A stretch of 64,000 nucleotides of DNA from Octopus vulgaris (Eukaryota): assembly GCA_951406725.2 (NCBI GenBank), contig OX597820.1:44640001-44704000 (forward strand), given 5' to 3'. A model generated the notes under the pieces. That model saw nothing but the letters and a program-made list of their open reading frames with translations. It had not been told where the DNA came from and did no database searches. This document shows positions 1 to 64,000 of the stretch, in pieces; position 1 is the stretch's first letter; every line of letters starts with the position of its first letter. A program made the translations under genes and the position numbers.

Positions 1-34
1 CAACATAAAACCACCCAGCACTCCGTAAAGTAAT

Positions 35-378
35 TTGTTTTAGTCATTAGACTGCAGCCGTGCGGGGTGGCACCAACTTGAATTTTTATTCAAACGAATT
101 GACCCCAGTACTTATATTTTAAAGCCTGGTTCTTATTCTGTTAGTCTCTTTTGCTGAGCCACCAAGTTATATGGGGATGTAAACACAGTAACACTTGTCA
201 AGCAGTGGTGGGGACAAACACACACATATCTACAATGGGTTTCTTTGAGTTTCCATCTACCAAATTCACTCACAAGGCTTTGGTCAGCCCAAAGCAATAG
301 TAGATGCTTGCCCAAGGTGCCATGTTGTATTGAACCCAAAGCCATGTGATTGAGAAGCAAGCATCTTATCACACACCC
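35..378 (-). mobile_element. tRNA-derived SINE family A, degraded copy
   Basis: Homologous to the copies at 2573-2954 and 37700-38094. Confidence 0.75.
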
Positions 379-506
379 AACACCTTTTCTTTCTTTCATT
401 CTTTTTCTTTTTTCAACAAGTTTACTGTAATGTCTGCTTTCCAGACTATTTTCTTTGTCTTGGATGTATTTTTGATACAGTGTTTCTATCAATATTCCTT
501 CTAATT

Positions 507-723
507 CCCAAGGCGGCAAGCTGGCAGAAACATTAGCACACCGGGTGAAATGCTTAGTGATATTTTGTCTGTCTTTACATTCTGAGTTCAAACTCCGCCG
601 AGGTCAACTTTGCCTTTCATCCTTCCAGGGTCAATAAATTAGGTACTAGTTGCGTACTGGGGTTAATCTAATCGACTGGCCCCCTCCCCCCAAATTTCAG
701 GCCTTGTACCTAGAGTAGAAAAG
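507..723 (+). mobile_element. tRNA-derived SINE family B with 16-bp TSD
   Basis: A-box/B-box-like head and core GCCTTTCATCCTT.. GGGTCRATAAA. TSD aatattccttctaatt at 491-506 and 724-739. Confidence 0.85.
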
Positions 724-1136
724 AATATTCCTTCTAATTTCTTCCTCATGGAATTCTTAGCAACTTAAAGACAACTGACAGATTTTGAAACAACTACAAC
801 TGTGAACATGGATGTAAAACAAAAAAAAATTATTGAATAACAAACCAAAGTAATATTTGTTGCTAATCTGAATTCCCCCATCCTATACACTTCTCGAGTG
901 TACAACTTCCTATTGTCACATGCTTTTGTTACCTAGAATGTTGATACCACAATAAAAAGAACTTACTGCACTCTGTCAAGTATTTGATGAACAAACCGGT
1001 GAGTACAGAATAGCAAGGCCTCTATAGTTTCATTGAGGACATGAGAATGTCTCAAGTGTCATGTCATGATAAAACGCACCCGGTACTCTTTAGTGGTTGG
1101 TGTTAGGAAGACATCAGGCTGTAGAAACATCACCAC

Positions 1137-1480
1137 CATCATCATCGTCATTTAATGTCTGTTTTCCATGCTGGCATGGGTTGGACGGTTTGACTGAGAT
1201 CTGGGGAGCCAGTGGCTGCACCAGGCTCCAATCTGATCTGGCAGTGTTTTTATAGCTGGATGCCCTTCCTAACGCCAACCACTCAGAGTGTAGTGGGTGC
1301 TTTTTACGTGCCACCGGCATGGGAACCAGTCAGTGGGTACTGGCATTGGCCGTGTTCAGATGGTGCTTTTTATGTGCCACCGGCATGGGAGCCAATCAGG
1401 TGGACCAGGCATTGACTACGTTCAGATGGTGCTTTTTACCTGCCACCGGCATGGAAGCCAGTCAGGGGACACTGGCATCT
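1137..1480 (-). mobile_element. RTE LINE 3'-end fragment with (GAT)n tail
   Basis: Same sequence as the 3' UTR of the RTE at 25710-29170. Further copies near 15660, 19880, 21205, 24135, 29393, 40168, 42336, 57670 and 59750. Confidence 0.8.
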
Positions 1481-2113
1481 TCTAAGATTAGATTTTATGA
1501 GCAAGACATGTTCTCTAATCTATGTCAGAAGCAGTTAATTCCAAATATGAAATGATTCAGGTTATGACAGTCCATCCAACCCATACTAGCCTGGAAAAAA
1601 GGTATAAAATAATGATAATCCTTTCTACTAAAGGCACAAGGACTGAAATTTTGGAGGAGGGGAATAGTTGATTACATCAACCCCAGTATTTGTCAAACAG
1701 TGGTTTGACAATGGGCTTCTTTCAGTTTCCACCTACCAAATCCTTTCACAAGACTTTGGTTGGCCTGAGATTATTGTAGAAGACACTTGCTCAAAGTGCC
1801 ATGCTATGCAACTGAACCCGGAATTATGTGGTTGGGAAGCAAGCTTCTTACCACACAGCCATATCTGCACCTATACCTGATCATAAAACCGTAAGATTTC
1901 TTTTATAGTAGTTAATTACAATTTTTTTTACTCTGTTTTCCAGCTAGCATTTGACCAGCTACCTACATACATAGAACACCTGAAGTTTATAACTGTGTTT
2001 CTTTGATATAATGGTACATGGAATTCCATATTGCCACAATGACTTCTTCTAAATTCTATTTTCAACTTTGCTTTTTATGTACCTCATGATATAATTGTTT
2101 CCATTTTCTTCAG

Positions 2114-2429
2114 GTTCAGTTTTGCTCCATGAGTGGTATAAAGAAGACTAAAAATGGGATTACAGATCATTCATACGTGGTCGCACGGTCTTGTGATGGA
2201 CGCAGTATCAAGGAACTACCATCATCATCTTCCAACGGCAAAAAATTTCCAGTGTCTGATGATTGTTCGGATTCAGAATCAGACTCTGGTTCTGAAACTC
2301 CCACAGAAGATTCAAATTCTGTTAGAAAATCTTTGCACCATGGCAGGAATTTAAGATCACCTAAGATGCTGCAGTCACCTGTGGTTCCACTCCAGGGAAG
2401 CATTTTTAAAGAGAAGAAATCAAAAAGCA
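2114..2429 (+). CDS. ORC1: ORC1 internal exon (end of BAH domain, start of disordered linker); first exon visible in window
   Basis: Acceptor ttttcttcag| and donor |gttagt. Open frame VQFCSMSGIKK...VVARSCDGRSIKELP...KKSKS. Its phase-1 end joins 3207 in frame, and the chain continues to unambiguous ORC1 AAA+ exons. Confidence 0.8.
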
Positions 2430-2572
2430 GTTAGTCTCGTATTTGTTTTTGTCTCTTTTAGATTAAACAAGGGAAGGAGGTGTTGTCAGTTGAATCAACC
2501 CTCACATATTACTGGTGTTCTTACATCAGCCTCAAACAGAGGAAAAGTCATATTCAGTATTTAATTTACACA

Positions 2573-2954
2573 GGCATAGGAGTGGCTGTGTGTTAAGTAG
2601 ATTGCTTACGAACCACATGGTTCTGGGTTCAGTCCCACTGTGTGGCACCTTGGGCAAGTGTCTTCTGCTATAGTCTCGGGCCGACCAAAGCCTTGTGAGT
2701 GGATTTGGTAGACAGAAACTGAAAGAAGCCCATCGTATATATATGTGTCTGTTTGTCTACCCCAACATCGCTTGACAACCGATGCTGGTGTGTTTACATC
2801 CCCGTAACTTAGTGGTTCGGCAAAAGAGAATAATAGAATAAGTACTAGGCTTACAAAGAATAAGTCCTGGGGTCGATTTGCCCGACTAAAGGCAGTGCTC
2901 CAGCATGGCCACAGTCAAATGACTAAAACAAGTAAAAGAGTAAGAGTAAAGAGT
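2573..2954 (+). mobile_element. tRNA-derived SINE family A, full length
   Basis: Head GGAGTGGCTGTGTG...GGGTTCAGTCCC, then GCACCTTGGGCAAGTG, and an AG-rich tail. Confidence 0.85.
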
Positions 2955-3206
2955 ATACTGAAATTACAATAATCTAAGATAATTATAACTGCCTCTCCTA
3001 AAAAGTCTCAAAACTTCTGGAACTCACTTCATATATTGATAGATAGATAGATGGATACTCACATGCATATATATACTCACACACATACATAGATACTTAG
3101 GTTGGTAGATGGATAGGCAGAAAGGCAAACAGACATTAATTGATTGATTTAATTAATTAGTTACTATTTTCTTAATTTCTGATTTGTTTTATTTAATCAT
3201 TTGCAG

Positions 3207-3549
3207 AACACCAAAGCAATTCAAAAACATCGAGAAAATTTAAATGCTCCCAGGTAGTTGATATGCTGGATGATGAGTCTGACAGCAGTTCTGATATGTC
3301 AGACATTAGTGAGAGTTCAGAAGCTTCCAGAGAAAATGGCCATCAATTAAACGGTCAGTCAAAATCCAATACAAGATTGAATACAAATCTTGATACTCCT
3401 CCAACAGCCACAAGAAATAAAACTCCTAAGAATGATTCATCAGCTATTAAGAACCATCATGCAGAGAAAACTCCTAAAAGAAGTGTACGTCGAGGGCTGG
3501 TCGAAGAATTTGAAACAGTCAAAAAGAATCCCTTTGGTCTCACTCTCAG
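3207..3549 (+). CDS. ORC1: ORC1 exon, disordered linker
   Basis: ttgcag| acceptor, |gttagt donor. Phase 1 in, phase 2 out. S/D/K-rich with TP sites; in frame with both neighbours. Confidence 0.85.
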
Positions 3550-4540
3550 GTTAGTTCATTTATTTTTTTACCAAATATTACAGGTCTTTTAGAATTCCTC
3601 CTGGCTAACTGATGTGGTATACTACCAGTCGACTAAATTAGGTCTTGATTATTTATATTCCATCAATGAAACTCCACCACGTTCAAGACCAAGACATGTT
3701 ATTAACTTTCGCTCAATTAGTTGTAAATAGGCACCATGAATAAGTTCAAGCTCGACTCAAGAATCAGCAGCAGTACAAAATGATATTATCAACTTTTTAG
3801 CATTCAGAGTCTTCTGTCGAATGTATTGTTTTGGGATTAATTATGCATTGTGCACTTGAGCAGGACACTTTATTTCATGTTGCTCCAGTCCACTCAGCTG
3901 GCAAAAGTGAGTAGTACCAGTAATATGAAGAGCCAGCCTTGTCGCATTCTGTGTCACTCTGAATCTCTCTGAGAACTACACTAAGGGTATGCATGTATAT
4001 GGAGTGCTCAGCCAGTTTCATTTTAATCTCATGAGCAGGCTGCTTCATTGATCAGATCAACTGGAACCCTCATCGTCATAACCAACAAGTATAGGGTAGA
4101 TGGCTGGGGCCAGGTCTGGCCAGTTTGAACATAAAACAGGTAACATTTTTTGGCCAGTTTGAGTGCTAAATGGTTAAGTCCTTTCTTAGCCAAGTTCAAA
4201 TTCTTCCATGAGTACAGCTTGATTTTGCTAAGATTTTGCTAGACTGATTTGTCCTATGGGGTATTGTTCTCAGTTCAGTGGAGAATGTTGGTGGGTAGTT
4301 TGCATTTAAGTAAGCTAGAACTGATGTGAGCTTCTACTTTTTCTGGATTGAATAGTAATTGTTACTATTCTGTCTTAAATTTCCTTGTGTTGGTCTCTCT
4401 TTGTGTTTCTACACTAGTTCACACACTTATCTTTAGCCCAGTTTTAGCTGATGTTTAGAAGAAAACCAAAAGTGTTTATTGTAATACAAACACTAGAAAG
4501 GTACTCTTCCTAAGTTTGATGCGTTCAACATACATATACA

Positions 4541-5672
4541 ACTCTGTGCCACACAAAAGGCTTATGGTGAAACTCTCTGCAATGGGTGTGGGGGATGACC
4601 TTTTTAACTGGTTGAAATCCTTCATCCTCAGCCGAAAGGAGGTAGTCACAGTTCTAGGACAGCACTCTACACCATATGAGATGTCATCGGGTGTACCACA
4701 GGGATCTGTCCTTGGTCCCCTCTTGTTTGTGGCATACATTAATGACATAGATGCCAATTTAAAGAATGCCACAGTATTGAAATATGCAGACGACATCAAG
4801 CTGTACCTTGAAATCAAGAGGACTGATCCTGATGTCTACAACTCTTTCCTGCAATCAGACCTAGACACAATGCAGCAATGGATCACAGACTGGCAACTGA
4901 AACTGGCTGTGGACAAGTGTACCACCATGCATTTTGGGAGAAAAAACCCTGCGTCCACATACTCCCTCCACAACACTGATATCAAGAAATCCTCTTGCGA
5001 GCGTGACCTAGGCATCACTGTCAGCAGTGATTTGCGTTGGACAAAGCATATCTCTAAAATTGTCAAGAAGGCCGAGGGAGTCTTGGCATCACTCAGCAAG
5101 ACTTTTGTTAGCCGCTCTCCAGCCATCTATCTAAAACTGTATACAGCTATGGTACGACCACACTTGGAATTCGCATCATCAGTTTGGAACCCCTATCTTG
5201 CTCAGAACATTGACCTCCTGGAATCTGTCCAGAGACGTGCAACCAAACGCATACCCTCCATCAGACACCTACCATATTCTGAGCGCCTTGTTTCCCTGGG
5301 CATGGATTCATTGAAGCTCCGGCGTCTGGCGACGGACTTGGTAAACACCCACAAAGTTATCAACCACCTCACCAACAACAACACTGAACACCTTTTTGAT
5401 CTCCATGTGTCTAACACACGTGGACATGCCTACAAAGTCAGAAAACAACACAGCTCCCATGACTTTCGGAAACATTTTTTCACGCTCAGAGTTGCTGAAG
5501 CATGGAATAAACTGCCTGCGTCAGTTGTTGACTGCCATGACACTGCATCCTTTAAGGCCCTCATGCTTTCCGAAATCCGCCGAAACTACACCTGATTATA
5601 TATACACTTTAGATGAGTTGTAGTGCACCTGAGCACTGTACACAATTATTATTATTATTATTATTATTATTA
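4541..5672 (+). mobile_element. 5'-truncated CR1-clade LINE (RT C-terminal half, uninterrupted) with (ATT)n tail
   Basis: ORF 4516-5595 has SGVPQGSVLGP, YADD, ERDLGI and the CR1 C-terminus TRGH..FF..RV...WN.LP. Short 3' UTR, then (ATT)n. Confidence 0.93.
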
Positions 5673-5694
5673 TACATACACACACACAAAATAT

Positions 5695-6125
5695 GGCTGT
5701 GTGGTTAAGCAGTTAACTTTGTGACTATGTGGTCTCAAGTTTAGTCCCACTGCATAGCAGCTTGATCAAATGCATTCTACAGTGGCATTGAGTCAACCAA
5801 AAGCCTTGTGAGTGAATTTGATTGATAGAAACTAAAAGTAAGCCTGTAGTGTATGTATGTGTGTTGGGATGGAGGGGAGGGTGGTCTATGTCTTCTTGAC
5901 TTGTCATTATGCACTAATTGTAAATAGGCATCACTGTCATGTAAGTGAAGCTCTTTGTTTTCAATCTCCCTTGTAAACATCTCCAAACTAGGGGTAATGT
6001 TACCTTGCTTACAAACAGTTATGAGTTGAGGAAGGAAGAACATTTGGCTATAAAAGTATGCTTCAATGAATCTCATCTGACCCACACAAGCATGGAAAAG
6101 TGGATATTAAAATGCTGATGAAAAC
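5695..6125 (+). mobile_element. SINE with family A head and RTE-like 3' tail
   Basis: Family A head; ends AGCATGGAAAAGTGGA...ATGATG like the RTE tail. Similar copies at 16608-16985 (-), 25303-25620 (-) and 46083-46550 (+). Confidence 0.7.
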
Positions 6126-6969
6126 TATGATGATATGCAATGAAAATGTGGCATGACAATTGAAGACTTCATCTTCCTTTCATGTCATGGTCAAATAAAC
6201 CTGAAAAACCTCCCAAGTCATTTGAACTTGGAATAAAGTTGTAAACATGATGATCTTAGCTCTGTGAGTTGATTTGGTAGGTGGAAACTGAAAGAAGCCT
6301 GCCATGTATATATATGTATGTTGTGTTATTGTTCCCTTGCCTTGACATCACATGATCGTTGTAAACAAGTGTCACCATCATTCAAGCAGTGTCCTTTGTT
6401 TTCAAACTTTCATGGAAACATGTCTGTTTATGGGGAAATATTACCTTACTCGGAAACAGGTAAGGATCAGTGACAGGAAGGGCATCCAGCGCGGAAAAGT
6501 AGACATTAAAATGGTGATGATATATGTCATTAGTCAACCTAAGGTTTTAGTAGAAAAGACATGCTCAAAGTGCCATGATGTGGGACTGAACCCAAAAACA
6601 CTGTTGTAAGATCAACTTCTAAACTACACAGTCATCCCTGCATCCAATATTCAATTACTTCTTCAATTTATTATCCATAAACTAACCACTTCTCTAAATA
6701 TTTGTTTCCCTCTGCCTCAGTGCTTCTTCTCATATGTTTATACAAGCAAAACGTCCCCCATCCAATGGATAGTGCTGAGTCGTCAAATATTTAAACAAAA
6801 TTTTCTCAAAACAACTTGTCCGACCATCCCATAGGCCTCCCCTTTGAGAAACACTGATCTAACCTAAATTTGAGACACCAGCAAAAGAAGGAATAAAGAT
6901 AGACTTTTTCTCTTTTCCAAAGAAAAACGATTTTATTCACACAAATATGCAACCGAAGCGTTTAAAGTA

Positions 6970-7202
6970 CCAGTAAGTACATCGCAACAGCTGATGTACT
7001 TGCGCGTACAAATACACGTTCCCACAGCTTTATCGATCGCATTCTCATCTGGAATCGATTTTTGTAATTTTTTCAAGACTTATACATGCCCTGATACCGT
7101 CAGTATCTACATATCAAATTTGAGCACAATCAAGTAGAGGATGCCCGAGATCCTAGAAGACACACACAAAGACAGACAGAACGGATTTTATATAATAGAA
7201 GA
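6970..7202 (-). mobile_element. Non-autonomous Helitron
   Basis: 5' A|TC TTCTATTATATA, subterminal hairpin AAGTACATC/GATGTACTT, 3' CTGG|T. Confidence 0.65.
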
Positions 7203-7504
7203 TATGTTTATATATTCTATCTCTTTGTGTTTTTTTTTGCCTTCTCTTGTTTTCTCTCACTTTAGTTTCAATTTTTTTGGGGTGGAGTTTTCCCCCATAA
7301 CAACCTTATCTGATTTTGTTTCCTCTGTATTTGACTAAATTCCAAACCTTTTAAGGTGTGATATCATTATATAGTTTTATGCTGCTGATCTTATATTTTT
7401 GACATATATTTCCACAATTAACATTTTTCCTCATCATCATCATTGTTGTCATTGTCATTACCGTTATATTTAACATCTTTTATGTACTCTAAATTTTTGT
7501 GTAG

Positions 7505-8147
7505 GAGGAAGGTAGCATCTGTTGATCTTGTGAATCTTTTGGATGAAGCAAGTTCTGAAGAAGATAATTTTGATTCAGATAGTGTATCCAGTTTTAAATC
7601 AAAAGATTCAAGGCTGTCTGAAAAAGTTGCTCCTGATGAGAAAAGGAAACTTAGAGGAACTGATAAAAACAACAATACTCCATTAAAGGTCAAAGTTAAA
7701 ACCAAAACAAAGAACAACAGTGTATCAAAGAGTAAGATAAAATCTGAAGAATTTGACAAGAAATCAGCGACTGTCAAACATGTGACTCCATTGAAGTTAC
7801 AACTTGATAACAGTACATTGCGTAAGTCTTGTCGCAAAAGAAAGTTGGTCTCAAACTACAATGGTGAGAATGAGAAGAAAACAGATAGTCCTCAAGTGAA
7901 ACAAAATTTGTCCTCAAAGAAATCAGGTCACAAAGAGAAAGTGTCCAAAAAGTCAAAATCAACTGATTTGTCTTCTGATGAATACAGCCCTTCCAGTGAT
8001 TCTGAAACTGATGGCACTTTTGATGATGATAATGATGATGATGATGATGATGACGACTTTGTGACAAGCAAAAAGACCCCACGATCTTCTGTAAAGAAAA
8101 AAATTTTGAGTGAGCAAAAAACTTCCAAGTCTTTTAAAAGTAACAAG
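7505..8147 (+). CDS. ORC1: ORC1 exon, K/S-rich disordered linker with poly-Asp tract
   Basis: ttttgtgtag| acceptor, AAG|gtaagg donor. Phase 2 in, phase 0 out. Lies within ORF 7443-8243. Confidence 0.85.
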
Positions 8148-8629
8148 GTAAGGAATTTTATGTACTGGAATGATTTGGTATTTTACTTCATCTTCAATAC
8201 AATATATTGTTATTTTGCTTTAAAACAAGGACAAAACATTTGATTTAGATCAGAAGGATTGAGTTTTTGGTTTATCAAAACATCAGGTCTATCAATTAGA
8301 AATTTCAAACTGGGTGGGGGAAATGGAAAAGAGTAAATCTTCAATTAAAACTTCCATTCCTTGTTTAAATTTTATTTCATGTCCTGAGAATCTCTTCCTC
8401 GTTACCACCACCATCATCATCACTCTCATTTTATGTTTTTTTTTTTCATGCTTGTATGGCTTGGCTGGATCTTCTCTTGCACAATGTTTTATCACTGGAT
8501 GCAATCATCTCCTTTGAGAATTTCACTATTCTGCATATTTCATCTTTTTATAGCTCCATTACCTTAATTTGTAATTTTTATCTCCCTGTTACTCATCTCT
8601 CATAATTCGTATTTCATATCCCCTCTCCC

Positions 8630-9650
8630 TATCATCATCATCATCATCATCATCATCATTTTTAGGTCCGTTTTCCATGCTAGCATGGTTGGAGTTCTAC
8701 GTCTGTGAAGCCAGAACTCATGCCCAGTCAAATCTGGCAGTGTTTCTTGGCTGGATGCCCTTCCAAGCCAACCACTCCGTGAGTGAGTGGGTGTTTTACG
8801 ACATGGTACCAGACAGAGCTGGCCGGCCACGAACGGATGGTGCTGGCCACCGGCACGAGGGCCAGGCGAGGCTGGCAACGGACACGAAACGGGCGGTGCT
8901 GGCAACGGTCGCGAAACAGAAAGTTCTCTTACATGCCACCGGCACTGGTAACACATCTGCAATTTCCATTGATCGATTTCAATTCTGATCCTCAATGGGT
9001 CTTCACAAGCAGAGTTTCGACATGCCACCGGCACTGGTAGCACATCCGCAATTTCCATTGATCGATTTCGATTCTGATCCTCACTTGCCTCAACACGTCT
9101 TCACAAGTAGAGTTTTGTGTCCCAAGAAGGGAAGGTATGCATACGTAGGCTGGCTCCATCCCGTGTAGAAGGCCACGGGTTGTGGACTCACTTGTCCTGC
9201 CGGGTCTTCTCGCGCACAGCACACTTCCAGAGGTCTCGGTCTCTAGTCATTTCCTCAGTGAGACCTAAAGTTCGAAGGTCGTGCTTCACCACCTCGTCCC
9301 AGGTTTTCCTGGGTCTGCCTCTTCCACAGGTTCCCTCAACCGCTAGGGTGTGGCACTTTTTCACACAACTATCTTCATCCATTCTCACCACATGACCATA
9401 CCAGCGCAAACGTCTCTCTTGCACACCACAACTGATGCTTCTTAGGTCCAGCTTTTCTCTCAAGGTACTTACACTCTGCCGAGTGTGAGTACCGGCATTA
9501 CACATCCATCGGAGCATACTGGCTTCATTTCTAGCGAGCTTACGCATATCCTCAGCAGTCACGGCCCATGTTTCACTGCCATGTAGCATGGCTGTTTGTA
9601 CACACGCATCATACAGTCTGCCTTTCACTCTGTGCGAGAGGCCTTTTGTC
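8630..9650 (-). mobile_element. 5'-truncated RTE LINE
   Basis: ORF 9188-9673 (LRWYGHVVRM...GRGRPRKTW), the shared 3' UTR and a (GAT)n tail. Internal tandem duplication of about 90 bp at 8930-9115. Confidence 0.9.
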
Positions 9651-10923
9651 CTCATCATATTCTCAATTTTCATTACTTGTTATTTTGTGTCTACATTACC
9701 TCAAGTCTTGTCATCATTATCCTTCCCAAACTCTGCTCCAACATGGGTCAGACAAAAATATGCTGGAGCAAAACTTTCTATGGCAGGATACTTTTCCCTT
9801 ATTTACTTGCAAGTGGAGAAATAATCTTACAGTCTGATGAACAGCAAACAACCCACAGGGATTCCTGGCTTGTCTTCAGATTGGTGACTTTGTCCAAAGT
9901 TTTGCAACACAGTGGACCATAGACGAAGGGAATTTATTAAAGCAAGTGTTAGATTAATTCTACCTCCTGTGAACACCCAGTGGGCTTTATATAGTTTCTA
10001 TTTTCCCATTTCACTTCCAAACTAATTGATGCTTAAAATAATGGTACTCAGAGAGTGATTGCTAGCAAATGTTTCTCCCGCTAAAACCAGCCCAATCCCC
10101 ACTTGCCAATATTAGTGCCTTCTCCCATTATTAATTAGAAGAAAGTTTACTTCCATATAATTTTTGTTTTTTCACCTGTATCAGACGAGTTCAAAGCTAC
10201 TGTAATTTTATCGAACACGGCAGTTTGTTCGCTCCATTTTCGATCGTCACTATTTCCCCTTTCTGTCATAGAAACACAGGTTTAAGCATTATTACCTCCG
10301 AGCGCCTTAATTTTTAACCTCTGTTGGTTTTATGGGTGCCAGTTCGAAATCTTGGGTGTGGTAGTGGTGGGGGTCTATTTATTATCTCCCTTGAAGAATG
10401 TTTCTTTTTCAGTTGTTTCCCCTGAGGACACAACACTGTGGATAAGAATAATTTAAATTTAGCATTACGTTTATCACTATAAATTTTTCATTATTACAGA
10501 AAAGACAGGTCTACGGTTTTGTTTCGCTTTCTAGCCACTTCATTAGTGACCTGTGGAATAAAATGATTTGAAACACAAACCTGGTCCGACTGTGAGGCTC
10601 TACCTTGGGAGTTCAGGGGTTTTAGAGAGTAAGAGGTTATCTTTTAGTCATCACTACCCCAAAGTTTGCTGTGGCTCTTGAATAGTAGAACCTTTCAAGG
10701 ACTGCAGTTACGAGTCATATAGAAGAAAACGGCTTTGTTGCTAAGGCATACAGGACTCAGAAGACGACTGGCCCTTAGAACATGTGTTACACAGGCCCAC
10801 AGGTATATGGACATGCCCTATCATGTGAACCAGTCTCTCTGCTTGTGGTTTAAATAGACACTGTGTCTCAAGGGTAAGCTTGAGAGAACTGTAAATAACC
10901 TGGCAGAATGCTACAAAAATCTA

Positions 10924-11135
10924 TGAAGGATGCTGAAAAGTTCCTGGCTTTCGGTAAAGAAAAATACTGGAGGATCAATTATGATTTTATTCAACTTATT
11001 CTCCTCTCAGATTCACACATTTATTGTATCAGTCCTTCAGTTTTTCTAAGCCCCGTAAAACAACTCAGACGTTTGGGCCTCCAACCAGACTTTATGCAAT
11101 ACATTTAAGGCCAAGGACTTTTCAGCAGCCCCTTG
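10924..11135. mobile_element. Mariner-like MITE
   Basis: Imperfect TIRs TGCTGAAAAGTTCCTGGCTTT / AAGGCCAAGGACTTTTCAGCA with TA on both sides. Confidence 0.7.
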
Positions 11136-11619
11136 TATAGAGAAAAATCAGGTATCTTCTGACTTTGACATGGTGGTGCATGATCACTAATGCCTGTTGA
11201 CATGACACATGAAGAAAGAGAATGTGTTCATAGAAGAATTGACAGTGTCCAGCAAAATACTTTTTTTTTTTTTTGTATTTTGGCTTATGTTCCTTTACAT
11301 CCTGTGCTCAAATCACACCCACGCCAAGTTTGCCTTTCTACTTTCTGAGGTCAATAAAACAAGTGCTAATCAAACACTGGGGTTTACTATAATCAATTAT
11401 GCCTTTGAAAGATCTTAGATGGCAGAAACCAGTGAAAGAATAAAATAGTTGGATGGACTAGGTGCTTTGCTCATTTAGTCTCATGCCTTATACAGTCCAA
11501 ATTAGATATCATTTTGCTTTTCATACCTTTTGGGCCGACTATATATATATGTATATATAACAATATAAATAAAATATATATGCATATATACATACATACA
11601 TACATATATATGTATATAT

Positions 11620-12160
11620 GTGTACAGGACGTCACAAAACATAAACAACATGAAACACAAAAATAGATTTGGGTATGCTAACAACGAGAGAAACAAATGG
11701 AAAACAAGACAAGAAGATAAAGAACAACCCTTCATCAGTTGTCAGCTGTCTATCTACTCCTCATTTTGAGCATTGAACGACAATATGAGATTTTGAGAGG
11801 TAGTTGCTCCCGCGAACCATAATTAAATTTGGGATTTGCAGAGGGTTAAAGTTGGAAACAAAAACAGGACAGTGGAGACATACAATAAACCAAATGAAAA
11901 CAAACATGCAGGGCCATTAGGCCAGACAAGGTAAAAGTAGCAAACACTGGAGAAATATTGTCTTTGACAAGAGAAAAGATAGAAGAGGAGACAGATAAGA
12001 ATGCTTGTGGTCTGTTTGACAGACTGACGGAAAAGAAAGATGGACGATGGTCATGTGTGAGCAACAAGAGAGAGTAAAAGAGAAAGAGGGTGAGAGAGAG
12101 AGATAGAAAACAGTGAAGTGGGGAAAACAATTAGAGAAAGGATGAGAGAAAATAGTACAG
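11620..12160 (-). mobile_element. Unclassified non-autonomous element with structured HHR-like core
   Basis: Pyrimidine-rich 5' part, structured core at 11721-11810, GT-rich tail into a TA-rich microsatellite. Its terminal 20 bp recur near 12700. Confidence 0.5.
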
Positions 12161-12224
12161 AGTAGAGTTGCATCAAAATTATTTAGATAAGCTTACTTGG
12201 AAATGGATGCATGGTTTTCAATCA

Positions 12225-12607
12225 TCTCTATATATATAAACGGCAGTTTGTCTGTGCGTGTTTCTGTGTGTCTGTTTGCTTGTACCCTCACCCTGACCAC
12301 GGCTTTCAACCGATTCTGATGAAACTTGACACACACATAGCCCAATGTCATAATTCAAAACTAACGCAGCGAAAATTTTGAAAAGTTCACCCAGTTCTGA
12401 AAAATATCGCTAAATTCGACATGGGGTCGAGAATCCGAAACACAAACCACAAACTGTCTAGGGGACGCAACTCCACCTTTTTTAACTCTCAAAAAAATTT
12501 ACCATCATTTTTTTCCATTTTTTTGCTATTTTTTGGCTATAACTCTCTACAAATGCTTTATAGTTATTTCCCTTACAAACCTGAGCAACGCCGGGCGATA
12601 CTGCTAG
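12225..12607 (+). mobile_element. Non-autonomous Helitron
   Basis: A|TC start, GC-rich subterminal hairpin, CTAG|T end, no TSD. Confidence 0.8.
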
Positions 12608-13423
12608 TATAATAATATAAGTAAAATATATATATACTTATATGCATATATCCATACATATACATGTATATATATATATATATATATATGCATATATAGG
12701 TACAGGATGTCACAAAAATCATCTCTACTAAAAAAAATTTGACCATTCATAACATTTTATAAATTCTTGTTTAAGAGATCAGATTGCACAGTCAGTAGAG
12801 TGACGAACAAAATGCATTGCGATATTTAATTATAGTTGTTTTCAGTTTTAACTTTGCTGTACCCTTCATCATATCCTACTATTCTTGTCCTCCAAATTTC
12901 TGGACTTGTAGCTATGTTAGAAATTCTTTTTGTTTTCATGATGATGATGATGATGATGGAAGCATTGACAGAAGAATCAGTAAAGTATTAAACAAAATGC
13001 TTTGCTGTATTTCATTACATTTCTTTACATTCTGAGTTCAAATCTTGCTGGTATCGTTTTTTTGCTTTCAACATCTCAGAGTTGATATAATAAGTACCAG
13101 TTAAATATTTAGTCCTCTCTTGACATAAATGACTCTCATTCCCTCTTCTCCAAAACATCTGGTCTTGTCTCTATCTCAGTAATAAGTTTTTCAACTCTCT
13201 TATATGCACGAGTATCTGTCATATGGTAGAAGTTTTGCATTCATCCCTTATATACATCTAACTCCCTTCACCCCATGTTTATTTCATATCCACTTCATTC
13301 ACCTCCCATCATTCTCCCTAGCTCTCTGTATTCACTCACTCTTAAGTGGCAGGCAATGTTACAATGTTACCCAGAAAAAGTTACAACTTGGTTAATTTTA
13401 AATGATGCTTCTTTTGTTTACAG

Positions 13424-13503
13424 AAAATAAGAACTCCTGGTGTCCCAGAACGAGTGAAACCAATGTCTAAATCTGGTGATGTATTTGAAGTAGCTCGAGG
13501 CAG
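13424..13503 (+). CDS. ORC1: ORC1 exon (KIRTPGVPERVKPMSKSGDVFEVARG)
   Basis: tttacag| and |gtatgt. Resembles the segment before the [11 protein letters not shown] motif of metazoan ORC1. Confidence 0.92.
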
Positions 13504-13835
13504 GTATGTCCACGAACATTAGTTTTTGATATATTTTATTGTAAGACAATGAAGTCAAGTGTTGTCAGGAAAAAGAATTGTCTTGTGGGCAGTAAAGAAA
13601 TATATATGTATAGTGAATAAAAATTGTGGGACCTTGCATGGAGTAAAAGTTTGATTTCAATTTTCAGAAAATATATGTAAATCTTACTGAAGAAAGGAGA
13701 GTAAACCATTAGAAATATTCATTAAAAAAAAGAAAAAAATTAACAGAAAAAAAAGAATAAATAGTTTGCCAAATTGTCCAAATCAAACTTTTACTCCATG
13801 CAAGGTCCCACAATTTTTATTCACTATACATATAT

Positions 13836-14067
13836 ATTTCTTTACTGCCCACAAGGGGCTAAACACAGAGGGGACAAACAAGGACAGACAAACGGATTAA
13901 GTCGATTACATCGACTCCAGTGCATAACTGGTCCTTATTTAATCGACCCCGAAAGGATGAAAGGCAAAGTTGACCTCGGCGGAATTTGAACTCAGAACGT
14001 AACGGCAGACAAAATATCGCTAAGCTTTTCGCCCGGCGTGCTAACGTTTCTGACAGCTCGCCGCCTT
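13836..14067 (-). mobile_element. tRNA-derived SINE family B
   Basis: Close to the copy at 23560-23768 (+). Others near 20275, 30695, 42740, 45388 and 50370. Confidence 0.85.
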
Positions 14068-14921
14068 CACTATACATATAGAATAGGAGCAACAATATAT
14101 GTTCATCTAAGGGTATATTTAAAATCAATATCATGAGTGGTAGCCATTTTAGGCCACACTTAACATTATATCACCTTTCAAGCTACCATCAGACCTATTA
14201 CTTAAATTTTTTTTTCTTTTACATATATCAGACTACAGCATCTAAGAAAATGCTATGTAGTTTTGTTCTCAGTTCTTTACATTCTGAGTTCAAATTCCAC
14301 CAAGGTCATCTTTGCTTCCCGTCCTTGTGAGTTCAATATAATACTGTGTCAGTTCTCAGAAACAGATCAGAAGATCTGGTATTTGTTCTGGGTGTCTGCA
14401 CAGATTTGGTTAACTTGTCTGCATCTAATCCTAACAGGATAGTGTCTTGTAAAAAATATCCAAAGGAAACCACCTTTATATCCTCCCATGAAAATTTCAT
14501 GAGAAGTACAATATGATTATCATAGCACTCATCAGAAATTATTCAGCAACCTGATTATGTAAGAAACAAAGTACTACATTATCCAATGTGCCTTTTTAAG
14601 ATAGTAACTGAGATTTGCTTGCTATTTCTAGCTAGTTGAGCAACATTGTAGAAGCTTTATTTTTTACTGGTCATTATTGTTTTGCTCCAGATTAGCTCAG
14701 ATCCAAGAAATTGATGATCACATACATTCTAACTGTGGCCACTCCATCTAGTTCGGACACAATGTATCTAAGACAGTATTATTCAATGTATCCTTCCTTT
14801 TTTAAAGACATTTGAGGAAAAATGTTGTTGCCAATATCTTCTTAGAACCATTCAGTTGATGTTGATTTTGTTATTTTTCAATTGTATTTTAATGGTAATA
14901 TTTTTTTTTGTTCTCAAACAG

Positions 14922-15023
14922 ACTTCATGTTTCTGCAGTTCCTGAGTCACTACCATGCAGAGAAAAAGAATTTGCAGATATTTATTCATTTGTGGAAAGT
15001 AAAATCCTTGATGGGACTGGAGG
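14922..15023 (+). CDS. ORC1: ORC1 exon ([34 protein letters not shown])
   Basis: Canonical AG/GT; carries the ORC1 [14 protein letters not shown] signature. Confidence 0.97.
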
Positions 15024-16877
15024 GTAAGAAGCTTAATGTTTTTCATGTTATATTCCATAAAGTAAGAAAAGTTCAGTTAATGATGTTTGTTTAATTGGTT
15101 GACATCTTTCACTCCCAGACATACCTCAGCCTCCAGCCTGCAGGCTTGCTGTCTCCTGTCTTTGCCTTTTCTAGTGCTATTATAGTGGCCTCTACTTCTC
15201 AGAAATAGCCGGACTCATGTTACCTCCAATAAGGCATTCCTATCTTACTTGTCTCTTCTGTTCTCTTGTTGTGTCCACCCAACCCTTTAGGCCTTCCATC
15301 CCAGAACGTCAGCCCTCTGGAATTCCTCAGGTACAAATTTCATGACACATATTACGATCCTTGGTCTGAATGGTTTGAAACTGGAGCATCAAACATGAAG
15401 GAATATATTTAGAATAAAGCAATTTACTGAAAGGAAACCTTGAGTACTCATCTATAATCACAAACACATAGCAATAAGAGATCTATGAAGTTGGTACTGA
15501 CATACTCAAATGGTTCTATGGATATGGTGAGAATCAGTTGTCAAAACTCTGTCTATTTATTTGGCTAAAATATTCATCTTCAGTATTCAAAGCACAAATG
15601 TGTTTATCTTTAAGACTTATTTAATTTACAATTTTCTGTCAGGATTAATATAACATTAATCATCGTTTAACGTCCGTTCTCCATGTTAGCATGGGTTGGA
15701 CGGTTCGACCGGGGATCTGGGAAGCCAGAAGGCTGCACCAGGCTCCGGTCTATTCTGGCGATGTTTCTACAGCTGGATGCCCTTCCTAACGCCAACCACG
15801 CCGTGAGTGTAGTGGGTGCATTTTACGTGCCACCGGCACGGAAGCCAGTCGATGCGGCACTGGCTTCGGCCACGATTCGGATGGTGCGCTTTTTACGTGC
15901 CACCGACACGGAAGCCAGTTGAGGCGGCGCTGGCATTGGCCACGCTTATGCATTTTGTCTAGCATAACACTACTCCATACTACAGTTCACTGCTCTATAT
16001 TACATAAAAAAGTCATCCATACTGTCTGTATATTAGGTATTACAGCATCCAGTATGTCTTTTTGTTTGAGATAGGGTGTGATTTAATGAAGATAAGCTTG
16101 CTGTCTTCAACAGGTCAAGTCACACTACTTTTTTGACCTGCTACAAATAGCAGTCAAAGCTCTCTCAAACCTTTTTTTTTAATGACATATACATATATAT
16201 ATATATATACAAATCAACAACAGTGCACAATAAGATCTGTGATGGTAGAGTCCAATGGTGATCCAGGTGTAGTTTATGATAAAGTGGATAAGGAGAGGGA
16301 TCAAAGATCCAAGAAGAAGGTAAGAGAGATGAGGATCCAAGAGGGGAGGAAGTTCAGTCAGGCAGGATTGGGCTGGTGTGGTAGTCCAAGTACACTCTAT
16401 TAAAAAAAAAAATAATAATAATAAATTGATGAGCTGGTCACTGGTTGAATGCTTCTGATTATAAATGTGTTTGATCAGGAATGTTGATTTGGAACTAAAT
16501 TGTAACACCATGTTAGACTACACTGCTCCACGTTACACCACACTGCCACCCTACTCTATATGAGGGAATTAGGGATCCTCATTTTTTAAAAAATGACACA
16601 TTGGATAATATCATCATCATCATCATCATATTTTAACATCCTCTTTTCAAATGCTGGCATCGGTCAGATAAAGTTTATTGAGGCAGATTTTTCTACAGCT
16701 AGGTGTCCATCCTGTCACCAACCCTCATTTGTCTCCAAGCAAGGTAATATTTCCCCATGGTCAGGCATACATGCTCTCACAGATTATTGGAAAAGAATGA
16801 CATTGCTTGTATGACTGTGACATTTGTTTACAACTAGCAAGTGATGTGAGGACAAGGAAACACAAACATATATACAT

Positions 16878-16918
<41 letters not shown>

Positions 16919-17267
16919 ATGGGAATCTCTTCAGTTTCTGCCTGCCAAATTCACTCACAAAGCTTTGGTTGGCCCAAAGCTGTTGAAGGTGGTTGGGCAG
17001 TCACATAGCCAGGTCTGTACCCAATTTAGAGAATGACAAGATGGTCACAGCTGGAACATCTTTGACCATAGATCTACTCAGTCAGGCCTGACTTGAAGTT
17101 AAACACCAGCAAAATACCACTCAAAATGACACTACTCCCCGCAAGTAGAACATTAAATATATAAATCTCAGTGTTTTGAGAGGCCTTACATATCAGTACA
17201 GCTGCTTCTTTTAGACCTATCAGTCCATAATAACAAGAGTCCCTTTAATGTATTTATGTTCTTTAAG

Positions 17268-17439
17268 GTGTATGTACATATCTGGTGTACCTGGTACTGG
17301 AAAGACTGCCACAGTGCAGGAAGTTATTCGCAACTTAAGAGAAGCTTCTGAGGCTGGTGATATTGGAATGTTCCGGTATATCGAACTGAATGGAATGAAG
17401 TTAACAGAACCCCATCAAGCTTATGTCCAACTTTTAAAG
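17268..17439 (+). CDS. ORC1: ORC1 exon, AAA+ Walker A
   Basis: [16 protein letters not shown]...[20 protein letters not shown]; canonical AG/GT. Confidence 0.98.
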
Positions 17440-18333
17440 GTATGTATTACAGTAAGTGAGAGTTGAAGCATATCATGTCAGTAGAGAGACTACAAACTAG
17501 AACTTTCAGCTGTGCATGGACCATCTTAAAATATGCACCCTCTATATCGAGCAAGTTGGCAAATTTCAGGAAGCATGGGAGTTTGGAAGGACGCCGTGTC
17601 CTGATGTGTTTTTATGGGTTTTTTTTTATTCATTTATTTATTTCATGTTGTATCACTCATAGAGATTTGCTGTAGTTGGCATAAATTAAAGAAGTCCCCA
17701 CCTCCAGAAACTTCATCAGATAAGTCCTAAGTGTGTGTCAAGTCCAGGCATGAGCAACCATTTTCAAAAATTGGTCCGCATGACACATGGCTCATCACCT
17801 GGTGGGCTGCACAACTAAAACAATTCTAGGTAACTTTTCATAAAATGTGCCATTCAGAAAGTCTCTTGGGCTGCAGTTTAGCCATGAATGGTCTAGTCTG
17901 TGTGATCATACCAGTTGGCAATAAAGAAGGACTTCTAGTAATAAAAAGCACCTATCCAGAACAGCAACTAAATGCACTAATGATAGGGCATCTTCAAGGT
18001 GTTATGTTGACTTTATATGGGAAGGCTGCTGCATTTTCAAACAAGCCCAAACTATGCATAGATTAACACAGGAGATATGAAACTGATGAATAATAATGAG
18101 TTTTAACATTGACAAAAGGTTTTGCATTTAAGAGGATAGAGAATAGTCAATTCACTAACCCCAGGACTTGATTGGTACACATTTCATCAATCCTGTATTA
18201 TTGAAAGAGAAACTCAACATCAGTGAGATTTGAACATGAGGCATAAATGCTTGCATAGCATTTTCCCTGCATTTACTAATTCTGCCATTCCTTATATTAA
18301 TAATAATAATAATAATAATGATATTACTTGTAG

Positions 18334-18441
18334 CAATTGACTGGACAGAAAACCAGTGCTGAACATGCTGTAGACATTCTTCATAAAAGATTCAACAATT
18401 TGGCACCAAGAAGAGAAACCAATATTCTACTTGTTGATGAG
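18334..18441 (+). CDS. ORC1: ORC1 exon, Walker B (ILLVDE)
   Basis: QLTGQKTSAEHAVDIL...ETNILLVDE; tag| and |gtaagt. Confidence 0.97.
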
Positions 18442-19560
18442 GTAAGTTCCTGGAAGTAATCAAAGAAATATTTCATCTCGCTTTTGTTTAATCCATGAAT
18501 GAATAGTTTCAGATATTTTTTTCTTTAAATCTAATTTGTTTATTTTATTTTATTTTTTTTAAAGAATGGCTCTTTCAATAAATATTAAAATTCCAGATGT
18601 TATCAGTCTACTTCCAGATCTGAGGATGTGTTTTTGTAATCATTAACACAATGTGTTGATAAAATATGCAGTACATACAGCTGTAGCAGGTTTCTATGTT
18701 TGCCTGTAAATCTCTGTGTATCATCATCATTGTTTTAATGTCCATTTTTCCATACTTCATGAGGACAGCCAGAATTTCTTGAAGGGTATTTTATGCAGCT
18801 GGATACCTTTCCTGTTGTCAACCTCACCTGTTTCCAAGCAAGGTGATATTTCTCTATGACCAAAGAAAGTTGAATCAAAATTAGCTCCCTCTTCAGAGAC
18901 ACATGCAAAGTAATAGCCATTCACACAGCTTTTCATTCTGTAATAACACTTCTACTTTGGAGCTTTAGTGATATGTGTGTCTGTGTCTGTTTGTGTTTAG
19001 TTTTTTTTTTTTTAACATCATCATAACAATATAACATCCACATTCCATGCTGGCATAGTTTGGTTTGTTCAACAAGAGTTAACAAGCCATAGGACTGTGC
19101 CAAGTTCCAATGTATTCTCAGTCATGATTTCTATGGTTGGATGCCCCTCCTAATGCCAACTGCTTTACAGAGTGTTACTGGATGCTTTTTACATGGCATT
19201 GAAACCAGTGAGATCACCAAGTACTTCGCAGGGCGATAACCCTCAGCAAAAGTAGGTATAGTATTGAGCGAAGTGGCTTTGTGCCAAGTGACAAGAGGTT
19301 AAAGTATGATAGAGGGACAGGAACGGGTGTCTTGCTGTAGGGGAGATACGTAGCTACCCTAGTTGAAAAAGAAAGAAGATGGTGATACAAACATGTCAGT
19401 ATGTACCATCAAGTTGCAAGGAGTTTCCATTAAGAACCGTCACTCTCCACAGACACAGAATGCATAGATAGTTTGTTTTAATCTATTTTTCTTGTTATTG
19501 GAGCATTTATCTATACACACACATGTATTTAATCTTTGTTTTTCGTTACCTTAAAATTAG

Positions 19561-19710
19561 CTTGATCTACTGTGGACAAGAAAACAAGATGTTATGTATA
19601 ATATATTTGATTGGCCATCAAAACCTCAAGCCCGACTTGTGGTACTTGCTGTAGCAAACACCATGGATTTACCTGAACGCATCATGATGAGACGAGTTTC
19701 TAGCCGTCTA
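19561..19710 (+). CDS. ORC1: ORC1 exon, sensor 1 and Arg finger
   Basis: [19 protein letters not shown]...[21 protein letters not shown]; canonical AG/GT. Confidence 0.98.
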
Positions 19711-21506
19711 GTAAGTAATTTTGCATTATGAATAGTTTTATCCTCAACTCTCTCGATATTTTTCCAGTCCATTTTTTTTTATTACCAACCAAATATTTTA
19801 TCAATCTTGTTGTATCTTAGGGCAGTCATTATGCCAATAATAAGCAAATGCACTGATTTTATTTCACTTCTTTTAATATTCATCATCATCATCGTTTAAC
19901 GTCTGCTTTCCATGCTAGCATGGGTTGGATGATTTTGACTGAGGGCTGGCAAACCAGATGGCTGCACCCGGCTCCAATCATGATCTGGCAGAGTTTCTAC
20001 AGCTGGATGCCCTTCCTAATGCCAACCACTCCGAGAGTGTAGTGGGTGCTTTTTACGTGTACTGGCATGGGGCCAGTCAGGCGGTACTGGCAATGACCTC
20101 ACGCGAATCTTTTTACACATGCCACCGGCACAGGTGCCAGTAAGGCAACGGTGGTAACGATCACACTCGAATGGTGCCTTTTACGTGCCACCAGCACGGA
20201 AGCCGGTTAGCTGCTCTGGCAACAATCACGCTCAGATGGTGTTCTTCTTTTAATATTGTTAATCAATTTGAAAAGCAGCCAGCTGGCAGAATTGTTAGCA
20301 TGCTGGGCAAAATGCTTAGCAATATTTCATCCATCTTTACGTTCTGAGTTCAAATTCCATTGATATCAGCTTCGCCTTTCATCCTTTCGGGGTCAATAAA
20401 ATAAGTACTAGTTAAACACTGGAGTTAATTTATTTTAGCCTCTTCCTTGAAATTGCTGGCCTTGTGCCAAAATTTGAAATCAGTATTATTCAATTCGTTA
20501 AGTAAACAATTGTTTGACTAATTGTATGTTCAATTGATAAATGAGCTAAGTTTGTCAAAGTCTGTCAGACCTGGTGTAGAGAGGGCATTTCATTGCTGAC
20601 ATCACAAATGGCAAAGGAAGGGCTTCTTTTACATTACCAATACCTCTCCCACAACTTTTTTCAGTGTTATTGTTATTCTTTTTTTAATCATTGAACACCT
20701 TCAAGGGAGTTACATTGATTATATCAACCCTCGTATTATTTAAGTCTTGATTCCTATTTATCAAATGCCTTAATTATCTTCTGACATGAAAGGCACATTT
20801 GGTGCTAGTGTTCACATACATACATATGTGTTTATATGTGTGTGTGTATTATCAGTTGCTGTCCAATTTTCCATGCTTGCATTGATGAGATGGGATTTAT
20901 TCAGGCAGATTTTTTACAAACCTTACCTGTTTCCAAGCAAAGTAATATATATACTTCCACGCAGTTTCTGTCTTCCAAATTCCATTCACATAACATTTGC
21001 CAACCCAAAGTTAGAGTAGAAAACATTTCCCTAAGGTGTTATATAGCAGAATCAAACATGGAACCAAATGGTTGCCAAGCAACTTTCTTAACTTTGTTGT
21101 TATGCATTTGACAGTTGTTATTTTAAATATTATAATGGATAACCACCAATTGCTACACCTTATAATATTCTAAAAGAATACGTTTCAACTACACTTGGTT
21201 CTAATCATCATCTTTTAAAGTCCGCTTTCCATGCTGGCATGGGTTGTGGAGTTTGATCAGAGTTGGCCGACTGGAAAGCTGCATCAGGTTCCAATATGAT
21301 TTGGCTTGGTTTTACAGTTGGATGCCCTTCCTAACACCAACCACATTACAGTGTGCTGGGTAGTTTTTATGTGGTACCATCACAGGTGCTTTTTACGTAG
21401 CACCAGCACGGGTGCTTTTTAAAAATTGTGTAACTGTGTAGTAGATATTTGGAGAGATGTAATTATTTGAACTAATTATCTTCAAATCTATTAATTCTAT
21501 CTGCAG

Positions 21507-21626
21507 GGACTTACTCGAATGACTTTTCAGCCTTACACTTTCAAGCAACTTCAGCAAATTGTTCTGTCTCGACTGCAAGGACTGAAAGCATTTGATGAAG
21601 ATGCCATCCAGCTAGCTGCTCGCAAG
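21507..21626 (+). CDS. ORC1: ORC1 exon, AAA+ lid
   Basis: [23 protein letters not shown]...DAIQLAARK; canonical AG/GT. Confidence 0.98.
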
Positions 21627-22326
21627 GTAAGGAACTTTCCCCTTTGTTCTTCTAGTCTCTTCTCAATTTTCTGTCACCATACAATGTAGTTTCGTGTTTG
21701 TTTTTCCCTATTTTCAATTATTAGTTTGTCCAAGGTAGGAAAGAACAAATCCACTTCAAGATTTTCTAGACAAAGGCATATTGGTTGTTTAGTGAATTAA
21801 TACAGGTGTTGTTCAGTTTGAACTGCTGTCGGTTTGTTTTGAAGGCAAATGTTTGCAAGGAGGATATTCCAGAGGACCTAATGCTGAACTTATTGGTTGT
21901 ATATCTAAGACTAGAAGAGAGAGAACTCCTATGTAGTTGTACACCCAAGTGGTGGATAGGTAAACAGCCTCTAGATATAGGAATTAGTGGCAAATATAGA
22001 AATAAGTCATCTTGGGCCAAAATGTGCGATGCTTTTTGCCAAAACACCAACTGGCAACCACTCAACCTATGTTTACAGGTATGTGATGAGAAGCACTATA
22101 GTGGATGTGCAGTCAGTCTCAGCTTGGGTCATTCTACTGACCAGTGGTGACATCTGATGCTGGGTAGAGGAAGCTCTGTGAGTTCAACAACCAAGATCAC
22201 CTAGGTTTCAAAATTTATTTCTGCTAACCTCTATAAATCCAGTAACCATAGACTTTATAGATTTAAATTTATTCAGTGTATAACATATACCCATATATAT
22301 TAAGCACTCACAACATTACATATATA

Positions 22327-23157
22327 CAGGATTGTGATGGGTAAATTGTTACCATTCTGTATTTTTAATTTTGCACACTTGCATTGTTTGTTTTTGATTT
22401 TGTTACCTACATAGTATAGTAGGGTCAGTTGGGCACTGCCTGTGAGAAAAACAGCACTGTGATACAATTAACTCTGCCAGAAATTTGGAAACAACCTGCT
22501 TTACTGCTTGGTAATTGTGCTGGAAGCTCCAGTACAAACAAATGGTGAACACACAGAACAACAGTTGATTTGCCATATCCCCAAAACATGTACCGAGAGT
22601 CATAAATATTAAACCTCCAGTCAACATCATGGTGTTTGGAGTGATCACTAGTGATGGTGACGTTATGCCTCCATTCATCTTCCCACACAGCTTCAAACTT
22701 AACACGGAGGCCTACATCAAGTGCCTGGAAGAGGTAGTGCTGCTTTGGATCAAGAGGGTGGTTGCTGGAAGACCCTATGCTTGGCAACAGGACTCTGTAC
22801 CATGCCACACAAACAGGAGAACCCAGTCATGGCTGTCAAACAATTTCTGCGACCACATTACCCACTAACATCTGGCCATCTAACTTCCCAGGCTACAACC
22901 CTTTTGATTATTATGTGTGGGGTGCAGTTGAGCGAGAGACCAACAAAATTCCTTGTAACATGAAAGATGAACTAAAGGCAAGGATTGTGGCAGCATTCAC
23001 CAACTTAAACAAGGAAACCATCCAGAAGAGTTGCAGGGGATTCCAAGGTCGTCTGGAGGCCATGGCTGAAACCAATGGCAAGTTTATTGAATAAATTTAC
23101 ACTTTAGTATTTCAGGATATTTTTATGCAGTTTTGGTAAATATATCTGCTAAAATGA

Positions 23158-23160
<3 letters not shown>
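22327..23160 (+). mobile_element. Tc1/mariner (maT, DD37D) transposon remnant, frameshifted and internally deleted
   Basis: TA|CAGG left end. ORFs 22629-22868 and 22762-23094 give QQD...WPSNFPGYNPFDY with 37 residues between the two Asp after repairing a 1-nt frameshift. Right TIR is absent, replaced by (TA)n. Confidence 0.85.
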
Positions 23161-23195
<35 letters not shown>

Positions 23196-23212
23196 GGATG
23201 TGCTATTCCACA

Positions 23213-23310
23213 CCCATACTGACAATCCAATAATACCATTCCACATATACAAAAACAGCCATACCAACCATCCAACATACCTCCATCATCAGCTGCCCCA
23301 CAGCTATCAT
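23213..23310 (+). mobile_element. Possible decayed Penelope-like RT fragment
   Basis: Reads PY*QSNNTIPHIQK, frameshift, then NHPTYLHHQLPTAI. Resembles the PYRKPN..YI...SNHP....LP..I thumb motif of Penelope-like RTs. Confidence 0.4.
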
Positions 23311-24279
23311 TATGGTTTTGACACCTGGACAGTACCGTTCAATCCAGCAGTGTCAACAGCACTAAAATAAGTGTTGTTTGGGAACAAACAAACCAAAGAA
23401 ACCACAACTTTCAAACACATTTATGCTATGTACAACTGTAATGGTAAATAAATTCAATAAGTATATATGTATAAAACACACCCACACTTATCTTATGTCT
23501 GCTTTCTCTGCTTACATAGGTTGGATATGTCATCACAGTTCAAGTCAGTTGATATAAAGAGCTGGCAGAATCGTTAGCACTCCGGGCGAAATGCATAGCC
23601 GTATTTCGTCTGCCACTACGTTCTGAGTTCAAATTCCGCCGAGGTCAACTTTGCCTTTCATCCTTTCAGGGTCGATAAATAAAGTACCAGTTTCGCACTG
23701 GGATCGATGTAATCGACTTAATCCGTTTGTCTGTCCTTGTTTAGCCCCTTGTGGGCAGTAAAGAAATATAATGAGCTTATTGTATACAGTGGTCAAATGC
23801 ATGACTTGTTGGAAATGGTTAAAAGAGAGACAGAAACCAGACATATCAGTCAAGTGAATAAAGAATGATAGCAATAGAAGCTAGAAATATATGTGTAGTA
23901 CACAGAATGAAGCACAAAAGTAGGGAAAATGGAACATTAAAAAGAGTCATAAAGTATAAGGGTGCACATAAGGTATAGATCTGGTGAATTTCAAGGAAGC
24001 ATGGAATTTTTGAAGGATACAGTGTCCTGACAGTTAACAATGGATTGTTCATCTTCTCTTTCAAAATTACTTACAACTGCTTCTGAGAATAATGGTGTAA
24101 AGTTTTAAACAGCTATCATGGCTCTACAACACAATCATCATCGTCCGTTTTCCCATGCTAGCATGGGTTGGACGGTTTGACTGAGAACTGGTAAGCTGGG
24201 GAGCTACACCAGGTTCCAATCTGGTTTAAACCCATAATCTAAAATCAAGTCTCTTATCATATACATACAGTTCTGAAAT

Positions 24280-24315
<36 letters not shown>

Positions 24316-24362
24316 AAGTTATTTTCAAACAGGACTGAGCTATTCATCTATCAATTTTACAG

Positions 24363-24532
24363 GTTGCAGCTGTGTCTGGAGATGCACGTCGTGCATTAGA
24401 CATCTGCAGGAGAGCTACTGAAATAGCCGGACGCAAGAATTCTGATAATAAAGGGCAGAAACTAGTGGGCATGTCACATGTGAATCAATCATTACAGGAA
24501 ATGTATTCATCTAGCCAAGTTTCTGCTATCAG
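24363..24532 (+). CDS. ORC1: ORC1 exon, sensor 2 (SGDARRALDICRRA)
   Basis: VAAVSGDARRALDICRRATEIA...; canonical AG/GT. Confidence 0.98.
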
Positions 24533-25662
24533 GTAACTTCATTCTTCAGTAGAATGCATGGATTGAAATTTAAATCATATTGTCTTGCTATGACACTGTT
24601 TTCTCTATTCTTATGCCCTAATTTTCAGATATTATATTCACACACACAAGCCATACATACATATATCTATATCTACTTATGATGCAATGAGCAAAAACAA
24701 GATGAAATGAATGAGAGGGAAACGTTTAAACAAAGGTGGTATTAGTATAATGCTTGAGATGAAAGAAAAGAGTCTTTGACGTTTTGAACGCTAGTCCTTC
24801 ATCAGAAGAAAGGAAAGAAAGGTGGAGAAAGTGGTGAATAGAAAAAATTCGGGACTAGGTAAGAATGAGTTTCTATAGGGAGGTGTGTGGAAGAAAGAAG
24901 AGGTGGGTAGTAAGCAAGTTTTGGAGGGTATCCATGTATAGAGGAGGCATAGGGGAGGTGTACAAGTGTGAAAGGAGGGTTGATTAGTTGTGGATGTATT
25001 GTGTGAGAGAGGTAAAAGGCAAGATCGGAAAACCACTGAAGAAAACAGTATGGTTGGTATATCTACCTACCTATTCAGCTTCCTAGCATCCCATTAGATT
25101 GATAAAGTATTTATCCAAAGCGATAGATTGATAAAATTGTTAGAGCATTAGTTGGTAGTAATTTGCAGTATCTGTTCCAGTGATGGTTAACCAAGAGCAT
25201 TCAGACTCAATGGTAACATATAAGTACCTTGACTTAAGAATACATGAAATGACAGTGAAGGTAAATATTAGATACAGGCAGCAATTTTACCTGTGTATGT
25301 ATCATCATCTTCATTATTATCATTTGAATGTCCACTTTTCCATGGGTCATACAGAATTTGTTCAGGGAAATTTTTCTACAGCCAAATGCCCTTCCTGTTC
25401 CTAGGGAAGATTGGAAGTGAAAGGCACAGCTTGTATGACAGTGATGCTCACAGTTATTTTGTGATATCAAAACAAGGAGACAACCACCGACACGCACATA
25501 TGTGCAAACACACACACACATATATATATACACATATGACAAGCTTATTTCAGTCTGTCACCCAAATCAACTCACAAGACTTTCAACAACCAGGGGCTAT
25601 AGTTGAAGATACTTGCCTTTGTGATTGAGATACAAACTTAACCATGCAGTTGTACATGCATC

Positions 25663-25709
<47 letters not shown>

Positions 25710-25713
<4 letters not shown>

Positions 25714-28700
25714 TCATCATCATCGTTTAACGTCTGCTTTCCATGCTAGCATGGGTTGGACGGTTCAACTGGGGTCTGGCAAGCCCGAAGGCTGCACCAG
25801 GCCAGTCAGATCTGGCAGTGTTTCTACAGCTGGATGCCCTTCCTAACGCCAACCACTCCGAGAGTGTAGTGGGTGATTTTATGTGCCACCGACACAGGTG
25901 CCAGACGAGGCTGGCAGACAGCCACGCTCGGATGGTGTTTTTTATGTGCCACCGACACAGGTGCCAGACGAGGCTGGCAGACGGCCACGCTCGGATGGTG
26001 TTTTTTATGTGCCACCAACACAGGTGCCAGACGAGGCTGGCAGACGGCCACGCTCGGATGGTGTTTTCTTATGTGTCACCGGCACAGGTGCCAGACGAGG
26101 CTGGCGAACGGCCATGCTCGGATGGTGTTTGTTACGTGCCCTCAGCACGGAGGCCAGTCGATGCGGTACTGGCTACAGTCACGTTCAGATGGTTTTCTTA
26201 TGTGCCACCGGCACTGGTACCATAAAGGATACAAATTCCATTGATGTACATCTATTTTGATTTGGTTTTGATTTTGATTTTCACTTGCCTCAACAGGTCT
26301 TCTCAAGTGTCACAATAAGGAAGGTATGCACAGGTGGACTGACTACGTCCCAGGTAGGGGCCACGGGATATGGCTTCACTAGTCTTGCCGGATCTTCTCA
26401 CGCACAGCATACTTCCATAGGTCTCGGTCTCTAGTCATTTCCATGGTGAGACCTAACGTCCGAAGGTCGTGCTTCACCACCTCGTCCCAGGTTTTCCTGG
26501 GTCTACCTCTTCCACGGGTTCCCTCAACTGCTAGGGATTGGCACTTTCTCACACACCTATCTTCATCCATTCTCGCCACATGACCATACCAGCGCAATCA
26601 TCTCTCTTGCACACCACAACTGATGCTTCTTAGGTACAACATTTCTCTCAAGGTACTAACGCTCTGTCGAGTAAGTACACTGACATTACACATCCATCGG
26701 AGCATACTGGCTTCATTCCTCACGAGCTTACGCATGTCCTCAGCAGTCACGGCCCATGTTTCACTGCCATGTAGCATAGCTGTTCGTACACATGTATCAT
26801 ACAGTCTGCCTTTTACTCTGAGCGAGAGGCCTTTAGTAACCAGCAGAGGTAAGAGCTCCCTAAACTTTGCCCAGGCTATTCTTATTCTAGCAGTTACACT
26901 TTCAGCGCACCCACCCCCACTACTGACTTGGTCACCTAGATAGCGGAAGCTATCAACTACTTCTAGTTTTTCCCCCGGAAAGTGACGGAAGTTGTTTTCT
27001 GCAGATTTTCGGAGGTCAATGCTCCCGAGCATCTGCCACATACAAAAACTATCTTCCCAGTTAGCCTACCTTTGACATTGCTGCACCTCTTATGTGTCCA
27101 TAGCTTACACTGGGTACATCTTATAGAGTTTCTACCTACACCTTTTCTACAGATCGAGTAGGGCCATCTTCCTGAGGATATTTGTGGATTGTCTACCTTT
27201 CTACTTATTAGTATTTTGGTTTTAGCTAGGTTGACTCTAAGGCCCCTCGATTCTAAACCCTCCTTCCACACCTGGAACTTCTGCTCCAGTTCTGATAGTG
27301 ACTCAGCAATTAGAGCGAGGTCGTCAGCATAGAGGAGCTCCCAAGGGCAGCCTGTCTTGAATTCCTCCACAATTGCCTGGAGGACTATGATAAATAGGAG
27401 GGGGCTGAGTACTGAACCCTGGTGGACCCCAACCTCTACTTTGAATTCTTCTGTGTACATGTTGCCAACCCTAACCTTACTTACGGCATCTCTGTACATG
27501 GCTTGCACAGCCCTCACCAGCCATTCATCTATCCCTAGTTTCCTCATTGACCACCAGATGAGGGATCGGGGGACCCTATCAAAGGCTTTCTCCATGTCAA
27601 CGAAAGCCAGGTACAGGGGCTTATCTTTGGCTAGGTATTTCTCCTGCAGCTGCCTTACCAGGAATATAGCATCAGTGGTGATTTTCCCTGGCACGAACCC
27701 AAACTGCATCTCATCTAAACTAACTCTCTCTAATTAGTTGGGCTATGACCCTCTCCGTAACCTTCATTACCTGATCCAACAGCTTGATACCTCTGTAATT
27801 ATTTGTATCCAGGGCATCACCTTTACCTTTGTAGCAGTTGACTAGTATGCTGCTACACCAGTCATTGGGTATGACTCCTTCGTGTATCACCTGGTTGACT
27901 ATACGGGTGACTAGGTTATAGCCGACACTGCCAGATATTTTGAGCATCTCTGCAGTAATTCCTGATGGGCCTGGGGCTTTCCCTGTCTTCATGCTTCTAA
28001 TTGCCTTAGCTACCACGGAACTATCAACTCGGATAGCTGGTCCCTCTGTTGGGTCAACATTCGGCAGACTCTCTTTATCCCATTCATTTTCTTTATTCAG
28101 CAACCTTTCATAGTGGCATCTCCAAACCTCTCTCTTTGCATCCTCATTTAGTGCAAGTGAACCATCATCCATGCGAACACACTTCTCTCCTACCACATCA
28201 CGATTCTCTCTCACACACTGTCTTGCAACACGAAATACCTCAAGTCTTTCATCCTCACGACGCAGAACATTGGCAAATTTTTTCTTATCCGCTTCCCCTC
28301 TGGCTAAATAGACCTGTCTCCTAGCTTCCCTTCTGGCTGTCTGATACAATTCCCTGCTACCACCGTTCTTCCAGTCCTTCCAAGCCTGTCTCTTTTGTCT
28401 AATAGCCCTGTCAACCACAGTGTTCCACCACCATGTTACTCTGGGTCGAGATGGTACTTTGCTCCATCCACAGATCTGGTCAGTGGCTGTCAGCAGATTG
28501 TCCCGTAGGAATCTCCAGTTGTCTTCCACGTTAAGTGAAGCTATATCCCTTTCTATTTCGTCAAAGGCCTCGAATAGTATGTCTCTAAATCTCTGTCCAT
28601 TTGCAGGATCTTTAAGCTTCCAGACCCTTCTCCTCCAAGCTGGTCTTCTTCTGGGCAACCATTTAGCTCTGATCCTGAAGTCGCTAACCACTAATCTATG

Positions 28701-29170
28701 TTGGGGAGTACATTCTTCGCCTGGAAAGGTTTTGGCATTTATAATCAGCCCTCTTTCCCTTTTTCTGGCAAGGATGTAGTCAATCTGGTTGGTGTGTCTG
28801 CCAGAACGGTAGGTGACTAGGTGCGAGGTGGGTTTCCTGAAGTTGGTATTGCAGACCATAAGGTCATTTGCATCGCAGAACTCCAGCAGCCTGGTTCCCT
28901 CCTCATTACGAGAGCCAAAACCGTAGCCTCCATGGACGCCATGGAAGCCCCCGACATGTCGTCCAACATGTCCATTGAAATCACCTGCCACGAAGAGAAG
29001 GTCACTGTCATTTGTCAATGAGGTAGTCCGCAATAGGGTGTCATAGAATTGGTCTTTTTGTCCTTCTGGTAGCCCTGGTTGAGGGGCGTATGCCGAGATG
29101 ATGGTAGCTGTCCTATGGTGAAGGACTAATCTAATTTTAATTACTCTGTCACTTACTCTGACTACCTCAA
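25710..29170 (-). mobile_element. Near-complete RTE LINE (APE + RT), 5'-truncated, three frameshifts
   Basis: SAYAPQ, GDFNGHVG and QIDYIL (APE); QFGF, DMEKAFD, GVHQGS and YADD (RT); LRWYGH. Frameshifts near 27715, 26975 and 26598. 3' UTR with 63-bp repeats and a (GAT)n tail. Confidence 0.96.
25883..26215. repeat. 63-bp tandem repeat inside RTE 3' UTR
   Basis: Unit starts at 25883, 25946, 26009 and 26073, followed by diverged units. Confidence 0.9.
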
Positions 29171-30205
29171 TTCACCCACCTTTGTACAAAATAAAGCTGT
29201 ATAGGATTGTCTGTCTTTAGATTTGAATGTGTTGGAATTGATTTAATATAAATCAACCTAATGCACATACCTGCTATGCCAAAGAATACTAGGATACTTA
29301 TCCAGTAGAAATACATGTTGGAATGGAATGGAATATGAAGAAAATAAGTTATTAAATAAATTTTGAAAATGTATAAATTCTCCATTCTTCATTCATCATC
29401 ATCATCATCGTTTAGCGTCCGTTTTCCATGCTAGCATGGGTTGGACGGTTCAACTGGGGTCTGTGAAGCCGGAAGGCTTCATCAGGCCCAGTCAGATCTG
29501 GCAGTGTTTCTACGGCTGGATGCCCTTCCTAACGCCAACCACTCCATGAGTGTAGTGGGTGCTTTTTACGTGCCACCCGCACAGGTGCCAGACAGAGCTG
29601 GCAAAGGGCCACGAACAGATGGTGCTTTTTATGTGCCACCGACACGGGGTCCAGGCGAATATATATATATATATATATAATGTGGCACATTGCTGTACTC
29701 GAGAAGACCTCCCATCACAACAGAATTGAGGTCCTAAAACCAAGTTGTCTTATAAAAAGCACCTAGTACACTATAAAGTGGTTAGCATTAGGAAGGGCAT
29801 CCAACCATAGAAACTATGTCAAAGCAGACTATGGAACCTGTTGTGGCTCCTGGCCTTGCCAATTCCTGCCAAGCTGTCCAACCCATGCCACATGGAAAAT
29901 GGACGTTAAATGTTGATGATATGTATACACACACACACTACACTATATTACATTACATAGTGAAGGAAAGATCAGCCATATTTTTGTATGTGGTATATTT
30001 ATTCACTGACATTTCTTTATGCATAAATCTAATGCTGTTGAATATTGAACACCTGAATAAAACGTTTCTCTCAAAATCCATCTGTTTACTTAAAATTATA
30101 GAACACTAATCACCTTGATGATAATGATATGGATGATGTCACAGTGTGTTGCTACCCACATGAGAACTCAGATAAATAATCTTTCTCTCCATTTCTATTC
30201 TTCAG

Positions 30206-30330
30206 AAATGCATCCGAACAAGAGCAACTATTCCTTAGAGCCATTATTGCAGAGTTCCAGCGTTGTGGTTTGGAAGAAGCACAGATTTCCAAGCTTTACA
30301 CTCAACACATTTCTCTTTGCAGGTTAGAAG
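30206..30330 (+). CDS. ORC1: ORC1 exon, winged-helix domain
   Basis: [25 protein letters not shown]...HISLCRLE; canonical AG/GT. Confidence 0.97.
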
Positions 30331-31109
30331 GTTAGTATCAAATAAAATCAATGTAATTTGAATTGATTAATGTTGTGTTAACAAAATGTCAAGAGAGTAA
30401 AATAAAATAAAAATTGTATAGGGTCTGCCCAAATTTTGGCTGTTTCCACTCTCAATAGTAACCTAATACACGATTTTGTTTTTACTGCATTAACAATCTT
30501 TCTGCTCCATATTTCTGGCTCAGTTCTGATTATCTTTATTCTTTTCTGTGCTTTTAAAAAAGTTTATATTGTTTCATATTCATATTTTTCCCCACTAGAA
30601 TTTAAACAAAATACCTTGAGTGGATTTGGTAGCTGGAGACTGTGGAAGCCAATTGTGTGTGTGTCTTTGTTTCTGTGTTTGTCCCCCGCTACCTATTTCT
30701 TTATTACCCACAAGGGGCTAAACACAGAGGGGACAAACAAGGACAGACATAGGTATTAAGTCGATTACATCAACCCCAGTGCGGAACTGGTGCTTAATTT
30801 ATCGACCCCGAAAGGATGAAAGGCAAAGTTGACCTCGGTGGAATTTGAACTCACAACGTAACGCTACCACTTGACAACTGATTCCTTGGTTTGTTTACTT
30901 CCTTGTAACTTGGCAGTTTGACAAAAGAGAGCGATAGAATAAGTGCCAGACTTTAAAAAATAGGTACTGGGGTTAATTTGTTTGACTAAAACCCTCCGAG
31001 GTGGTATCCCAGATGTCTTTCCTGTTTGTGTATTGCTAATCACTCTACCATGACGTGTGAACAGTGTTTTGTGGTTTACTTTGGAAATTCAGACATTTAT
31101 TGTTTAGAG

Positions 31110-31296
31110 CAGCGCTTAAACTTTTTCCATTCATGACCCCATTTTTCATAAGATTCTTCGCGACCCCAGATATTAAATGACACATCACGTTAAATATTGT
31201 GCGTTTGTGAAATAACATACAAACTGAAATTCAGGTGTTTGTATTTAATTTTCGCGACCCCAAATGGAGTCGCGACTCATAGTTTATGAAGCGTTG
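31110..31296. mobile_element. hAT-like MITE
   Basis: TIRs CAGCGCTT..AAACT / AGTTT..AAGCGTTG, internal CGCGACCCC repeats, imperfect 8-bp TSD gtttagag/gttttggg. Confidence 0.7.
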
Positions 31297-32283
31297 GTTT
31301 TGGGTAATGTTTTGGTTTTAATGCTCTGTTAATGTTCTACTAATCACTACTCAGCTAAAGGAGAAAAACCTACCGCTGCAGGAAGAGTTATCTACCTTGT
31401 TTTCTAAAAGCAATGTGTATTAATAGTTGTAGTGATGGAATGAAACAATTGGGTGCAGCCGTTTGTACGCTGACAATTTGGTACGGCTGACTGGACATCC
31501 AACCTATTTTAGCGACATTATCTTTTTTGGTGCTGAAAGCAAACACACACACACACACACACTCTCTCTCATGCAAAAATATATACAGACTTATAAAATG
31601 AGAGAGTGAGGAATGATAGTTTATTAATTGAACATGAATGAACTTAAACACATTTCCTCCCCTCATACACATGGAGAGAAATATGCTCACACAGATAAAT
31701 TGAAAGAAAGGGAGGCAGAGAACCTATGTCTTACGTTCAAAATGGCCAGATCTGGTCTCTCATACCTACCCTACAATGCCATTTTAAAATAATCACATCT
31801 TTGAAATCCCGAAGCTACAAGATAATGCATGATTAATTCAAAACAATATGAATAAGTAAGCATTATATTTGACAAAGTAATCAAAGTAATCGAACCGTCC
31901 AACCCATGCTAGCATGGAAAACGGACGTTAAACGATGATGATGATGATGAATTCTGTACAGATGTGTTTTGCCCATGAACAGATATTACCCAGCTTGGAA
32001 ACAAGTGAATGTTGTTGACAGGAAGGGCATCCAGCTGTAGAAAATCTGCTTCAATAATCCCCACGGAAAAGTGAACATTAAAAAGATAAGAATGATGGAT
32101 GAAATAAGTGCAAGGGTTGAGGGAATCAACTAAAACTCTTTCAAAGATTATGCTTCAACATTGTCATAGTCCAATCACTAAAACTGGTAAAAGTACAAAA
32201 AAAAATTTAATAGGCTAGAAGAGGAGATACACATGTGACATAATCCCTTTTATTATTTTTCGCTTTCTTTCTCTTCACAACAG

Positions 32284-32447
32284 GTCTTCCACCACCCACA
32301 TTTTCTGAATTGTTTTCAATCTGTTCCCGCCTGAGCTCCATGAAAATTTTATTATCCGAACATGGCCAGATGGATTTACAGATGAAGGTCCGATTAAACA
32401 TCAGCCAAGATGACGTTTTGTTTGCAATGAAGGATATAGACTTATAA
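32284..32447 (+). CDS. ORC1: ORC1 last coding exon
   Basis: GLPPPTFSELFSICSRL...VRLNISQDDVLFAMKDIDL then TAA; matches the ORC1 C-terminal RLNVSQDDV motif. Confidence 0.97.
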
Positions 32448-32519
32448 TACAACATACTACTTCATATTCACTTCATTACTTTTATGTCTTTCTGAAGTCA
32501 TAACAGAAATTTATTTTTG

Positions 32520-32915
32520 TTGTTGTTTTTTTGTTTTTTTTTCTTTTTACTCTTTCTTCATTCACATGTATAATATTGTCCCAAATGTAAATAGTTTTAA
32601 ACTTAGTCACATTTATTTTTAAGGCTGTGGACATCAGAATCGGCAGAGCATTAGACAACATGACTTTCAGTATTCTGTTGTTTTTTTTTTCTTCTCTTCA
32701 TCCATGTGTAATAATATTGTCTCAAATGTAAATAGTTTTAAATTTAGTCACTTTTATTTTTAAGGTTATTGACATCTATAGAGCACTACACAACATGACT
32801 TTCAATATTGTTGTATTTTTTTGTCTCTAATGTAAATAGTTTTAAGTTGTTTTTATTTTTAATGGATACGAACATCAGAATCAATAGAGCACCAAACAGC
32901 ATGACTTATATCCTG
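32520..32915 (+). repeat. Diverged tandem triplication in presumed ORC1 3' UTR
   Basis: Three units of about 105-140 bp, each with AATGTAAATAGTTTTAA...ACATC...AGAGCA...CATGACTT. Confidence 0.85.
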
Positions 32916-33069
32916 TTATGTTTCTTTACATTCTAAATTCAAAAATCTTACTTGAAATAACTTTGCCCCTTCAATCCTTCAGAATTGATAGATAAATCTG
33001 CCCCCCCCCCCCAACCTCAATTTGTGGTCCTGTGTCTGTGTTAATAATTGCTATTACTGAAACAGAACA

Positions 33070-33296
33070 TTAACCCTTGAGTATTTAAATTAGCTATATC
33101 TGCCCCCAAAATTTTACCTTTTTTTCATGTTCAAACTAGCCAGATCTGCTTTCCCATACTTACCCTGCAATGTCATTTTGAAAATATTTAACAATCACAC
33201 TATCAAAATCTCAAAGCTACTAGATGATGCAGGAATAACTAAAAGCAATAAATAAGCATTACATTTGACAGAATCATATGAATGCTAAAGGATTAA
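33070..33296. mobile_element. piggyBac-like MITE (TTAA ends)
   Basis: TTAACCCTT...AAAGGATTAA. Related copies at 3789-4178 (split by a SINE), 31730-31885 and 43043-43273. Confidence 0.6.
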
Positions 33297-34516
33297 TGTC
33301 AGATAATAGTGGACTAACTGAATCTACACTATTTGTGCCAGCAATTTATGTTCTGAGTTCTGGGGATATAAATAAGATAAAACACCAGTCAAATATTGAG
33401 GTTGATTTAACTGACTTTTCCCCTTGCCCCTTTCCGATTTTGTGCCTACATTAGAAGCAACATCAGAAGCAAAGTTTTAGTAACTTTCTTTGTAACAGTT
33501 GCAGTGAAGTAGGTCTATAGGAGACTAGTTCACTACTTGAGGGGCTGGTTATTTATTTCTGTTACTGGCACTGCAAGTTACATATAACCTTTGCAATGAT
33601 TAATTTCACTCAGTATAGTAATTAATATCCTAGCTGAATATAGTTAACTGCTGTAACTATATTAAGTACTATATAGTAAAAGCACTAGAGTTTTGCTAGT
33701 TTTGGTATCAAGCTCAAATCATCCAAAGGGACCACAGAGGAGAAATCAACAAAAAAAAACCGTTGCATGGTATGCTGCTTTTATTTCCAATATTCTGTAC
33801 AGACATATTACCTAGCTTGGAAACAAGTGAGTGTTGTTGACAGGAAGGGCATCCAGCTGTAGAAAATCTACCTCAGTAATCCCCACCTGATCTATGCAAG
33901 CATGGAAAAGTGAACATTAAAATAACAATGATGGATGAAATAAGTACATAATTGAATATAGCAGATATCCCTATATCATTAGTGTTCTAAGTTCAGCATT
34001 CACTGCACTGCTGTTCTTAGGGCTTTGGCTATAGTTTAGAAAGGATGTCCACAGGTCATCATTCTGTCCATCAGTTTCTGGTGGGAAGGCAACTCTGGGT
34101 GTCTCAGACAGTACTTGGTAAATTGCAGCTGTCTTTTTACTATCTTATTGGTCAGCTGAGAAAATCATCTTCTACATCCAGCATGTATATCAATAACAAA
34201 ATCATTGATATATACTCTAGACATCATTGGACTGGGCAGCTGACTTCACTGGCAGTGAGTGGTCACCGGAGAGGCTGGGGAGAAGTCTGAGACTCACAAT
34301 ATCTAATATCAAGGCAATGGACATCAATAAATGCTGTGTTTCAAAGACAGTATACAATATGATGTATAAATAATGCAAACAATGTGAAATAGATTGGCTC
34401 GGTGAAAATGTATATTTGTAACCCAATTTGAAATTAGCATGTTTCAAATTTCAATATCTGGTATAATTACTGTTATCTTTTATTTAGTTTTAATATAGGG
34501 AAATAAATTTTGCATA

Positions 34517-34981
34517 CCGTAAATCCTCGAGTATAGTCCGCCCTTGAATATAATACGCAGGGGATTTTTAGGAGGCTGTACCTCTGAAAAACCTAAACCT
34601 TGTGTATAATATGCACCTCTCTAACTTGAATATAACATCCTTTATTATTATTGTATATATAACATAATGCAAATATGTAGCTTTTTTGTGCATTTTGTTT
34701 GCAGGAAATAAAGAAATAACAGTAATAATGAATAATAAGTGTTGCTTAATGCAAGTTATGGATGATTCTTTTATGACTTCATTGCTTTCAGGCTTAGCTT
34801 AAGGTATATTCACACCCGATATCACAAAATGTGTCTGGATAAACATTGTCAGACAGCAAATAGAGACTCGGACATTGCTTAGAAAATAATTTTCATTTTT
34901 AACCTCGTATATAGTATGCACTAGGGATTTTGACCTTTAAATTTTGGGGGGGAAATGCGGATTATACTCGGGGATTTACAG
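34517..34981. mobile_element. Tc1/mariner-superfamily MITE
   Basis: TIRs CCGTAAATCCTCGAGTATA / TATACTCGGGGATTTACAG, TA TSD, internal subterminal repeats. Confidence 0.85.
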
Positions 34982-35438
34982 TACTTTAAAATCGTTTTTT
35001 CCTTCCCCTCTCTTTCCTTATATATATATATACACACACATATGTATTTCTTTCCCTTTCTTTGCCTTCCTTCCATTCTCTTTCCTTCCCTAATACTTTA
35101 CTTTTTCCTTCGTTCTAGCCTTCTACCTGTCCTTCTCTTGTCTCCAGTCATACAGGACATTTTCCATTGCATTACTCCATGTCAGTCCATCTTGCAGCTG
35201 CATGGCTTTTTTAGTTGTATGTGTATATTTTATTTTGTCATGTTTCTTTTTCGTCATTATCCCATGCATTTGTTAGCTATTTCCAGTGGCTTTTCACCAC
35301 TGGTGCCACCAAAAGTGAACAATATCAATGTTATAGGAGCAAAATCTTTTGGACATTGACTGATGCGGAATAAGCTACAAATTTTCTGTTTCTTATGTTT
35401 TTGTAATATTTCCGTTTGTTGGGTATTTGTTAAATTTA

Positions 35439-35478
<40 letters not shown>

Positions 35479-35484
<6 letters not shown>

Positions 35485-35626
35485 TTTATAGAAGGAGCTT
35501 CTACAGGACTAGAACTGTTTCATTCAAATGAAATCATCAGGAAGCTGAAAAAATCAGGGGCTTCCTGATGATTTCATTTGAATGAAACAGTTCTAGTCCT
35601 GTAGAAGCTCCTTCTGTAAAATAAAT
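35479..35626. repeat. 67-bp inverted repeat (1 mismatch, 14-nt spacer)
   Basis: 35479-35545 is the reverse complement of 35560-35626. Confidence 0.97.
35557..35611 (+). ncRNA. Type I hammerhead ribozyme motif (mirror copy on - strand at about 35496-35546)
   Basis: Stem I GGGGCTTC/GAAGCTCC, core CTGATGA (35565-35571), stem II TTC/GAA, GAAA (35584-35587), stem III ACAG/CTGT, predicted cleavage triplet GTA ending at 35603. Confidence 0.7.
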
Positions 35627-35707
35627 TAATTTACTCTGCTATGTATTGAGTACCTTATTTACTGTGGTTAACCCCGACTCAACCCGGGACCTACATATAT
35701 ATATATA

Positions 35708-36162
35708 CTAGCAGCATAGCCCGGCGTTGCCCGTGTATGTAAGAGCCCCTAGTAGGCAACGACTAATCCCAATCTAGTCCTTTCCCTCTAGGGAACGAAG
35801 GCGCATGTGTAGGTTGCAATGTCTTCTCTTCACTCAAATACTTCTGTGTATACGATGTTCCTAGCTGTCCCTTTGGGCGAAAACATGAAAACATCATTGT
35901 GCCTCCCAACGCGTGAACAGCCCACGTACAGCCCAGAAAATGTGTTGCATATGAAAAGCTTAAATTCTCGACCCCATGTCGAATTTATGGATTTTTTCAG
36001 AACTGGGGGAACTTTTCAAAATTTTCACTCTGTTAGTTTTGAATTATGACATTGGGCTATGTGTGTGTCAAGTTTCATCAGAATCAGTTGAAAGCCATGG
36101 TCAGGGTGAGGGTACAACCTGACAGACACACAGACAGACAAACTGCTGTTTATATAGAGAGA
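35708..36162 (-). mobile_element. Non-autonomous Helitron
   Basis: A|TC start, hairpin and CTAG|T end. Its 5' part is shared with 12225-12607. Confidence 0.8.
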
Positions 36163-36429
36163 TATATATATGTGGGGAGAGAGAGAGAGAGAGATGCATA
36201 CATATATATAAATAGTTAAGATTAAAGAATTCCCTTTTTTTTTTTTTAGCTTCAACAACTTACTACAAATATTGAGTTTTTTTTCCTTCATGATCTTCAG
36301 CAGGATGTGTTTTTATATGCACGGTCCATTGAACCAGTACAAATAGCAACCAAATCTCCCTCAAATCTTACGGAAGGTTGACATGGGCTAAATAATAAGC
36401 ATCTGAGATTCTTGTTTTGAAAATTCCTG

Positions 36430-36848
36430 TGGAAAATGCTCAGGAGCAATAACACTGAAAATGTGCAGAGAACAACTTCTGCCACATTCCAGGGAGGAAA
36501 ACTAGAAGTAGTTGATAGCTTCCGTTACCTAGGTGACCGAGTCAGTAGCGGGGGAGGGTGCGCTGAAAGCATAGCAGCTAGAATAAGAATAGCCAGGGTA
36601 AAGTTCTACTGGTGAAAGGCCTCTCGCTCAGAGTAAAAGGTAGACTGTATGATGCATGTGTACGAACAGCCATGCTACATGGCAGTGAAACATGGGCCAT
36701 GACTGCTGAGGACATGCGTAAGCTCGCAAGGAATGAAGCCAGTATGCTCTGATGGATGTGTAATGTCAGTGTGCATACTCGACAGAGTGTAAGTACCTTG
36801 AGAGAAAAGTTAGACCTAAGAAGTCTCAGATGTGGTGCCCAAGAGAGA
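36430..36848 (+). mobile_element. RTE LINE internal fragment
   Basis: Encodes KLEVVDSFRYLGD...LHGSETWA; homologous to 26600-27040. Confidence 0.85.
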
Positions 36849-37699
36849 AATTTTGCAGTTATTTCTAGCAGTTTAAACAATTGCAAAGGCTTCTTTGTCA
36901 GCTCATAGTCATAGTGATTAGTTTGGTACTAGTTCACTATGACCAACTGAAGATATCATCTGTCTTTCACACCCTGTCACCAAGTTGTGTTTGTGTCCAC
37001 TATAAGGACACAACTCAGCCTGCTAGTTATTAACAGATACCATAGATCAGGAGTAACTGGGTTCAACTCCAGGCAAGGGTATAATAGCATAGAAAGTGAT
37101 ATACTCTGCTGGTTCCATATAACCCATTCTCAATACATTGTATGAGGAGGGTTAACTAATGCAAGAAATAGGGGAATATATGATGAGCATTGGTGTGGAA
37201 TTTTGAGATTGATGTTCCTCAAAGTCCTCTGCTTCATTTGAAGGAAAGAATTTGTCTTTTTTTGTATTGTTTCATGCAATGGAAATTGCATGACTTTGAA
37301 TAAAAAAAAAATTTTTCCAAAATGTTCAAGTTTTGTTTTGTTTTGTTTTTAATCTTTATATTCTGTACCTTACCTCGATTCCATAATCTTTTCTTTCCCA
37401 GCTGCATATGAGACTTCAAGGAAACAATTATGCCAAAACTCCATTTAAGTATTTATGGCAAACTATAATTAATTTGCAAAACTCATCTATTTTCCAATAT
37501 AAACTATTAAACAGTTATTTCAATACTTTGTTCTGTGTGTATTATACATTAGCACTATGAATATGTGTGTGTGTTTATTTATGTCCGTATGTATATATAT
37601 ACGCAATGACTCTGAGGAAGCAATTTTTAACAGTTTTAGATTGGGCTTCTGGTTTTTTGAACTGGAACATGCAACGCATATATATATATATATATACAC

Positions 37700-38094
37700 T
37701 CTCTCTCTTTTACTTGTTTCAGTCATTTTGACTGCGGCCATGCTGGAGCACCGCCTTTAGTCGAGCAACTCGACCCCGGGACTTATTCTTTGTAAGCCCA
37801 GTACTTATTCTATCGGTCTCTTTTGCCGAACCGCTAAGTGACGGGGACATAAACACACCAGCATCGGTTGTCAAGCAATGCTAGCGGGACAAACACAGAC
37901 ACACAAACATACACGCACACATATATATATACATATATACGACGGGCTTCTTTCAGTTTCCGTCTACCAAATCCACTCACAAGGCTTTGGTCGGCCCAAG
38001 GCTATAGTAAAAGACACATGCCCAAGGTGCCACGCAGTGGGACTGAACCCGGAACCATGTGGTTGGTAAGCAAGCTACTTACCACACAGCCACT
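37700..38094 (-). mobile_element. tRNA-derived SINE family A, young full-length copy
   Basis: CpG-intact copy flanked by (TA)n on both sides. Confidence 0.88.
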
Positions 38095-39469
38095 CATATA
38101 TATATATATATATAGGATGGCCATCTTTTTTTTAACCCCAAATCGACCGTGATCCGTGACCAAAGGCCATCCTGTATTAGAAACTAGCATAACTGCGTTA
38201 TTCAATATTCCTTATATTAAAACAGTGATGTTGTTTGATAAGATTTACCTGCTATTTCTAGCAGGTTGAAGAACTACGTGGACGCTCCGTCGTTGACTGG
38301 TCATATATAAAATAACGAGGATAGATAAATAGTGATACATTCAATATGGTAATACGAATATGTATTCGTATATATAATTAAGTGAGACCTTATACCTGTC
38401 ACCAAGAAATCAATATTGCCATATGGTGAAAGGGGCGTAGAACAGGAAAGGTCAAAGTTCATTCATTCACTGAATGATTTGTGTATGTAATTTAAGGTGC
38501 TGTTGTTTCTTCGCTGTCCTTTGACCTACTGTTATACATTTAACTATCGATTGTCAAAACCGATATGATTGGTTGTTAGAAGATTTTAAAATCCAATGAA
38601 ATTAGATGTATTTACGATCTCCTCTAAACTTGTAAATTGCATCTACAATAGAATAGAATGCAGGTTAGAAAAACTACGGAAGCCGCAACTAGTCATTAAG
38701 TAGCTATTAATGTAATATGTTAGACGCCGATGAGAGACAATTTATGAAGTCAAGAGGAAATAAGTAATCCATTATAATTAGTATTCCTGTACAATCTGAA
38801 TTTTTTTTTTTTTATTACGACGGAAAGAATTGTTTTTAAAGTATCAACATAAGATATTAAGACATAATGTAAATATGTTAATTACAAATAAACGTTCGTT
38901 CATCAAATATGGATTGATTAGCGGGAGCAATTTTTTCTTTTTTTAAATAAATCTTGTAGATTTATTGAGTGGGTGTAATAGAGAAGGATGTGTCTTTATG
39001 CCTGATCTTGAGAGGCTAAAATGTATCTGATCCTCCATCATATTTTTTATTACATCTAGTTGATTTATTGACTTTATAGAAATGCTAAGATCATGAAGGT
39101 TTGTGTGTGCTGATGACGGCTGCTGTGGCTGAAGCATGTCTTCAACTGTCCTCTTGTCTGCAGACTATCAAATTGTCTTCTTAATGTCATATCAAAATCG
39201 AAGCATTTTTTGGTCTTGAGATTATCTCCCCTCGTTATTTTGAGTTGATCGCAATTATCATAAAGCCTACGTTTATTTTTCTCAGAAATAGAAAATGATT
39301 TCAATAAATGAAGAATTTATCTTGTATAGTTTTGTGTGTGTTGTGTACTACCACTTGTCACCTCTTTTCTGAGCCACTCCTATTTCTTTCACCTTCCACC
39401 CAACTCAACTGATATTCACCACCAACCACACCTTCACTTTTGTTCATCGTTCACTATATTCACCCCTGT

Positions 39470-39745
39470 GAGGGAGTATGGCTAAGTGATTAGGGTATTG
39501 CACTTACAATAATGAGATCGTGGTTTCAATTCCTGGACCAGGTGGTGCGTTGTATTTTGAGGAAAGCACTTCACCTCACATTGCTCTATGATCACTCCAA
39601 CACTGCACCTGTTTGAGCAATGTTGATTTGATGGAGGGAGTGAGCTTAATGTACAGCACAAACATTTGATCACTATAAACAAAGCATTTGCGTAGATTCA
39701 GCATTAAATTGCAGAACCATCTTTCTTGGACTATGAGAGACTGCC
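39470..39745 (+). mobile_element. tRNA-derived SINE (another family)
   Basis: A-box TGGCTAAGTGA and B-box-like GGTTTCAATTCC; similar heads at 55125 and 41346. Confidence 0.6.
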
Positions 39746-41345
39746 ATCATTCATACATTCATCTCAGCTTCCCCCATCTCTAACTATCTGTCACTCTCTT
39801 CTCACACTCTTACAAACTTACCCACCTACACTTCCTGATCATCTCTCCCTATTCTCCCTTATACTCACCTACTGCTTCTACCTTGAGAGTATGTTCTGAC
39901 AACTCATCACCATCCTCTTTATCTTCTTTCCAGCTACTTCCACCCTTATACAATGTGAAGTAGCCATATATATCCCCTACAGCAGTGGTTCCCGAACTTT
40001 TCCAGGCTGCCACCCCCTTGGATCTCAGGCTACATTCCTAGCACCACAAACATGAAGCCCTTTCTGCAGCAAATTCAAAACTGGAACAGCCTTTGATCAC
40101 TGGTCTGCAAGCTCATGGTCGATCTGGGGTTAAAAAAAATAAAATGGCCATCCCACATATATATATATCATCATCATCATTGTTTAATGTCCGCTTTCCA
40201 TGCTAGCATGGGTTGGACGGTTTGACTGAGGACTGGCGAGCCAGATGGCTGCGCCAGTCTCCAATCTGATCAGCAGAGTTTCTACAGCTGGATGTCCTTC
40301 CTAACGCCAACCACTTTGAGAGTGTAGTGGGTGCTTTTACGTGCCACTGGCATGGGGGCCAGTCAGGTGCTACTGGCAATGGTTATGCTCAAATGGTGTT
40401 TTTATGTGCCACCTGCACAGGAGCCAGTCTAGTGGTGCTGGCAACAACCTCGCTCAAATTTTTTTCATGTGCCAGTAAGGCGGCACTGGTAATGATCACA
40501 TTCAAATGGTGCTTTTTATGTGCCACCAGCACAGGAGCCAGTCAGTGGCCCTGGCAATAATCACACTCGGATGGTGCTCTTCGCACTCCACTGGCACAGA
40601 TGCCAGTGATGTGGTGCTGTCATCGAATTTAAATTTCAATTTTGATTTCACTTGTCTCAACAGGTCTTCTCAAGCAGAGTTTAGTGTCCAATGAAGGAAA
40701 GGCATGCATAAGCGGGCTGGTTACATCACTGGCATAGACCACAGGTTATGGTCTCACTTGGCTTGCCAGGTCTTCTCAAGCACAGCATATTTCCAAAGGT
40801 CTCAGTCACAAGTCATTGCCTCAGTGAGGCCTAATGTTCAAAGGTTGTTACCACCTCATCCCAAGTCTTCTTGGGTTTTCTTGGATATATACATATATAT
40901 ATATACATATATATATATATACATATACCAGAGTAAGCACATAAATGCGAAACAAGCTGGTGAAAATAATACTCAAATATCAGAGGTAGAGTAATATGCT
41001 TTATTAAAAAAGTTTCACGTTCCCATTAATTTTTAAAAATAAAGTATGTATGTGTGTTGCATGTTTAAAAACCAGAAGCACAATCTAAAGCTGTTAGAAA
41101 TTGTGTATTTCAGAAATAAACTTAACCTAATTAACCCATAATTTTGTTGTTTTTAAATCCATTGCCTCCTTTTGGCCATCCCATTATCACCCCACTTTTC
41201 TTCAATGTCCCCCTTGGATACAGAACAAGAAATTTAGCACTTTTTTTTTATAGTTTTATAAATTATACATATAGTACTAAATATAAAATAAAACAAAAAG
41301 AATAAAAGAAAAAAGTATATAAATTCATACCAATACAAATACAAA

Positions 41346-41666
41346 GGGAGGCACAATGGCCCAGTGGTTAGGGCAGCGGACTCATGGTCGGAGGATCATG
41401 GTTTCGATTCCCTGACCGGGTGTTGTGTGTGTTTATTGAGCAAAAACACCTAAAGCTCCACAAGGCTCCGCCAGGGGGTGGTGGCGACCCCTGTTGTATT
41501 CTTACACCCCAACTTTCTCTCATTCTCTCTTCCTGTTTCTTGAGTAACACTGCGACGAACTGGCATCCCGTCCTGCTGGGGCGGAACACATACACCACAG
41601 AAACCAGGAAACTGGGCCCATGAGCCTGGCTGGGCTTGAAAAGGGCACATAAATAAATAAATAATA
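41346..41666 (+). mobile_element. tRNA-derived SINE with (AAAT)n tail and 11-bp TSD
   Basis: A-box TGGCCCAGTGG, B-box GTTTCGATTCC, TSD acaaatacaaa at 41335-41345 and 41667-41677. Confidence 0.85.
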
Positions 41667-43279
41667 ACAAATACAAAAAAAATTGACTTATAGTTCATCA
41701 GAATATCTGAAAAAAGAACAGAAAAGAATAATTTCACAGAAGGCCAATGGGATCCCGTCGGACCCCAATGATCATATTTATGTTATAACATCCTTATGAC
41801 TGGAAATTTTTAACTCAAAATTTGTATGTGCATACATAAACTATTGACAATAAAGTCATGAGATATAAAATCATTTAAATAAAAAATGTAAAAGTTGCAT
41901 AACTTTTAAAATTTGCTGGAGTCCCAAGGGACCCTGCCAGCCCTTGAAGGGTTAATCAGTTTTTTTTTACACTTCTTTCAAAATGCATTGGCTTTGTTTC
42001 AGTTAATTTTGAAAATGATGAAGAATTTGGCAAAATAACTTGCTCACTTTCAATCTGGTGAGAACAAATTAATATAGAAATCTGATGGGAATTTTTAATT
42101 TAGATTACTTTAAAACTAGAAGTTTGTATCACTGAACCAGGGGTGGTCTCAGATTAGTATCAAAAGGATTAAGCAGGAATGAAGACTGTGGTATATTGTT
42201 TCATGTAAGCTTTGTGAAGCCCATGAGAGAATCTGTATATGGTTGCTCTACCTGACAACCAGCTTAATCTCCCTCCAACCACAGTCCTATTTTCATTTCA
42301 CTTGAAAAAAATGCTGGATGGTCATGGTTGGAAACATCATTATCATTTAGCATCTGTTTCCATGCCAGCATGGGTTAGATGGTTTGATTGGAACTAGTAA
42401 GTCAGAGGGCCATACCAGGCTCCAGTCTGGTTTGGCTTGATTTCAACAGGTGGATGCCCTTCCTAACACCAAGCACTCCAAGAGTGTAGTGGGTGTCTTT
42501 TACATGTCACTGGCACAGGTACTTTATACATGTCACTGGCATAGTTACCTTTAATGTGTCACCAGCATGGGCACCTTTTACATGCCACCAGCACAGGCCC
42601 CAACTATGGTTTCACTTGGCTTGACATGTCTTCTCAAGCACAGCAAATCGCCAAAAGTCTCAATCATTTGTCATTGCCTCTTATAGACTTGTTGAATCAG
42701 AGTTGACCAAGGATTATACAAAAATTATTTTCTAATTCTGGCACAAGGCCAGCAATTTTGAGGGGAAGAAGAAAGCCAATTACATTGACCCCCAGTATTT
42801 GGTTGCTACTTTAGTTTATTGATCCCTGAGAAATGAAAGACAAACTTGACCCTGGTGGAATTTGAATTTACAATATAATGAGTTGGGAGAAATGCCAAAA
42901 AGCATTTTTGTCCAACATACCAAAAATTCTGCCAGCATACAGCCTTAGATTATACATCAATAACAACAATGTCAACTGGAAGTTTGCCTTTTGCTCTCCA
43001 AAAGTTGCTATGTAATAATTAATGAATTACTTAAATGATTTCTTAACTCATTAGTATTCAGATTACTCTGTCAAATTATTCACTTATTTATTCACATATT
43101 GTTTTAAATTAACCATACATTTTATATCATAGCTTTGAGATTTCGATGATGTAATCATTTAATTTTAGAATGACATTGTAGGGTAAGCGTGAAAGGTTGA
43201 ATCTAGTCAATTTGAGTATATAACAGGTAGAATATTTTGACCCGATATGGTTGCTTTCAATGCTAAAAGGATAATGGCA

Positions 43280-43548
43280 CTAATAATAATAATAATAATA
43301 ATGAAATTATTGTATACAGTGCTCAGGTGCACCACAACTTGTCAGAAAGTGCATATAAAGTACATGCAGTAATGTAGAAATGTCTGGAAAGCGAACAATG
43401 TATGAGTCAGATACATGCTTGTGTGTGTATGGAGGGGAGAAAATCAAGTGTAGTGTTGGTGAATCTCAGGAAGCATGGAAGTCTTGAAGGATGCAGTGCT
43501 CCGGCAACTAAAGGATGCAGTGCTCCGACAACTAAGGATGCAGTGCTC
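43280..43548 (-). mobile_element. CR1 3'-end fragment with (ATT)n tail
   Basis: Shares GTGCACCTGAGCACTGTA and the ORF end with the CR1 at 4541-5672. Older copies at 17490-17605 and 23770-24050. Confidence 0.8.
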
Positions 43549-44197
43549 TCTAATTTTTGCTGTTAATCATAATGCTATAGACCTTGTAATATAAAACATA
43601 AAGTTACATGTGAAATATGATGCACAATATAAAAATATAATTTATTCATTAAAAACAATATGAAAAAAAAACATTCTTTTAGCAAATTTATTAATCATCT
43701 TTGGCAATTATTGATCAGTTACATCAGTCCCAACACCTATATTAAAAAACTAAAAATTTGGAATGTAAAATCACAAAATATACTTAACCTTCATTTAATC
43801 AAAAATCATTAGGATTCTCACCTAATAACCAAAATTGAATCATGCAGCAATTTATTACATTTCTCAATATTCCTTACTCATTCTCACATACATATACACA
43901 TGTGTGTATGTGTGTGTGTGTAACTCTCTCTTTCTCACTCTCTGTGTATATGTAAGATATTTAAGAAGATATGTCTGTCTGATGAAACCTCATTATATTT
44001 AAAAGACATTTTATTATTCTTGAAAAACCGGTTTTTTTAACAGTGTAGAAACAGTTGTAATTAACTAGATGTGTTATTTGTTTGTATAAAATAATAAATT
44101 TGAATTGAATTTATCATTTAATGATTAAATTATTTAATTGTTCAATTTATTATTTTGGTTTCCATTTCTAATTAATATATATGTATATATATGTGTG

Positions 44198-44230
<33 letters not shown>

Positions 44231-44731
44231 ACATATGTATGTATATACACACACACACACGCAATTTTCAATTCTCAATCATCTAAAGAAGATATTTAAT
44301 CAATGAAAGTGCACAATGGCTCAACAGGTAGCTGGTGCTATGACAATGTATAAATTAAACATATGAGAAGACTGGACCTCAGAATGGTCTATTCACTTCA
44401 TCAGTTGTTGTTGAACTAAAGATTGCTTTAGGCAAATGTCTTCTACTTAATGCTTCAGGTTGACCAAAGCCTTGTGAGTGAATTCGGCAGATGGAAGCTG
44501 AAAGAATACTCTCGTATATATGTGTATGTGTTTGCATCTGTATTTGTTGCATCTCCCTCATTGCTTGACAAGCAGTTTTGGTGTATTTATGTCCCCGTAA
44601 CTTAGCAGTTCAACAAAAGAGACCGATAGAAAAAGTACTGGGGTCGATTCATTCAACTAAGATTCTTTCAGATGGTGCTCCAGCATGGCCACAGTCTAAT
44701 GACTGGACTGAAACTAGTAAAATATAAAAGG

Positions 44732-44766
<35 letters not shown>

Positions 44767-44769
<3 letters not shown>

Positions 44770-45216
44770 CAAACCAAATCAAAATAGATGAACATCAATG
44801 GAATTTGTATCTTTATGGTACCAGTGCCAGTGGCACATAAGAAAACCATCCGAACGTGGCCGTAGCCAGTACCGCATCGACTGGCCTCCATGCTGTGGGC
44901 ACGTAACAAACACCATCCGATCGTGGCTGTTCGCCAGCCTCGTCTGGCACCTGTGTCAGTGGCACAAAAAAAACAAAAAACACCATCCAAGCGTGGCCGT
45001 TCGCCAGCCTCGTCTGGCACCTGTGTCGGTGGCACATAAAATCACCCACTACACTCTTGGAGTGGTTGGCATTAGGAAGGGCATCCAGCTGTAGAAACAC
45101 TGCCAGATCTGACTGGCCTGGTGCAGCCTTCGGGCTCCCCAGACCCCAGTTAAACCGTCCAACCCATGCTAGCATGGAAAGCGGACGCTAAACGATGATG
45201 ATGATGATGATGATGA
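44767..45216 (+). mobile_element. RTE 3'-UTR fragment, young
   Basis: Close reverse complement of 25710-26275 with fewer 63-bp units; (GAT)n tail; (TA)n on both flanks. Confidence 0.9.
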
Positions 45217-47029
45217 TATATATATATATAGCAGCTGTTGACATCATGAGCAGTTGTTGTGTAAACTGAAAAAGAATAGACATGACAATGAAACAGTCAC
45301 ATAATGTATCACAAAAAAATAATACCTGTCATAAAAAGAAGTAGTGAAAATATTTTCAGCATGCTCTACTTGGAGAATATAAGTTGGGGGCGGCAAGCTG
45401 GCAGAATCGTTAGCACGCCGGGTGAAATGTTTAGTGGTATTTCACAGGCGTTCTGAGCTCAGATTCTCATTACGTTCTGAGCTCAGATTCTGCCAAGGTC
45501 GACTTTGCCTTTCATCCTTTCAGGGTCGATTAAATAAGTACCAGTTATGCACTGGGATCAATGTAATCGACTTAATCCCTTTGTCTGTCCTTGTTTGTCC
45601 CCTCTGTATTTAACCCCCTTTTTGAGGAGTTGGCTGCATGAGACATGATTTAAGTCACACTACTAAAATAATTCAAGGTAATTCTTTGTTAGGCATTCCA
45701 TTCAGAAAGTCCTGCAGGTCACAGTTTGTCCATGAATGGTTTAAAGTTTTGGTGTGAAAATAATTTGCAAGTTATTATACATTTAAAATAAACATCAGGT
45801 CCAGTTCACAAATTTTCTTATCTCTCCAAGCCATACAAATTTATTGAAATTCATTATTATAACTGCATTTAAAAAAAAAAGATAAAATTAAAACGGAGTA
45901 GTTTTGCTGAAGCATTATACTAAAAAGGTCCATTGTAAGCCTGGAATGATGCAAGAAGGTACACAGTAAACTATGAAAGGAAAAGGAAAATAAAGCAAAA
46001 CAAAGTTGCAATTTTACCTGGTGTTTCTATATTTCATGGTTATGACCCATTCTTTAGGACATTTGGAAAAAGCGAGGGATGGAAGTGTGGCTGTATGGTT
46101 AAGAAGTTTGCTTCTCAATCCATGGTTTTGAGTTCAGTCCTACAGTGTGACACCTCTAGCAAGTGTCTTCTACTATAACCCCAGGCCAATCAAAGCCTTG
46201 TGAATGGATTTGGTAGATAGGAACTGAAAGAAACCTGTGATTGTATGTATGTATGTATGTATGTATGTATATGTGTGTGCATGTGCATATGTGTGTGAAT
46301 GTATGTGTGTGAGTGTGTGCATGTTTGTGTTTCCTAGTATTGGCATTGGGTGATTGTGGTCAATGAAAGTCATTCCTTTCCAATTTTCTGTGAAAATGTT
46401 TGACCATGGGGAAATATTAACCTTGCTTGGAAAAAGGTAAGGGTTGGTGACAGGCAAAGCATCTGGCCACAGAAAATTTACCTCAACAAACTCTGTCCAG
46501 TCCATATCAGTAGGAAAAGTGGACGTCAAAACAATAATGATGATGATTATTGATGTAGTTGAAGGTATGTTATATTTAAGGAAGAGGACAGCCAGTTCGG
46601 CAACCAAAAACCAATACTATACCATGGTGAGTATGGCCCACAGACTGAGAAGTAAAAATGGTAAAAAAAAATTTTTTTAAAGCAGCAGCAGTCATTATTT
46701 TAAATCTGAACAGTCAGCTTGACTACAGCAAAGGTAATAGCATTCAGACTGTTTCTTCTTGACCATCATCCATATCAGACATCAAAACCATTATTATCAG
46801 TGCAAAAGAATATTTCATTAACCCTGTTATATTACCAAAGTCTGAATCTTGTGTAACATTTCTTGTATCATATTCTTTTAATCATCTTTTCAGAAACCTC
46901 AATTGAGTCACTAAGTGGAAACAGGTTCTGTTGAAACAGGTTCTGTTGTACGCCAGAATAGGAAGACACTGTGTGAGAAGAGTCAGCTATCTTGGATGAG
47001 GAGTATTCACTAAATATTCCCCATCCAAG

Positions 47030-47225
47030 AATATTTTGCATGTTTAAGAGTAAAGAGTATTCAATATTTTGTGAGTTTGTGAGCAAAGTGTATCCGATAT
47101 CGTGTGTTGAGAGCAACGTCTGTCGCATATTTCGTACGTTTTAGAGCAAAGAGTACCAAATATTTTGTGAGTTTGAGAGCAAAAAGTGTGTTTCAATATT
47201 TTATGAAGTTGAGAGCAAAAATGGG
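47030..47225. repeat. Diverged 30-36 bp minisatellite, 6 units
   Basis: GAG(C/T)AA anchors at 47048, 47081, 47111, 47144, 47177 and 47213. Confidence 0.8.
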
Positions 47226-47249
47226 TCAGCTAAATGTACAAGAAACAAA

Positions 47250-48092
47250 CGTTGATTTTTCTCGTAGAAAATTCCGACAAGCCAACCGTTTAAGTAAAAA
47301 AATATTTTAAAAATAAAATCCCAAAAGAAAGCAAAATTAAACGAAACACGAGAAACGCAATCGTAATAAATAAGCAAAAAAATACCGCAGTGATATCGAA
47401 ATCTTGCTTCAATTCATATTTTAAAGCATATCGTGTCTTCCATAGCATTAAACTGCTGACTGTTGTAGTCAGGGTGGCGCGTTGTCAGATGTAGCGTTGA
47501 GGAAGAGGTAATGGCTGCGTCTGGTTATCTTTCGGGCACCTAACTGCTCGTGCTTCACTATTTTTACTTTTGTGCTAAACATTTTATCCATCTTTTATTC
47601 CTTTCTTGGTTTCAATCTGATTCATTATCCTCTTTTGTTTTTTTTTAGCAATTTCTTTTATGCTTTCTCTTCCGTTATCAACTCATTCCTTCCCTTACTA
47701 TTTTCTCCCTTACATGCTCCCATATTATATGTGGGAATTTTGTTGTTTTTCGCTTGCATTCCGACAACAGTTCTCAATAAAAACTGCTGCTACACTTCCA
47801 GTTGGGTGTCATCAGCGATGACCCGGGTACTTACGCCCGGCATTGGCCCCTAAATAACAGCTCACACACACCACAACAAACATAGCCATTAACATCAACA
47901 ACCTTACGTCACCCTGGAAGGAAGCAGAAGTGTACAAGGGAGAAAGAGAAAAAGGTGGAAAGGGAAGGATAAGGTCTGTTTTGGTGGTGGTGTTGTTGTT
48001 ATTGTTACTGCTGCTGTCGCCTCCACCTCTTCAACAACAAAAAAACAAACAAACTAAAACCAAAAATTTGGTCAAAATAACACAAGAATAAA
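47250..48092. promoter_or_regulatory. Probable promoter/5' region of FAM91A1, possibly bidirectional
   Basis: TE-free and locally CpG-richer, directly upstream of the ATG. GACTACAA on the minus strand at 47463-47470 and TGACGTAA (CRE-like) on the minus strand near 47905. Confidence 0.55.
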
Positions 48093-48164
48093 ATGAACAG
48101 CGACGTCGAGGATCATATTCGTCAGAATACACCATGGTCGAAACTACCAGGACTAGTAAAGCAG
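48093..48164 (+). CDS. FAM91A1: FAM91A1 first coding exon
   Basis: ATG...CAG|gtaag, 72 nt, MNSDVEDHIRQNTPWSKLPGLVKQ. Matches the FAM91A1 N-terminus as I recall it (MNIDVEFHIRHNYPWNKLPANVRQ). I did not find exon 2 in the remaining 15.8 kb. Confidence 0.88.
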
Positions 48165-48699
48165 GTAAGAATAACTATAAACCATTTCTTTTCTCTACAT
48201 GTCAGTTACGAAAAGGGACGACACAATCAATTTATATATTGACGCCTCCTCCTTGCCATCACACAACCTATCCAATAATCTCCTTTGATGCTGTGTGCTA
48301 CTGTTTGTCTGTATAAAATATGACTTCTCTCAAGAATTGTCACATTGTGATACATACACTGATTCTATGTTTATACATAATGTAATTTATATTGTGCAGC
48401 ATACACACACACACACTCTCGCGCGCGTATGCATTTTTATTTATATACATATACATTTATATACATATACACGTTCTACATTATGTATTAGCCGATTTAT
48501 TGAGATATCTTCTCGACCTCCATTATATACGCATATATAAATCCACACATATAAATTGGCAATGCACAGGAAAGCAAGGAATTTGGTGTGCAGACAGGTG
48601 CCCAGCAGGAATCAGTTCTCAGCCTCCTCCTGTTTATTGTAGTTCTCAGGCCATAACAGGTTGTTTAAGACTGGCTACCTGTGGCAATTTCTGCATACC

Positions 48700-49565
48700 G
48701 ATGATCCTATCAAGAAAAATCTGAAGATAGCCAAGACAAAAGTTGTAGTTAGCAGGAACAAAGACAGGACTCTACTGCCATCTGAGAGGTGGTCATGCTC
48801 AGTCTGAGAGAAAAGAACTGGTAGGTAGGAACTCAGTACCTTGTGCTCAGTATAAACTATGGGTGCACAAGGCATGCAGTAGGATTGCATGTAGGCTAAC
48901 AGAAAAGGACTTTGTATGTAGCAGATGCCTAAGTATAATGTACTAGTAGGAACATATATAAAATAAATTCTTTCAGATGCGTAGAGAGCTCCCCGGGAAT
49001 TGATGGCTCCTATTACCTAAGTGTCCAAAGTAGCAGCAGAGCAGACTGTTCTGAAAACATAGTAGCCCAAGTAAAAAGGGGTTGGGTAGCTATTACCCCT
49101 GCTGGCAACAAAGGGTCCTTTTCCTCTCTCCTAGTGAAGAGCATATTGTCTGATGTGTGTGTATGGAGTGTGATGCTGTGTGGTTAATGAAACATGAGCA
49201 TCGTATGTGGAGGGTGGATGCATGGAGAGCTGGAAAGAAATTATGCATGTTCTGCTGGATGCGTAATGTTAGTGTGAGTGAATGAGAAGGTACATATGAA
49301 GAGTCAGGTATAGTGTGTTAGAGAAATGATAGCTGAAAGAGACATGTGATGTGTATGGAGGATGGCAGTTGGGTAAAGAAAGTGCCAAGGAATCCAAGTG
49401 GAAGGAATCTATGGAAGAGAAAAACTGGTGGTGAAGGCTAATCCCAAGAAGTTAAACCTCACAAAAGAGATAACAAAGGACTGCAACAAGTGGCAAAACA
49501 CTGTTTTGGAGAACACCCAGTCAACCTTGGCAAGCATGGAAATAAAGGGACCTAAAATGATGATA
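48700..49565 (+). mobile_element. Old degraded RTE LINE fragment
   Basis: KTKVVVSR...RWSCSV...GRNSVPCAQYKLWVHKACS aligns to the RTE at 27030-27230. Confidence 0.7.
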
Positions 49566-49679
49566 ATAACTAGATATGGCAAAATATATACCGATATACA
49601 CACATATAACACACACACTCACACATATATAAAAGAGTGTGTCATACCAGCATGGAAGGTGGATGTTAAAAGATGATGA

Positions 49680-49719
<40 letters not shown>

Positions 49720-51593
49720 AATCCCCAAAAAAGAAGAAAAATAAATACAAAAAAAACCCCAACAATACGAAGACATGGTACATGTAAAGTATTAGCAGGC
49801 ACTCAGGGAAGGAAAGAAAGATGGTTTAATGCTTTGAGCAATGCTCTTCTTCAGAAACAGGAAAGTCCAATAGAAAGGAAGACGGAGGAAGAAAATTGCC
49901 AACGATTCACATGTGGTTATGTGGTTATCCATCATCAAACAACGGATCTCCATCGTTTGACAAAGAGGATTCGTCTGTTTGATGAACTGGATAACCTGCT
50001 ACGAAATTAATGCGCAAATGGCTGAGAGTTCCATAAACACATGTACCCTCAATGTGATTTTCAGTTACACAATGTGTGACAATATTGTACCATTTGAATT
50101 ACAAATACAATCCACTCAACAGACTCCTATGCAGTTTCCTTCTATCCAATTTCAGTCACAAGGTATGGGTTGATCCAAGGCTATAGAAAATGACACTTGT
50201 CCAAGATGCTGTCTTGGGATTGAAACCAGGATCTTAATTATTAGGCTGTACTGAACCTATATATATATAATTAGTATTTTAAGCACTATAAAATGTATCC
50301 ACTGAATTTAAGAGCTCAATTATTAACCTATTATATTGTTAAACTTCAATATATTATCCTTTCCTAATTTCGGCACAAGCCCAGCAATTTTGAGATTAGT
50401 GGGCAAGTCAATTACATTGGCTCCAGTACCCAACTGATACTTACTTTATTGGCCCTGAAAGGATGAAAAGCAAAATCGAGCTCGGGCACCATTTGAACTC
50501 TGAATGTAATGGGCTGGAGGAATTGCTAGTAAGCATATTGTCCAGTGCTGTAACAATTCTGCCAGCTTGCCACCTTCACTTCAATATATTATTAAAATGC
50601 AATAATCTTAAATAGAATGGATTATTTGCATATGTGTAAATTGACTGTTCAGAGTAGCAAATCTAGAAGAGCAAAAAAGTAAAGATTTCACAGATGTTTT
50701 AAAGTTTCATGCCAAGTTCTACAGCTGTTTCGGTGGTTAGAATACAAACATCATCATCCATATCATTATGCAATTAAGAGATTAAAAAATACATTCAAAT
50801 GATTTAAATGTGATGGATAAACCGTCACATTTAAGGTGGTGCTCCAGCATAGCCACAGTCAAATGACTGTAATGAGTAAAAAGAACAAAAGAATAAACCA
50901 TTTCATCAGGAATTCCTCATAAAATGCAGGCATGGCTGCAGGGTTCAAAAGTTTGCCTCCCACTGTGTGGTTTCAGGTTCAGCCCCACCATGTGACACCT
51001 TGGGCAAGTGTTTTCTACAATATATACATGAAGTGGGTGCTGTCCTTGTCTTCACATCACATGATCATTGTAAATGAACATCATTCATGTCCAGTGTTCT
51101 GTGAAAAACATCAAGCAATGGTGCTCCAGCATGGTTGCAGTTCTACGACTTTAACCACAAAATGACTCTAAGAATGGGGGAAATATTACCATGCTTGAAA
51201 ACAGTTGAGGGTTGGTGACAGAAAGGGCACCCAACTGTAGAAAATCTGCCTCAACAAATTCCATCTGACCCTTTAAGAGAAGACCCCTATTCTGGCCATG
51301 ATAGATTTAACCTCTCTGATTACTAGTGTCATGATAAAATGCACCCTGTACAATATGTAAAACGGTTGGCATTAGAAAGCGTATCCAGCCATAGAAACCA
51401 CAGCAAAAATAGAATGTCTGGGTGATAGATGTCTCTGATCCATTTACAAGTGCAGGAAATCTGTATAAAAAAAACTGACCCAGAGAGTGATATCCCATCT
51501 CATCCTCATCAACATAGAAAACAGATTAGTGATGAAGATGATATCGTCATACTCTCCCTAGATACATGCATGTGTGAGTGATATATCTTAGAG

Positions 51594-51630
<37 letters not shown>

Positions 51631-53912
51631 CTTAATGTAGCTTGATGAGTGTGTGTGTGTGCTTGTGTTTTGATTTCCATGTATAACTACCAAGTTGTGC
51701 ATATAGAGGTGAAATGAATTGTCATGATATATTGGAAAACAAACTGCATGGATCATGAATATGAATGCAGTGCAGGCATTTAACTGTCTGTAATCCTGTT
51801 AAAACCTACACGCCCCGTTTCACCTATTTATAGGGGAAAATATCAGCCCTTTGAGAAAGCATGAGATTGTCAGTGACCTATCCAGGGAGAAAATCGTTGC
51901 CACATTCTTTTAATGGAATCACTTGTTCTGGGGATCCCTTTATACGCTGTATATGCAACCAATTGTAGCTTTGTGATATATATTTATGTGTCTGCTTACT
52001 CAGGCACACACACACATGTACTTATGTGTTTGTATGTACATTCATATCCGTATGTATGAATATATGGATGCATATGGATATGTATATACACACACATACA
52101 TGTATCAACAATTAAAGTTTGGTTTTATTTAAATTAAAATCGTTTCCAGAATAATGATAACAACAGTAATGACAGCAACAATGATCTTCATGGTTTCTGA
52201 TAAATTTGCCTTGCAGTTATTTATTGGGCAGGCCAAGGGTGAAATAAACGAGTCACTTTTGTCACGCAACTGTATTACGATTCAACATCAATTCTATATT
52301 CTATCTGGGAACCCTTGTACAATTAGTGAGCTAATTAAAAATACCACAGCCCACATTCATTCTGTGTGTGAGTGAGTGTAAGACAGATACAGATAGCAGG
52401 CTGAAGATAACCGACCTCTATTTAGAAAATTCAGTAATACACCGTGAAGATATAAACATTACCTCATTTATTTGTCATTATATATGCCCGAAAGTTCTCT
52501 CTCTCTCTCTCTCACTCACAAATACACACACACACATAGGTATATATGTATGTATAGATAGATAGATAGATAGGTAGATAGATAGATATGTATGTATATA
52601 TTATATTATATTATAGGGCGTTGTTTGTACGTGTAACTTGTTTAAAAGCATCGATTCTAACATCCATCGAATTTCATCGTCATTGTAATATTGTGAAGCC
52701 ACAAAAACCTGCATGTAGATCTATATAAACATGTGCATCTATTTTCCTGTCCTTATGTTTTATCTCATGAACATATTTTGATACATACACACGTTTGTAT
52801 CAGTGTTTACGATAGGTATGTTTATGAAGGAATATTACAGATTCCATTCCTTATTTTTTTTTCTTCTCATTCGTGCTATTGAAAACAGCATCCTCATCTC
52901 TTGAACATACGTACACACATATGGTTTTTATGTGTTATGTATTGATGGTTTGGCGGCTTGGCAAAAAAAAAGTAATCATACATTTACATACACGGCATAC
53001 ATATGTGTAGGTGTAACTGTTTCTCCATTAATTACGAGTCTCTAATATAATAAACCAGTGAATGTACATCACTACTCTCTTTCCACTTTTATTTTAGTCT
53101 CTCTCTTTCTCTATTGAAATATCTCAATTTCCCTTATCTTTCTTTCCTCTGTGTTTCTGCTACCTATCTGTCCATCTATTTACGTATCTCTTTGTATTTA
53201 TCTGCCAGTATTCTTGTGGTCTCGAAAGGGTTTTAAAGGCCAGTAAAGTGCTTATATCTAGTCCCAAGCCATTTGAACAGATGATAGATAGGTTGTCAAC
53301 CCTTTAGGTTAAGGTAACATTCCCTACTGGTGTCACCTGGAAGCCAGGTGAACTGGAGGTAGAATTAGGTGTTCTACTGAAGTACATCATGAAATTACCA
53401 TCTTTAGAATTGAATTCAAGAACTGAACTAGTTTTTATACATATATACACTTATGTATTTTGCTTCTACACACACATTAATCAAATCTTTGAAAGCGTTG
53501 CTCCAGCATGATAGTAGTTCAGTGACTGAAACCTGCAAGCGAATAAAAAGAACGTGTGCATACACGCAATCACATGAACTACACAAGCCTACCTGTCTAT
53601 ATATCTAAACACCTGCCTACTTACCTGTCTGTATATCAACTTCTCTATGTATCTATCTATTGTTTTCCCTCACACACACACACACACATACATACATGTA
53701 TGTATGTGCAGGTAGATATACGCATACAAACATACAGAAATACATTCACTCATATACATGCACACAAATCTACCTGTCCTTATATCTAACTACCTACTTA
53801 CCTACCTGTCTGTATATCTAACTCCCTATTGGTTTTCCCCTCACACGTATACACACATGTCTGAATGTGTGTATGTATGTGTGAGTGTGTGTATATATAT
53901 ATATGTGTGTGC

Positions 53913-53955
<43 letters not shown>

Positions 53956-55865
53956 CATGCACACCCACTCATACACTCAGATGCGTGCATATAAATGCAG
54001 AGAGAGAGATATATATTTGTCTTCATATCTACCTTTGCTTCTTTTTCAACATAGCTACCTGTCTGTCTTTATCTTTGTGTCATTTGTCTTTTTGTCTGAA
54101 TAACTTCCTATTCAAACGAGTATGTATATCAGTTTAATTAGGCGACTGGGGCTAAATCATGCTCGTTCGTATCCATCTCATGTAGAATTATGCTTTCTCT
54201 TAACAGTTTTTACTGTTACAATCCACAAATTACATGATTAAACACAAACTGATCAAGAAAATAATCAAACTGAATAAACGAAATAAAAAAAAAAGCAAAA
54301 ACAAAAATGCATCCATCTCGTGACTGATAGATGGTGAACGGGTTCTTGTTTCTAACATATAAACACATCAGCTGGCTGATGCTTTACTTGCACCAGACTT
54401 CCGAGAATCTTCAAATCTTTGATGAGAAAGAGTATGACTTCAATTTAAAGAATTTAATTCTGTCGGAGAAGAATAAATAAACCAATAGGAAAAAAAAAAT
54501 GAAGCTTAAAAACCAAGTGTAAAAAAGATTTGTTTAACTTATCGAACCATATACATATGATTTGGACTGGTTATTATTTATTACCATTAGCAGACTGGGG
54601 AGGAAAGAAATGATAAAGCGAAGTGCCAATAAAAATAAAATCAAAAATATCTCTGAGTATTTAGGTCCGAACTTTTATATTTTGTGTTCAGATACTTTGA
54701 TTTTAGATATACATAAATACCTCTCTATATATATGTATGTGTGTGGGGTGTGTGTGTGTAATATTCTGATGCTATGACCAAATTTTTTTTCTTATCTTCA
54801 CGCATATGATATTATCTTAGATGTAAATAAAAATTGTTGCTATGCTCTTCTTGTGTAGCCTGGTTTTTAGAAAGACTACACTATGTTCCTGCATGTTGTA
54901 AGCAATACCTAAACGGGCTAGCATCGGGAAAGATATCTGGTCATTAAACACTATTATTAAAAAAATCCTGTTCAACACTTGCTAGTGTTGAAGGGCAGAT
55001 GTAAAAAATCATAATTATGATGATGACGACGACAATGATGAAAATAATGATGGCAATATCGAAACTAATGCAATGGATATCAAAACTGTTGAGTGTTGGA
55101 TAAATTGCTTAACGGTATCTTTTGTGGTGAAGGTACCTGGCCTAGTGGTCAGGATGTTTGGATCATTATCATAAGGTCATGGGTTCACTTCCTCAATCAG
55201 GCAGCATGTTGTATCCTTGAGCAAGGTACTTCATTTCATGTTTTTCTAAACCTACTCTGCTGTAATAATCACCAGCCAGATGTTGGTGTTGCATTCTCTG
55301 CCACCAGCTGTCACATTCTGTCACATTCAGTGGTCGAGGGATAAGGGTAGTGGACATCTGTGTTTGCTCATGACTATATAGCTACCTAAAGCAGTTAGCA
55401 AAAGCATGATACATGCACCCAGCCCATACTCACTCATAAATGATGACTGGCTATATTGTACTGTATTGTAGTTTTGATATATCTCATTAAGATTCTGAGT
55501 TCAAATCCTGTTCAGATCAAATTTGTCCCTTCAGTCTTCCAGGGTTGATAAAGTACCTGTGGTGTACAGAGGTAGACAAAGGTCAATTTAATTGATCTGA
55601 TTCTACACATCATCATCATTGTTTTAATGTCTATGTTTTCATAGTTGCATGGGTCTGAAAGAGGTTTATCGAGGCAAATTTTCTACATCTGGATGCTCTT
55701 CCTGACCCCAACCCTCACCCGTTTCCAAGCAATGTAATATTTCCTTGTGGTAGAATACTGGAAGTGAATAACGCTGCCTATACATATGACAATGACACTT
55801 ATTTACAGTTATATGATAATAAGACAGGGAACACACACATACATGCATGCATACATACATACATA

Positions 55866-57434
55866 CAAATGTCATCATGGTGTTATCTACCGATGAGACA
55901 TGAAGCTGTAGCTAGGACACTATAATGAAATCCATTGGAAGGATAATTCCGAGGACAAAGAAATAAGAACCCACAGTATAGTAGAAGCCATAGCCACTCA
56001 TAATAAAAAGGAGTACTGATAGTATGTCCTAGTGAAGACCTCAATAAAATGTAAGCACAACAGACCTGATATAATGATTTGGGATAGAGAAGAGAAACTG
56101 TGCACAGTTGTGGAAATTAGCTGTCCAGTGGATGTTAACATAAAGCTGAAGATCAGTGAAAAAGAGAATACCTATGCTGAACTCATCATCATCATCATCA
56201 TCATCATAATATGCAGTTACTCTATCCAGATTACAAGTTCAGGTTTATACCTTTAATTATTGGGGCTCTGGGATATGTAACGCACTGCCTAAATACCAAT
56301 CTTGAGAAATTAGGCTTCTCAAAATCAGAAAGGAGAAAGTTAATTCAAAGACTACAGATCCAATCCATCACTGGAACTGTAAAAATCTGTAAAACTTTCC
56401 AGAAGTTTGTTATTTCAATATATATAAGCATGTCTAGATATGCAACTATATGCATGAGAATACATACATAAAGTAAAACATACAAATCTGCCATTAGGTT
56501 TCACTTCCACACACACCAGCTTATTTTAATTTGTCCTTAGTCGAAAGACACTTGTTGTTAATGTCCTGTTATTTGTATTTGTGTCTCTTTGTTCTGTTTT
56601 TTTTTTCTGTCCTTGTTTCGTATACATTCACTGCTTTTTTCCAAGGAATCTAGTGCTCTTAGCTTAGTTTTTCCTTGGGGCTGGCCAGATTGGAGCAATC
56701 TCAAGTATAACCAGCCAAAATTGCAAAGATAATCTGGAACTCAACTGAGGAAAGAAAACTCCGAATGACTCATCTTTGTTTTTTCTTGTCCCTTTTTTGC
56801 ATCATCTGTCTGGATGTTTTGTTGTCCCTTTTTTGCATCATTTAACTGTATGGTTGTTTTGCATGCTTGTCCTATTTTTTTTGTATTCCTTTTTATATAT
56901 ATGCAAACATACAAACAGAAATACCCTGTTGTTGATGTTGAAATTCCAATGAAAGAGCCTTAGATCTAGGTTAGAAACCAGCTCTTTCTCTATTGGTAAG
57001 AAATCTTGAAATAAAACTGAACAATCACATACATACATACATACATACAATCTTGAGAAATTAGGCTTCTCAAAACCAGAAAGGAGAAAGCTAATTCGAA
57101 GATTATAGATCCAGTCCATCACTGGAACTGTAAAATTCTGTAAAACTTTCCAGAAGTTTATCATTTAATTATTTATATGCATGTCTAGATATGCAACTAT
57201 ATGCATGAGAATACATACATTAAACAAAACATACAAATCTGCACATATACGTGCATGCATACATACATGCATACATATGAACGTACATACATACATACAT
57301 ACAAACAAACAAAAATACCCTGTTGTTGATGTTGAAATTCCAATGAAGGAGTCTTGGATCTAGGTTAGAAACCGGCTCTTTCTCTGTTGGCAAGAAATCT
57401 TGAAATAAAACTGAATAATGACATACATACATAC
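55866..57434 (+). mobile_element. R4/Dong-like LINE 3' fragment (restriction-like endonuclease) with duplicated 3' end
   Basis: YLPMRHE.VAR, KHNRPDIMIWD..VEISCP.D.N...K..EK...Y, and IPLIIGALG motifs; (CATA)n at both ends. Confidence 0.85.
56491..56902 (+). mobile_element. Unclassified element nested in the R4/Dong 3' UTR
   Basis: Present in the first copy of the duplicated LINE end and absent from the second. T-rich flanks, structured core, TA end. Confidence 0.6.
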
Positions 57435-57440
57435 TTATAG

Positions 57441-57628
57441 GTAAGCACATAAATGTGAAACAAGGTGGAAAAATATAGTACTCAAATACTGGAGGTAGAG
57501 TAATATGCTTTTTTTCATTATTAAAGCTGCAAAAACATCACAAAAAGCTGCTAAATTGCCCAACAAATGGGAACATGAAACTCTGAGTAGCAGTTTCTTT
57601 GTGATGTTTTTGCAGCTTTGATAATAAA
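57441..57628 (-). mobile_element. Penelope/retrozyme-like non-autonomous element with inverted terminal segment
   Basis: Arms at 57518-57553 and 57588-57624 are inverted repeats with a decayed HHR between them. Partial copy at 40928-41026. Confidence 0.6.
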
Positions 57629-57870
57629 AAAGAATACATACATATGTGTATATATATATATATATATATATCATCATCATCATTTAACGTCCATCTTCCA
57701 TGCTAGCATGGGTGGGACAGTACCACAAGAGTTGACCAGGCTGAAGCCTGCATTGGACTTCTGTAACTGTTTTGGCAGAATTTTTACAGCTGGATGTACT
57801 ATAGAGCCAGAGGAGTTTCAGCCAGGTTAGTATCAAAAGGGTTAATGCATGTATTTACATGGATTCCTGA

Positions 57871-58056
57871 GCAGCATTTATATTTTACATGCTGTGGACA
57901 CCATTGGATTGAATGGTACTAACCAAGAGTCGGAACCATAATTATATCCATTTGTGCAGCTGGGGCAACATTTATATTTTATATGCTGTAGACACCATTG
58001 GATTGAATGGTACTACCCGAGTGTTGGAACCATAATTATATCCATTTGTGCAGCTG
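57871..58056. repeat. 94-bp period tandem duplication
   Basis: 57871-57962 repeats at 57965-58056 with a few substitutions. Confidence 0.92.
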
Positions 58057-58696
58057 ATGATAGGAGTGCACATATGTTATGCTTGATTGTGAATTTCTTA
58101 TACCTTAGTCTTATTTTTCTGGATTGTCCTTCATTCTTGTAAAGTAGAAAATGTTTGTGGATTCATAGTGTGTGGCAATTACTTTAGTATTGTTTGGTTT
58201 TCTCCATAAGTAACCTAATCAGGTTTGAACAAAGCTTATATATTGGTGTCTAGTTTTGGGAGGCTCTATGGCATAAAATACAGATTATGGGATAAAGTAA
58301 AAATGAGTTATGTAATTGTATTTCATGTAAATATATGCATTAAACCTGTTGGTGTTTAAATCTACCTTTCTACCCTTGTAGAATGATCCTCGACAAGGCT
58401 CATTCTCATAGCTAACTTTCAACCCCAAAGGCACTAGCCTTGGTTGAAGGTGTTGGCATTTAAGTTTTCATCCATATGAGTACTACTCTGTAATATCTAC
58501 ATCAGGCTTACTTTGTGTTCTCTTGCACTATATCTTTTATCTTTTACTTGTTGCAGTCATTTGACTGTGGTCATTCTGGGGCACTGCCTTGAAGAATTTT
58601 ATTTGAATGAATTGATCCCAGTGCTTGGGTGGTTTTTTTTAAAGCTTGCTATACAAACATACACACACCTCCCCTCTTACACACATACACCTTCTA

Positions 58697-58729
<33 letters not shown>

Positions 58730-60320
58730 CGGGCATCTTTCAGTTTCTGCCTACAAAATCCACTTGCAAGGTTTTAGTTCACATGGGGCTATAGTAGAAG
58801 ACACTTGCTCAAGGCGCCACTCAGTGGGACTGAACCTGGAACCATGTGGTTGGGAAGCAAGCTTCTCAACCACACACCCACGACTGTGTCTATGAACTTT
58901 TATTTGTTTTCACTTCCACTAGAAGAAAGAAGGATGCCATCCTCAATTTGGAGATTTGTCTTGAGTGCTTACAGCAGAATGAACTCCACTAAGGACTGGG
59001 TAATATTAAGTTTTCTACCCCAAAATTCAGAAGGCAGAAAGTCATGACAAATACTGCAAGCCATCTCACTTGGAAATGTTAACAATTCCACCAGTCCGAT
59101 GCCCAAGACTGATACTTTATTTTATTGATGCTAAAAGGGTGAAAAGTAAAGTCAACCCTGGTAGGATTTGAATGCACCGAGCTGACACAAATACTACAAT
59201 CATTGTGTCTTCTGCTCTAACTACTCTTCATATCTGCTACCAGGGCATAAGCAAGCCAATTATATACCAGATGTATACTGCAGGTGACAGTCCCTCTCTT
59301 TCAGATCTCTGCCTTTCTGATATATGAAATCATTATTAGCATAGTTGTTTGGATAAACACTGTTTTTTTGGATTAACCCACTCTACATTTTTGGAAATTG
59401 CTTTGAAGTTCTTTTTCATTTGCACCAAGCATTTAGCTTTGTATGTTTTCACCTGAATATGAAGAATACATTATGAGAAAGAGGGACCAAGTGTCTATAT
59501 TTTAGATTACTGGCTTCTCAATGTTGATGTTACCCTTATGAAATCCAGAAAATTATCAGATATCCCTAAATGAAGCTGTACCTTCTGTGAACCAATGAGG
59601 GGACTTCTGCACATTGACTAAAACTGTTAGAAATAAGAACCAAGTCTTCTCCAGGTTACACCTTACTCTCCCAGAAGGTGAGTGATTCTGAATAAAATAG
59701 TCCTGGGTTAACATTAAAAAAAACTAACAAACTAATGGGACTCGTGGTTTCATCATCATCATCATCATTGTTTAATGTCTGCCTTCCAAGCTGGCATGGG
59801 TGGGACAGTTTGACAGGAGCTGGCCAGGCAGAAGCATGCACAAGACTTCTGAGTCTCTTTTGCTAGGATTTTTACAGCTGGTTGCCCTTCCTAACACCAA
59901 CCACCCAGCAGAGTGGACTTAGTGCTTTATACATAGCACAAGCACAGGCCAGGTCAGTTTTGGCAAGGTTTTCACAGTTGGATGCCCTTCCAAAGTTAAC
60001 CACTTTACAGTGTAGACAGAATGCTTTTTAAGTGGCACCAGCACTTATAAGGGTCACCAAGTAACTTGCAAGACAAAAATCTTTTGAGAGGGGAGGAGGC
60101 ATTGGTGGAGGTGATCTTGTGTCAGATGATAATGGGACAGGGAGGCAGAAACAGGTATCTTGCTGTAGAGGAGGTACAAGGTGACCTGGCTGGAGAGAGA
60201 GGTTTGTGTATATACACACACACACATGATATGATATAGTATTATATATACCTAACATATTGAGTTTGACATGAGATAATGCTTGCATTGTATAAAATAT
60301 ATACTTTCCAACTCTTACAG

Positions 60321-60358
<38 letters not shown>

Positions 60359-62788
60359 TATTCACACATAAACAGCAGAATTATTAGTAGTCGTTCAGCC
60401 AGTGCTATTTTTAAACACAATTTTTTAAAATTCAAAGAAAATCTCTTAATCCTTGTAATTGACAAGAAAAAAAAAAATTAATCATCAGTCACTGTAATTT
60501 ATTGGAAAAATTTAATTTCATTTTCTAGTGGAAATATAGCAATATGTATTTTTAATTTATATTGATTATTATGTAAAAAAAAAAACCCTCTCCAGTTTTG
60601 GTTATTGATTACAGCATAAAAAAACCAGTTTCCATGAATATAATATTTTCAATTTTGTATATAGTTTCAAGGTATTTGCATTTTATTTTACGATAATTCT
60701 CATATAGATAATGTAGAAATGTCGATCGTAAAAGCTGTTGACAAAGACATCTACAATGGTTTTAAGCACATGATTAGTTTTCATGTGTTATTCGATATTG
60801 TACAAGTCTTTTGACAGACACTACTTACTTATTGAAGTTCTTTGTCTTTTTGTGAAGTACGTCTTGAGCAGATCGGGCTGGGGAGAGCTTCCTTCTCCAA
60901 GTAAAAATTCATGGGAGATATTTGAACTTGGCAACCTGCTGGAATTCTCCTTGCTATCACCACCACCATTGTATTTCCTGTCGATACTGACTTTTAGATA
61001 TCCGATCTGAATATAAACTGAATCTATCTCATCAGTCTTGAGAGATGCCTTTTCCCCTGTTATTTTAAGGATTTGCAAAGGTGTTGCATTCAGTCCCTTC
61101 TCCTAAGACTTAACAAAAAAAAAAGTTAATTAGTATTCTTATACAGGCAAAATGGCTATGTGAATAAGGTATTGGACTACTGTCTCATAGTTTGTGAGTT
61201 TAAATCTGCTGCAAGTATTTTGCAGTACTTCTGGGCTGGATATTTTATTCTGTATGTCTCAAGCCAGACATAGGTACCAGATCATATGGGGATGTTAACT
61301 GATAGATTACAATTGATAGTGTTATCCAGAGGAAGATTAATTTCTCATTTGCTTTAGGCCGTGAAACTAAATACTGGTCCTCAGTGGGCTTTTTGAGTAT
61401 TAAGAGTCATTTCTTCTCAACAACTACCTTTGGTAATTCTTTAACATTAAGTAGAGTAAGCCATTGTATCTTTGTATCAGTGCCAAGATATGAATTGCTG
61501 ACACTTTTGGTAAGGATTTAATTGTTTTGGCCAGCTGCCAAGGCTAGTATGGTCACTGGATAGTTTGAACCATTGTAGGGTATGTACAAACGAATCACTT
61601 GACTTGTAAAAATCCAACACATTGATATAAAGTGTCACCCAAGTATGTTATATATATATTTAGTCTCATGCTCTATTCCAGCTAGATATTCAATTTGTAG
61701 CTTTCACCTTTGTCCCAAAACTTCTCCAATATTTTCCTTAAGCCTAGACTGGACTGGTTTTATAGTTGCTGGAACCTTGGACTAGTAGAATTTTGGAGCC
61801 CTTACAGTTATTTTATTTTTTAATTTTTTTTGTTTAATTTTCACAAGTAATACAATTTGTAAATGTTGGAATGAAGCGTTTATTACAATTTATTAAAAGT
61901 AAGAATAAAGTGCCTGTTCTATTTAGTATTTTTCTTCGAACATCCCAAATATGATGTGGTGTCGTTAAACATGTAATGTCCCAAGCAACTGCTCAAGTTA
62001 CCAGTACTTTCAGCCAAATCCTAGAAGCCTAGAATTTGGTTTTGTGTATTGTCATATTGTTACTGCTGGATGATACACTTATTTGGAGACCTCTTTGTCA
62101 GCTAGGCAAGATGAGGCAAGCAGGCAAATTTACAAATCTTTTTTAATGGAGTAGAACATTGCAATGACTATGGCTGTAAAATTTGAAGATATAATGTCTT
62201 GAATTTTGGCACAAGGCCAGTGATTTTAGTGGGAGGAAGTAAGTAGGTTATATTGACCCTAGTATTCAACTAGTACTTTAAGTTATTGACCCTGAAAGGA
62301 TGAGATTGTAAAAATTTGGGACAAATACTGCTAAGCATTTTTCCAACTCTCTAAAGATTCTGCAAGCTTGGTGCCTTGAGATTTTGAACACACAATAATA
62401 TGGCCACCAGTTGAGTGATTTACATTCATAGCCTTCTGTGTGGGATAGATCTCACTGTGGTTTCTACAAATTAGTGTTCCACCCACCACCTGGTACCTTT
62501 GGCGCATTTAGTACAGAGTTCACTGAAAGCATTCAGACCTAGTCTCCAGTTTGAGGATACTTCTCTCACTCTTACCAGTCTTAGAATGTGAAGGATCATG
62601 GGCACTGATTTCCCTCCTGACTAGAAGATAAAAGAAAAAAAAGGTGTAAATGACTGAATATACTCCAGATCAGACTGGTGGAGATCTTCCTTCTCAAAGT
62701 AACATTCATAAGAGGTTTTGAACTTGGTAACCTCCTGCAATTCTCCTCAAGTAGAATCAGTATTGTAGTGTGTGGTAAAGCTGGCCTT

Positions 62789-63016
62789 TTAACTCTTTCA
62801 TTACCAACCCTGCCGAAACTGGCTCTGGCCCTATAGTACAAATGTCTTGTTTTCATAAGTTTTGATTTAAAATCTTCCACCAAATCTGAGTCACAATTTA
62901 TGTTCATAACACTAGCTGAATGATAACTAAGTTATTTTACTAATTCTTTGTTATATTTAAAGTAATTGAAAGAAACACAGAGCATCTCAAAATATATACA
63001 GTAATGAGAGGGTTAA
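62789..63016. mobile_element. piggyBac-like MITE
   Basis: TTAACTCTTTCATTAC ... GTAATGAGAGGGTTAA ends. A related element in opposite orientation lies near 41960-42172. Confidence 0.65.
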
Positions 63017-63588
63017 GTATTCCAGATGTAGTCTATTTGATAGCCTTTCATACAGTTTCTGTCTACCTTATTTGACCCACAAGATGTTAGTTGACTTGTG
63101 GTTATAGTAGAAGATACTTGATCAAGGTGTGTCACACAGTGAGGTCAAATCCAGCATCTTATGATTGCAAAGTGAACATTTTGATCAACTTTTATGAAAA
63201 TCTGCTGAAGTCTGCCTTGTTCAAATTTCTGGAAACTAGCATGAAACCATATATACATATAACTACAGACACTAAACACACACACACACACACACACACA
63301 TACTCTCTCTCTCTCTCTGTCTCTTCTTCCGCCTCAGTATGGTTAAGAGGTTAGCTTTGTAATCATGAGGACCAGGTTCTGGTTCCATTATGTGACATGT
63401 TGGGCAGTATCAGTTTCTGTTATACCATGTACATGAAACTGGGTAGACAGAAACTGTATGAGAGCTTGCTGGATGGATTCTACTTACAATTCAAAGATCT
63501 GGCTTTATAATACTGTGTCATGCTGATTCTACTTGAGATCCATTAAATATATGGGTGGATATTACAGATATTTTATTAAATACTCCTA

Positions 63589-63850
63589 AAATCTTATTGT
63601 GTATTGGGAGAGTCATGATGGCATGAGTGAGAGAGTAAGTCACTAAGTCACTGAAAAGATTGTGAACAGCGACAAAAAAGACTTTGACTAACAAACAATT
63701 AATTGTTTAACCAACACATTAAACAAACAATTGATTTGTTAGTTGATTAGATATTTAACCAATTCACTGACAATAAAGAAGTGGAATTAAACTTGTGCGT
63801 GTGTTATCATTATTGGTGTAATGACTCTCCCATGACACAACAAAATTTGC
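63589..63850. mobile_element. Foldback/MITE-like element
   Basis: Inverted ends TTGTGTATTGGGAGAGTCAT / ATGACTCTCCCATGACACAA, plus internal inverted AACAATT repeats. Confidence 0.5.
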
Positions 63851-64000
63851 TTCAACACACAAATTCACATCAAGAATCTTGCAAACCAAATACAAAAACA
63901 GCCTAAAATCTTAGTTGTATTAAAAATTAATTGAAACCTGGGCAGTTGATTTGCTAAAAATATGGTCCTAAAAGAGTTAACAGTTACTCCTCACAACCCA

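Follow-up and report, generated by a model that had tools for sequence, protein, structure and literature searches.

The repeat family represented at positions 11620-12222 (minus strand) of the analysed Octopus vulgaris DNA (contig OX597820.1; 'the window' denotes the whole stretch of 64,000 nt) was found, with good probability, to hold a complete hammerhead core in scrambled order, and the structural model predicts that its intact copies cleave themselves after the AUA triplet at 11786-11784. The full core assembles with a GAAA word at 11767-11764, in the non-circular order cleavage site (11785), GAAA (11767), CUGAUGA (11738). An earlier sequence-only reading had proposed a hammerhead-core RNA with GAAA ahead of CUGAUGA at this place; this was borne out, but with the true GAAA 27 nt downstream of the AAAA chosen there.

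Hammerheads cut behind H17 with G12 as the general base, and the products carry a cyclic phosphate and a 5'-OH. As this base is lost in the window copy (AAAA for GAAA at 11767-64), the copy is likely dead through G12A; the earlier reading of decay by CpG loss and of a probably inactive copy was upheld. In the family, G stands at 11767 in 166,975 of 181,106 units of depth in one DNA run (92%), in 91% and 90% in the other two, and in 318 of 369 RNA reads.

The site lies in a repeat with the following limits.

11620..12222, minus strand: decayed copy of a many-copy repeat of about 600 nt, from contig depth in 30/30 bins and 3/3 DNA runs; 5' limit approximate
11542..11619 and, beyond an inserted repeat, 12626..12697: (TA)n flanks of this copy

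Contigs from three DNA runs (with three organism labels) and one RNA run were aligned to 11618-12225 at 80% likeness. From the DNA runs 8,005, 6,731 and 9,123 contigs aligned and every bin was covered; this depth is not read as a copy number, and contigs by the thousands across all bins mark a many-copy repeat. Reads of the RNA run came from both strands without pile-up of ends, as from fragmented cDNA; 2,563 of 3,006 were less than 90% alike to the query and many derived from a GA microsatellite, and they are uninformative for expression or cleavage. A peptide of the window matches at 94% a protein assigned to Octopus vulgaris, which points to an octopus or a near relative as host. A second copy of 11640-12220 was not found within the 64-kb window, and an exact-pattern scan for the family core returned 0 loci in the metagenome, viral and prokaryote collections.

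The repeat is likely a decayed copy of an abundant octopus element, the 3' end of a Naiad-type Penelope-like retrotransposon, the family name being given by analogy. A Naiad ORF is marked by an N-terminal GIY-YIG, a CxC motif and a reverse transcriptase. Since the fragment contains no ORF (two frames cross it without a Pfam match), Naiad membership was judged on architecture, position and target, which together tip the balance in its favour. Pfam searches of 60 of the 117 window ORFs gave reverse transcriptase or endonuclease matches only at 4459, 26966 and 27723, none near the repeat; these mark remnants of LINE-type ORFs at 4459-5595 (+) and 26963-29171 (-), with Pfam RVT_1 and Exo_endo_phos_2. 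The TA-rich runs on both sides agree with insertion into (TA)n, a feature unspecific to Naiads. Aligned with the Naiad_Obim-type copy, the family core scored 28 against a shuffle maximum of 32, leaving only the architecture in common, and its words were absent from the supplement of PMC8557442, as far as a word search of the available part extends. A likeness of the repeat to the 5' region of Naiad_Ovul, seen by eye only, was set aside. Where the earlier note had assumed a non-autonomous element, a 5'-truncated autonomous one fits as well. A non-LTR retrozyme, made of tandem type I hammerhead units, was rejected for a single copy in the window that is not of type I.

Some further features surround the element. 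Its terminal 18 nt recur (17/18 identical) at 12698-12717, about 1,080 nt off and beside another TA run, perhaps as a PLE 'tail', perhaps as a very short copy left by truncation; no homology to the element was detected upstream of this duplicated end (12718 on; 35 against a shuffle maximum of 38). On the 5' side of the element, a separate repeat (12224-12623) has inserted at the TA run; a second copy of it lies at 35692-36165, and its termini presumably resemble those of non-autonomous Helitrons. At the 5' edge a short frame (12193-12222, minus strand) ends in ...SISK and a stop, loosely like the C-terminus of a Naiad reverse transcriptase.

The RNA at 11848-11725 (minus strand) follows the strand order P5a, P6 hairpin, IIa, P4a, IIIa, NUH, Ia, IIb, GAAA, IIIb, P4b, Ib, CUGAUGA, P5b. 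All its parts lie on the minus strand.

11842..11848: 5' strand of P5, the closing helix with 11731-11725; 7/7 pairs with window letters
11810..11841: P6 hairpin between P5 and P2, at the four-way junction; first 4/4 pairs, 8/12 overall, window letters
11805..11809: 5' strand of stem II, GAGCA, source of G10.1; 5/5 Watson-Crick with 11772-11768 (G10.1-C11.1)
11798..11803: 5' strand of P4, counterpart of a stem I-II interaction helix; 4/6 pairs with window letters
11784..11789: 5' strand of stem III, CUCAU, and H17 (A11784); 5/5 pairs with 11764-11760
11778..11783: 5' strand of stem I, UUGUCG; 6/6 with 11744-11739, one G-U being C-G in the majority
11760..11772: 3' strand of stem II (11772-68), GAAA core (11767-64) and 3' strand of stem III (11764-60)
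11746..11751: 3' strand of P4, AGACAG, from the helix pairing table
11725..11744: 3' strand of stem I (11744-39), CUGAUGA core (11738-32) and 3' strand of P5 (11731-25)

The cut is predicted between 11784 and 11783. A15.1 (11764) pairs with U16.1 (11785), and stems I, II and III adjoin the core with 6/6, 5/5 and 5/5 pairs, stem II by way of its upstream strand. Family majority letters, drawn from the 40 difference rows listed out of 171, restore G12, make stem I firmer, mend two mismatches of P4 and keep P5. With majority or loose-end letters at 11801 and 11800, P4 reaches 6/6, provided that 11746-51 is unchanged. In P5 the majority letters at 11847 (G) and 11726 (C) preserve the pairing in the form of G-C, which CpG decay on both sides could explain. 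P6 is the weakest helix, as its majority partner letters lie outside the rows listed, and it carries mismatches against the loose-end letters. The loose-end consensus over 11714-11742 retains CUGAUGA in 3/3 DNA runs. The lowest-energy fold of the window copy differs from the model (-24.3 kcal/mol, against -9.2 for a partial nested scaffold with pseudoknots unscored). One subfamily has, in the loop that connects P4 with stem III (11789-11800, minus strand), a perfect palindrome of 12 nt, which might serve for dimerisation. A type I or type III hammerhead with a downstream GAAA was rejected, as the letters of this copy contain no RAAA over the 118 nt that follow the core.

The strength of the pairing was assessed against shuffled sequence. 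With window letters, the four core helices reach 20.5 of 21 and the six helices 27 of 30 pairing points; neither score was reached in 5000 shuffles with the core words fixed (maxima 18.5 and 26), nor at 4696 sites in 300 shuffled windows (maxima 19 and 25.5). When the two RAAA sites near the core were combined with ten stem I candidates, only U11785 yielded both stems I and III in full. The six-helix descriptor was designed on the 11767 site and on Naiad_Ovul, which makes the score of the site itself post hoc; as it was built after that site had been seen, the fair test lies in the other sites it detects. Three further copies of the layout were recognised.

56634..56758, plus strand: six-helix layout in an unrelated repeat family; blind match with score 27.5, AUC triplet, AAAA for GAAA, CUGAGGA
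23200..23470, minus strand: 5'-truncated 3' end of Naiad_Obim/Ovul, layout at 23381-23283; consensus match by eye, helix table, score 22
57964..58063, plus strand: more decayed relative of the copy at 23292, GGAA for GAAA; alignment 106 against a shuffle maximum of 51

Among 35 sites scored in the window, the top one was that at 56745 (+), where all six helices were present (27.5): P2 6/6, P4 7/7, P3 5/5, P1 4/6 and, by eye, a P6 of 8 bp (56641-48 with 56671-78). The Naiad copy at 23292 (-) came fourth with 22, a value inside the null range, behind an apparent chance site at 60488 (22.5), and the decayed copy at 58054 (+) was missed by the descriptor. The layout occurs in the window in four copies of three families.

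About 210 nt upstream of the copy at 56745 lies the C-terminus of a non-LTR retrotransposon ORF (56253-56420, plus strand), relatives of which carry a zf-RVT domain and a restriction-like endonuclease motif; we take it to be R4/Dong-like from this motif. ORF end and RNA may belong to one element or to two nested ones, and on account of this ORF end with zf-RVT relatives the six-helix RNA may extend beyond Naiads. Elsewhere in the window, the words of a minimal Penelope type I hammerhead were noticed at 24780-24811 (24805, minus strand: CUGAUGA, short stem II, AAAA for GAAA, then CGUC; undetected by Rfam), and a long, near-perfect inverted repeat around 35550 (35477-35628) bears CTGATGA on each arm.

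By eye, 11 of the 54 Naiad consensus entries in the available part of the PMC8557442 supplement were found to share the six-helix strand order, with helix sequences that differ: Bfor (a ctenophore), 3_Chem, Amil, Aacu, Anas and 2_Movir (cnidarians), Obim, Ovul and Esco (cephalopods), and a further two identified by file position alone. The latter are likely Plae and EuTe, an acanthocephalan and a crustacean. Three Acropora entries are near-identical, as are two of Octopus, which leaves 8 independent cases among the 11. CUGANGA, GAAA, the A15.1-U16.1 pair and a non-G H17 were retained in all 11, while the helices vary: stem II, for example, reads GGCUCC/GGAGCC, GGCCCC/GGGGCC, GACGCC/GGCGUC or GACACC/GGUGUC, and stem I UAGGAU/AUCCUA, UCGA/UCGA, UUUUC/GAAAA or CUGCCC/GGGCAG. 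In most entries P6 fills the space from P5 to stem II and leaves 0-1 bases spare. Weak helices were stem I of Bfor (2 bp), P5 of Ovul and Obim (3 bp) and an imperfect stem II and P6 in Esco. P4 is nested outside stem III; the two are nearly continuous in two entries (about 15 bp), and in others this place is taken by bulges, a hairpin or a loop like a k-turn. A k-turn between P3 and P4 fits Naiad_Ovul by eye, but not the family at 11620-12222.

Within the same available part, inspection covered 57/62 CTGATGA, 21/23 CTGACGA, 21/25 CTGAGGA and 37/43 CTGAAGA places, words split between lines being missed. In this material the nematode entries have C-G-S order with a long stem II instead, the spider, ostracod and crab passages show a different wiring or no clear layout, and the six-helix layout was not observed at the ends of Omin, Adux, 1_Skow and 1_Movir. 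A spider Naiad has S-G-C order with an 8-bp stem I, a 10-bp stem III and stem II between blocks S and G. CUGANGA is absent from the 3' end of Naiad-1_Movir as given there, and a stretch of this end resembles a twister ribozyme. This twister-like end hints that Naiad 3' UTRs may swap ribozyme classes.

Four other explanations of the site were weighed. A real but non-cleaving fold, a hammerhead-derived signal for protein binding or reverse transcription at the element's 3' end, is considered unlikely. It would suit the position close to the 3' end in all families, the RNA without pile-up of ends and the strained geometry, and in an Anolis PLE the hammerhead required protein for cleavage and was dispensable for insertion (PMC11167929, in the passages at hand). 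It is opposed by the catalytic set of CUGANGA, GAAA, A15.1-U16.1 and non-G H17, which all 11 entries keep in full.

Quite improbable is an ordinary type SGC hammerhead, in which the bases after CUGAUGA would form stem II with those before GAAA and the upstream helices would be accessory. A two-pair stem II could arise in this family from A.C, G-U and G-C, and stems II of one and two pairs exist in natural hammerheads (PMC3088659, in part). The five bases before GAAA, however, pair 5/5 with GAGCA at 11809-05 and only 1.5/5 with the bases after CUGAUGA, the SGC score at this site, and the copies at 56745 and 23292 score 0 and 1.5. Nor was this pairing seen by eye in the Acropora, Movir-2, Chem-3 and both position-only entries, as available, where the upstream strand is the partner of IIb over 4-6 bp, and P5a that of the bases after CUGANGA.

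The type II hammerhead of the sequence-only reading is hardly tenable. All its words are present on the minus strand: GGAGCAA (11810-11804), CTC (11797-95), AAAA (11794-91), CTCATATTG (11789-81), CAAAATGAG (11768-60), GTA (11757-55), CAGCTG (11748-43), CTGATGA (11738-32) and TTGTTCT (11727-21). In window letters the outer flanks pair 7/7 (two G-U; p>0.9 in the 101-nt fold), CTC/GGG 3/3 and the long stem 8/9, and a CTCAT/ATGAG helix indeed forms stem III, with the core at its inner end. The family letter at 11726 (90-92%) breaks one A-U pair of these outer flanks as stem II, and the CAGCTG palindrome proved a product of decay, 11744 differing in 83-86% of the family depth. The derivation of AAAA from GAAA by CpG decay held for its first letter, G standing at 11794 in 66-76%; G also stands at 11791 (78-93%), giving GAAG. 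The majority letters at these two positions rest on a depth below 1% of that at the core, and the loose-end consensus behind 11789 (148, 111 and 169 contigs; 3/3 DNA runs) agrees with GAAG. GAAA is accordingly not restored in the family at 11794-91, and because stem I is lacking in copy and majority alike (0/5 pairs after GTA, a weakness already conceded in the note), the reading fails in its own register. Its descriptor scored 4.5/9, with stem I 0/3 in the best placement, below at least 8 of 30 sites scored. The topology differs as well: the cleavage site precedes GAAA, so that the order is non-circular S-G-C and not G-S-C. The proposed mobile cephalopod RNA family was confirmed as a many-copy repeat with a hammerhead core, but not as one of type II. 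Rfam (E<=10, whole window) gave no hammerhead match, only microsatellite noise, and the 101-nt fold is ordinary (z -1.44; 18/200 shuffles fold as well).

Chance pairing in a U-rich, decayed repeat can scarcely be credited: CTGATGA occurs 27 times in the window and ten stem I candidates lie near the core, but both shuffle tests and the recurrence across unrelated families and phyla speak against it.

For the six-helix hammerhead, self-cleavage would likely process transcripts of the Naiad-type retroelement, the cut, some 165 nt ahead of the element's 3' end, releasing unit RNA from read-through or tandem transcripts. Stems I and II would be held side by side through the short 5-nt link between Ia and IIb and through P4, instead of the usual loop-loop contact. 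G10.1 would be supplied by IIa from upstream, and a four-way junction of core, P5, P6 and stem II would bridge the A9-10.1 step. A dimer is proposed with less confidence: because P4 continues stem III almost unbroken in some families, two tandem copies may interact, the loop of one docking on the other's CUGAUGA block. A P4 abutting stem III would fit a monomer poorly in the model, and docking between tandem copies may solve that. Dimer action has a precedent in PLE hammerheads (PMC4209133, in part), and cleavage by the hammerhead of an Anolis PLE was dispensable for insertion in vitro and dependent on protein (PMC11167929, likewise).

Taken together, the balance of evidence leans towards a seventh wiring among natural hammerheads, not covered by the scheme of six permutations, with four core-adjoining strands in place of three blocks and a four-way junction at A9-10.1. 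It would be old in animals (ctenophore to molluscs) and would be the missing ribozyme of the Naiads, possibly present on an R4/Dong-like LINE as well, and possibly cleaving only when two copies dock, thereby sensing tandem transcripts. In the sources available, non-circularly permuted hammerheads had so far been confined to environmental RNA that has no known host, apart from a single weak case in bacteria. If the wiring is true, such a hammerhead is placed in animal genomes, in many-copy retroelements, and the assumption behind the enumeration of all possible hammerhead permutations is broken. The view that Naiads need no hammerhead of their own to spread would also be overturned, and their 'half-core' words would have an explanation. 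A large ribozyme set would then escape standard descriptors and Rfam, with four copies of three families in one 64-kb window. The replacement of the covalent A9-10.1 step by a helix junction, and action as monomer or dimer, become testable.

A literature search, with subscription papers outside its scope, gave no report of this fold in Naiads; the supplements of PMC10085705 may bear on novelty. The passages seen of that paper do not mention Naiads or octopus, the core variants listed in the available part of PMC3088659 include none of the six-helix kind, and PMC13725137 (in part) cites hammerhead variants 'with additional helices'.

With the type II hammerheads (Perreault et al. 2011, PMC3088659) the present RNA shares a GAAA that precedes CUGANGA, but the cleavage site lies between both words there (G-S-C) and ahead of both here. 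Canonical minimal type I hammerheads of Penelope elements (Cervera and de la Pena 2014, PMC4209133) likewise occupy the 3' end or pLTR of a PLE, with dimer action proposed; unlike the RNA described here they have C-G-S order, no pseudoknot and a short palindromic stem III. The 3' UTR location and the (TA)n targets are those of the Naiad 'HHR_core' and 'HHR_half_core' (Craig et al. 2021, PMC8557442), and one copy of Naiad_Obim/Ovul from that work lies within this window. According to its passages considered, canonical hammerheads are missing from Naiads; only words were flagged, as 'core' or 'half-core' in some of them, with no fold given.

Closest in layout is type SGC (HRIMA-1 and variants; Eckert et al. 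2023, PMC10085705, in the parts available). Both have the block order S-G-C, a short link between stems I and II (typically 3 nt in SGC, 5 here) and an extra helix joining the other strands of these stems (P4 here: 4/6, 6/6 with majority letters, 7/7 at 56745), and both pose the puzzle of an interaction helix abutting stem III. Type SGC that has stems I-III as well as the interaction helix cleaves in vitro; it is known only from metatranscriptomes, with none in genomes of known organisms. In contrast to SGC, the strands of stem II and of the interaction helix lie here on the 5' side of the cleavage site, the gap is bridged by P5 and P6, and the length is about 120 nt, against about 80 nt. CUGAnGA was assumed inseparable from its stem II strand in that work, with at most 2 nt at A9-10.1, and runs directly into this strand in SGC, whereas block C is broken here (1.5/5, against 5/5 with the upstream strand). 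This break at A9-10.1 is without tested precedent, and the six-helix RNA can be described, from its base pairing, as an SGC form reopened between A9 and 10.1.
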